From Hypanus sabinus (lineage: Eukaryota), in contig NC_082730.1 of assembly GCF_030144855.1 (NCBI RefSeq), positions 41,354,001-41,418,000 of the forward strand: DNA of 64,000 bases, read 5' to 3'. The translations under genes and the position numbers were made by a program. A model generated the notes under the pieces. That model was given only the letters and a program-made list of their open reading frames with translations. It was not told where the DNA came from and searched no databases. Shown here one piece after another: positions 1-64,000 of this stretch (the first letter of the stretch is position 1; every line of letters starts with the position of its first letter).

Positions 1-59
1 ATAAATACACAAGGATAATTTCTTGCAATTCTAAGAATAGTATGGCAGTAAATCTCAGG

Positions 60-2145
60 ATAATTGATCGGCATGCCCCTAGAGTGAGGGGTTTAGATGG
101 GATGGAGTTTGTTATGTGTGTTCAAGAAGGTTTCTTGACACAATATGCAGATCAGACTACAAAAGGAGAGGCTGTACTTAACCTGGTATTGGGAAATGAA
201 CCTGGTCGGGTGTCAGATCTCTCAGTGGGAGAGCATTTTGGAGATGGTGATCACAATTCTATGTCCTTTACTACAGCATTGGAGAGGGATAGGAACAGGC
301 AAGTTAGAGAAACATTTAATTGGAGTAAGGGGAAATATGAAGCTATCAGACAGGAACTTGGAAGCATAAATTGGGAACAGATGTTCTCAGGGAAATGTAC
401 TGAAGAAATGTGGCAAATGTTCAGGGGATATTTGTGTGGGGTTCTGCATAGGCATGTTCTAATGAGACAGGGAAAGGATGGTAGGGTACATGTATGATGA
501 TGTTTAAAGGCTGTTGTAAATCTAGTCAAGAAGAAAAGAAGAGCTTATGAAAGGTTCAAAAAGCTAGGCAATGATAGAGCTCCGGAAGATTATAAGGCTA
601 GCAGGAAGTAACTTAAAAATGAAATTAGGAGAGCCAGAAGGGGCCATGGAAAGGCCCTGGTGGACAGGATTAAGGAAAACACCAAGGCATTCTACAAGTA
701 TGTGAAGAGCAAAAGGATAAAACGTGAGAGAATAGGAGCAATGAAGTGTGACGGTGGAAAACTGTGTATGGAACCAGAGAAGGTAGCAGAAGTAATTAAT
801 GCGTACTCAAAAAAGGGAGTAAGCCCAGGAAATTATAGACCAGTGAGTCTTACTTCAGTGGTTGGTAAGTTGATGGAGAAGATCCTGAGAGGTAGGATTT
901 GTGAACATTTGGAGAGGCATAATATGATTAGGATGGCTTTGTCAAATCCTGGTTGTGCCTTACGAGCCTGATTGAATTTTTTGTGGATGTGTCTAAACAC
1001 ATTGATGAAGGTAGAGCAGTAGATGTAGTGTATATGGATTTCAGCAAGGCATTTAACAAGGTACCCCATGCAAGGCTCATTGAGAAGTAAGGAGGCATTG
1101 CTTTGTGGATCCAGAACTGGCTTGCCCACAGAAGGCAAAGAGAGGTTGTAGATGCCTTGCTTGTATTTTGCATGGAGGTCAGTGACCAGTGGTGTGCCTC
1201 AGGGATCTGTTCTGGGACCCCTACTCTTCGTGATATTTATAAATGACCTGGATGAAGAAGTGGAGGGATGGGTTAATAAATTTGCTGATGACACAAAGGT
1301 TGGAGGTGTTGTAGATAGTGAGGAGGACTGTCAGAGATTACAGCGGGACATTGATAGGATGCAAAACTGGGCTGAGAAGTGGCAGATGGAGTTCAACCCC
1401 AATAGGTGTGAGGTGGTTTATTTTGGTAGGTCAAATTTGATGATAGAATATAGTATTAATGGTAAGACTCTTGGCAGAGTGGAAGATCAGAGGGATCTTG
1501 GGATCCGAGTCCATAGGACCCTCAAAGCTGCTGCACAAGTTGACTCTGTAATTAAGAAAACATATGATGTATTGGCCTTCATCAATCGTGGGATTGAGTT
1601 TAGGAGCCAAGAGATAATGTTGCAGCTATATAGGACCCTAGTCAGACCCCACTTGGAGTACTCTGGTCAGTTCGGATTGCCTCACTACAGGACGGATGTG
1701 GAAAGAATAGAAAGTGTGCAGATGGGAGTTAAAAGGATGCTGTCTGGATTGGGGAGCATGCCTTATGAGAATAGGTTGAATGAACTTGGCCTTTTTTCCT
1801 CGGAGCGATGGAGGATGAAAGGTGACCTGATAGAGGTATATGAGATGATAAGAGGTATTGATCGTGTGGATAATCAGAGGCTTTTTCCCAGGGCTGAAAA
1901 GGCTAGCATGAGAGGACACAGTTTTAAGGTGCTTGGAAGTAGGTACAGAGGAGATGTCAGGGGTAAGTTTTTTCCATTATGACTGGTGAGTGCATGGAAT
2001 GGGCTGCTGGTGATAGTGGAGGAGGCGGATATGATAGGGTCTTTGAAGAAAGTGCTGGACAGGTATATGAAGCTCAGAAAAATAGAGGGCTATGGTTATC
2101 CCTAGGTAATTTCTCAGGTAAGGACATGTCCGGCACAACTTTGTG
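60..2145 (+). mobile_element. CR1-clade LINE, 5'-truncated and internally deleted (endonuclease C-terminus, tether, RT, 3' UTR)
   Basis: ORF 42-497 has CR1 APE C-terminal motifs (AVLNLVLGNEP, HFGDGDHNS); ORF 1152-1982 has RT motifs SGVPQGSVLGPLLF and KFADDTK; frameshifts, stops and a deletion near 800; CR1-type 3' end near 2080-2145. Confidence 0.95.
1152..1982 (+). pseudogene. CR1 ORF2 reverse transcriptase C-terminal fragment
   Basis: GVPQGSVLGP, FADD catalytic motif, LYRTLVRPHLEY, MKGDLIEVY; upstream part of ORF2 disrupted. Confidence 0.93.
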
Positions 2146-2286
2146 GAAAGCTTGGAAGCCCTGATGCTTTGGTGGCTGGTTCACTGGGTTTGGATTACCA
2201 ATCTTCCTTTGAGCACATTGGGACTGATTTCCCCATTCACTTCAAATTCACACAATTTGATGGAAAATTTATTACACAACTGCGTA

Positions 2287-2468
2287 ACATTACATAAAAA
2301 TCTAAAATAAAATTGTATTGTAATGTTAGTGAGGGTACTCTTCAATGATTCAGAAAGTCTATTAATCTAACACCACCAGAGCCCCAAGGTTGCTGGATTG
2401 TCAGTTTTACTGCACATGATCTTTCCCATCCACCTAAGATGGCAGATTTGGACAAATAAACTCCCTTC
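2287..2468 (+). repeat. 182-bp direct repeat, copy 1 (pairs with 3826-4007)
   Basis: Ungapped manual alignment to 3826-4007, about 21 mismatches (~88% identity). Confidence 0.95.
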
Positions 2469-3825
2469 TTGTGTTACCTGATGAGGTAGCTGTAGCCTTT
2501 GGTCAGGAGTAGGTGTTGTCAGATGTTGCCCAAACTTCATTTAGTGTTTCAACCATTGACCAATGCACTCCCCGGCTGGTGGGTCAGCCGTGTTGGCCAA
2601 GTCTCTGCCCATCTGCTCCAGCTCAACTCCTCTCACCTGTTCCATATCCAGAAAGAGGCTCTTTCTGGTTCCCCCCATCCCGTGAGCTGCTTGGTTCTTG
2701 CTCTTTTCATCAAGGCCCGGAGCAGACACCAACCTCCATACTGACCTGCCGGGAACACTCTACAGCAGATCTCCATGGAAAATAGACACGTCTCCTATCC
2801 TTTGTCCCTGAACTCTTGGACTGAGGACTGGTACTTCAGGGCCTTCCTCTCGTGAGTCTCCTCACACCCTTCCTCCTTTGGTACTGTGAGATCCACCAGG
2901 ATTTCTTTCTTGTCTTCAGTGGACCACAGTGCAATGTTTGGTCGAAGTGTGGTTTGCACCACCTCCAGGAACTGCAGCTTCCTCACCAAATATGGGGAGG
3001 AAGCTGCCAATGTGCAGCAGATTGGACTTAGGCCTTTTTGATATGACTGGTGTGGCAACTGGCCTTGATGAAAATGACTGCTCTATTTGCCTCTCTGCCA
3101 GCTAATCTCTTTTTTATGGCTCACTTTCGGCCCGATCTTGTTTTGACTCCTGCTTGGTTTATTAGCTTGTCATCAGAGCCCCTCAGTGTAAACACAACTC
3201 TACACTTTTCCAACTTGAACTCTTCCACTAATGATGACAACAGGAGCTGTAGCTGGCCTGATCTTATGTGGAACCCCACTGAAGAAAAACTTGTGGGGGG
3301 GAACCCCAGCAAGCTCTCCAGGTGCCTTCTATTGTGATCATGGGGAACCTATACACTGTGAAACACCAGACCATCCTTGGCAGAAGACCATGCTTGTACA
3401 ATCAAGTTTTAAGTTTACCAGGGAGTCTGGTTTAGTTGATCTTCTTCAGTCTGCTTTACAGTACAGGCGATTTTGGTGCTGTCTGTCATTGCTGCACTAA
3501 ACCCCTTTCCAAGGCACTTTACTGGGTTGTCCTCTATGGATGGAATGACTTCTCCCTGTACTTGAAGGACTGAACTTGCTAGTAACCTTGCCCCTTTTGA
3601 TCACCATGCATCTGGACTTACAGGCCGTGAAGGTAATCCTAGCCCAAGTAGCTACGTTGTCCAGGGTTTCCAATACCCGTCTTGCTTGGACATGGGTTAC
3701 AGTGGTAACTGTGATGTCATCCATGAAAGCCCATATTGCAGGTTGTTGGATGCTGGGCTCCAACACTGGGCCTTGGGTTACATCTGCTGCTGCTGCTGAT
3801 ATGAGGAGGTCCATACCCATGACAG
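2469..3825 (-). mobile_element. HERO-like non-LTR retrotransposon with restriction-like endonuclease, 5'-truncated and internally deleted
   Basis: Minus ORF 3497-3829 has RT motif AFMDDITVTT; 3121-3312 has QLQLLLSSLVEEFKLEKCR; 2795-3058 has TLRPNIALWS...LVDLTVPKEEGCEETHERKALKY, a decayed RPD...ELTVPWE...K..KY RLE motif. Confidence 0.85.
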
Positions 3826-4007
3826 ACATAATTTAAAAAGCTGAAATAAAACTGTATTGTATTGTTAATGAGGGTACTCTCCAATAATCCAGAAAATCTA
3901 TTAATCTAACACCACCAGAGTCCCAAAGTTGCTGGATTGCCAGTTTTACTGCACATGATCTTTTCAATCTACTTGAGATGGCACATTTGGACAAATAAAC
4001 TCCCTTC
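3826..4007 (+). repeat. 182-bp direct repeat, copy 2
   Basis: Matches 2287-2468 without gaps; abuts the 5' truncation point of the HERO-like element. Confidence 0.95.
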
Positions 4008-4674
4008 AATAATTAAACCTTTCTAAATCAGCCATTGAGTGTGGGACATTTGGATTCTGTATAAATGGTAACAAGTACAATCTGTAATACAGAGAGAGCT
4101 AGGCGTACAAGAACATGGATTCCTGAAAGTGGAGTCACGAGTAGATGGGGGTGAGAAGCTTATAATTTGCTTCATGTGAAACAAATTTGAACAGCAACAA
4201 CTTGCATTTATAGACCATCTTAACATACCAAAGCAGAGCATACTGAAATCTCAAAAAATTTCAAAAGAATCTGACACTGATCTATATGAGGTGATTTAAG
4301 GCAGATGACTGAGAGATTCACCAGTCAAATAAGCAACATCTCAAGGGAGAAAATGATGGTGGAGGAAGTGAGAATTAGGACAGGAAATCCAGAGATGAGG
4401 ACCTTGGTAGATGAAGGGACAATCTCCAGTGTAGGGATGAATAAGGGACCAGATATTTTAGAAGGAGGTAGGAGAGGTGATGTAGGGATGGAAAATGTCA
4501 AAAATGTTGCAAGGTTTTCATCTCTTTGTTATTGGAAGTGGAGGAAACACAGGCACAGTATGTGGCATGGTACAGAAATTAAACACGGTGGAAAAAACAG
4601 TTAATGGCAGGCTGTTGTTTTGTGTCATAATGCAGAGAGAACTAGAAGAACAAGTTTCCTGAAGGGGGTGTCGC

Positions 4675-5270
4675 AAGTAAATGGAGGCAAGGAAGGTGTG
4701 TGGCATGCTGGCATTTATCAAACATGAAATTGGGTATAAGAGTTGAGACATCATGTCATAGGTATAAAAGTTGGGGAGAATGCTCTTGGAGTTTTGTGTG
4801 CAGTTGCAGTTGCCTACATACAGGACAGGTGCCATTAAGTTAGCATGGATGTTGCTGGGGCTACAGGGATTGAGTGATAAGGCGAGACTGGATAGGCTGC
4901 CACTATTTTTTTTCTTGGAGCTGAAGAGGCTGAATCATAATCTTCTCGTGGGGCAGAAAGGATGTAAATAAAGCAGGTAGTCATAACCTTTCTCTCAGGG
5001 TATGGGAATGTAAAACTGAAGGGCAAAGGCTTAAAGTGAGAGGGGAATAACTTGAGGGGGACCTGAGGGGCAACTTTGTCATGCAGAGGATGGTTAATGT
5101 ATGGAATGAGGTGCCAGAGGAGTTGATAGAGGTGGGTGCAATTACATGTTCAAAAGGCATTTAGGTGGGTGCATGGGTAGGGAAAAGAGGGATATAGGGT
5201 TTATGCTAATAAATGGTCAGGATGGATGAGCTGGGTTGAAGAGCAGCTTCTGTGCTATACTACTCGTAAT
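4675..5270 (+). mobile_element. Degraded CR1 3' fragment
   Basis: GGCATGCTGGCATTTATC, AAAGTGAGAGGGG...GACCTGAGGGGCAACTTT and a CR1-like tail, similar to other CR1 3' ends in the window. Confidence 0.8.
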
Positions 5271-5299
5271 AGTCTAATAGGAAACATTGCTGTTACATC

Positions 5300-5329
<30 letters not shown>
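5300..5329. repeat. (TA)n(CA)n microsatellite
   Basis: About 12 TA units followed by CACACA. Confidence 0.95.
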
Positions 5330-5330
<1 letters not shown>

Positions 5331-5699
5331 CTTTATTAACGTTTCAGGTCACGGCAGCATTGCGATGCCTGTAATGGCAATGCTCATGGTGGAATCGATG
5401 CTCCCATTATCCATGTGGATGGGATAAATCTTAAGATTTTGTTGAAATATTGAACACAACATTCATTCTGTGTGGGAAATTTGATCATATAATTCTGCTT
5501 CCTATCCATGGAGTAAACAGGCATATAATACACATGTTAATAAGTATGGCTTCTGTATCTTCTATTTAGTATGGATCTGTACCTGCAGACAAAATGCCCA
5601 AGTAGACAAATGCCACTCAGAAAGTTTGTTGCTATTTGGACTGGATGATTCTAGTTCAGTAGATGATTCTGGTCTCCAATTTGAAAGTATTCCAGAAGG

Positions 5700-5846
5700 A
5701 GATTGCCAAGATACGAAAGCAGGTTTGCTAGGCCTTTCTTCCAAGCAGATGCTGCTGCTGCTGTCCAGGTTGGGATCCGGCTGGGTTTAAACTCTGTCCC
5801 ATCTGCCTTGAAGTCCAGTACTAATGCCACTACACCACCAGCCAGC
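5700..5846 (-). mobile_element. tRNA-derived SINE head
   Basis: Minus strand reads GCTGGCTGGTGGTGTAGTGGCATTAGTACTGGACTTCAAGGCAGATGGGACAGAGTTTAAACCCAGCC: Pol III A-box-like TGGTGTAGTGG and B-box-like GAGTTTAAACC at tRNA spacing, no intact cloverleaf. Confidence 0.65.
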
Positions 5847-6356
5847 TTCAATTTAGTGTAGAAAATTACTATTAAAATATCATGGAAACTATATTTCACT
5901 GCACAAATTTACTGCAGGGATTACCTTATCCATTACTTTAAAAGGGCAAAGGAACATTCTATGTAGTTACTGCAATTTATCTTCTGACATATGACAAATA
6001 AATTGTTGAATATAAATAGGCACGTGTAAAATGTGAACAATGAGTCCCTATATCATCTGTGATTTGAAATAATCAGACCCGTGAAGCCACATTTCACGGT
6101 GAGGCAGAACTAGGAATGGCTCTGAATGAAGACTGCAGATCTAATGGCCTCAGGTTAGACATAGTTATTGCCTTCTCACTGGTATCCAAATGTAGCTTTG
6201 GTACACTGAACACACATTGCTCTTTATTCCCAAATATATTTCTTTAATGTTTGTTGGCTTGCACAAACTCTGGTTATTGCATTAGGATTCAGTTTGTCAT
6301 ATGATGTTACTTAGATTTATCCCTAACATATGACAAACAATTCTCTTGATATAAAT

Positions 6357-7286
6357 ATTGAATTGAATTGAATTGACTTTATTTCTTACATCTTTCACAT
6401 ACATGAGGAGTAAAAATATTTACACTATGTCTTCATCTAAATGTGCAATGTGCAATCATAATAACTTATAATAATTGGAACAGTCCGTGTAATATAGAGT
6501 ACACTCAAAACAGTGTGAGTTCATCAGTCTGATGGCCTGGTGGAAGAAGCTGTCCCAGAGCCTGTTGGTCCTGGCTTTTCTGCTGCAGTTTCCCGGATGG
6601 TAGCAGCTGGAATAGATTGTAGTTGGGGTGACCAGGGTCACCAGTGATTCTATGGACCCTTTTTACACATCTGTATTTGTAAATGTCCTGAATCATTGGA
6701 AGTTCACAACTACAGATGTGCTGGGCTGTCTGCACCACTCTCTGCAGAATCCTGTGATTAAGGGAGGTACAGTTCCCATACCAGGCAGTGATGCAGCCAG
6801 TCAGGATGCTCTCAATTGTGCCCCTGTAGAAAGTTCTTAGAACTTGAGGGCCCATACCAAACTTCCTGAACCATTTGAGGTGAAAGAGGTGCTGTTGTGT
6901 CTTTTTCACCACACAGCCGTTGTGTACAGACCACATGAGGTCCTCAGTGATGTGGATGCTGAGGTACTTAAAGCTGTTCATCCTCTCATGCCCAGATCCA
7001 TTGATGCCAATAGGGGTTAGCCCGTCTCCATTCCTACTGTATTCCACAACCAGCTCCTTTGTTTTTGGGACATTGAAGGAGAGGTTGTTTTCTTAACACC
7101 ACTGTGTCAGAAAGATGACTTCTCCCTGTAGGCCACCTCGTTATTGTTTGAGATAAGGCCAATCAATGTAGTGTCGTTGGCGAATTTAATTAGCAGATTG
7201 GAGTTGTGGGTGGTGGTACGGTCATGGGTATACAGGGAGTAAAGGAGGGGACTTAGTACACAGCCCTGAGGGGCTCCTGTGTTGAG
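6357..7286 (-). mobile_element. Rex1/Babar-clade LINE 3' fragment (RT C-terminus and UTR)
   Basis: ORF 6505-7047: SFKYLSIHITEDLMWS, FYRGTIESILTGCITAWYGNC, HPNYNLFQLLPSGK; (CAATT)n tail at 6357-6376. Confidence 0.9.
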
Positions 7287-7482
7287 TAAGTGTGTATTAA
7301 CTGCAATTGTTAAACATGATTAATCAGACAACTTTTCACTGCATGGTGCAGAACCATGGTGGCTCGTTTTATTACCACACCCAAAATGCTAGGACAAAAT
7401 GTACATGCACACAGAGTACACAGAAAATGGAAATGCATTTGGATAACATACTAATAATTCTGGCACCTTTCCTCTCCCATGT

Positions 7483-7617
7483 CAGCCCTGAGGAAGGGTC
7501 TTGGCTCAAAACATTGACTGTTTATTCATTTCTACAGATGCTGCCTGACCTGCTGAGTTCCTCCAGCATTTTTTTGTGTGTTGCTTTGGATTTCCAACAT
7601 CTGCATGTTTTCTTGTG
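7483..7617 (+). mobile_element. Short Penelope-derived (pLTR-like) unit starting with a decayed hammerhead ribozyme
   Basis: CAGCC-CTGAGGA-AGGGTCTTGGCTC-AAAAC-ATT-GACTG then GATGCTGCCTGACCTGCTGAGTTCCTCCAGCA, shared with the 3' ends of Penelope copies at 14845-15378 and 38085-38790. Confidence 0.8.
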
Positions 7618-8964
7618 ATCATAATAATAACATTGCATTCCTCCCCATGTCAATTCAAAGAACATTTTAATCCTTTCAGCCTTTATTATCATTTTGTCTC
7701 AGTTTATTAGGAGATCTCTTTCATGATAGCTCGGGCTTAATGATTTCCAGGTATAAAGATTTTGTTTTGACATCTATTGAAGTTGCTTGATTTATTCTTT
7801 AGCCTTGAGTTTAATTAGTTTTGATTAATCACAGAGAATGGTTGTTTGAGTGTTATGAGCAAATTTGAATGTTGCAGGATAATTTGTGGATCATTCATTG
7901 CTGCAACTGAGGAGAAGTTTACAGTAGTAACTTCAAATAACTGTGTGTCATATTGGGAAGCTTGCTTCTTGAAGTGTTTCCAGAAGTGCTGTATCCTCAG
8001 GCAGTAGTGACCTAGATCTGAATTTCATGTGTTTGTCTGCATTAAATTTCATGGTGATTGTCTTGGCTTTGGCAAGCTTGTGTACATATATATTGACGGC
8101 CTGTCTCACAGGCTGTCTTTAAAAATCAAGTTCAATTAGCAATTTTCCCATCATTGCATGCAGCATTCCTTTCCAGGTCTGTAAACACCAACAAATTTTA
8201 ACTTCAGCAATTTCTTTTTACATTGGCACGAGCGGTTTGGATGATATTCAGCAACATTTGTATCATTCTCTTTGCCTTACTATTGGTTTGTGGCTAATCA
8301 GGCTTGATCCCTTAATGTAGGAATCCTAGGTAGTATGCAAATGTCCTGACATCATCACTGTTGAATGGAAACACCCTATTATTCATCCTTACTTTTTGTC
8401 ATACATCAAACAATGCAAGGACATGATCAGGCTTTGGAAGGGCAATTTTTGTAGGAGTAGAAAGAAACTAAGTTTCTACTAAAAAAAAAGGCCATACTAT
8501 AGTGATTGACAATCATAAGTAAATTAACACCCGAATGTAGATCTGCAAGGTCAATATTAAAAGGAATTCTTGGTCCATTGTTGACTTGATATCAGGGTTG
8601 TTGGACTATGAAATATTTGCTGAGTTTTGAATTCAAATATACCATCTATTCTGTCTTAACCGTTGTTTAGTTTTCATTAGTCTTTGAAGGACTTCATCAG
8701 CAATGCCTACAATGAATTTGTATAGTACGCCTAGGTGCAGTCAGAAGTCCATAATGCATCCTGCAGGGGACAAATACAACAGAAGGGGGTGTCTTCTCTG
8801 ACCTGTTTCCATTTTGTGATTTGCTGTTATGGAAAGGGGTAGCAAAATGCGGAAATGTATCGATGCTTCTTCTTTGGTTGGTGTCATTAGTTAAGCATTA
8901 CTCATGTAATTACTCAAATAAGGTTCCTGGACTGGATTCCCTTTCCTCAGTGCTAAACTAGCTC

Positions 8965-9192
8965 CGATGACTGTGAACTCACTTTTGGGGACTGAGGTTA
9001 ATATTCTGTGTGCTATTTGCTTACTTCGTTATTGTTTGCTCGATTTGTTCTTTACGTATAGTGGGTCTTTGTTGTGTGGGTTTTTTAAATGGGTTCTATT
9101 GTCTTTCTTTGTTTTGTGGCTGCCTGCAAGAAAAAAGTTTCGAGATTGTACACAGTATACATACTTCAATAATAAATGTACTTTGAACTTTT
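8965..9192 (+). mobile_element. Non-autonomous retroposon 3' end with AATAAATGTACTTTGAACTTT tail
   Basis: T-rich body ending AATAAATGTACTTTGAACTTTTG; the reverse-complement tail is at 33965-33995. Confidence 0.55.
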
Positions 9193-10644
9193 GTTCTTTA
9201 TGATTACTGGTACCTGTTGTAAGCACTTCATATAGAAGTGCGGGCACTGTGTCAGCTAGTTGGCCCAAGATGCTGAGCTGAAATGTGAAGAACTGATATT
9301 ATGCTAAAAAGAGTGTCATGGTCATGGAATAGATGTTCACACACTTGGAATTGAATGTCTTCTGCAATGATAATATTCCCAGAGTTATCTAAAATACCTG
9401 CCCTGGAACTTTCTTAATCAGCAAAAGTAGGGTAACAATAAAGGTCGTTGATAGATCGTTCAATTATCTTAGTGATGTGCCTTTTGTTAACCAGAACATT
9501 GCTTTGTGAGTTGCCAGCACTCCTTTCTACCCATGAGCGAGTGCTCTGACAAGACTGGTAAATAATAAATATTTCCTGAGGAACAACAGAATCACTGATG
9601 ACCTCTGCATTGGCTTCATCGTTCACTTCATAATCTGATTAGCTCTCAATTGCTCTGTCCTTTGAAAGTGACAGGAAAGAAACATACTGTTTTCATTTGC
9701 TCGGGTCCTGCGTAACTTCGGTCACCAGCTTGTTATCGTAAGCAGCCTGAGCAGTTTGGTGTCCTTTTCAAGATGTCTCCTTGAAGTTGCTTCATGTGTA
9801 TCCTTCTATGGCATACAATTCAACTCCCACTCAAGATCAGGAAGTTGTTACTTTGCAGCAAGTTGCATGTAATATTGATGAATTGTTTTGTTTGCCTCCT
9901 GCTTTGTATAATAAGGCACAATTGTCTTGTAGCTTATTATACTGTGGTGGGAAGTGCAATGTTTGCTTCAGTGTGGTTAGCAGTGGTAGATAATAACTTG
10001 TTATAAATATCTTGTAATTTTTCATTGCGCACAGTATAAAAGGAGGTTGCCTTTTCTTACATCAATTGCCAGTTGATGCAAGTCACTCTTTCCTAAGGGG
10101 CGCAATCATGAATAGCTCATATTGCAGACCTGATGGCCCAGAGTTAGACATAGTAATTGCCATCTCCCAGTGCATGAAAAGATTGAGAACTGGAGAATTG
10201 TTGCTTATTCTAATGTTTCTATATATATATCAAAACACACACAAACCGTTCAAGATGATGGCAAGCACACCTCCATTTTGTTCAGCCCTGGTGCCATTGT
10301 AAACTGTGTATGTTAAACTTTCGAAAGGAGCGACCAAATGAACAAACTCATTTCTGCATCATGTAGGATGACTGCTATTTCCTATCTTACTACATACAAG
10401 ACAAAAGTACTCCTGAAACCACAGTATGCATTCTGCTGCTCGCTATACAGTATTTTTTCTTTTTGTTAAGTTAGTCAAGATGCTGTTAAAAGTGCCACAA
10501 TTGTTCTTTGTATTTGTTTAAGACTGGAAGTTTGGAAATCTAATCAGAGCATTACCTTTTGATCTTTCATACAATTTTACATAATTTTCTTTGATGTAGT
10601 GAACTTCCTGAAGTTGGCACAATTAGGACAACACATTAACTGAC

Positions 10645-10897
10645 CTACAAACATTCTGCAGGACGAACTGCGCAGTCAAGCAGCATTTTTGAGGCAGAAG
10701 GAACTGTTGTCAGGTTGAAACTCTGCAACAAGTTACTGGCTTTCTTCCCTTTCCACTCTCAGTGCTGGTGCAGGGTGTTGACACACAATGTCAATGGTTC
10801 CTTCTCCCACCCTACTCTCGATTCTGCTTGACCGACTGAGTTGCCGCACACTTTATTAGTTGTTCCAAATTCCAGCGTCTGCAGGCTCCTGTGTCTC
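10645..10897. mobile_element. Old inverted pair of Penelope-derived terminal modules
   Basis: GAACTGCGCAGTCAAGCAGCAT (10666-10687) is reverse-complementary to ATTCTGCTTGACCGACTGAGTT (10821-10842); decayed ribozyme-like segment at 10760-10797. Confidence 0.6.
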
Positions 10898-11639
10898 CAA
10901 TTAACTTAGCTAGGCTGCCTGACTTCTACTTCCATTCAGTCTGTTTACAAGCAGAAATGTCATACTCCAACCGTGATTTATAGACGTGGATACTACTTAA
11001 GTAATATGTAGAAAATATACAGAGGATTTTAAGAACGTGGGGACATTCTAAATCCAAGACAATATTTAATTTTCTCTTCTGAATCTTATCTGTTTCAAGG
11101 GAAAAATGTTTTTTAGTGCTAGGCCAAAAGTAAAAAAAAATGATGACACCAACAACATTTTCCAATTTCTAGAGTTGTGGCATAATTAATAATGGACTCT
11201 GACAGGCCCAGGCCAAGAATAACTCGAGAAACTGCATTTTCTGAGCATTTTTACCAAATTCTTTTCAGTCTCTCAAACGTTGGTCAATATGCCAGTACTA
11301 ATAAGGCACATAAAAAAGATTTGTTATTTGGAACAGAAGTTATTTGGAACAGAAATGCAAATCCTTCCTCTTAACACACAGGATGTATTTTACAGCATGA
11401 AGTTTTTAACGTCTGACATCAAAGTGCTGAGATGCTAACGATTCATAAAATAATCAACAACTTAATAATATTGGGTATGGGCAACTGTAGTATTTAAGTA
11501 TTCTGAACATTCGCCTCTGATATTTTATGAATTGAAATGCCAAACGTTATTTCTTTAGTCTGTGAAACTAAGAATTAAGTGGAACTATGGTATACCATAA
11601 TTGACAGCTAATGGTCAATAGAAGTTTTATCATTTATAA

Positions 11640-14400
11640 TGCATGGATGTTGTTGGCAAGACATGGATATAATGCTGGTCTTGAGAAGGTCTTTGCGGCC
11701 ACCTAAAAGCATTCCTATCTTTTTGATGTTGTTTATCCCATGGCACTACTAGATGGGCTGGTCCAGGATTTATCTCTGGTGTTGATGATGGAGCAGAGAC
11801 ATTTTTCTAATGTAGCATCTGGCTGGAAGTAAAGCTTACCTTGTTCTTGATTAGGATTTTGGTGGTGGAGTTGGTATAGCCTATGTATCTACAAATATTT
11901 CTTTTGTAGGTGGTACACACCAAAGCCTCAGTACGCCAGTGGTGCTGTGAGTAAATGTTAATTGTAATGGATATATTGTCAATCAAGTGTGCTGTTTGGC
12001 CTTCTGTTTGAAAGATACTCATTCAGGAAGGAGAGAGTATTCCTTCACACTGCTGAATTATGTTTTGTAGATGGTGCAAAGGTTTGCTTTGTGAGATGTC
12101 ATATGCAATGGGATATCCAGCCATTACCGCTACAACATTTCTGCAGTTAATGCTGACTTCGGGATGTTGTTGGTGTGGATTTTATAATGTGATATTATGA
12201 AATACCTGTTGATTCTTTACAGAGATATTTGTGTTGAGCAAACTGCGATGAGTTACGTAACAGATTATGCCTGAGTGCTTTCTGGATCTTGATGCGTGTA
12301 GGGATTGATGGCTTCGATTGTTGAGGAGCTTTGAATGGAAATGAACTTTATAAAATTAAAAACAATCTTCCCTACTTCTGACCTTATAATGACAGAAAGA
12401 TAATTAGTGAATGTTACCTGCAGGTAGCTGAATGGGACTAGTGCCTTGTAGAACTTCTACACTGATGTCAGACTACACAGAAGATTGATCATCAGCATCC
12501 AGGTCTACCTTTGTGTGCGAGCGTGTTCTCATCCATTGGTGTATTTTCCCCGTAATACCCCATGATTTCAGTTTAATTGGGGCTCCTTGGTGCTACACTG
12601 TAAAGCACTGCCTTATATCATGGAGGCTCTTACCTCACCTTTGCAATTCAGCCAATTGGTATTTAGCTGGGTTAAGCCTATGATGAGGTCTGGAGCCAAC
12701 TGGTCCTGGAGAATTATGACATGAATAAAAAGATTATTGGATAGTAATGAGTCATTCAGTAGCATCGTCAACAACACCTCAATTACTTTAATGATGATTG
12801 GAATTTGACTGATTTGCTAACAATTAGCTTTATTGGATATTTGTGCAATAGGCAATTTTTCATATTGTCAAATATATTCCAGTAGTGAAGCATGTCTTCA
12901 CGTTCTTCTGCATTTAGTGAGTAGGCTTCTTTCTCTCCACCTGCTTACTAATGTGTCTGGTGTAGAATCCGAAATTTAAAAAAAGTGGAACAAGCCCACT
13001 CTTGTGCCATTTCTCAATGTCTCTCAGAAACAAGTATGTTCCAGATTCACTCTCAGTATCTGCTCCAGCGATGATACATCACCACTTTCTGAAGTGAAGA
13101 GTGGTTTTAACTGCCTCAGGTCTATAATAACATCCAACCCTCCAGGTGATTGACAGCTGGCTCACACTATTGATGACTATGCAAGTGCTCAATCTTGTAT
13201 TGCAATTCCTGCTGCCTTTTTAAGTACATAAAGATCTTTGTCCCCGTGAAGTTCATGTTAGCTGAAAGGGAGGTCTTTAGGTTAATCTATCTTCCCAGCT
13301 CCTGACCCTTCACCTTGAGCTCATTCATACACGTTTTAAATGTGATGAAGTCTTCTGCAAACCTCTCCCACCCCCAACTACATTTCACCATTCCCAAGAC
13401 TCTCAAGGAGTAACCATCCAGATCCCTGCTCTCTTCGAGTGAAAAATGGTTTCCTCAATTCCTCTTAAATACTTGTGCCAAGTACCTTAAGCCCATTTGT
13501 AGCTATTGATCTCCCTGGTAAGGTAAAAAAAAAAGTGACTCCTTTTCATCCTGAATGGCTTCTTATTATTTTATATATGACTATCACTGTAAAGTACTTG
13601 TATATCCCCTCCTCGATCTCTTTTATTGAATAGAAAGCAATCTCAGCCCCACCAGTATCTCCTCACATGAAATTCATCATTTCCTGCACCCTCTATGTAA
13701 ATCCTTTCTGATGTCTCTAGAGGCTTTCACATCTTTCCTGTAAGGCAGTGAGCATCACTCTCAGACTGTGGCCTAACTAATGTCTGTTAGCCCATGTAAC
13801 TTCTCATTAATAACTCCAAGCTGAGTCTTCTTGTTTAAACTGTGGCTTTTTAAATGATAAATTATGCTTCCAGTAATGATTGCTTCCAGTAACTCTCCCT
13901 GCAAATGTTAGGTTGACTGGCCTGCAATTTCTCAGTCTATCCTTTTCTCTTCTCTATGATACTCAATTAGTAGACTTCTGACGCTCCTGTACCAGGCCTG
14001 TAAACAACAGGGATGGGAATATTGTTCATTGTCTGTTTATACAGCCTGGAATACATTTAATCAAAGACAATTCACTTACCCAATTTAAAGATGCTATAGT
14101 CCTGAATAATTATTTGATCATAGCCAAGATTTCATCATCTTCCTCCTTAAGAATGTATTGTTCTCATTCTTTGCAAAAGCAGGTACAAAGCATTACTTTG
14201 GACTATCTCCACATCTCCCTACACAAAAGATTGTTTTTTGATTTCTAATGGAATTTTCCCATTGTTAACTTCTTTCTTTCTAACATTTTGCATTGTTTGT
14301 AAGCCAATATCTTTTTCACATGTCTGCTTTACCTTCCTAATTTAATTTCAAATTTCATGCTTGTACTTTCTATATTCCCCTAAGCTTTCTCCTGTATTGA
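11640..14400 (-). mobile_element. Highly degraded ancient LINE relics (CR1/L2 group)
   Basis: Patchy resemblance to antisense LINE sequence (e.g. 12620-12720, 13380-13800, 13890-13950); no ORF remains; boundaries uncertain. Confidence 0.45.
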
Positions 14401-14844
14401 CAACATTTTTTGCAAGCTTCCCATTATTGATTTACTCTGTGAATACTGCAGCATTCAGATTGGTTTATGGGCTTAATCAATTTTCTTATTGGCAAACTGA
14501 CATGACATGTTGCATTCCTCTATCCTTACCCAACAGTCAAAATAAAATATTATAATCACAGTCCTTACTCACAATGTAATGTTGAAGAAATAATTGCTTT
14601 TCATATTGCAATTTAAAAAATTCCTTGTATAATTTCCCAACCTGAGTTTGCCGGATAGTATGTGTTGTGTATTAGATATATCAGTAACTTTTGAGTAATA
14701 TTCTAAATTTATGTTTGATTAATTATTATTTATTGTTTAAATTATGCATTGCAGTTATCTGTAAAATTATGTAAATGATACACATTATCCTCCCATCACT
14801 TGATACGTGTGTATCTTTTTAGACTTGCATTTTGGACTCCCCAC

Positions 14845-15378
14845 CTTTTCTGTTCCACTTCCCTTTCCCATTCTGATATGTCCATCCATGGCCTCCTCCA
14901 CTGTCGGGATAAGGCCATACTTAGTTTGGAGGAACAAAACCTTATATTCCATTTGGGCAGCCTCCAACCTGATGGCAAGAACATCGATTTCTCAAACATC
15001 CAGTAATGCCTCCACTCCACCCCCTATTCACCATTTCCCAAATCCTTATCTCCTTGCCCACCCTTCACTTCCCTCTGGTGTTCCTTCCCCCCCCCCTTCT
15101 TTCTTCCATGGCCTTCTGTCTCTTTCACCAATCAACTTTCTAGCTCTTTGCTTCATCCCTCCTCCTCCAAGTTTCACCTATTGCTTGGCGTTTCTCTCTC
15201 CCCTCTGCCCACCTTCCAAATGTCCTTCTCAGCTAATTTTCTCCAGTCCTGCCGAAAGGTTTTAGCCTAAAACATCGACTGTACTTTTTTCCATAGATGC
15301 TGCCTGGTCTGCTGAGTTCCTCCAGCATTTGGTATGTGTGCATGGATTTCTAGCATCTGCTGATTTTCTCTTGTTTGT
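14845..15378 (+). mobile_element. Penelope-like element 3' fragment nested in the Gypsy element
   Basis: HSDMSIHGLLHC...LEEQNLIFHLGSLQPDGKNIDFS (GIY-YIG C-terminus), pyrimidine-rich UTR, decayed hammerhead at 15244-15281. Confidence 0.9.
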
Positions 15379-15646
15379 GTTACTACTGTGACAGGGTCTC
15401 ACATATATTCGATCAACTTAGGCTGAATGGCAAAACTTGCAGAAAATGCAATAGAGTAGGATGCATAGAAAAATTATAAGATTATGTTGGACAGACAAAA
15501 GTAAATAGACTGCATAAGGAAGAGAAAAAGGTAAAAAAAAAAGTCAAGTTGCAGTTTCTAAAAGAGCACTAGTCTGCATGCTATAGATGACAAATCTGAT
15601 AATGACAGGATTGATGCCGGACTGAGGGGACCTTGAGGTTTACAAT

Positions 15647-16000
15647 ATGAAATCTAACAACAGAAAAGCCACATGGCTAACACCAGAAGTGAACAGCAAA
15701 TTAATTAAAATGAAATTGGACACTGGCATGGCTGTTTCAATTATTCCACAAAATGACCTGGAACGGCATTTCAATGAAACTAAACTGAAGCCTGCAGATA
15801 TCCAGCTAAGAAATTATACTGGAGACAAGATATCTCTGGTGGGAATGACATTTGTAACAGTGAAATCCAACAAGCAACAAGCCACATGGGGCTTGTATGT
15901 GGTAAATACAGGAGGGCCAGCGTTGTGGGGATGCAAGTGGCTCAGACAATTGCAACTTGATGGAGATTCATCCACCATTTGTATGGCACATCTGCAATAG
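15647..16000 (+). pseudogene. Gypsy retropepsin (aspartic protease) fragment
   Basis: IKMKLDTGMAVSII, LRNYTGDKI and GPALWGCKWL correspond to the DTG and LLGRDWL motifs. Confidence 0.88.
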
Positions 16001-17293
16001 TCACAACAGGGAATTAAAGAAGTTCCTGGATGATGCCACAACTGCATCCATGCTGTACACCATTGCCAAACAGAGGGCAAAAAACTGTTAATGCCAACCT
16101 CTGTGTCTCTGGTTGGAAAGCATATTCAACCTGCTACGCAGAGGAATCATGAAAGTGATGAAAGCAGTGGTCCGACTACATCAGTAGTAACTAAGCAGAA
16201 GGGAGTGTTATGCATTTACTATGTCAGTAATATTTGAGTAATATTGTAAATATATTGTTTAACTATTCTTTGGTGTTTATATAATTCATTATGGTTAACT
16301 GTAAAAGTACGTAAATGGTAGACGACATGATGGCACCATATCATACGTGAGCACCTCACCTTTTTTGACTTGCTGTCTTTTCCTTCAATTTAGTTTTTAT
16401 GTTTTGGAGTTATAAATCATAACAGTGTGTCATTGAACCTTAGGGGAAATCCTGCTCAGTTTTTAAGCTTTAGAGTGTTATTGAGTGTTTTCCCCCCAAT
16501 TCACAGGTTTTGTGCAGTTGCTTGTTTGATAAATGGTTCTTTTACCTTGTATTCTCCAGTGTTAATGTACCATTTATCAAAAATCTTCTAAAATAATGAA
16601 GGATAACACATAGAATAAATGAAAAATGAAAAAAACTATTTTTTCAATCTCACTCAATAAAATATTAATACCATGATTTCTAATGCTTCTGAGTTAAAAA
16701 TGGAAATCGTGACGAAATGTCAATGAATGGTATAATCTACTGTTTGAAAGAACTGAAGAAAATGTTCTAAATTATTACCTAATGAAAAATTTGAGTAGTC
16801 TTTAACATGCAATTAATTGAAATTAATTTAACATCTAAGGGAAAAAAAGGCCATTTGAAGCATGGGAGCAAGTGGTGAAAGCTTAGTTGAAAAATAAATT
16901 TTACTAAACATATTTATTTTACAGAGGTGGAGATAAATTGTTGGTAGGTAAGGTTTTAGCATTATGTTGCAAGGTAGGGTAGGTTTTAGTTTAATGTTGG
17001 AAGGAAAAGAAAAAATGATCCTCAGTGATAAAGGGGCATGAATATTACCTTGGGGTTGGGTTTGGAAATCAAACCTGTTAAGTAGGAGGGGAAAGTTAAA
17101 ACAGCTGTGAAGACCTTACACTGAGAACGTGCCACCAAGAATAACTTGAAAAGCACTGAGAACTGTTTGAAAATACTTGCAGCACTATCGAAACATGTAA
17201 GGATTCTTTCCTGTCTGAGAGGAGTCGCAAGTGGAGTTGGTCGAGCTATATGTGTAGATATTGCCTGTGGTGGAGCTTTGGGCAGCCTTCTGA

Positions 17294-17309
17294 GGCTCCC
17301 TCTGGTGGT
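17294..17309 (-). promoter_or_regulatory. Candidate CTCF site
   Basis: Minus strand ACCACCAGAGGGAGCC matches the CTCF core CCASYAGRKGGCRS with one mismatch; motif match only. Confidence 0.4.
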
Positions 17310-17508
17310 TGTGCTGGCAGGAATATCAGAGCATGTTATTCACAAAGGCAAGCTATTGTGCGAGGGGAAGCCATTATGTTGAAATACCACATTAAAAATA
17401 ATTGAAAGTTTTTATTCAGTATTAAAATGGAGCAATACAGTAATTGTAATGTACTTCTGTTGTCTGTTTGAACAAAATTAGAGGAGAGAGCACAGTTGAA
17501 CCCGCGAG

Positions 17509-17940
17509 AAGTTTTTCTGTCGACACCTCTCCAGGTGCACTCTCCACTTCCCTTTGGACAAGGTCTCCAACTTCATGGTTATCAGTCTTGAAAAAGGGTC
17601 TTGGCCCAAAACATTGACTGTTTATTCATTTCCATTGATGCTGGGTGACCTGCTGAGTTCCTTCAGCATTTTGAGTGTGTTGCTATGGATTTCCAGCATC
17701 TGCAGAATCTTGTGTTTTCACGGTCATCTGCTGCCTACAGTGGAGCCTGTCAGTCTGAGGTGAGCCATGCCTGAGAGCATCCTACCGGAGGCAAAGTGGG
17801 AAGAGCCTCAGAAGGAAGAAGAGAATGAGAGGGAGGAGGAAATGCAGCAGGGAATGCATGTGCAGAAGTTGCTCTTGTGGAAGATGGGGATGAAGGCAGC
17901 ATAGAAGGCTCTATCTGGATGAGACATTTTAGTAGCACTT
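17509..17940 (+). mobile_element. PIF/Harbinger transposase C-terminal relic, interrupted
   Basis: Rejoined across the insertion it reads KFFCRHLSRCTLHFPLDKVSNFMVICC, colinear with HARBI1-type RFRCLDxSGGALQYSPEKVSxIIVACC, followed by a purine-rich acidic stretch. Confidence 0.5.
17583..17716 (+). mobile_element. Short Penelope-derived hammerhead unit with ~12-bp TSD
   Basis: CAGTC-TTGAAAA-AGGGTCTTGGCCC-AAAAC-ATT-GACTG; flanks TTCATGGTTATC / TTCACGGTCATC. Confidence 0.8.
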
Positions 17941-19134
17941 AGATTTCTGTGCATGTATTGCACTGCATTTCCCTCCTCAGTGCTGTCTGTCAGTTTCAGT
18001 TTAACTTGTGCAAGTGCTACAACAGCCACTCCCAAGCCTTTAGCAGTGCCTCAGAAACTTGACACAGTTTTTCTATTCTTTCTTTTCCTGCTGACACCCC
18101 CACTCAAAAACAGGGAATAGAAAGATACGTGAACAAAGTTCACCTTGCCTCTTGGGGCCTCTGTTTGTGGATGTAAATCACTTTGTCAGATGTCCAGTGA
18201 ACAACTCCCACCACCGCTCCCCCCCATAAAAAAGTTACCAAGATAAGCTTCTTTGCCTCATAATTAACCCTTGCCTCAACAGTTCCCTGTGCAATTACTC
18301 AGCCTAATTCATGAGGCTAGGCTCACCTCGAGCTCAGTGCTTTGAAATTGGTCCACAGGCATGATCAATCCTTTCACTGCAAACAGCTTCTTCCATTAAG
18401 CAACTGCGTATTTCAATCAACTGTGATTTTTAAAAAGAGGAGTGTGGCTAAGATCAATTTAAACAGTAAAGTGGTAGCCAGTAAGTTGCATAGTAACCTT
18501 ACTGTCAATTCTGTTGGAATTAATGGCAGACTGAAGCATGGTGGGCAAATGCGGATCCCCTCGAACTTAAGTTGCATACCGTGATTACTTGCAGGGGATC
18601 AGTTAATTCTAGGACTAAGTTCATAAGTCTCAGTTAAATACCAATTTTCCTTTTCAGTCACAATAGTAATGTATTGCACCTGTGAGACTGCTACAAGACA
18701 AGCAAAGGAAATGAAAACAGTGCTTTATGTTCCTCAAGACTGCACTCAGTACTGATCTGTTGATAGGTCTGTTCACGTGGAGGTGCAACTTTCACTGACA
18801 TTTCATTTCCTGACCATTATATTTTTACAATAGAAAATGATACTGTAATTGGGATGTCAGATGCTGTGACATGGATTTTCTCTCTCTGTGGATAAATGGT
18901 AATGGCAATCTTCAGATATCTCTTATTTATGTAGTAATGAGGACTGAAGCAAGATTAGCATGGCTACAGTGAATTATCAATGTGCGAACAATGCATGACC
19001 ATACTTTACTAAGTCTCATTTTGCATCGCAGACCGATCGAAGGTCAGGGTCAGTGTATGTAAACTTGTATCACCATTCACATCATTAATATTCTTCATTT
19101 GCTGACAATATCCTTTATTTTATGACATTGCACC

Positions 19135-20490
19135 TATTAGTGAGACTTGGGCAGGACTGGCAGCTCAGTGTTCCAGGGTTTCATTGTTTTAGACATGATA
19201 GAGATGAGATTAAAGGGGAACGGGGTGGTGTTACAAGTCAGGGAAAATGTCACAGCAATGCTCAGTCAGGACAACCTACAGAGCATGTCTTCTGAGGCAA
19301 TAAAAACAGATGACCACATTAACAGGATTATATTATAGACCACCCAATAGTCAATGGGATTTTGAGGAGCATATTTGTAGAGAGATTGCAGACAGTTGCA
19401 AGAAACATAAGACTGTGATAGTAGGTAATTTTAGCTTTCCCAATATTGACTGGGACTCCCATACTGTAAGAGATCTGGATGGGATATCGTTTGTCAAATG
19501 TGTTCAGTAACGTTCCCTTAATCAATATGTAGAGGTCCCAACGAGAGAGAGTGTGAAACTGGATCTTCTATCAGGGATATCAGGAAGATAGGGCAGATTG
19601 CAGAATTGTGTGCAGGGGAAATCTTTGGATCTAGTGATCATATGGCCATTAGTTTCAAGATAATTATGGAGAAGGATAGGTCTGGTCCTCAGGTTGAGGT
19701 TCTAAATTGGAGAAAGGCCAATTTTGATGGTATAAGAAAGGATTTGGCAAATGTGGATTGGGACAAGTTCTTTTCGGTAAAGGTCTGCTTGGTAAGTTGG
19801 AGGCCTTCAAAACAAATTATGAGAGTACAAAGTTTTGTATGTTCCTGTCAGAATAAAAAGCAAGGCTAACAAGTTTAAGGAACCTTGGTTTTTGAGAGAT
19901 ATAGAGGCTCTGGTTAAGAAGGAGGTGCATAGTTGGTCTCTGCAGCAAGGAAAAAAAGAGGTAAATGAGATAATGCTTAAGAAGGAAATCATGAGAGCAT
20001 AAAGAAGGGATGAGGCTGCTCTAGCAAACAAGATGAAGGAGAATCCTAAGAGCCTCTATGGATATACTAGCAGGAAAACATTTGCAAGGTACAAAGTTGG
20101 TCCTTTTGAAGATCAGAGTGGTCATCTTTGCATGAAGCCAAAGGAGATGAGGGAAATCTTAAATGGATTTTTTTTGCATCTTTATTTACTCAGGAGATAA
20201 GACACAGAATCTATAGAATGAGGCAGAACTACAAAGAGGTCATGGACTGTATATTAATTATGGAGGAGGAGATATTGCACTCTTGAGGCCAATTAGGGCA
20301 AATAACTCCTCAGGGCATGATAAGGTGTTCCCTCAGACCTGTGGGAGGTTAGTGCAGAGATTTCAGGAGCTCTAGCAGAGGTATTTAAAATGTCCTTAAC
20401 TATGGTTGAGGTGCAAAATGATTGAATTAGCTATCACTAATGTTGTTCCAGAATTTAAGAAAGGCTCTAAGAATAGGTCGGGAAATAATA
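19135..20490 (+). mobile_element. Degraded CR1 (endonuclease to RT start)
   Basis: GLYYRPPNSQ, IVGNFSFPNIDW, FGSSDHMAISF, LNWRKANFDGIR. Confidence 0.9.
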
Positions 20491-20494
20491 TAGT

Positions 20495-22835
20495 ACAAAA
20501 AAAAATATAGATTACCTACAGCACATTACAGCCCATTCGGCCCACAATGTTGTGCCAACCATGGAACTTACTCTAGAAGTTGTCTAGAATTTCCCTATTG
20601 CATAGTCCTCTATTTTTCTAAGCTCCATGTATCTATCTAAGAGTCTCTTAAAATACCATTTTGTATCTGCCTCTACCACCTTTGCTGGCAGCCCATTCCA
20701 TGCACCCACCACTCTCTGTGTGAAAAACCTACCTCTGACATCCCCCTTGTACTTACTTCCAAGCACCTTAAAACTATGCCTCTTGGGAAAAAGCCTCTGG
20801 CTATCCACAGGATCAATGTCTCTCATCATTTTATACACCTTCATCAGGATAACTCTCATCCTCCGTCACCCCAAGGAGAAATGGCCAAGTTCACGCAACC
20901 TATTCTCATGCTTGCTCTCCAATCCAGGCAACATTCTTGTAAATCTCCTCTGCGCTCTCTCTATAGGATCCATATCTTTCCTGTACCAGAACTGTACACA
21001 GTACTCCAAGTGGGGTCTAACTAAGGTTTTATATAGCTGTAACATTACCTCATGGCTCTTGAACTCAATACCACAGTCGATAAAGGCCAACACACCATAC
21101 GCCTTCTTAACAACTCTGTCAACCTGCGCAGCAGCTGTGAGTGTCCTGTGGACCTGGACCCCAAGATCTCACTGATCATCCTCACTGCCAAGAGTCTTAT
21201 CATTAATATTATATTTTGTCTTCAAATTTGACCTATTGAAATGAACCACTTCCACTTATCTGGTTTGATCTCAATTGCCACTTCTCAGCCCAGACCTGCC
21301 TCCTATCGATGTTCTGCTGTATCCTCTGACAACCCTCCAGACTACCCATAACACCCCCAACTTTTGTGCCACCAGCAAACTTACTAACCCACCCTTTTAT
21401 TCCCTCATCCAGGTCATTTGTAAAAAATCACAAGGAGGAGGGGTCCCAGAACAGATCACTGCAGAACACCACTGGTCATTGAATTCCATGAAGAATACGA
21501 ACCACCCACAACCACCCTTTGCCTTTTGCGGTCAAGCCAATTCTAGATCCACAAAGCAAGGTCTCCCTGGATCTCATGTCTCATTACTTTCTGAATGAGC
21601 CTCGCATAGTGAACCTTATCAAATGCCTTACTGAAATTCATATACATTACATCCACTGCTCTACCTTCATCAATGTGCTTTGTTACTTTCTCAAAGAATT
21701 CAGTCAGTTTTGTAAGGCAGGACCTGCCCTTGACAACCCATGCTGACTGTATCCCTAATCAGATTATGTCTCTCCAAATGCTCATAAATCCTGCCTCTCA
21801 GGATCTTCCCCAACAACTTGCCCACCACTGAACATTTGCAACCTTCCAATCCTCTGGTACTTCTCCTGTCTCTATTGATGATGCAAAGATCATAGCCAGA
21901 GGTTCAGCAATTATCTCTCTTGTTTCCCACAGTAGCCCCGGGTCTATCTCATCCGTTCCCAGCAACTTATCTAACTTAGTATCTTTCAAAAGCTCCAGCA
22001 CATCCTCTTTCTTAATGTCTATACATTAAATTGTTTTAGTCTGCTGTAAGTCATTCCCACAATTGCCAAGGTCCTTTACACAGATGAATACTGAAGAATA
22101 GTATTCATTAAGTACCTCTGCTACCTCCTCCGATTACATGCACATTTCCACTCTTACTCCTGATTGGTCCTAAATGGATATTGAACCCATGAACACTAAC
22201 TCACTTTTTTAATATATTATTTCTGTTATTGCCCAATTTAAAATCTATTCAATATACTTATACTATAATTGATTTACTTGTTTAATATTATTATTATTAT
22301 TTTATTATTCTTTTTCTTCTTCTTCTATGTTATGTACTGCATTGAATTGCTGCTGTTAAGTTAACAATTGTTAATACACCTGATTCTGGTCCTATTCTCA
22401 CATGACTCATCCTCTTGCTCTTCACATACTTGTAGAATGCCTTGGGCTTCTCTTTAATCCTGTCCACCAAGGCCTTCTCGTGGCATCTTCTAGCTCTCCT
22501 AATTTTATTCTTGGAATCCTTCTTGGCACCCTTGTAATTTTCTAGGGCTCTAACAGTATCTAGTTTCTTGAACCTTTTGTAAGATTTCTTTTCTTCTTAA
22601 CTAGATTTTCTACATCCTTTGTACACCATGGTACTTTTACTCTACAATCCGTTCCCTGCCTCAGTTGAACATACCTATGCAGAATGCCATGCAAATGTTC
22701 CCTGAATATTTGCCACATTTCTGCCATGCATTTCCCTGAGAGCATCTGCTCCCAATTTATGTTCCCAAATTCCTGGCTAATAGCATCATATTTCCCCCTA
22801 CCCTAATTAAATGTTTTCCCAAATTTTCTGCTTCT
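20495..22835 (-). mobile_element. CR1 LINE in antisense, same subfamily as 60-2145
   Basis: Minus ORFs LYKTLVRPHLEYCVQFW, RFFTQRVVGAWNGLP, ETGEVPEDWKVANV, GKCMAEMWQIFREHL; 3' tail near 20500-20560. Confidence 0.92.
22168..22388 (+). mobile_element. Rex1-type 3' UTR fragment inserted in CR1
   Basis: CCTAAATGGATATTGAACCCATG...TGCATTGAATTGCTGCTG...CCTGATTCTG matches 30390-30632; TGGTCCTA occurs at both junctions. Confidence 0.8.
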
Positions 22836-22839
22836 GTCC

Positions 22840-23155
22840 TAGGCTTTTTCCATTGAGGTTGGGTGAGACAAGAACTAGAGGTCATAGGTTAAGAGTGAAA
22901 GGGGAAATACCTAAGGGCAACCTGAGGAGGAACTTCTTCACTCAGAAGGTGGGTGTGGAGCAAGCTGCCAGCAGAAGTGATGGATACAGGTTTGATTTCA
23001 ACATTTAAGAGAATTTTGGATAGGTACACGTGAATGAGAGGGGTATTGGAGAGCAATGGGCCAGGTACATGTCAATGGGACTAGGCAGATAGTTCAGGCA
23101 GATAGACCTGTTGAGCCGAAGGGCCTGTTTCTGTGCTGTAGGGTTCTATGACTCT
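22840..23155 (+). mobile_element. CR1 3' end
   Basis: RLFPLRLGETRTRGHRLRVKG...RNFFTQ; tail GCCGAAGGGCCTGTTTCTGTGCTGTAGGGTTCTATGACTCT. Confidence 0.88.
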
Positions 23156-24022
23156 AATACAAGATTGTATCTTTTCCTCTCACCATTGAACACCATCAAA
23201 ACCATGACACCATCTTACCCTTTTATTATGGTCAATCCCAATATCTCAGCAACTGCATCTTGATGAATTGCTATTCCAATACCCACAGCAAGGATTGATT
23301 CTGGTTTGCAATAAGCAACTGCAAAATATCTATTAATTATTGCGTATGGCCACTCATTGTTTCATACCATTTTGTTTCTCATGGGTTCTTGAGCTAAAAT
23401 GGAAGCGCATTATTCAACATTAAAAATGAAAGTAAGTCTCATTTTAATATTAAAGCCTCTTCACTTATGACTAACTGATGAAATTGAGAATGTCAAATTG
23501 CATGTAAGTCTTAAACTCGAGGGCTTCATAATTGTTTTCAATGTGGGCTTCACTTTCTGACAGTGCTGCCCATTGGCTCTTTCCATGGTGTCTGGAGGGC
23601 TGCCCTTTTCCCATAACCAGAAGTGAAGAAGTCAGTGCTGGATGTCTTAAGCCAAGTCAGCTTCGAAAAGTTACATTGCACTGGGAGTAGTTACAGTCTG
23701 GAAAGGCTGAGAGTGGGGCTGGTCCCTGAGAGCCCATGGTGGGACGTGAACATCTTGTATTCTGAGAAAGGACAAGACTTCCCGGCTCTGCAGTACCATT
23801 GGAACTCTCATTGCTCTGGGCAGGAAAGAAAACATGCAGGTTTGCTTAGACAAAGGTAATTTTCATGGCACGAAGGCCTCCGAACCTTTCCAGCAACTGC
23901 AGTGGTCGAGCCGTTGCTGCTTGCTGGCTGCACTGTGGCCTGTGAGATTTCACCATGTTCCTACACAAAAAAAGAGACGCCCCATTCACAAGGTTGACCT
24001 CCTGTTAGCTCATCATGGACTG

Positions 24023-24038
24023 TGTTTCCATGGAAACA
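24023..24038. promoter_or_regulatory. Perfect palindromic RFX X-box-type motif
   Basis: TGTTTCCATGGAAACA, a 16-bp perfect palindrome containing GTTTCCATGGAAAC. Confidence 0.4.
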
Positions 24039-24365
24039 GGGCCCTGCTCCACCAGCTGCTGTGTTGCTTAAGTGTTTAGTATTTCCAGAGTTCTTCCCAC
24101 GTTCTGTTTGATGTGAGTGGAGGTGTCCTTTATGTCACCTCATGATGTCAGCCTATCAGGTATGACAACGTACCTAACATGATATTGTGCATCCCCACTA
24201 CCAATCCAACACAAACGGTTGGCTGTGTGGCTCAGCTACTCCACCCAACTCCCACCAGTCAGCCTGTGAACCCAAGAGGACCCCATTCCTATGTGGAAAA
24301 ATGGGTTGCAACAGCTTGCATCCTTGCCTTGTCAGACAAAATAGGAAAGTTAGTGAGGCCGTCAC

Positions 24366-24670
24366 ATGGTGCTATAGTGGCGTAGCAGTGTGTGTGTGAC
24401 GCTATTACAGCTTAGGGTGTCGGGGTTCTGAACTCAATCCTGGCATCCTCTGCAAGGAGCCTCCGTACGTCCTCGCTGTGGGATGTGTGGGTTTTCTCTG
24501 GGTGCGCTGGTTTCCTCTCACAGTGCAAAGACGTTCCGAGTAGGTTAACTGGGCATTGTAAGTTGCTCTGTGATTAGCTTAGGGTTGAATAGGGGTTGTT
24601 AGGGGTCACTGGGTGTCATGGCTTGAAGGGCCTATTCTGCACTTTATCACTAAATAAATAAAAAATAAAA
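24366..24670 (+). mobile_element. V-SINE (HE1-like): tRNA head, V domain, CR1-derived tail
   Basis: GTGGCGTAGCAG head; GTGTGGGTTTTCTCTGGGTGCGCTGGTTTCCTCTCACAGTGCAAAGAC V domain; GAAGGGCCTATTCTGCAC and TAAA/A-rich tail. Confidence 0.85.
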
Positions 24671-25117
24671 CATTTGCGAGTGTGTGGGTATGTGTGTAAT
24701 AGGGGACAGATGATAGGTTAAAAGGTGGACAATAAGTGCTTGCCAGTGGCCTCAAGATTCAAAAACATAAATACTTTTTTTAAAGCGTGTGATGGATGCC
24801 CACATCCCAGGGCCTGAGAGGCTTACTGATAAACTCAGCTTGCCAGCACAAGGGTCAAAGTTGCAATCGCTGTATTTGGAAATCCTATGCACGTAGCTTG
24901 TAAAACTTTTGTAATTCGGACGTATTTTATAAATTAGAAATTCACTGGGTGTTAAATGTGTGTTAAGAATTACCTGTCTGAATTTAAAGATGCATCATTA
25001 AAAGTAAAATAACAACGTATAACTACTTTGTTCCTCCTTGGTCAGGAGGGGAGACCCACCACACAAGCAGTGGATATTAGCAGCTAAACCTCACCACAGA
25101 GTCTAGACAGGGAACTA

Positions 25118-25613
25118 CGAGGGGTGATGATAAGTTTGTGGCCTAAGGTAGAAGGAGTCAATTTTAGAAAACCTAGCACATTTATTTTTCAACATAGTCC
25201 CCTCCTACGTTTACACACTTAGTCCAGCAGTCGTGGAGCGTACGGATCCCTTCTTTGTGGAAGTCGGTGTCTTGGACCTCCAGAAAGTGTCCACAGCAGG
25301 GTGATTGATAAAATTGTGGCCTAAAGTAGAAGGAGGTGAGTTATACAGCTCTCATTACATGTATGTGCAGTTCAACTCTGAGTGACTATGCAGAAAGTTT
25401 GAAGTTAATAACTCATCTCCTTCTACCTTAGGCCATGGACTTATCAATCACCCTGGCTGTGGACCACTTCTACAAAGAAGGGATCCGTACGCTCCACGAT
25501 CGCTGGACTAAGTGTATAAATGTAGGAGGGGACTATGTTGAAAAATAAATGTGCTAGGTTTTCTAAAATTGACTCCTTCTACCTTAGGCCACAAATTTAT
25601 CAATCACCTCTCA
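25118..25613. mobile_element. Palindromic mariner-derived MITE with TA target duplication
   Basis: TA|CGAGGGGTGATGATAAGTTTGTGGCC...GGCCACAAATTTATCAATCACCTCTCA|TA; both arms encode the mariner transposase C-terminus (FYKEGIRTLHDRWTKCINVGGDYVEK* at 25468-25548). Confidence 0.93.
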
Positions 25614-26574
25614 TAAGCTTGACGTTGAAGAATAGCTAGGTACAGAAAAATATCTCTGTAGTGAGGGTAACCATACTATATTGGATAGGGTTTAAAATGC
25701 TTTTTTTTGTGTACAGGAAACCTAATACCATCACAAAAGGCAGCACATTTCAATAAAAATGTACAGAACTCTTACTATAGCACATCAGACGATGGCTTTG
25801 CATAATAAGTGTACTCAAGATCCATTACATAGAATCATAAAAACTTCATTTAATCTTTAAGCTACACAGTTATTTTAGTTAATTTCATACCTTCCAAAAC
25901 TCATTAATTTTATACAGATACTGCGTTACCTGCTTTAGATGAACCTGGCCAAGATTTGATATGGAGAACTCTTCTTTGAGTCAGGGATTTGGAATCTTCT
26001 TCTGCAATTCTTGGTCTTTGAAGATATTATTGATCATCTCAAGAAGCACCTTCTTATATATTTCAACATAGACTTTCCAGACATGCTTTGATTTTACAGT
26101 CAATTATGTGCCTACGTCAATTCTTTTTCCATTTCTGTACTTGTATCTTTGATATTTCCAAATTTCTGTTGGCTTATATAATCACCTTAGCCACCTGGTC
26201 TGCAATCATCAGAGTTGAGACTTGCATAACTTAGTGGACTGTCCTTGGAGTCCAGTATCTCAAATATGTGTTGCTCATTGTCAGGAGTGGTTGGGGAAAA
26301 TGTTCACAGTGCTATAAAGCTGTCTCAGGTGGAAAATTACTGCAATTATGTTCCCACACTGACACTAAGCAGATGTTGAAATGTCAGCATGACCCTTTTT
26401 TCACATTATCTTTTCAGCTCTGTGCTGACCATGTCTCCTTGTTTTCAATTCTACCTCTTAACTCTTTCTTCTGTCCTCTGCTGTTTTACATGTCCTTGCA
26501 GAGACCGCCTTAGCCAAATCTCTGGAGGATCCCTGCAGCCCCCTTGCACCAAGAAGGTACCCCCTAAATGAGCT

Positions 26575-26670
26575 TCTTCCTTTGATAAAAAGATGGCAGA
26601 GTTATTCATCGAAATGTTGGTTACAATCGATACCTGTATCTGGCTGGAAGCCCGAGAAGAACTTATTCAA
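26575..26670 (+). mobile_element. Terminal module of a second Penelope-like family with a decayed hammerhead
   Basis: TTGATAA-AAA-GATGGCAGAGTTATTCATC-GAAA-TGTT with GATG/CATC stem II, followed by GCTGGAAGCCCGAGAAG, which recurs at 55499-55515. Confidence 0.55.
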
Positions 26671-27808
26671 TTATGGGCAGACTTCCCAACTGCATCTGCC
26701 CCTCTTTTCCTCAACATCACTCAAACATTCAGTAGCAGTAGTCACCTGTAGCTGGAAGAGTGCTGATTGCAGGGAAGTCAATCTCTTTAAGGGCTGTCTG
26801 CACAAGAGCTACAAGAACTTACAACTCATCACCAAGAAACATCATTCCGAGACTGACAATGTCACCTTTAAAGTAATGTTACACTGGGAAGTGGTACTGT
26901 TCATGAATCTTACAATTGAAATTCTCACTCTTTATATTATTTCCACAATCAATTTTAGGATGAGGCAAAATGAAGTTTTAATGGCTAAAAGTAGAACTGA
27001 GGAATTTCAAATACATTTTTTTAATGTTCCTGTTTGTGAGCAAATTACTTTCTTGGCTGAACAACTTTAATACAGATAGGTAATTGCTTTTCATCTCATC
27101 TTTAAAATGTTGTCAGAAAATGCTGACAAGCAAGCACAATATAGTAACTGTTCTCTGTAAGCATAATAAGCACCTACCCTTCTGCCCTAAAATTCCCCAT
27201 CTATCCTATTTCTCTCTCTCCCTGACATTTCCCTTATTTTACCCACAAAAAATCACCCTCCATCCTCTCATCATCACAGATTATCAGTCCATTTTCTGCC
27301 CCCTTTTCTTCACAGTCCCCTAATGTCAGTATCCTGAATCCAAATCTGCATTTCATACAGGCTCATTTGGACTTTTCAGATTATGCTTTGGTCAGTCCAC
27401 AGCTCCACGATTACGTTTGTCAGTTTATCGTATCACTTGATCACCTGATAACATATTCACAGATAGCCACTCCCTACCTCACACTACAGCTTCCTTTATA
27501 TCATTAATCGCATTGCTGTTCTCCAAAAATGACCCTCCTCTTTTGTTTATAATCTTCCTTCTGAACTCTCCAATTATGGTCCTATTCCTTACCTACCCTA
27601 TCAGCCCCTTGGCAACATAATCTGCAGTCATGAGAATAGCTTTCAAAAAGTACATTGTTGACATCTGCTGCTATCCATCACTTATTCATAGAATGAGTCC
27701 TATCCTTGTACTACATCTATTTATGCATGAACTGCTGCTTCCTCCAGTTAAACTCTGGGAAGATCAAGCCACCTTGGGCTTTGAGTAAATCAGAACTAGC
27801 TCAATTCC

Positions 27809-27935
27809 CAGTCCTGCCAAAAAATCTCAGCCCGAAATGTCATCTGTACTTTTTTCCATAGATGCTGCCTGGCCTGCTGAGTTCCTCCAGTGCTTTGTGT
27901 GTTTTGCTTGGATTTCCAGCCCAGCCTTCTCTTAT
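27809..27935 (+). mobile_element. Short Penelope-derived hammerhead unit
   Basis: CAGTCCTGCCAAAAAATCTCAGCCCGAAATGTCATCTGTAC...GATGCTGCCTGGCCTGCTGAGTTCCTCCAG. Confidence 0.8.
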
Positions 27936-28751
27936 GGATCTTCAGTATCTCATTTACAAGATGAGCTCATTATCTCACCATCATAAAAGCCATCTACTGC
28001 TTCCTGCATAACATTGTCATCTCCAACCCTAATTGTTAAAAGTATCCTCTAAGCAATTGTTAAACCCTCCATAAAATTCCATTATAGTGAAGAGATGTGG
28101 TTGGTGTGGATGTGGTGGATGGAGACTCTGTTCCTGAGCTGTACAGTTCCATGACTGTATGAAATTCCCTACATTTAGCCACACACAGATGTTTAACCTT
28201 CCTTCCAGCATAAGTTTACATTGGATTTCTTTGCTGGCAATTACACAATGTTCCTTTCTGTCTGAAATTCTTCAGCAAAAGAAAATTTTCATATTTGCAT
28301 ATAACAAAAACTAGACAATGTACGGACTAGTAAACAGAAAGCACCACCTATCAACCTATTATTGACATTTTGTAATATTACCACTATTGAACTTCTCATC
28401 ATTCATGTCATTAGGTCAGCAGTGACCATAAACCTATCCATACCAACAACATTAATATTGTGTTTACAAGATATGGTCAGGGCATCTTCTGTGAGTGATA
28501 GACAATATTCTTTCTAACATCTGTATGGTACAGGTCATGGAATCAGCTCAACTTGCCTGAATATCTGCAACTCCATCAAAGCATCACTTTATACCACCCT
28601 GGACAAAACAAGCCACCTTCGAAACCCCATCTACCACTATAACCATTGGTGTACAGTGGCTGAAGTGTAAGCAACTACAAAATGATCTGTGGTTCTGCTC
28701 CAGTAACACCTCCCAAACCCACAACAAGCACCACCAAGGAGCATAAGAGCT

Positions 28752-29282
28752 TCAGAATCAGAATCAGAATCAGGTTTATTATCACCGGCATGTGACGTGA
28801 AATTTGTTAATTTAGCAGCAGCAGTTCAATACAATACATAATTTAGCAGAGAGAGAAAAATAATAATAATAAATAAACAAGTAAATTACATAAATAGATT
28901 ATTAAAATGTGCAATAACAGAAATATTGTATACTTTAAAAAGTGAGGTAGTGTCCATGGGTTCAATGTCCATTTTGGAATCGGTTGGCGGAGGGGAAGAA
29001 GCCATTCCTGAATCGCGGAGTGTGTGCCTTCAGGCTTCTGTACCTCCTCCCTGATGGCAGAGGGGAAGAAGCTGTTCCTGAATCGCGGAGTATGTGCCTT
29101 CAGGCTTCTGTACCTCCTATCTGGTGGTAACAGTCAGAAAAGGGCACGTCCTGGGTGCTGGAGGTCTTTCATAATGGGAACTGCCTTTCTGAGACACCAC
29201 TCCCTAAGGATGTCCTGGGTACTTTGTAGGCTGGTGCCCAAGATGGAGATGACTAGATTTACACCCTTGTGCAGCTTCTTTA
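28752..29282 (-). mobile_element. Rex1/Babar 3' fragment with a 70-bp internal tandem duplication
   Basis: (TCAGAA)n tail at 28752-28773; reverse complement of 30155-30632; duplicated units start at 28985 and 29055. Confidence 0.9.
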
Positions 29283-30004
29283 TATGGAAACGTTATTACC
29301 TGCAGGTAACCATCCCAACTTGGAATCGGGGCAAGACTGCAATCATCAGGCTATGGTTCCTGGCTCGCTCTGTACAGCATCCATTCAGAAGTCAACAAAG
29401 CAAAACTCATAACTAAGCAGATCAATTTGTAACAATTGATAAAGCTTTGTTGACCTCATTATCAAAGTGGTCCTTTCTAGAAAAGATAAGAAATTGCAAT
29501 TGTTCATTTCTTTTTTTCTTTATCTTAAAATGGCTTGGTTAGTGTTTAAAGTTTAGAATGGAATGATAACCATTACACTGATAATTCAAAGGATAGGTGT
29601 ATTGGCTGATTATTGTGCTGGTTCCAGTTTGAAAGAGAGGATTTTCAATTAATAAAAAAAACAGTGCAGTTATTTAGAGCATTCCTAGCTGCTTCATGGT
29701 AATCAATTTAGAGGTGCATGTGTGGTGATAAGATCAATTTTTCAATACAGAAACAGTTAGTGATTTATATGTTGCAATTTTTATTATTGAAACATTAGTG
29801 TAACTGATCATTGTACCCATAATCTGTTAAATGTTACCATGTGATCAAGAAAAAAAGTTTGCAATTATAATTTTTAAGTCAGAAAACAACTTGGATTGAG
29901 ATAATAACGAGCACCACTTCTATTTTGTTAACTATGTTCTCCATTTATATAAATGGTCATAGACCACGTGTTAATTCTGTCCCTCTTATAGTTATAAAGA
30001 CAGC

Positions 30005-30632
30005 GGCTATACTTCATTAGGTGTTTGAAGAGATTTGGTATGTCAACAAATACACTCAAAAACTTCTATAGATGTACGGTGGAGAGCATTCTGACAGGCT
30101 GCATCACTGTCTGGCATGGGGTGGGGGGGTGTGGGTGGCTACTGCACAGGACCAAAAGAAGCTGCAGAAGGTTGTAAATCTAGTCAGCTCCATCTTGTGT
30201 ACTAGCCTACAGAGTACCCAGGATATCTTCAGGAAGCGGTGTCTCAGAAAGGCAGCATCCATTATTAAGGACCTCCAGCACCCAGCGCATGCCCTTTTCT
30301 CACTGTTACCACCAGATAGGAGGTACAGAAGACTGAAGTCACACACTCCGCGATTCAGGAACAGCTTCTTCCCCTCTGCCATCCGATTCCTAAATGGACA
30401 TTGAACCCATGGACACTACCTCACTTTTTTAATATACAGTACTTCTGTAGTTTTTCACATTTTTTAAAATCTATTCAATATACGCATACTCTAATTGATT
30501 TGCTTATTTATTTATTATTATTATTTTTATTTTATTTTTTTTCTCTCTTCTATATTATGTATTTCATTGAACTGCTGCTGCTAAGTAGACCAATTTCATG
30601 TCACCTGTTGGTGATAATAAACCTGATTCTGA
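30005..30632 (+). mobile_element. Rex1/Babar 3' fragment
   Basis: KKLQKVVN...RCLRKAASIIKDLQHPAHALFSLLPPDRRYR...RFRNSFFPSAIRFLN*; tail AATAAACCTGATTCTGAT. Confidence 0.92.
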
Positions 30633-33600
30633 TACTTATCACAGGTGATGCCTGATCTGTTAGAAGTTTGCAGTTTTATTTCTGATTTCCAACAACTACA
30701 GCATTTTGCAGGACAGGTATTAAGAAACACAACAGATGGCTCATGGTTGTGTATGCCTTTGGTGAACATTTCTATCTGTCAACTTCAAACACGTCACTGG
30801 CAATTCAAGGACTAAAGTCTGGTCACTGAGTAGAAAATTTGTATATTCAAGACCTGATTCAGAGACCTGATTGCATATTTTAAGCAGACAATTCAGCATA
30901 GTATTCTGGGAATCCTACAAAGTTCCAGTGAGAAATTGAACCTTTGGTTCCTCATGGTTGTATGAGATTCTCTAGCACTGTTTTGTAGAAGGGCAGGATA
31001 TGTTCCAAGATAGCTAGTCATAAATTATTCTTTAAGTAGCATCATCAAAAAACTCATAATATGCATCTATTATCACATTACTATTTTGGAGTCCATGTTG
31101 TATGCAAATTGGCAGTTATATTTGCTTATATTGTCATAAAAATTATGCAGTTGGACTGTGATGTGTCATGTAAGATTCTGATGTGAAATATACTATACAA
31201 ATTTTTAATATTCCTTCTGTGTTTTTCTTGCAAACTGTTCTTTCATAAACTTGAATGGAAAAAAGGCAGTTAGGTGTAATATATTCAGTAGGACTTCTTA
31301 TAGGGGAACAAAATTATTGACTTTTTAAAGTTCCTTGTCAGATTAAAAGATGAATGTAAAGGCAATGTTTTTGTTTGGACAAATACAAATCAATTAACAA
31401 AATAATGACAAAGTATTCCATAGAAGCTGAGGCCAAGGACGACATCACTATTTTCGGGCAAGTATCACAGTAAATTTATATTTAGATAAATAAAGAAATT
31501 ACTGAAGATGTGTAACACTATTAACTTATCAAAAAAAAGGGTCCAGCTATTTGGCTCTTCATTTAAACACAATGTACTACATAAAGTTGACATATTTTGA
31601 CAAAAGGAAAAGGGAAATGTACCCAGAAGATTTAGTCCAGTCAATACATGGCTGAACGCCCATTTAGTTAGGTGATAAATTTTAATTATTGCAGTCACTG
31701 TGCATTCACTCTCTTAAACTATTATTTCTTTCCTAATGCTTGTTTATTTTCCTCTCCTTGATTTGACTTTCATCTTAACAGCCTGAGTTACATTGCTTTA
31801 ATCTTGCAGTGTTTCTTTCACAATTCTTCAATGTGATCATGCAAGGGGAAAAGACTGCAGAGTCATAGATCTAGACATGCTGTATATAGCCTTATGCTGA
31901 CACAAATTTTCTTCAGGTCCAGAGGGACAAACATATCAATGCTTCTCCCTATGCTCTTCTTTAAAAGGTGCTAGTAGTTGCCAAGGAGCAGGCTTCAGAT
32001 AATATGTCCTGAGATGCCCAGTGACAGCTTCAAAGGCTGTGAAAATATTTCTTAAACACATTAAAATACATCTGATGAAGACATTAAAATACTCTTCAAA
32101 ACATTTTTAGAAAATTAGCTATTTACAAATGGAAAATACATTTAATTAAAATACACCAGAACACTAACAGTGAAAACATTAAGATAAAGCAATAATAAAC
32201 AAGACAATGATATTTTTCCACATGGTTAGTGACATCATTTAAAAGAATGCAATTGTCATTCTTTTTTTTATCTAAGATAAAGCAATGAGCAGAATCCAAG
32301 GTCCACCCAAGGCCTCTCCACAAGGTGTCATATCAGTGAATTCCAGATTTGAACTGGACAGTTGGATGCACTAGCACCTGGCGTCCGAAGCTGTCTCAGA
32401 CTCTGACAGATGACCATACCTGCATGGACGTTGGAGACTTCCTGACTATGAGTGGCCAGTGGTTCTCTTCAGTATTACTGCTATTGGTCAGGATGGTTGA
32501 GCCCACAATCTTCCCAGATGTCCTGTAGAGGGTGCTATGTCATTTTGTTCTTGTACCTCCAGCATCGTACCTTACAAAATGTGATGGCAATTAAACAGGC
32601 AAAGCGACTGGTTAGAATCTTCATTCACATGCATTGTATAATTTTCCAAGAAGTGCTTCCAATTAACTGATGGTTAATTTTAGTGGTGATGGGGAATACA
32701 AAATTTGATAAAAATAAATAGATGATGACATAAGTGCTTTGTTTCCTTCAAATTGTAGTTTATTTCTAACTTTATAAATTAAATCGAATAAAAAATATGG
32801 CAATCAAAGATAAGTAAATCCTTAGAAAGAGGTGACATGGGATCAAAAGAGGTAGAATCTTTGTGGGTAGGATTAAGAAATGCAAGAGTGAAAAGACCCT
32901 GATGGGAACTATATACAGCCTCCAAGCAGTAGTCAGGATGTGGGCTACTAATTACAATGGGAGATAGAAAAGGCAATGAGGGGCAATGTTATGGTAGCCA
33001 TGAGGGAATTCAATTGGCACTCAGATTGGCGCTGGATCCCAAGAAAGGGAACGTGTAGATTGCTTTTTAGAGCAGCTTGTGGTTGTGCTCATTAGGGGAA
33101 AGGGAATTCTGGATTTCTTGTGTAATGAATCAGATTTGATTTGGGAACTTAAGGGAAAGGAACCCTGAGGAGGCAGTGATCATAGTAAGACAGAATTTAG
33201 CCTGCAGTTTGAGAGGGAGAAGATAACGTCAGATGTATCAGTACTAAAGTGGAGTAAAGGGAATTATAGAGGGATGAGGAAGGAGCTGGCCAAAGTTGAT
33301 TGAAAGGGGACACTAACAGAGATGATGGCAGAACAGCAATGGCTGGAGCTTCTGGGAGCAATTCAGAAGGTGCAGGATAGATACATTCTAAAGATGAAGA
33401 AGTATTCTAAATGGAGGATAACACAATCATAACTGACAAGGGACATCAAATAGAACATAAGAGCAACAGAAAGGGCATACAATATAGCAAAAATTAGTAG
33501 GAAGTTAGAGGACTGGGAAGCTTTTAAAAATCAATAGAAACAACTAAAAGCCATAAGGAGAGCTAAGATGACTGGATTTACAATTTGGATTGAGATAATA

Positions 33601-33964
33601 CAGAACAACAAGTGATTTTTTTTCAGATATATAAAGAGTAAAAGAGAGTTGAGAGTGGATATTGGACCACTGGAAAATGACGCTGGAAGCAAAGGAATGG
33701 GGTATGAACTTAGTAGATATTCGGTGTCAGTCTTCACTGTTGAAGACACTAGCAGAATGCCAGAAATTCAAGAGTGTCAGGGGGCAGAAGTAAGTCTAGT
33801 TGCTATTACTAAGGAGCAGGCACTTGGGAAGCTGAAGGTCTGAAGTTAGATAAGTCACCTGGACCAGATGGTCTACAACCCAGGGTAGCTGAAGAGTTTG
33901 GGGAGACATTTGTAATGATCCTTCAAGAATCAATAGATTCTGGAATGGTTCCAGAGAACAGTAA

Positions 33965-34638
33965 AATTCAAAGTTTGAAAGTTCAAAGTACATTTAGAAT
34001 AGAGCCCATTAAAAAAGAACACCCAACAAGATGTCAAACACCCAATGTGTGGGGAAAGAAGGACAAATTGTTCAAAAAATTTTAAAGACTCAACAAATAA
34101 CACAGAGAACATGAGCCAATGAGATCCTAAAAGTAAGTCCACAGCCATGGAATCATGTTCAGCTCCGAGGCAGGTAAAGATGGCACTGAACCCTGATGGC
34201 TGCAGGCCACAAGCCATGCACTGAGGGAAGGCCGTGTGCTGAGCACGGAGATGAGCAAACCTCACGGAGTAGTAAGCTGAACACCAGTTCCTCCTTCAAC
34301 CTCGGCGCTTTAATTTTAAAAATCTGGCTCAGCACTTAAATCAGCCAAACATTGGTTCATTTTTTGTTCTCTGGCCTAGGACCCACTGCTTCAGTCTAGC
34401 CCCAGGCCTGCACCAGCAATGGCTGTGGTGGCCAAACCTGCATTCTTAAGAGTCTGGTTCATTGAATCTTTCAGAATACATTAGGTCGTAGGGATTGTTC
34501 AAAAACACAGCTCTCAAGGGAAGTTACAGTCTGTGGGTTGAAGTGATCGTTATCCAGAAAAAGTGTAATTAATAGAATAGTTAGCAGTTTTGTTTGCTGC
34601 CTGTAAAGCATCACTGTGACTTGCCAACGTCACCTTAA
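33965..34638 (-). mobile_element. Non-autonomous retroposon with (ACTTTGA)-type tail
   Basis: TTCAAAGTTTGAAAGTTCAAAGTACATTTA is the reverse complement of the tail at 9170-9192; non-coding body. Confidence 0.5.
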
Positions 34639-35603
34639 TAGACAATAAATAGGTGCAGAAGTAGACCATTCGGCCCTTCGAGCCTGTACCGCCATTCTGA
34701 GATCATGGCTGATCATCTACTGTCAATACCTGGTTCCTGCCTTGTCCCCATATCGCTTGATTCCCCAATCCATAAGATACCTATCTAGCTCCTTCTTGAA
34801 AGCATCCAGAGAATTGGCCTCCACTGCCTTCTGAGACAGTGCATTCCAGACCCCCACAACTCTCTGGGAGAAGTTTTTCCTTAACTCTATCCTAAATGAT
34901 CTACCCCTTATTCTCAAACTATGCCCTCTGGTACTGGACTCTCCCAGCATCTGGAACATATTTCCTGCCTCTATCTTGTCCAATCCCTTAATAATCTTAT
35001 ATGTTGCAATCAGATCCCCTCTCAATCTCCTTAATTCCAGCGTGTACAAGCCCAGTCTCTCTAACCTCTCTGCGTAAGACAGTCCAGACATCCCAAGAAT
35101 TAACCTTGTGAATCTACGCTGCACTTCCTCTACAGCCAGGATGTCCTTCCTTAACCCTGGAGACCAAAACTGTACACAATACCCCAGGTGTGGTCTCACC
35201 AGGGCCCTGTACAAATGCAAAAGGATTTCCTTGCTCTTGTACTCAATTCCCTTTGTAATAAAGGCCAACATTCCATTAGCCTTCTTCACTGCCTGCTGCA
35301 CTTGTTCATTCACCTTCAGTGACTGATGAACAAGGATTCCTAGATCTCTCTGTATTTCTCCCTTACCTAACTTTACACCATTCAGATAATAATCTGCCTT
35401 CCTGTTCTTACTCCCAAAGTGGATAACCTCACACTTATTCACATTAAACGTCATCTGCCAAGTATCTGCCCACTCACCCAGCCTATCCAAGTCACCCTGA
35501 ATTCTCCTAACATCCTCATCATATGTCACACTGCCACCCAGCTTAGTATCATCAGCAAACTTGCTGATGTTATTCTCAATGCCTTCATCTGAATCGTTGA
35601 TGT
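34638..35603 (-). mobile_element. Young 5'-truncated CR1 with uninterrupted RT C-terminal frame
   Basis: Open frame from ~35600 (INDSDEGIENNISKFADDTKLGG) to the stop at 34723; CpGs retained in the 3' UTR; tail GGCTCGAAGGGCCGAATGGTCTACTTCTGCACCTATTTATTGTCTATT. Confidence 0.95.
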
Positions 35604-37004
35604 TAACTGGAAGAAAATGTCACTCCACTTTTTAAGAAGGGAGGGAGGCAGAAGACCATAAGACCGTAATAAGAATTTATAGACTAGTTGTGGGCTCAGT
35701 GGTTGGGAAGCTGTTTGAGCCCATTATTAAGGTTGAGGTACTTAGGGCACTTGGAAGCACATGATAAAATAGGCCAAGGTCAGCATGATTTTCTTATGGG
35801 GACATCTTGCCTAACATATTGTTGGAATTCTTTGCGGAAATAACAAATAGGATAGACAAAGGAGAGTCAGTAGATGTTGATTACACGGATTTTTAGAAGG
35901 CCTTTGACAAGGTGCCACACATGAGGTTGTGGACAATACAAAGATGGGTGGAGGCGCAGGTAGCGTTAAGGAAGCAGGGAGTGGGAGTGTGCAAATAGAC
36001 CTGGACTGATTAGGAGGATGGGCAAAGAGGTGGCAGATGAAATATAGTGTATCAAAGTGTATGGTCATGCACTTCGGTAAAAGGAATAAAGATGTAGACT
36101 ATTTTCTAAATGGGGAGAAATTCAAATATTAAAGGTGCAGTGAGACTTGGGAGTCCTTGTGCAGGATTCCCTAAAGATTAACTTGCAGGTTGAGTTGGTG
36201 GAAAGAAAGGAAAATTTCAAAATGAATTCTATCTTTAATATTTCTATCCACAGTACTGTTGCTGTTAATTGATATTAAAGTGTCTTTCTCTTCCTATACA
36301 TTGCCTAAGAAAAAGTTGACACAAAAATTTAGAAGCAGACTTTGCTAAATGAAATTGATGTACATCCTGGAAAATCTTCAACCTTAGTCTATCCCTGACA
36401 AAATATCACACAACTATTTAAACCAATTTTTCTAAGTGGTGCATGATTGGACAATGATGTATTTAAACAATTTCTATACATTTCTCTTTGTTGTTATATC
36501 TAGAGGCTGCCTTGGTTATCCAGTGCTCCAGTCATATTCCAGTCACTGTTCTTAATAAATCTTGGCAAGTTGTCCCATTAAAGAAAAACATCTAGTATTG
36601 GAAAGAGAAGGAAACAATATTCAATTTTGCTCTTCTTCACTAAACATACACCAACAGTAGTGACAACCACAGTAACATGTTTGATTGCTTTGTCTGAATT
36701 GTAAAATTGAAAAATGCTGATGAAGTAAAGGGACAGTTCAGATTTTTTCCAAGGATTTTATTTTTAAAAATTACTTATTCAGCCATAATATTTAAAGTGT
36801 CTTGTAATGATTATACGATTGAATATAAAGGTGACTATCAATTAAATATTCACTCCTTACAAATTAAGACCAACCTTTACCAGTGTCGTAATGTAATTGT
36901 TTAAAATGTATTTTCATGTATACTGTAATGTATTTAGAAGGTAGTGAAAGCCTTTAATTATCTGACTGAGCCGGAAGCTTGTGGTAGGTTATATTTTTGT
37001 TATA

Positions 37005-37825
37005 GGTCATAGAGAATTACAGCATAGAAACCTTTGGTCCATCTACACAAGCTGAACTATTACTCTGCCGACTCCCATCAACCTGCTTCTGAACTATAGA
37101 CTTGATGCACCATCAATAACTCCCTCTGAGACGTAAAGGCGAGATATCGGCTTTTATTGACTGGAAGAAGGAACCAGCAGTGAGTGACCACCATACTACA
37201 TCCCGGAGACTGAGAGCTGGGCTCAGGCCTCAATCACCTTTATACAGGGGTCTGTGGGAGGAGCCACAGGAGCAGTCAGCAGGGGTGGCATGTCCAGACA
37301 GGTATATGTAGTTCACCACAAGACCTCCATACCATTCCCATCCATGTACTTATCCAAATTACACACCTCTTGAAATCAAATCCACATCCACTATTTCCGC
37401 AGGCAATTTGTTCCACACACTCACTACTGTGTGTGAAGAAACTTTCCCTCATGGTCCCCTTAATGATTTCACCTTTCACCCTTAACCCATGACCTCTAGT
37501 TCTAGTCTCACCCATCCTCAGTGGGAAAATCTTCCTTGTATTTACCCTATCTACTGCCTACAACTCATAATTTTATATACCTCCATAAAATCTCCGCTCG
37601 TTCTGTTATGCTCCTGGGAATAAAGTCCTAACCTAGTCAAACTTCCTCTGTATCTTAGATCTCAAGTCCCAGAAACATCCTTGTAAACGTTTGCTGTACT
37701 TTTTCAATCTTATTATTATCTTTCCTGTAGATAAGTGACAGAACTCTCTACAACACTCCAAATTAGGTCTCACCAACATCTTACACAACTTCCCAAGACC
37801 TGTACTCAGTACTCTGATTTATGAA
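37005..37825 (-). mobile_element. Degraded CR1 3' fragment interrupted by a solo LTR
   Basis: GETRTRGHGLRVKG...FFTH on the minus strand; tail near 37005-37050. Confidence 0.85.
37103..37320 (-). mobile_element. Solo LTR (218 bp)
   Basis: Minus strand TGTGGTGAAC...GATGGTGCATCA (TG...CA) with internal TATAAA then AATAAA; flanks AGACT/AGACC. Confidence 0.85.
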
Positions 37826-38150
37826 TTATATTTTTGAAATATTTGATTAAAATGTCTTCATTGAAGATATTTAAAGTATATATGCATATTTAAAGCTTTT
37901 GCATCAGTGAGGAAAATAATTTCATAACTAAATATGCTTTATCTGCAATTCTTCCGTGGGGCCTGAAGAGGTTACAGCTCTGCCAAGGGTAGTCAATATT
38001 AAATTATGTTTGCATTGCAACAATCAGTGGGATTGAGCAGGTTGAGGAGTGGCCCCTTTCATTTGAAACTAAGCTTTTTTTTCAAACAACAACATACACA
38101 CAATGCTGGTGGGACACAGCAGGCCAGACAGCATCTATAGGGAGAAGCGC

Positions 38151-38186
38151 TGTCGACATTTCGGGCCAAGACCCTTCGTCAGGACT
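38151..38186 (-). ncRNA. Minimal type-I hammerhead ribozyme motif (PLE-associated)
   Basis: Minus strand AGUC-CUGACGA-A-GGGU-CUUG-GCCC-GAAA-U-GUC-GACA: CUGANGA and GAAA boxes, stem II, GUC triplet, GUC/GAC stem I. Confidence 0.7.
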
Positions 38187-38451
38187 AACTGAAAGGAAAG
38201 ATAGTAAGAGATTTGAAAGTAGTGGGGAAAGGGGGAAATGCGAAATGATAGGAGAAGACCTGAGGGGGTGGGATGAAGCTAAGAGCTGGAAAGGTGATTG
38301 GCGAAAGTGATACCGAGCTGGAGAAGGGAAAGGATCATGGGACAGGGGGCCTTGGGAGAAAGAAAGGGTGGGGGGGAAGCACCAGAGGGAGATGGAGAAC
38401 AGGCAAACAACTAAATATGTCAGGGATGGGTTAAGAAGGGGACAAGGGTCA

Positions 38452-38790
38452 TTAACGGAAATTAGAGAAGTCAATGTTCATGCCATCAGGTTGGAGGCTA
38501 CCCAGCCGGTATATAAGGTGTTGTTCCTCCAACCTGAGTTTGGATTCATTTTGACAATAGAGGAGGCAATGGATAGACATATCAGAATGGGAATGGGACG
38601 TAGAATTAAAATGTGTGGCCACTGGGAGATCCTGCTTTTTCTGGCGGACCGAGAATAGGTGTTCAGCAAAACGGTCTCCCAGTCTGCATTGGGTCTCACC
38701 AATATATAAAAGGCCACACCGGGAGCACCGGCCGCAGTATACCACACCTGCTGACTCACAGGTGAAGTGTCGCCTCACCTGGAAGGACTG
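38452..38790 (-). pseudogene. PLE GIY-YIG endonuclease domain (open frame, no RT upstream)
   Basis: VVY...CxxC...YIGET...R...EH motif set, with the conserved E and N at the C-terminus. Confidence 0.9.
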
Positions 38791-40629
38791 TACCACACCA
38801 GCCAACTGATGTTTTTTTTCATCTGGGTATGTATTTTGTGCTAAAACCCAAGAATGTATTTTAATACACAACACATAATTATATTACTTAAAATCACAAA
38901 TAAAGCTCATTATAACAATCCAGGGAATGAAAAACATAAAACAACAAATGCTGAAAATACCCAAAAACATCTGAGAATGAGAAACAGAAGGTTAGATCAA
39001 TGAAAACCTTGCTCTCTTCCAGCCCTTGGAAATGCTGGATGACCTGCTGACTGTTGCCAGCATGTTCTGTTTTCATTACAGATCTCCAGTATCCGCAGTG
39101 TTTGCTTTTTGGTTACTGTGAAAGTTGAGATTATTCAGTGAACTTTAGAAGCCCAAATTAACCCTTCTAATACTGGAATAACCAAGTGATCTGATGGCCA
39201 CAGTCGACAGCAATGGTTCGTATTTAAACAATGACATTTATTAAAATGGGAATTAATTGTTTTGACCCATGTCTTACAGATCCTGAGCAATCAGCTCCTG
39301 ATGAAAGGCTCATCAGATTTTCTGCATTTGTATGTTTTGCTTTTGCTTTCCCTTTAGATCACCCACTCATTGACGGGCTATGTTATTGTACTCAGAAACT
39401 TCATATCCTGAAGAACAATGACAACAAAGAAAGGTCATCGATGCCAGCAATGAATTAAATTTCTTTCCAGGGATTTAAGAATTCCTTTTTAATAACTTGA
39501 CACTTCTCAGGATGGCTGATTTGCTAGTCAGACTTGGAAATAGGCGATTTTAAGAAATATTTTACTCACAAATTCATGGCATATTTATATTTTGAACACA
39601 ACAAATTATATATCCCATTTTTTTTCTTTCTGGAAGAGTGGTCTTAACTTTAATTTGAACCAATATATTAAATTTGCAACATTTAGCAGATCTAATTAAT
39701 TCATAATTAACTAGATAGCAATTTCATGGTCCATGGGATCTCTGGATTCCTTCAGGAATGTAGTAGTCTGGTCCATTTGGTTGATATTGAAAGATGGGTC
39801 CACGGTGACAGCCTTTTTTGCATTCAATAAATACAATGCCATATTTGCATAGAATAATAGTGCTTTTTACTTTATGGATGTCCATCTCTGTGATTGCTGA
39901 CAAAAATAATCTGGACTGCTTCACATAAAATCGGGAGGGGGTCATGCTCATCACCTATTTTCCCATTTTAGGATCTTAATGTTTTGCAATATAAAAGGTG
40001 AGCTTTTATTTAATTTTCATATTAATAAGATAGCCTAGCAAGTGTTGACTGATTAATACCATATTAATAAATATGGTTTACATGCTGAATAAAAATTAAT
40101 ACCTTCAATATAGTTTAAAAATGCACACTGATTTAAAATAAGGAAACATTACTTCATCCATGCATCTTGTCTGATAATGATGCCTATTTACCTTCTTTAT
40201 GTCAGTAAATGTAAACCTATAAGAGAGCAGCCTATCCAATCATTTTTACAATTAATAATGTACTGTGCAAGGTCGACAGGAACCAGAATCTTTTCCTTGT
40301 TGTCTGTTTTCAAATTAGGTTGCTGCTTCTGTTCAAATTGCATTATCTATTGATCAATTCTGTTAGTCTGTCCTGCTGAACCATTTACGTATACAACACT
40401 ACCACTGAAAGGTAGACTCCTCATACAGTATGCAGGTGCTGGAGTCTGTTGCCGGTTCAGTTGTATTTGATTTTCCCTCATTGTGCTGATCCAGCAATAC
40501 TTGATGCAGGGGTGGAGAGTGCACCACAAAAGGGACCATCCCCAATTAATGCTGAGATTCGACATTACCGAACAGCACAACAACCAATGAGCTGTGAGAG
40601 CTGTGAAATACAGCAATGTATCACTAGAG

Positions 40630-41040
40630 GGATTTCTGGGAAACTGCAGTGCTCTTACTATGATGCTGACCTAAACATTTCAGCACTTCTTCCCTCTCTC
40701 TCTCTCTCTTTCTCTTTCTCTCTCTCTCTCTGTTTCCTCTTCTTATGTTGTGAGTCAGGTCTTATTTTTTTTAAAAAGTAAAGTTGGCTTAAGTCTTTAG
40801 GAACCAGGTTTCCTTTCCCTACTCTGCCTGCACGAGTGTCCTGAAAATCGTTCTGATGAGAACTTCTCCATAAGGAGCACAGGCTAAGGTAAGACTGCCC
40901 AGCTGCAGTAGATGATTGAAAGTACTTCTCTCAATTGCATGCATCATTGTCAGGCTTCTGCTGTCTCAGTCCGCACTGCACTGCAGCCAGAGGTTTCCCA
41001 GTATTATATAAAGCTGTTGCTGAATGGAATTTGGTAAGAG
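40630..41040 (+). promoter_or_regulatory. Possible promoter / alternative first exon region
   Basis: TTCTGGGAA (40634), CT-rich tract 40688-40742, TGAGTCA (40751), splice-donor matches AAG|GTAAGA (40889) and ATGGAATTTG|GTAAGA (41034) in TE-poor sequence. Confidence 0.35.
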
Positions 41041-43264
41041 TTTGATGCCTTCGTAATGAACTGAGATGAATGACATACATGAGAAACAATGCTACAACGT
41101 CTGAAAAAGGAAATGAAATTGTACTGTAGTATTTATTTAAACATGTTGATTCCTGATAACAGACTCTGCTTTGCTGTAGATCATTTGTGTCTCGTTTTAC
41201 ATAGGTTTAGCAGATCAGGTTTGATGTATTTGCACAGCCAGCATTAATATTACTTTTTTTTCCAGTCTTGAAAATCAAACAGTTGCCTGCCACTGTTATA
41301 GCGCTCTCCATTTTATAAATGAGGTTCAGTGTAATTTGGAGAATCTTAACTGCTATGTTTGGTTGCATTGAAACTAGATTCAGATTTATATTTTGTAAAA
41401 CTATAACCTGACTGTGTTTTAATAAATAAATTACATTATTTCCAATGTTGTTGTATTGTCAATTTATTAAATGAGTGAGAAGCTAACTATTTGATCAACA
41501 TTTTCCTTCCCCTTATATAAATGTGGAAAATGAACCAAATAAGGAGTAAGTATGAATGACCGGTAGAAAAGACGTGAAGGTGCCATGGACAAACCTGAAG
41601 TTAACCCCACCTCAACTCCAACTTTAAGCCAATCTTGAGAGAATTTTTGACTTTTCATTAATATGGGAGATATTTTTCAAGAGTTAATGCATCATTACAA
41701 TTGCTTTGGGTGTAATGTGAGGGTAGATCATGTTCAGAACAGAAGCTGCTTACTGAATTATTGCTGGTTATGCGAGAAAAGACAAAAGAAGTAGAAAGCA
41801 GAAGTAGAAAGGATGGTGAGACTGAAGTAAAATAAAAACGGTAAGAGGTTTCGCTTCAAAGTTTAACGGTGCATCAGCCAACTAGCTTTGAAATACTAGA
41901 TGAAATAAGCACTCAGTACTCTAGTATTTGAACAATATTTTCCCTATAAACATCTTGATTCTTCGCTGTTGACAATAAAATGAGTTGATCTCATGAATTC
42001 ATACTGACAGCTGGTCAGTTCCTACTTTTTCCAGCATTTTTGGAATGTCTTGGACTCAGTTAAAAGTTTAATTGCTTAATATTAAATTAATTCAGATTTT
42101 ACCATGAAGTCCATTTCATGCTTGATATATTTTAAATATTGTGTATGAATCTTTATTTAAGTACAGTATGAGCTGAACAATGTTATTAAAGAGAATAATG
42201 AATTAAGTTTGTTGAGGTCATACATTTCTTCAGTATGTTTTTTAAGCTAATTACTTCAGAAAAATATAAATTAATACCCTATAAGCTAAATAAAGCATAC
42301 TATCTTAATATTATATTTGGCAAACTATAATTGAATTAGGATTTAAATATTTTATGAATGTTTGTCCTGGGATCATTTTCTAAAATAAATTAGCATGAAA
42401 AATCCTGATACATGTGGTACAGTGAGTCTTTGTATTGCTAATAAGTTACTGTCATCTACTGTCACTGTCACCTCCTTCGTTAATAAGAGAGTTGTATTTC
42501 GAGACTTTGATCAATAACAGCTTTGAATGGAACCTGACTTTATGCATTTTATCTTTTGACCAAAAACAACTTGTTAAAAAAATCTTCACTTGTGTTTCGG
42601 TGAAGTGGTTTGCATCAAATCATGAATTATTACATTTTGTATTTTTCTCTTGACACAACTGGAACTGGAAAAGAAATAAATTGTTTCACACCAATATGCT
42701 GGTGTGGAAGAATTCATTACTATTGTTAATATAAGCTTACTTGGTTGAAGTGAAGTGTTTACATTGTTCTGCTTACACAATGGCCAGCTGATAACACATG
42801 ACGTACACTCCTCTGACTTATCCTTAACTCAGTTGATGAGACTTTCTCCAAGTCTCCCTAACCAACCACAATATTTCACTGAGATTTGACAGTCCTAGCC
42901 AAAGTTATATTGGTTCCAGGTTTGAATATTAACTGCAGTGATGGGCTGGACAATGTAGGAACTGATAGGTTGTGCTCTTCCATAGAATTAGTACAAGGGT
43001 CTGGTGAAGATTGAAATAAGTGGGCAGAGAGTAGACTGAAATTAATGGTTTAGTGCCAATCCAATCCAATTTGTTGGAGTTTAAATTGATTTTCAAGACT
43101 CAAATCCTCTTTGAAGCACATATAGATTAATTCCTTCCAGAAACCATCAATTCCTCTTTTAAGTTTGCACCCTGATTTAAAATGTTATATTAAGTATGTT
43201 TCTCTCTCCAGTCTGATAACAAAGTAGAACTGTGATGCAGGCATGGCAGTTGATTTTGTGGGAT

Positions 43265-44365
43265 CAAGCAAGTCAAGTGCTGGATGTGCTGTATATGGAT
43301 TTTATTAAAGTTTGACAAGGTGCAGTAGTTCATTCAGAAAGTCAGGGGGCATGAGATCTGTTGAAACTACATTGTATGAACTCAGAATTGGCTAGTCCAC
43401 AGAAGACAGAGAGTGGTAGAAGATGAAGTGTAGTTTGCCCGGAGGTCAGTGACCAGTGGTGTTCTGCAGAGATTCATTCTGCAACCTCTGCTCCTTGTGT
43501 TTTTTATAAATGACCTAAATAAGGAAGTGGGTTAGTAAGTTTGCAGATGCTATAAAGATTGGTGGTGCTGTTGATAGTGCAGAAGGTTGTTGTGATTTAT
43601 AACGGGACATTGATAGGATGCAGAGCTGGGCTAGGAAGTTACAGATGGAGATCAATCCAGAGAAGTGTGAAGTGATACATGGGGAGTGCGGAGGTCAAAC
43701 TTGAAGACAGAGTACAAGGATAAAGGCAGGATTCTGAGCAATATGGAGGAACTGAGAGATCTTAAAGTCCACATCCATAGATCTTTCAAAGTTGCCATGC
43801 AAGATGATAGCTTGTTAAGAAGGCCAATGATGTGTTGGCCTTCATTAGTTGGGGGACTGAGGCAATGTTGCAGCTCTATAAAAGTCTAGTTTGGCCATAC
43901 TTGGAGCATTGTGTTCAGTTTTGATTGCCTCACTTAAGGAAATATATGGAAGCTTTAGAAGGGGCGCAAAGGAGATTTACCAGGATGCTGGTTAGATTGG
44001 AGAGCATATCTTACGGGGAAAGGATGAGTGAGCTAGTGCTTTTCACTTTGGAGCGAATGAGGATGAGGGGTGACTTGCCTAATGATGATAAGAGGCATAG
44101 ATAGAGTCATGTTTTATTTTTCTGAGAGCAGCGATGGCTAATACGAGGGGGCAGAATTTTAATGTAATTGGGGAAAAGTTTAGGGCAGATGGCAAAGGTA
44201 AGTTTTTTTCCATGGTGAATGCTGTTTGCATGGAATGAACTACTAGAGTTGATGGATGAAAGAAAAATGGAAGGCTATGTGGAGGGGATATTATGCTGAT
44301 GTCGGCGCAGGTGAAAGCATTGTGGGCCGAAGGACATGTACTGTGCTGTACTGCTCTAGGTCCTA
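43265..44365 (+). mobile_element. Degraded CR1 RT and 3' end
   Basis: GGAGGTCAGTGACCAGTGGTGTTC, AAGTTTGCAGATG, CCATACTTGGAGCATTGTGTTCAG; tail GTGGGCCGAAGG. Confidence 0.88.
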
Positions 44366-44440
44366 CAACAGCGTTCATTGTGGGCCGAAGGACATGTACT
44401 GTGCTGTACTGCTCTAGGTCCTACAACAGCGTTCATTGTG
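44318..44440 (+). repeat. Perfect 58-bp tandem duplication
   Basis: CATTGTGGGCCGAAGGACATGTACTGTGCTGTACTGCTCTAGGTCCTACAACAGCGTT twice, plus CATTGTG. Confidence 0.97.
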
Positions 44441-47400
44441 CTGGTGAACCAAATGGTGTATTGATGCAAATTTATTCTGAATTCAGTGCAGTCACACAGT
44501 CACAATGTTTTTTAACAATATTAAAAATTACAAGTAATTATCATAAGGCAATGTTAACAACACCCAAGTCAGAGTTGAGACTTCCAAGTGAGCTGCAATG
44601 AACTTAGAATTTATGGTCAATATCAAAGTGACACATGTCCTACTGACCAGGTAATACTTTATCCACAACAACCTAATAGCCTTTGTGCAAAAAAAAAAAA
44701 TCACTCGCATGTTCAGAGAGATAGTTGGAATTTATCAGTTGCCATATCATCAGCCTGGCAAGTCACATTAAAGATACTCTTACAGACAAGAGGCTTGTTT
44801 AAATTAAAATTTTAAAATTATTCAAACTGCTAACTGAAGATTGCACCACACACAAACAATTAAAATAGGATAGAGAGCTTCCTGTGGGTACCCCAGATTT
44901 TCTTCCACAAAGATGTGCAACTTAGTAGATAAATTGGCCGCAGATAGAGGATCAGGAGGATGTTAATGGACAAATGAGAAAAAGTAGGGTACAGGAAAGT
45001 GCGTGGGAAATGAGATGTGTGGAATTGCTATCGGTTGGCCAAATGGTCTCATTTATGTTGCACGGAATGTGCCATATTAGAAAGCTGAAGAAAAGCTGCT
45101 GCTCATTTTCTACTTTTAAATTGATGAATGAGTTATAAATATTTAAACAAAGCATTTTTTATCTTTCTCTTTCAAGGATCCTCATGTAATATCAGGTTCC
45201 AGGGAAAGAACAGTTATTGGACTTAATTCAAAATGCTGTTCTTACGTACCTTGGTGCAAAGTCATCCAGTTGTAAAGCCAGAGGAAGTTCCGTTGCTCAT
45301 ATAATATTTTCCAACTCAACACAGTATTATACTAATTAGTATTCAAGTTGGTATTTTACTAATTTGCTTGTTCAACACCAGAGACTACAGACTAGTACAG
45401 AATATATGGTCTACATGTTTATAGCAAAAGGCCAAATGCTTTGAAAAGTGGCAGTCTCATTGGTGTAAGTGACAATAGCTAATGAGCTGTTGGCAACTTC
45501 TGAATGTAATTCGAATCATTCCTGCTGGTAGTCTTGTGTTAGCAAATTGTATTAATATGCTTTCTCTCGAACTTGGATCTTTGTGCCATATGCACATTGC
45601 TTGGTATCACCTTACCTTTTTGGCACATATGTAGTGTTATACCTCTAGTATTCTGTCATGGTATGTTAATTTAAATGGGAAGAAAAACTGATCTAGTTTT
45701 TCACCCATTATCCATGCAGCTCTCTTCCTATCTCCTACCATGTCTACTAATGCATACTGCCTGACAAAACCTTGATTTTAAAATTTTTGCAAAATTTCTG
45801 AGGTCTCATCCCTTCCCAACTTTTGCAATGTCTTTCAGGATCTCTTCACTCCACCAGTTCTGGCCTTCAGTGTGTCATCATTTATCACCACTCCATGGTT
45901 GTCTGTACCTTCATTCCCCAGGAAAAATGGAGACTTTGCATTTCCCACCTTTCCTTCATATCCTGCCACAACTCATCCTCACTACGTTTGCAATCACCTC
46001 GTGGCCAGAGAAAATTCATTTGACCTCCACCTTCCACTTTGACCTATCTCTCATCATTCTCTATCATCTATGGCTCTGTTTCAGTCATGCTCTCATTCAC
46101 GTTCTTCTTCTCTTAGCACCGCAACCTTGTCTCCATCAAATCATCAACCCACTCACTTTGGCTGACTCTCCTTGGTTGCCCTTCCACTGACATCTTGACC
46201 CTCCTGCTGTAGCTCTGTCCCATCTTTAGCACTGCCATTATATTTACCATTCTGTGAACCGTTCAAAGAAAGTTTTAGAAATATGTTACTGTTACTTCTA
46301 TTCAATAATAGCTCACATCAATGTTTATGTTCCAGTAATATTATTATGAACTCCCTAGTTATATCACTAGCTCTCATGCAGAGTAACTTCTATGAAGGTA
46401 ATCAGAATACTTTTAGGAATGGGTTTCCCAATGGAATTTCATAGCCCAGTCAACTTAAGATATGTGATGATGATATTTGATTTTGGAAACTATACTGTGA
46501 CATGCAAAATCATACAACAATAAGATCGAATAATTACACCTAGTTTTACAGTGATGAGAGCTAGATTGAAAATGTTCAAATTGAATTTACTATAAGACAT
46601 TAATTATTGATAAAAGAAAATGATTTTGAATACTATAAACCTGCAAGTAAATAATTATTGTGCATTGTGTATTGGAAGTGATGGTCAATGTGAATTGTTA
46701 GTTATGTAAATTAAAATCTAAAAGTTTGCTATGATGGTAATAGTGCTTAAAGATGTTTGAAAGTAAGATAAAAATTATGGAAATTATTATGCATTTTAAC
46801 TGTTGAAGTAGGCAATGATTTATGTGACCACGTGTTATGAATATGAAGCGAAGTATGAACCATGATGTAAATGTGGATGAGTAAATAACGACTCTCAAGA
46901 AAGGATAATTTACATCACATTATCTGATAACAGAACTGAAAATGGCTGCTATGACTAAATCATCTTTCACCCACTTTTTGACAATAAAGACAATGCCATC
47001 TTGGGGACTAATGCTGGCATAACTGCTGACTGCAGTCAGCACAGATGAAAGGACTGATTGAGAGAATGATGGATGATACTGTAAATCTGATTTTAATGTG
47101 ATGGTTAACAAGCTTTCTGCACAGTACATCTCAAATGAGAGGTCATTTCAGTGGACGGAGCCTGGAAATCTACTGGCAGTCTTGTTTGCTGTGCCAATAT
47201 GTTCATGTCTACTTCTGATAATCCCACCGGAGTTAGAGGCACTGCAGAATGCTGCACATAGTAATGGGTTGTACAGCTGAGGGAAATGGAACAGGAACTC
47301 TTCTGCCACAGGCATTTCATTTCAGAATATTATAATTTTATTAATATTTTTATTTGTAACCTAATGTGGAGAATCTGACAGGACTAACCTTCAGAAGCTT

Positions 47401-48164
47401 TGAGTTAGTCAATTTGATGTAGCAGAATAGCTTACTTGAGATACTGTTTAAATTTTTTGACAATATATCTACTTATTAGTACATTGGGACACTGCTTTAA
47501 TAGCAAACAAATACGGTTTGTAAACACAAGTTTTTTTAACTGTTTGACTTCAGTAGGGTTTGTATATTTGGCATGCTATTTTACACTACCTTGATCATTC
47601 CTCTCTCTATATTATTTCACTGAAGTCCTTCAACATGGTTTATTGGCCACATGCAATCATACAATTCACTTCTGAAGTAATTTGATTTAATTGTTATGTT
47701 AGCTACAAATATGGTTACTAATCTTTGGCTTTAATACATTCAATATGAAATAAATCCCTGGGAAATAAATGTTCTGTATGGTAGCACGAATAAGGATGGT
47801 CCTTTAAATCCTTACTAAAATAATTAAAGAATATTTAAACTTCTGTCTTCAGAACATCTGAAAGAGGATTGTCATTTAAATGACAAAAAATTAGACATTT
47901 ATTATATCATGATACATGATAATCAAAACAAATTGTTATTTTTTTCTTTTCATCAATAAAAGTATCGTATCAAAAGTTAAAGCCAAATAAAACACTTGAT
48001 ACCGATGCTGCAGTAAGCAACAATTTATAGGTTCCTATCATTCTTAAAAAAGTCATTGACAAATTATTCCAAGTTACATCAATGTCAAAGTTATATATAA
48101 CCCAGAGTTGAAAACTAGTTATTGGCCATGATCATCTTCTATTCAAGTTCCTATTTCAGTTCTA

Positions 48165-49400
48165 TTCAGCTTCAAGTTCCTAAGAGTGAACATCACCAAC
48201 AACCTGCCCTGGTCTAACCACAAAGACACTACAGGCAAGAAACCAAGGCCGCATCCCTCCTTTCTCAAGCGGATAGATACCTGTTGACTTTTACCAATTT
48301 TTATAGATGCACCATAAAAAGCATCTAATCTGGATTCCAATCCCTATTTCATTTGACATGTCAGACCCTGGCATTCTCTACTGCCACAATGAGGCCTCTC
48401 TCAGGCTGGAGGAGCAACACCTCACATTCCATCTGGGTAACGTCCAACCTGAAGGCATGAACATCAATTTCTTTAACTTCTGCTAACTTATCTGCCCTCC
48501 CCTTCTCTCATTTTTCATTCCCCATTCTGGCTCCCCACTTACACTTTCACTTTTCATCACATGCCTATCACCTCCACCTAGTTCCCCTCCTCCTTCCCTT
48601 TCTCCCATGGTGCATTCTTCTGCTCCATCTTAAATAGAAGTTTCCTTATATTCCTTCAGATATCTTTCTTCTTTCTTTCCCTATCACCTGGCTTCACCTA
48701 TCACCTTCTTATTCTGTCTTCTTCCTATTTTCTTTCCAGTCACAATGAGAGGTTTTGGGCCAAAATATTGGCTTATTATTCCTTTCTATAAATGCTGTTG
48801 GACCTGCTGAATTCCTGCAGCATTTTGCGTGTGTTAATCTGGACTGCTAGCTTCTGAAGAATCCTGTGAGTTTAGTAGTTCAGCTATGCTGTTCACCAAC
48901 TCCAGAAACTGCAGAGCATTCTGGACTCAATTCAGCAACCTCAGAACCAGCCTTATACCTTGTTCAATTGAGCAGAAGATCCAAAAACATGTAAACAAGC
49001 ACAGCCAGGCTCAAGGACAGCTATATAAGACAATTATATGGTTCCCTAGTATAATAAAATCGACTCTTAATCTCACAATCTACCTTGTTACGATCTTGCA
49101 CCTTACTGTTTACCTGCACTTTTTAGATGTTATGATTTATTCTGCACTATTTTTGTTTTACCTTGTTCCACCTCAATACATTGTGCAATGGTTCTTATGA
49201 TTTTCTAGAATGAGGTTGAAAGGGAAATGGATCAGCCGTTATGAAATGGCAGAATAGCCTCGATGGGCCAAATGGCCTAACTTTTTTTCCTTTGTCTAAT
49301 GATCTTTTGTTTTTATGTAATTAATTAATCTGCATGAGCAGTATGCTGGACAAGCTTTTCAAGTATCTTGGTACACGTGATAATAATAGATGAAGTCCAA
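48165..49400 (+). mobile_element. Degraded Rex1-like fragment interrupted by a Penelope copy and a CR1 tail
   Basis: 48165-48335 resembles Rex1 RT (TTTTATAGATGCACCATAAAAAGCATC); Rex-like 3' UTR 48880-49400; CR1 tail 49225-49300. Confidence 0.6.
48340..48870 (+). mobile_element. Penelope-like 3' fragment (older copy)
   Basis: AGGCTGGAGGAGCAACACCTCACATTCCATCTGGGT...CAACCTGAAGGCATGAACATC; pyrimidine-rich UTR; decayed ribozyme 48737-48773. Confidence 0.85.
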
Positions 49401-50994
49401 TTCCAATGAACCCCAAAATCATGTTTACTTTTGGAATACTTTTCAGTTTTAATATGTATGATTCCCTTTGTATGCTTATATCATTTAAACTGAACCAGAC
49501 CCTGATTTAACCACATGACTGTACATCAGTAATGTGTAATTCAGGAAATCTGATTTCTACATTAAACATTAGATTATCTAAGCCAAACATAATTAGTCAT
49601 TGTTGAGGTCCAAATTGAATCTCAATGAATGCACAAGTTAATTTATGATTCCTCTTTTGTTTGTCAACTTTTGATTTCAACTGGATAACTGATTATATGA
49701 GAAAAATAAAAATAAAATTTTCTTAATTCTTTTTATTTTATTTGGTTCCACAATTACCCCACAAATAAGTAGAATTACCTCCATTCATATTAACCCCCGG
49801 AGTTTTACCTTGCTTTATGTTGACCTATTCTGAGATCTCCATTCAAACTTTCTGATTACTTAAAGAACAAAAATCATAATTATCATAGAACTGCATTGGC
49901 TTCCAATTATTATATTTGCCTTCTGTGTTTTAAATACGTTTGAGTGTTTCATAAAATAGAACATAAATCAACTCAATTCTCCAATCTGAAGTTCAAGATT
50001 CTGGAGAACCTTTTCTGCGTTATGGTTCCACTCTTTATTACTTGTCTCTTTTGGGAAATTAAATATATTTGGTCATTGTTGTGGCTAAGGAAGTAGCTAA
50101 GTGCACCTATTAGTGCACCTATGAAGCAATTCCCATTTCTAAATGGTGCTGAATTGGTCAGTATTAACACTGCAGCAATAGATCATCAGCAGGATAAATC
50201 TAATGTGTTTCACAACAATAAATCTGATGTAGTTCTAGAGCAAAGCATTTCACAAGGCCGATGGAAAAGAGATTTTCATTCTGCTTGGGTGTATAACAGG
50301 TGTTTAGCAGTGTCATAAGAAGGTCAGTAAGACCACTGTGGAACTTTCCCCTCTGAACATGTTTTTAAATCTATCTAAAGTTGTTGAGAACAGTTGAGAA
50401 AGAACTTGTTTTCTTACCTGTTCTCTCAAAATGTTTAAGCTTGCATGAACCTGTGAAAGGTTCTGTACTGGGAGGCAATCGAGTATTGAAGTGAACCAGA
50501 GTTAGAGCCAGCTCAGTACTTTATAAACAAATGCCACCTGACTGAAATCAAGTACGCAACTTATGCTCCTGACCTGTAAGTATCATAAGCGTTATTTTTT
50601 TCATAATGGACATTGCATTTCAAAGTGAATTGCTCCTCAGAAGAAGCTATTATAGATCTTGATAACTTTAACTGATATCTTTTATAATCCATATATTTTT
50701 CACTGTTCCACTAGATTGCTCCAGATAAGGCCTGGCTCAGATCACCTGAAAGGACATATATGCAGCATTTTGTTATGTTGAGCACCTAATGGAGGGACAT
50801 CATCAATTAATAGATTTCCTTGATTCCTTAATTACTCTCATAATGCATGTTATTGTTCTCTAAATACATAAATGTATGTATGTATTCAAAGTAGATATTA
50901 AGCTTTTTTTCCAGTAAATTTCATGACCATCATATCAGTTTAGTCATTTCCTATTATCTTGAAAGAGTAATTAGGAGGTTGGTCAAAATGGTCC

Positions 50995-52205
50995 AGTCGC
51001 TTGGCATTTAGGATGAGGGAGTAAATTGGATTAGATTTTGGTTTTGTGAGAGAAAACAGAGAGTGGTAGAAGATTGTTGCCTCTCTGAATGGAAGCCTGT
51101 GACTTAGTGTTGTGCCACAGGAATTGGTGCTGGGTCCATTGCTATTTGTCATCTATATCAATGATCGAGATGACACTTCTGGATTTTTATTTCTGCTTTT
51201 ACACTACACATTTAATTTAACTATCATACGTACATACTTACCATAATTCAGTTTTTTTTCTATCTTATCATGTATTGCATTGTACTGCTGCCGCAAATTA
51301 ACATATTTCATGATATATGCTAGTGATATTAAACCTGATTCTGATTATGACAATGTAGTAAACTGGATCAGCAAATTTGTGGATAAAACCAAGATCGGCG
51401 GGCTAGTGGACAGTGAGGAAGACCACCAAAGCTTGCAGCAGGTTGTGGACCAGCTGGAAAAATGGGCTGAAAAATTGTAGATGCAATTTAATGCAGACAA
51501 GTATGAGATTATGCACTTGGGAGGGCGAACCAGGATAGGACATAAACATAGAGCACTGAGGAGTGTGATAGAACAAAGATATCTGGGAATACAGATCCAT
51601 AATTCTTAAAAGAGCTTTCAACACGTTGACCTTCCCAAATCAATGTCTTGAGCACAGGAGTTAGGATGTTATGTTGAAGTGGTTTAAGGCATTGATGAGG
51701 CCTAATTTAGAGCATTGTGTGCTCAGGAAAGTTATTAATAAGACTGAAGGAGTACAGAGAAAATTGATAAGGATATTGCCAGGACTTGAGGACCTGAGTT
51801 ATAGGGAAAGGTTGAATAGGTTAGGACTTTATTCCCTAGAGCATAGGAGAATGAGGTGAGATTTGATAGAAGTATGATAAATTATGAGGGGCATATATAG
51901 GGATAAGGGGCAAGTAGGAGTTTTCCATTGAGATTGAGTGAGACTGGAACTACAGGTCATTGATTAAGGGTGAAAGGTGATATGTTTAGGGGAAACATGA
52001 GGGGAAACTTCACTCAGAGGATAAAGAGAGTGTGGAACAAGCTGCCAGCAGAAGTGGTGGAAGTGCATTTGGTTTCAACACTTAAGAGCAATTTGGATAG
52101 GTATTGTTCAGATGCAGGTCAATGGGACTAGGCACAATAATATTTTGGCATGGACTAGATGGGCCAAAGGGCCTGTATATGTTCTGTAGTACTTTATTGC
52201 TCTAA
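50995..52205 (+). mobile_element. Degraded CR1 RT and 3' end with nested Rex1 tail (51175-51347)
   Basis: WISKFVDKTKIGG, LMRPNLEHC, LSYRERLNRLGLYSLE; insertion flanked by ATGACA/ATGACA and ending AAACCTGATTCTGATT. Confidence 0.88.
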
Positions 52206-55200
52206 TTACTTTAGTAGTCATTTTGTATAAATCATACTGAGCATGAAATTTGAATTATGATTAGTCATGATATTTTAACCTCAGAGTTACAGCTAAGAAC
52301 ATAAGATATGGAAAAGGGTCATAAATTTTTAGATCTGTCTTGTTATTCAGTAATTGGCTTCACCTCCACTTCCCTGTCTGATCTCTATATTCCATCATTT
52401 CCCTGAAGAATAGAAATCTGTCCATCACAATCTTGACTGAGGCTAAAGGGCCACCATTCAGATCTTCCTGGGATAGAGTATTTGAAAGGTTAACAGCTAA
52501 CTTAGAGGTTAAAAAAACTTTATATGAGACTTATTTTGAGATCTTGCACCCTGGTCTTTAAATCCCCTGCCAGGTAAAACCGCTTCTCAGCATATATTCC
52601 ATCAAGCCTCTTCAGAACTGTGCATTTTGTCGTAAAAACAACTTGCAATTGTTTTTCCAAAGGTCTAGAGAGCAACTAAAATCCCAGTCTACTCAATCTT
52701 TCTTCAAGACAGCCTTCCAAACCAGGAATTAATCTAATGAATCTTCCCTGTGTAACTTCCCTAGGCATATATTTTCTTCCAAATGTAATTAAAAAAAAAA
52801 CAAGTATGTTTGGAGTGATCTTACTAAAACCCTCATATTAAAGTCCACTATTCATCTGTCTTCCTAATTACTTGCTTTGCCTGTAAGTTAATTTATTGTT
52901 TTTTTTCATAAAACTATATTAACTCCATCTATTTAGCTGAAGTTTTCCAAGTATCTTACTCCATCCAGTATTTTTCTGATTATTATACCAATGCTCTTCC
53001 TGGGTTAAAAATCCCAGTTCATGTGCACCCAGACAAATGGACAAGCTCCTACAAATATTATTAAATACAAAGGAGAACTGGTCTTGTAAAACAAAACCTA
53101 TTTGCATGTAACCTCCCTGCAGTAAGCAGACGCCATAGTCTCTGAGCTGCCAGGTTCAGCCAGGAGGCCACTCAAGACAGTTGTTTTGGAATCTCCAGAA
53201 CAATTGCTTCTGCTGATACATGCGCAATAAAGTGTATTATACAATGTAATAGCCACTGATGCTTCATGTGCATCAAAACTAGCCATTTAGTGCGGAGTAT
53301 TCTGATTATGTACCATTGCAACCGGGCAGTGGAAGCCTATAAATAAATGTTTATATAAGTTGGCACTTACAGCACTATCGAGGTATTACCATACTGTGTG
53401 CGCTTTTTAGTACTTCCAAACTTATGGACATCTATAAAAATGGAACTTGTAACAAGGGAGTTACCTACATTTTGCCTCTGTTTTCATTCTCTGTTTTGAA
53501 TATTGATTGTCTCTCCCACAGAGTATTTATTCTTCTTTGGTTGAAAATTATGAAGTACTTTCTTACACGTTTGTCATTGCTTATCTTCTACACATCATTA
53601 TTCTCCAAGTGTGTTGCTTGGATTTCCAGCATCTGCAGATTTTCTCTTATTTGTGGTCAATATACCAGTGTTTGGTTTATGTATAGAATTTTTTTTTGTA
53701 TCTTGTATCTTGGTTTTGTTTTTACTAAGGAGCTTAGGGATCTGTTTGAGATGTAAGATACTTGCTCAGCACTGCAGAAGGATGGACCTGCTCTTAAAAC
53801 TTACAACGTTGACGTTTCAGGGAATGGCAAGTGCAGATGTCTACATTTAATTTGATGGCCCAACTTTGCAGGGAGGCAGTTTAAATAAGCTATTATGAAA
53901 TGGTTAATGTAAATATTGATCAGAGAAGTTGTTACAAATGCAACTATACCTTTTGAAATGCACGGCCATCCCAACCGTGTCATGCAAAAGCTAGTTTTCA
54001 CATTTTGAAGAGTGTCTCTTTATGTGATTAAGACATAATATAGAATCAATTGAACTAATCTTTTGCTTCTTGTTCAAATCACTTCCCTCCCCCATTTATA
54101 CCAGAATATACCCTAATGCAAAACTCACTTAGGAATAGAAACATAGAAACAGTCCAGTGCATTCAGAATCCAATGTGGATTCCTCTTAGAGGCCAAATGC
54201 AGCCCAGAACAATTCTAAATTCTGTCTTACAATACTTTCTTTTTTCATGTATATTTTGTAATAGGTTAGAAAATCTATAATGAAAATGCTGCTAGAAAAT
54301 ATTACTCTGCCATAGCTATTGTGAAAACCAATTACGTTTTGAAGTTTAACTTTAATAACATAATTTGTATAAGTCTATCTGAAATAACTACACACTTCTA
54401 CAGAAGAAGACTAACTAGTCACATTGTTAATATGAAGTATAACTGGAAAAAATAATACTCATTGGATTAAGTGGTGAACTGAACATTTGACCGAAGTTTT
54501 TGAATTTGCATTTGTTCATATATTTGTTTGGTGCATCTTATTCAACTCACTTAGCCTGCTGTTGTATGGAACTGAAATATATCCTATTGGCCTTGTAACA
54601 GGACATGTTTTCTAACACATGAGATGCCTCTGCCTTATCTTTTGTCAAAAAGCTCATTCTTCTGTAGAGGTGGGCATCTGAATTCAGCAAATTTATAGTG
54701 GTAATAACCTTAGTGAATATGCTCAGCTATGATCATGTTATTTTTGTTTTCATGACTCAGGTGCTATGGGTTCTAAAACTGAAGCCGGTCTCAGGCCTTA
54801 ATTACAAACACTCACCTTTATGGAACACTATCTTACCTATGGCACTCCCTACCTGGCATTTAGTTCAAACGTTGAAGTTATTCTCTTGCACTGCCAGTTG
54901 AAAAGAGATATGACTGATGAAAATCATAAAAGGCTTATGTCACTGTGCTCTTCGCATCACAGCAAAATCCAAAGGAATTTTCACTCAGTGAACATTTTTG
55001 AAACGTAGCCACTACTGTCATTGTAGGAAACTTGGTTCCAAATTTGTCATGAACGTTGTTCTCTAAATGGCAATATGAATAGTGCTTAGATAATCTAATG
55101 TTGTTTGAGAAATATGATTCAGAGAGAGCTGTTCTGTTCAGCTTTAAAACAATACCATGAATGTTTTTACAACTCCCTCGTGGCAATAAACACCAATGTT

Positions 55201-55454
55201 GAATGTCATATTTGGATTTCCAAGATCAGATTTGGATTCAGCTCTTCTAGACATCTTCTCCTTTGCATCCTCTAATATCTTCTCACAAACATGCACACCC
55301 AACTTCTACCTCCACCACAATGTGTACAAATAACTGTCTCAGCAGATCAATTGTTTGTTTCTCCTTGATTTAGAGAGTTGATTACCTCTCCAGACTTTCT
55401 TACCCCACCTGACATGGGTTACAGCACCGAGGTATCATGGGGAAATTCAGGAGA

Positions 55455-55560
55455 ATGAATAAACTCTTCTTGGGCTGGAAACTGGGTACATGTACCTAGC
55501 TGGAAGCCCGAGAAGTATTATTTCATCATATATGCTGGGAAAGCACGAGTTTCTTTTTCA
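55455..55560. repeat. Fold-back hairpin derived from the second Penelope-like terminal module
   Basis: Arms 55455-55490 and 55491-55526 centred on GGTACA|TGTACC; the right arm matches 26633-26668. Confidence 0.75.
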
Positions 55561-55764
55561 ATTCAGAACTTTGAAAAGGTCATTTTGTAACAGAGCAGCA
55601 GAATATTATTATAACATAGAAACAAGCTCTCAGCCCACTGAATCCATGCTGACTGTCCAGTACCTATTTACTGCCGTTCTGCACTAATTCCTCATTGATG
55701 CTCTCCGCATTCCTGTCCGTTTCCCACAGGTTCTAATGGGGCATTTTACATTGGCCCATCAATA

Positions 55765-56400
55765 GTCAAGATTCAAGATTGTTTAATAGCATTTTCTGTG
55801 CAGAGGTGTAAGGAGAATGCAATGATTGTTACTCCGGATCCCATGCAGCACCAAAAGAACACAAGATATAAAGAACACAATAATAACAAAAAAAAACAAT
55901 AAATATAAAAACATAAGATAGCTTACATCCATGGATTGATTGTATGTCCTTAAAGAGATGCTAGGCTGTAGATACAGAGACTGACGGGAAATAATATAGT
56001 GTGGAGTTAGTGGATGGAGATGTTGATCAGCGTTGCTGCTTGAGGATAGTAACTTTCTTCAGTCTGGTGGACCCGGCGTGGATGCCGTGTAGTCTTTTCC
56101 CTGATGGGAATGGGACAAACAATCCGTGTGTGTGTGTGGGATCCTTCATGATGTTACTAGCCCTTTCCCAGCACGTCTCTGTATATACATCCTTGGTGGG
56201 GAGTAGACTGGTGCCAGTGATGCATTGGGCAGTTTTGACTACCCATTGTAGCGCCTTCCTCTCTGCCACTGTCAGTTTCCACACCAAGCAGTGATACAGC
56301 TTGTTAGAAATGCTCTCTACTGCACATCTTTAGAATGATGTGTGTATGGATGTGCAAAGTTCAGATCTGCTCAGAATGTTGAAGTTTGGTGAGCTTTCTT
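55765..56400 (-). mobile_element. Rex1/Babar 3' fragment
   Basis: ERKALQWVVKTAQCITGTSL...ASNIMKDPTHTHGLFVPFPSGKRL; (TCAAGAT)2 tail at 55766-55779. Confidence 0.88.
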
Positions 56401-57176
56401 GACTAGTTAGGGTGTAACTCCTGGACAACTAGTCTCAAATGCTGTGTTTTCATTGTAAATAATTTTTATTTATCAAAAATCACTTTGAATACATGCTTTA
56501 GTGAGGTCAATTACACAGATAGTTGCATTTTTGCTGGGTTACATGATATTCTAAGTGAGGAAGTCCTGATAGGGAGAACTATTAAATGTCTGTATCAGAG
56601 GCCACAGTCATCTCCAGGCTCTGTTTAGCTGGATACAGATGTGGTATCCCGGGGTGCACTGATAACAAAAGTAACCATTGTGTTGCTGACAGTAAATCTG
56701 TGATATCTTAGCTTTTCACATGCCCTGTCTATGACTGCAGACAGGATGGAGGAGTGAAGCTCTGGACTTGTTTCACAGGCCATTGTGTAGATGACTTTTT
56801 CCACAGTTAAAGCAGCCAATTCCATGGAACATCAATCATGCTACACAAACAAGATCATGCAGGTCTTGGCAACAGTTGTGCAGACCCCAGATGTCATCAT
56901 TTCTGGTGTTTAAATAGAATGTCAAACCCATCAACCATTTTCACAGAGTGCTACTGATCCATAACAAGCTACACTATGGCTGGTGTAAAGTGCAGTTGGC
57001 TTATGAGAAGAGTGTTAGCAGAAAGGAGACATGGAAGTTGGAATTCCATGCAAAACATACATATTTTTTCTTTTTCCAGCAGTCCTCAGTGCACAGCTGC
57101 AGGTGGAGATCAACAACTAGAGATCACCAGCCAAAATAACCTCAAGAATAAGACTGAGGAATTGAACAACCTTTCA

Positions 57177-57178
<2 letters not shown>

Positions 57179-57230
<52 letters not shown>
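57179..57230. repeat. (CT)n microsatellite
   Basis: About 26 perfect CT units. Confidence 0.98.
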
Positions 57231-57232
<2 letters not shown>

Positions 57233-59129
57233 GGAGTAAAGCTTTATAACCTTTCCAGGGATTTTTGCAAAGAGAGAAAAATTATGTGAAATTCATAAAA
57301 TCATCAAAATGACTATTCTGCCAAATTTTCAGGGAAGGCACTCACCACCTTCATTTGCTTGTTGATGGATGAGTGCAAATAAATTGATAGTCACCCATTG
57401 AGAGTGTGGGAGCCCATTTCCCAGACGATTATTCAGTGCTTCAGAAGACTGTGTACAACCATCTTCACAAAGGGCAGTAAGAGATGAACAATAATTGCTG
57501 TTCTTGTAGATGACACCTACATCTCACTGCACAATGAGTGATGGATTCTTACTGTACTGCTCCAACTGTTGATGTGATTGAGTGGAGGAGATGGATTGGA
57601 CAAGATTAGCTGTAAGGTGGGATTGTCACATTCGATCTATAGCAATAACCAATGGAACCTTAAAATGGATAGAATTTCCAGACATTAGCATTGGCTGCAG
57701 GCGCTTCTTTGGACTCTACTGTTTCTTCACTGACTTACCAGCTCTTTGTTGTGCTGAAGTTGAGAGAGAGGTTGCTGGCATGACATCATACAAATATCTC
57801 CCCCCCCCAACCCCTACAGCGATAATTTAAGGACAATGTCAGGCCAGATGCTTTCTGAGAGCTCAGTCTCTGGGTTTAGGTGCCTTGAAGGCCCTCAGAG
57901 TTGGTGGTGACATTCCAATCCCCTCCTGCTCGAAACATGCATAGAATGTGTCAAGTTAATCAGGGATGTGCTGTCATTGGCAATGCTGCCCGACTTTACT
58001 TTGTAGCCAGTTATAGCATATAAGCCCTGCCCTAATGATGGCTAGCCTGGCTGTCAATTTTGGGATGGTCCAAAGTATAATGCTAAGCAAATAAGAGCTG
58101 TGGTAATTTTCATAATCTGTACAATGAAAGGTCACAAGGTCAACAGAGAGGACATTCTCTCAAGAAGACTATCATGACCACAGAGTATTTGGTGGTATTT
58201 TACAGACGCTGATGTACTGTTCTAATTCATTTGTAGGTAGTGCTTTAAAATATCTTCAGCAAATATCTGTGCTTAAAGTTCTTTAAAGCAAATTCTCAAA
58301 AGCGAATTCTAAGACTCGGCATGAATTCACCGATGGTTTTTGTATTTTATATTATGCCGGTAAATTTTGGAAGAAATTTGAGCTGAGAAAACCTTTGAAA
58401 ATGAGCACTATATGCAAATGAATCACTGACTGAATCTAATGCAGAAGTTTAAAAACTGGGGGCCAGAATAGATCCAGTTGGGACATGATTTTCATCTGAA
58501 AACTCTAACCAAATTCTGAGCTTGTTCCATAATTCCACCTTGAATTGGGAAGATAGATAAATGCAGAGAGTGATGTAAATGTTGAATCTGGTTTTTAAAT
58601 TGATAATATCTGAAGGGAGCAGCTAATCATCATGCTTCAATACACACGCGTTTCATTACTGCAGATGCTCATTTTTTGTACAGTTGCTTGAAATCAATAG
58701 AGTAGAAGCCTCTCAACTTCTTGTGAATTCACCTCACATTCACAAAAATGACACCTACAACTATTTTGCATACGCCACCTTTTATATGCAACCTTATCAT
58801 CAAACAAAAGAACATCTGTCTTCTAACAGATGGAAGAAATATCAAAGGAATATATAGAAAATTGTGATTATGTATCATGTTGCTACATTGCCATCTGCAG
58901 TCATAGATGTTGGGACTTCTGTAGACAATTTTATGGGTTTCTTTAAATAAAGTTTGTGTTGGATCTTAATCACTTCACATATATTCATTGCACAGAAAGA
59001 CAGGCACATACCATCCTTGTGTGTTGTCGAGGGCTGTGCAACGCTGTGACGACAGCTGAGATTCAGGTTCTGCTGATTCAGTCCTACAGATGAATAAACA
59101 AAAGTTTTGATGCAATAATATGACATAAC

Positions 59130-59686
59130 TATGCTCAGTGTCCACTTCATTTGGTACACCTGCTCATTAATGCAAGTTCATCCAGTCATGTGGCAGAAAT
59201 CAATGCCTAAAAGCATGCAGACATGGTCAAGAGATTCAGTTGTTGTTCAGACCGAACATCAGAGTGGGGAAGAAGTGTAATCTAAGTAACTTTAAGTATG
59301 TAATGCCTGTTGGTGCCAGACCGGGTGGTTTGAGTATCTCAGAAACCGCTGATCTCCTGGGATCTTACCGCACAACAATCTTTGGAGTTTACAGAGAATG
59401 GTGCGAGAAACAAAAATAAATCGAGTGAGTGGCAGAACTGCAGATGAAAATGCCTTGTGAATGAGAAGTTCAGAGGATGGCCAGACTGGTTCAAGCTGAC
59501 AGGAAGGGTGACAGTAACTTAGATATCAATGCATTACAACAGGGGTGTGCAGCCGAGCATCTCTGAACACACAATATGTGAAACCTTGAAGAAGATGGGC
59601 TGCAGCAGCAGAAGACCATGAAGATACAGAAATACACTCAGTTGCCATTCTGTTTGGTACCTCCTGTACCTAATAAATTAACCACT
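59130..59686 (+). mobile_element. Non-autonomous Tc1-like DNA transposon (N-terminal HTH relic)
   Basis: Left TIR CTCAGTGTCCACTTCATTTGGTACA, right TIR TGTACCTAATAAATTAACCACT; decayed VGARPGGLSISETADLLGSYRTTIFGVYREW and LKKMGCSSRRP. Confidence 0.85.
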
Positions 59687-59754
59687 TCTAAAATATTTCT
59701 CATGTTCCCCTACAGATGGGTGTTGATAGTCAGAAGCTAGCACAGTACAAGAGA

Positions 59755-59955
59755 TGTGGGTTTCCCCTGATGCTCTGGTTTGCCCCTACATTCCAAAGAT
59801 GTCCGGTTAGGATTATTAAATTGTGGTTGCGTTATGTTGACACTGGAGGCATGGCAACACTTGTGGACTGCCCCAGCACAATGCTTGCTGATTTGATTTG
59901 ACACCAATGATGGATTTCTCTGTATGTTTTGGTTCAGATGTGACAAATAAATCTA
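59755..59955 (+). mobile_element. V-SINE fragment
   Basis: TGTGGGTTTCCCCTGATGCTCTGGTTTGCCCTACATTCCAAAGATG V domain; tail TGTGACAAATAAATCTAAT. Confidence 0.75.
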
Positions 59956-61544
59956 ATTATTAATAATAGAAATGTGGGGCAAATAAATTGGGCTTACTGT
60001 TGGATTGGCGACACAGACTTAATGGGCTGAAAGGCCTCTTTCCATGTTGCACAACTATACTGTAAATATTTTATCACATTGGATGTATTAATATTCTATA
60101 TTGTATTTAGCCTTACTATCAGTAACATTTATCAATTTATTTAAAAACGATGAGCCAAAGATTTAAAAATCCAAGGCAAATTCTGAAATTCATCTATGTT
60201 ACTTCTTAGAGTGTTTACAGTATTCTGTTCCCCTTGATAAATGTAATATTATAGATTACATTATTAGATTAAGTCCATTATTATTTACAGTCACAAACCA
60301 AAACAAAGTCTATTAAAATAATATTCCATCAATACTTGAGAATTATTTAGAAAGGGATGTTAGAATTATCAGAGAAGAAATAGAAGTTGAAATAGCTTAG
60401 AGCTCTTGGGTAATTTAGCTTGCAGCACTCGGTGAAAGGTTGATTTCATATGATTGTACTGTTTTAAACTGAATGAAGGTGGTTTATTAATTCAGTCACT
60501 AGTCAGAACTTCCAGTAAATGATACATAAAAGAAAGGAAACAAATAAGGCTAAAGTAAGAAGGATAAATTAACATTGAAATTGATGTATTACTGGATGAG
60601 AAAACATCATGTTTCTAGTTCATGCTATATGCCATTGCAAATATTTGAAGACAACATCAGAGTAATAATTTTACATAAAGGAGACACAATAGTGATTGCC
60701 TTGAATGACAAGATCTGACATACAGTGTGCTCAATTTTGTGTAGTCGAATATTAATTGTAGAAAGAAATCAACAAAAAAATGTATTGAAGACAATTTGCA
60801 CTTAAAATCCAATTTATTAAAATAGGGTCCTAAATCAAATTTTGTTACTTAGGTGAAGTTCCATCTTCAGCCACATCCAAAGAACACATAATAACTTGAA
60901 TGATTCAGCTTATTTTGGAGTTGTGCTTGAAGCAAAAGCCATGATTAATACCTAGTGATCAGCTACGACTTTTCCATTGATCGTATTGTACAATGTAATT
61001 CCTCATTTCCCCCTTCAATTTCCTGCAAACATTTGTTGATGTATGATAGTTGTTTGTAGAATGAAAGGCAATTCAGCCAGTACAAAATAAAACCAAAAAT
61101 GTTTGCTGTAATTTGTAAAGTAATAATCAGTAAGAAGATGGTGATTCAAATAAGGCTTGGAATAATTTCACCAGAGGGAAAGCTTGGAAATTGAAACCAG
61201 TACTCTGGATGATGAGGGAGATATAATGTATGATGTTGATAGGATGATAAGAAGTGTGTTAGCCTTCATTAGTTGGGGGACTGAGTTCAAGGTCTGTGGT
61301 TTAATGTTGCAACTTCATAAATCTGGTTAGATTACACTTGGAGTATTGTGGTCAGTTTTGTTTGACTCGTTATCAGGATGTCGAAGTTTTAGACCTCCAG
61401 GAAGACCACAAGCTCTGCATGGTTTGGAGGCTTGTGCTCCTCAATGCCCTGGAAAACTATGCTGACTGGAGCCAGGGTTTTACACTTTGGCTCTTGGCAG
61501 GGTCTCCTCTGCCAAACAGGTCAAAGGGTAGAGGTCCTCTACGG

Positions 61545-62251
61545 TGCCTATTGCCTTGTTAATTAATTAATTAATTATTGTACTGCCCTGCACTGTTTTG
61601 TGCACTTCACAAAACAGTCCTGTGTCCTGTGTAGGTCTGTAGTCTAGTGTAGTTTTTGTGTTGTTTTACGTAATCTAGTGTCACCTTTAGTTGTCTCACA
61701 TAGTCTAGTGTAGTTTTTGTGTTGTTTTACGTAATCTAGTGTCACCTTTAGTTGTCTCACATAGTCTAGTGTAGTTTTTGTGTTGTTTTACGTAATCTAG
61801 TGTCACCTTTAGTTGTCTCACATAGTCTAGTGTAGTTTTTGTGTTGTTTTACGTAATCTAGTGTCACCTTTAGTTGTCTCACATAGTCTAGTGTAGTTTT
61901 TGTGTTGTTTTACGTAATCTAGTGTCACCTTTAGTTGTCTCACATAGTCTAGTGTAGTTTTTGTGTTGTTTTACGTAATCTAGTGTCACCTTTAGTTGTC
62001 TCACATAGTCTAGTGTAGTTTTGTGTTGTTTTACGTAATCTAGTGTCACCTTTAGTTGTCTCACATAGTCTAGTGTAGTTTTTGTGTTGTTTTACGTAAT
62101 CTAGTGTCACCTTTAGTTGTCTCACATAGTCTAGTGTAGTTTTGTGTTGTTTCATGTAGCACCATGGTCGTGGAGGAACATTGTTTTATTTTTACTGTGT
62201 ACTGTACCAGCAGCTTATGGTCGAAATGACAATAAAAAGCGACTTGACTTG
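61545..62251 (+). mobile_element. LINE 3' UTR fragment (Rex1-like) with (GACTT)n tail, carrying the minisatellite
   Basis: Ends GAAATGACAATAAAAAGCGACTTGACTTG; interrupts the RTE-related element. Confidence 0.6.
61640..62158 (+). repeat. 61-bp minisatellite, ~8.5 near-identical copies
   Basis: Unit TAGTCTAGTGTAGTTTTTGTGTTGTTTTACGTAATCTAGTGTCACCTTTAGTTGTCTCACA starts at 61640, 61701, 61762, 61823, 61884, 61945, 62006, 62066, 62127 (partial). Confidence 0.98.
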
Positions 62252-62999
62252 AAAAGTGCTCCACCGGACCTCTGGGTTCAGGGATTCCACTCAGAGCTAA
62301 CGACTTTGACTGGTCAAACAAAACTGCTATGGAAAGAGGAATGAAGATTCCTTCTACATCTGTGTGTGATGGTATTTTTCAGACTTCATTGAAGATTCGC
62401 ATGGCTGACAGTAAACCAAGAGGAAGTTGCTGACATGATGAAGGAAGACGTGAATGTAGCCAGAGATGGAGGACCTTCATTGCTGCCCTAAACACCAGCA
62501 GTATAATGGAAAAAAGAATTAGTAGTAGTAGTAGTAGTTTTAGAGAGGGTGCTGAGGAGATTTACCAAGATACAGCCTGGATTAGAGAGCACTTTTTAGG
62601 AAAGGTTGAACAAGTTAGGGCTTCTCATTTTGGAGCAAAGGAATATGGGAGGCAACTTGCTAGAAATGTATAAGATGATAAGAGATATAGCTATAGTGGA
62701 CTTGTTGCTCAGTGAAGAAATGGCTAGCATGAGAGGGCTTAATTTTAAGGTGACTTTTGGAAAATATACAGAGTGATCGTTTTTTTTAAACACAGTACAG
62801 TAAGTACATGGGATTCACTGCTGGGGTGATGGTAGCTGAATACATTAGTGAGATTTAAGAGACTCTTAGATAGGCAAATGGATGTTAGAAAGGAGGAGTG
62901 CTGTATGGGAGAGGAGTGTTAGAGTGATATCAGAGTATGTTAAAGTGTACTGTGTTGTACTGCTCTATGTACTAAGAAAAAAAAGTGGAAGTGTATGAT

Positions 63000-63670
63000 G
63001 CACGTAAGGAGAAATCTTCAGACAAGAACTAGGATCATTAAATTGTGAGGGAAAGTGAAAATGAAAATTATGCTGGTAAAGGGAGAGTATGAGAAAAGCA
63101 TGATGATTAACCTAAACGTCTGCTACTGACAGGAACTAATAAATTAGTTAAGACCAATGAGGGACAAAAGAAGGTGATAGGATAAACAAAGTTAGAATTC
63201 TTAATGAGTAGTTATATTAGTGTTTACAAAGGGAGATGATGATGACAAAGTATTAATAGCAATGCAGACATTAAAGCTAATGGATGGGTTGAAAATTGAT
63301 AAGTCTCATATGTGACAACAGCTGCCCTTATTTGAGGTGGATGTCACTTGATCTGGATTGTTTTTCCCCTGATTGTTAAGGAAAATGGAGTCAAGGTAGC
63401 CCATGGTCATGATCTTCCAATCTTCTTGCTTTATCTGGAAGTTGAAAAGGACTGGAAGGTTATAAATAGGATACCTCTGTCCATCAAGTAGAAGTAAGGA
63501 GACTCCAAGGTAATTAGGGCATGTGGTTTAATATCGGTGGTGATAAATGCCAAAATGAAACAAACAGAGATTTGTAAAAGTTTGAGTTAATTGAGGAGAG
63601 TTTGGAAGGATTTGTAAAATGCAGATGGTATTTGACTAATCTAGTTGATTTTTCTGATGACATAGTATAA
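63000..63670 (+). mobile_element. Highly degraded CR1 relic
   Basis: GATCTTCCAATCTTC...GGACTGGAAGGTTATAAAT...GGTAATTAGGG and TTGACTAATCTAGTTGATTTTT resemble the CR1 RT N-terminus. Confidence 0.6.
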
Positions 63671-63672
63671 TT

Positions 63673-63870
63673 TGAGGCAGCATAGTATTGTAGCGGTTAA
63701 TGTATCACTATTACAGCTCCTGTGTACTAGGTTCAATTCCCACCAACGACTGTAAGAAGTTTAAACGTTCTCCCTGTGACTAGGTGGGTTTCCTCCAGCT
63801 GCTCCTGTTTCCTCCCACATTCTAGAGACCTGTGGGTGAGTAGGTTAATTGGACACATTGCTGTAATTGC
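63673..63870 (+). mobile_element. V-SINE (tRNA head and V domain)
   Basis: GTAGCGGTTA A-box-like, GGTTCAATTCC B-box, GTGGGTTTCCTCCAGCTGCTCCTGTTTCCTCCCACATTC. Confidence 0.85.
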
Positions 63871-64000
63871 CTCACCTAGTGCCATGTTATAACATACAAT
63901 CAATCTATTTATAGTATACGAGCCATCTTATGTATTTATATTTATTATGTTTTTAATTATTATTGTTTTCTTTATGTTTTGTGTATCATTTTGGTGCTGC

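Follow-up and report, generated by a model that had tools for sequence, protein, structure and literature searches.

The locus and its direct repeat

The region analysed here, referred to as the window, is a stretch of 64,000 nt from Hypanus sabinus (contig NC_082730.1, positions 41,354,001 to 41,418,000). It contains a decayed minus-strand fragment of a non-LTR retrotransposon with a restriction-like endonuclease (RLE), about 1.36 kb in length, between two direct copies of one and the same sequence (Table 1). The initial annotation had described these copies as an ungapped repeat of 182 bp with about 88% identity, and the alignment indeed gave 182 nt, 88% identity and no gaps; 15 of the 21 mismatches are transitions. 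When the copy number of the unit was checked, as had been proposed, by a search of the animal's own genome (4.04 Gb), only two matches were obtained (2 candidates, 2 scored), both at this locus on NC_082730.1; a missing match in such a search is not proof of rarity.

Table 1 Features of the truncated element and its flanks in the window
Feature	Position	Strand	Basis or remark
Probable duplicated host DNA, copy on the 3′ side of the element	2287..2468		Repeat alignment and two genome matches
Four extra bases between the truncated 3′ end of the element and the duplicated DNA	2469..2472	-	Alignment to other copies
5′-truncated copy of an RLE non-LTR retrotransposon	2473..3825	-	Family positions ~1807-2544 and ~3051-3710 of ~3740
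Decayed restriction-like endonuclease motif RPN...DLTVP...K	2834..2944	-	Read in translation
Junction of an internal deletion of ~0.5 kb	3114..3117	-	Comparison with the family
RT catalytic motif AFMDD	3716..3730	-	Read in translation
Probable duplicated host DNA, copy at the 5′ truncation point of the element	3826..4007		Microhomology: the first 3 bases match the element as well

The two motifs on which the fragment had been recognised are both present. The RT motif AFMDD is as described, and the stretch that carries it is 56% identical to a fish RLE-LINE protein. For the RLE stretch, identity to that protein is 59%; the motif of this stretch is decayed, as claimed, but the letters are those given in Table 1 and not RPD...ELTVP...K. 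Outside CpG, the copy differs from the family majority by 9.8%. Its 5′ truncation is at family position ~1807, where element and flank have 3 bases in common, and judged from the coordinates its internal deletion should have removed the zinc-knuckle region, which is still kept by another copy, L133.

The window copy is also truncated at its 3′ end and lacks the last ~30 nt of the family: it ends at GGTAAC (2473), and other copies continue as GGTAAC-TGAAGAGAG...GATGCAAG. Of the exact abutment postulated at 2468/2469, the repeat side stands, as the repeat does end at 2468, but the element ends at 2473 and four additional bases lie in between. The start of the target, GAAGGGAG, resembles the missing element sequence TGAAGAGAG, and internal priming of the window copy on this microhomology is therefore likely. 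On the other side, the junction postulated at 3825/3826 was correct in placing the repeat at the 5′ truncation point, but bases 3826-3828 are ambiguous, matching element and repeat alike. Since, in addition, 5 of the 21 mismatches lie in the first 18 positions of the repeat, its length is 179-182 bp, or somewhat shorter at this end. The repeat is AT-rich, with a GC content of 35% vs 51% in the element, which would be expected to reduce its divergence.

Apart from this locus, the window has a CR1-type LINE on the plus strand (1-2146) that lacks the last ~40 nt of its family, including the short tail repeat, and a young tandem array of a 61-bp unit (61640-62152; 8.4 copies, 99% matches).

A dispersed RLE family that may belong to the HERO clade

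The family to which the window copy belongs is ~3.7 kb long, its majority sequence has open stretches in one frame, and the domain order is zinc-finger-like N-terminus, RT, zinc knuckle and RLE. RVT_1 and zf-RVT matched fragments of L133 under Pfam's curated cut-off and RVT_1 was above the cut-off in the homologues P0001 and P0006; the best PDB matches of P0006 are R2 proteins. The RLE motif in the window copy and in L133 was recognised by eye, and so was a zinc-finger-like C..C...H motif in the N-terminal fragment of L133. Pfam scans of four L133 fragments and of two homologues (907 and 1052 aa) gave no APE-type domain. As in the R2 group (RLE), there is a single ORF with an RT followed by a C-terminal PD-(D/E)xK endonuclease, a common 3′ end, variable 5′ truncation and no LTR-type ends. 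An intact 3′ end was found in 159 of 176 sampled copies, although the sampling favours such copies, and the 5′ ends are scattered along the entire family length. The copies differ by ~10% from the family majority (9.0% outside CpG), which points to one old burst.

The family is not of the Dualen type, which is characterised by APE plus RLE endonucleases, nor of the R9 type, in which nearly every copy has a long target-site duplication (TSD) of constant length at one specific rDNA site. The flanks downstream of the copies are unrelated, and in 62 intact ends the base composition is mixed from the fifth base onward; as in the HERO clade, there is mostly no sequence-specific target. According to the accessible text of the papers describing it, this clade has a single ORF with RT, then zinc knuckle and RLE, no fixed target (PMC4640811, PMC3636483, PMC9004415) and a host range of fish, lancelet, sea urchin and other invertebrates (PMC9004415). 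The ORF architecture of the present family is the same. Among the matches listed, the closest named homologues are from teleosts, the lancelet Branchiostoma and bivalves, with 53-58% identity over the RLE-side fragment; this fits the host range in PMC9004415 but is not diagnostic, and none of the 16 + 120 homologues listed is named HERO. Altogether, architecture, missing target site and host range would fit membership in HERO.

A peculiar junction was seen at the complete 5′ ends. Among the 176 insertions, 15 extend to the 5′ start of the family (L034, L035, L058, L133, L136, L141, L142, L148, L189, L205, L209, L212, L241, L251 and L280), and all of them are preceded by about 20-580 nt of the element's own 3′ sequence. 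The spacing after the 3′ terminus is constant in 14 of them and partly deleted in L034; three of the 3′ segments start at family positions 3159-3167, and none extends further than the lengths given, though ~70% of copies survive each 600 nt of interior. This suggests either a terminally redundant template RNA, which we take to be comparable to that of HeT-A/TART or Penelope, or precise template jumping. In the four loci scanned, Rfam gave no ribozyme match at the junction at E 0.5 or below. The same 3′-to-5′ join is present in a contig from a metagenome collection (L358:1-3829), which has 76% DNA identity to the family over 3.7 kb; for a distant host this is high and suggestive of horizontal transfer. 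Another relative, L353, is circularly permuted with a terminal overlap of 265 nt.

Long duplications flank a minority of insertions

Further copies were found either through their similarity to the window copy or with 3′-terminal and internal motifs, and were fetched with their flanks. Similarity gave 848 candidates at first look, and altogether 176 unique insertions were analysed at both junctions, after exclusion of 32 loci that were duplicates or superseded by longer fetches and of 12 without a 3′ end or sufficient flank. Direct repeats of at least 44 bp that touch both junctions were found in 13 of these insertions, including the window; without it, the number is 12 of 175, or 6.9% (95% interval 4.0-11.6%). 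The comparison of flanks proposed initially thus has a mixed outcome, with long duplications at other copies but ~93% of the copies without any detectable one. The lengths are about 44, 52, 61, 70, 108, 110, 112, 113, 133, 137, 182, 225 and 544 bp with a median of 112 bp (n=13); the boundaries were taken from alignments and are accurate to several bases, less so in the 52-, 61-, 113- and 225-bp cases. Long duplications of variable length recur in this family at a few percent. The phenomenon as such has precedents; new are its rate within a family and the controls.

In an alignment anchored at the junctions, 12 of 176 insertions scored at least 40, where 8000 mismatched flank pairs would lead one to expect 0.22; the 544-bp case lies outside the window of this test and was counted from a separate repeat comparison. 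After removal of the long cases, the anchored flanks of the remaining copies had no excess of short matches over mismatched pairs, and a regular short TSD was rejected (32/176 at a score of at least 16 vs 16.8 expected plus the long cases), with TSDs below ~12 bp being undetectable at this age. Several candidates were not counted as TSDs: L055 and L198 are matches of 68-76% to a distant repeat copy, those in L042, L204 and L219 touch one end only, L189 is a 16-bp match with a score of 32, and the 357-bp match of L268, which lies at the 5′ end but begins 750 nt beyond the 3′ end, is ambiguous. Relatives from metagenomes (27 loci, 12 of them self-compared) were mostly contigs without flanks.

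The rate varies with the way of sampling. All 13 long duplications are in inserts of at least 800 nt (13/121 vs 0/55, P=0.01), and the frequency was 7/34 among copies found by similarity, 3/106 by the 3′ motif and 2/35 by the internal motif (similarity vs both motifs, 7/34 vs 5/141, P=0.002). An estimate with the least bias would therefore be closer to 3.5% for all copies and to 5.7% for long inserts.

Were the duplications made when the elements inserted? The divergence of the repeat pairs, pooled over nine pairs, is 14.8% (155/1045 columns), and the mean pairwise non-CpG divergence between elements is 15.7% (59 copies). Paralogous host repeats allowed an empty-site test that was informative in 2 of the 13 cases, the window being among the other 11: for L068, seven copies of the host repeat at other loci span flank, one unit and flank, and for L059 one match at another locus does so. 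The agreement of the two divergences together with these single-copy empty sites makes it likely that the duplications arose at insertion. If they had nothing to do with it, the element must have landed between tandem units that already existed, or a later rearrangement must have duplicated the flank. The divergence of the window pair, 11.5%, is in line with such an origin in that it falls below twice the element's own divergence (19.5%), the comparison that had been suggested as a check; it is low, yet within chance (P=0.07), and the AT-richness of the window repeat would lower the expected value. Of four further pairs (12.0%, 14.0%, 14.9% and 7.1%), the last, the 544-bp pair of L188 (G000:C26:103597750-103603750), is clearly younger than the family clock allows (P=1e-9); it may have undergone conversion or have arisen later. 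An unrelated duplication would, however, have to abut both junctions exactly at 13 independent loci, and it is at odds with the pooled clock and with the single unit at the L068 and L059 empty sites; we regard it as quite unlikely. At L188 the ends of the duplication are near-identical, which suggests gene conversion or constraint.

In view of the two genome matches and the unrelated flanks of family copies, we rejected the idea that the 182-bp unit is part of the element or a repeat that serves as its target. A pre-existing repeat as target, the alternative offered in the initial annotation, is not supported by the one unit at the L068 and L059 empty sites either. The TSD geometry noted initially is borne out: the unit is host DNA, the ages agree and the same geometry recurs in 12 of 175 other copies, the single-unit empty site being seen in L068 and L059 only. 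Most probably, then, the 182-bp copies are host DNA that was duplicated at insertion, as in a minority of the family (13/176, about 44-544 bp) that is likewise flanked by long duplications.

The length of 182 bp had led to the proposal that the second strand is cut ~180 bp away, at about one nucleosome repeat, much like R9 with its constant 126 bp. R9 of bdelloid rotifers is an rDNA-specific RLE-type non-LTR element for which, as far as the citing papers report, one TSD length of 126 bp is given (Gladyshev and Arkhipova 2009, via PMC6895275 and PMC9977147). The window case would fit a fixed stagger of this size, and the lengths do cluster to some extent, but near 110-135 and not near 180 bp (scan P=0.01-0.07, depending on the null). 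Only 1 of 13 lengths is within 160-210 bp, the range is 44-544 bp and ~93% of copies have no duplication; together, these largely rule out a fixed ~180-bp stagger as such, and we give the idea hardly any credence. The present family resembles R9 in being an RLE-type non-LTR element with TSDs above 100 bp, 6 of the 13 lengths being 108-137 bp and 4 of the 13 108-113 bp. Unlike R9, it is a dispersed family with a more than tenfold variation in length and with no duplication at most copies. The clustering at 108-137 bp is a lead only.

Opening of the second strand: element or host?

The distance between first- and second-strand cleavage is held to set the TSD, as stated in the accessible text of PMC6895275, PMC2666801 and PMC5223499. 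For the present family we envisage that the element nicks one strand and that reverse transcription starts there; in the window copy, a short stretch that resembles the target would have served as the starting point, ~30 nt inward in the RNA. The majority of events would be closed at or near the first nick (blunt, deleting or with a very short stagger), so that no duplication can be detected. For a few percent of events, we assume that the second strand was opened far off and at a variable distance (~180 bp in the window), the intervening DNA being copied to both sides as the staggered gap was filled in. The distant nick could be the work of the element's RLE or else of host repair or replication. 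The truncated 3′ end of the window copy departs from the textbook TPRT junction.

Long TSDs as a minority are known from other LINEs, and a long-TSD class is defined in PMC4245944, as far as its available text goes. According to the text available for each, TSDs above 100 bp were seen in up to 10% of recovered human L1 events in HeLa cells and in the majority in NER-deficient cells (PMC5223499), and the zebrafish element ZfL2-2 had a 1228-bp TSD in 1 of 25 inserts (PMC2666801). The likeness to the present family lies in a minority class of variable long TSDs, ascribed to a distant second nick and occurring at a similar rate. The L1 and ZfL2-2 cases are, however, de novo events of APE LINEs in cultured cells with a usual TSD that is short, whereas ours belong to an RLE LINE for which no usual TSD was detectable, and they are old insertions fixed in the genome. 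In Dualen-4b_cRei of Chlamydomonas reinhardtii, the accessible part of PMC9977147 reports duplications above 50 bp in more than half of the insertions, with a median of 900 bp, and attributes them to the dual RLE + APE endonucleases. These are also variable, very long duplications around LINE insertions, but here the frequency is ~7%, with a median of 112 bp, and the Pfam scans gave no APE domain. For HERO, no long TSDs were found in the openly accessible literature, as covered by paper listings and selected passages.

Such precedents raise the possibility that the duplications, although made at insertion, are a host-repair outcome common to all LINEs, an ordinary long tail of TSD lengths that requires no special property of the family. 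This agrees with our preferred explanation on the insertion step and differs from it on family specificity. The L1 and ZfL2-2 data speak for it, and the truncated 3′ end with microhomology in the window copy fits priming at a break. A younger CR1 family of the same genome (56 + 39 insertions) was used as control, and no complex-sequence repeat touching both ends was found there. Three CR1 candidates were set aside: L159 has a microsatellite on both sides, L329 is a 68% match between two old CR1 copies and L349 has a short flank. In L348 (G000:C19:15379257-15384299), a 73-bp direct repeat (86%) surrounds a short piece of CR1 3′ end together with ~146 nt that are not CR1; it is possibly the long TSD of a chimeric insert and makes up the one case in a count of 0-1/95. 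The contrast to 12/175 in our family is significant with 0/95 (P=0.010) or 1/95 (P=0.037) but not with 2/95 (P=0.15; Fisher). For inserts of at least 800 nt it does not reach significance (12/120 vs 0/34, P=0.07), and for the motif-sampled copies alone, with their 5/141, it does not either (P=0.08 vs 0/95, P=0.41 vs 1/95), as a general repair outcome would have it.

Two other observations run against such a general outcome. Within 1.27 Mb of loci, six low-copy direct repeats abut family copies, whereas ~298 other repeat blocks at the same loci gave at most one weak bracketing candidate (L267, 56 bp, low complexity). Second, the family has an A/G variant at position 3607, with G in 51 of 161 copies, and long duplications are associated with G (9/51 vs 3/104 with A, P=0.002; P=0.055 by permutation over 127 sites). 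In overall closeness to the window copy, TSD-bearing copies differ little from others (4.8% vs 3.9-4.1% shared variants). At L193 (G000:C41:28810554-28816554), a local direct duplication of ~480 bp (82%) brackets a repeat-filled stretch of 670 nt that adjoins, but does not enclose, a family copy. All in all, family specificity is suggested, not established; a contribution of the family or of a sub-lineage is likely, if weakly supported, and a purely general host-repair origin is plausible but short of probable.

Among long inserts with G at family position 3607, 9 of 37 have a long duplication. It is tempting to speculate that HERO-type RLE LINEs, or a sub-lineage of them, no longer have a fixed second-strand site, that they usually leave no duplication and that in up to a quarter of events the second strand is opened at a distant nick, preferably ~110-135 bp away; we consider this rather doubtful. 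If it were true, the preferred distance would be an element-encoded, possibly chromatin-set stagger common to RLE clades and on the scale of the 126 bp of R9, and such insertions would be a routine origin of 50-500-bp host duplications in the vertebrate germline. If, on the other hand, the rate is no higher than in other LINEs, the long duplications are an ordinary repair tail.

Of all the steps of LINE integration, cleavage of the second strand is understood least. A dispersed RLE family whose insertions are flanked by a long duplication or by none at all offers many independent natural read-outs of second-strand opening, beyond the single-site elements R2 and R9. Furthermore, such elements seed local duplications of 50-500 bp that are overlooked by standard TSD finders.
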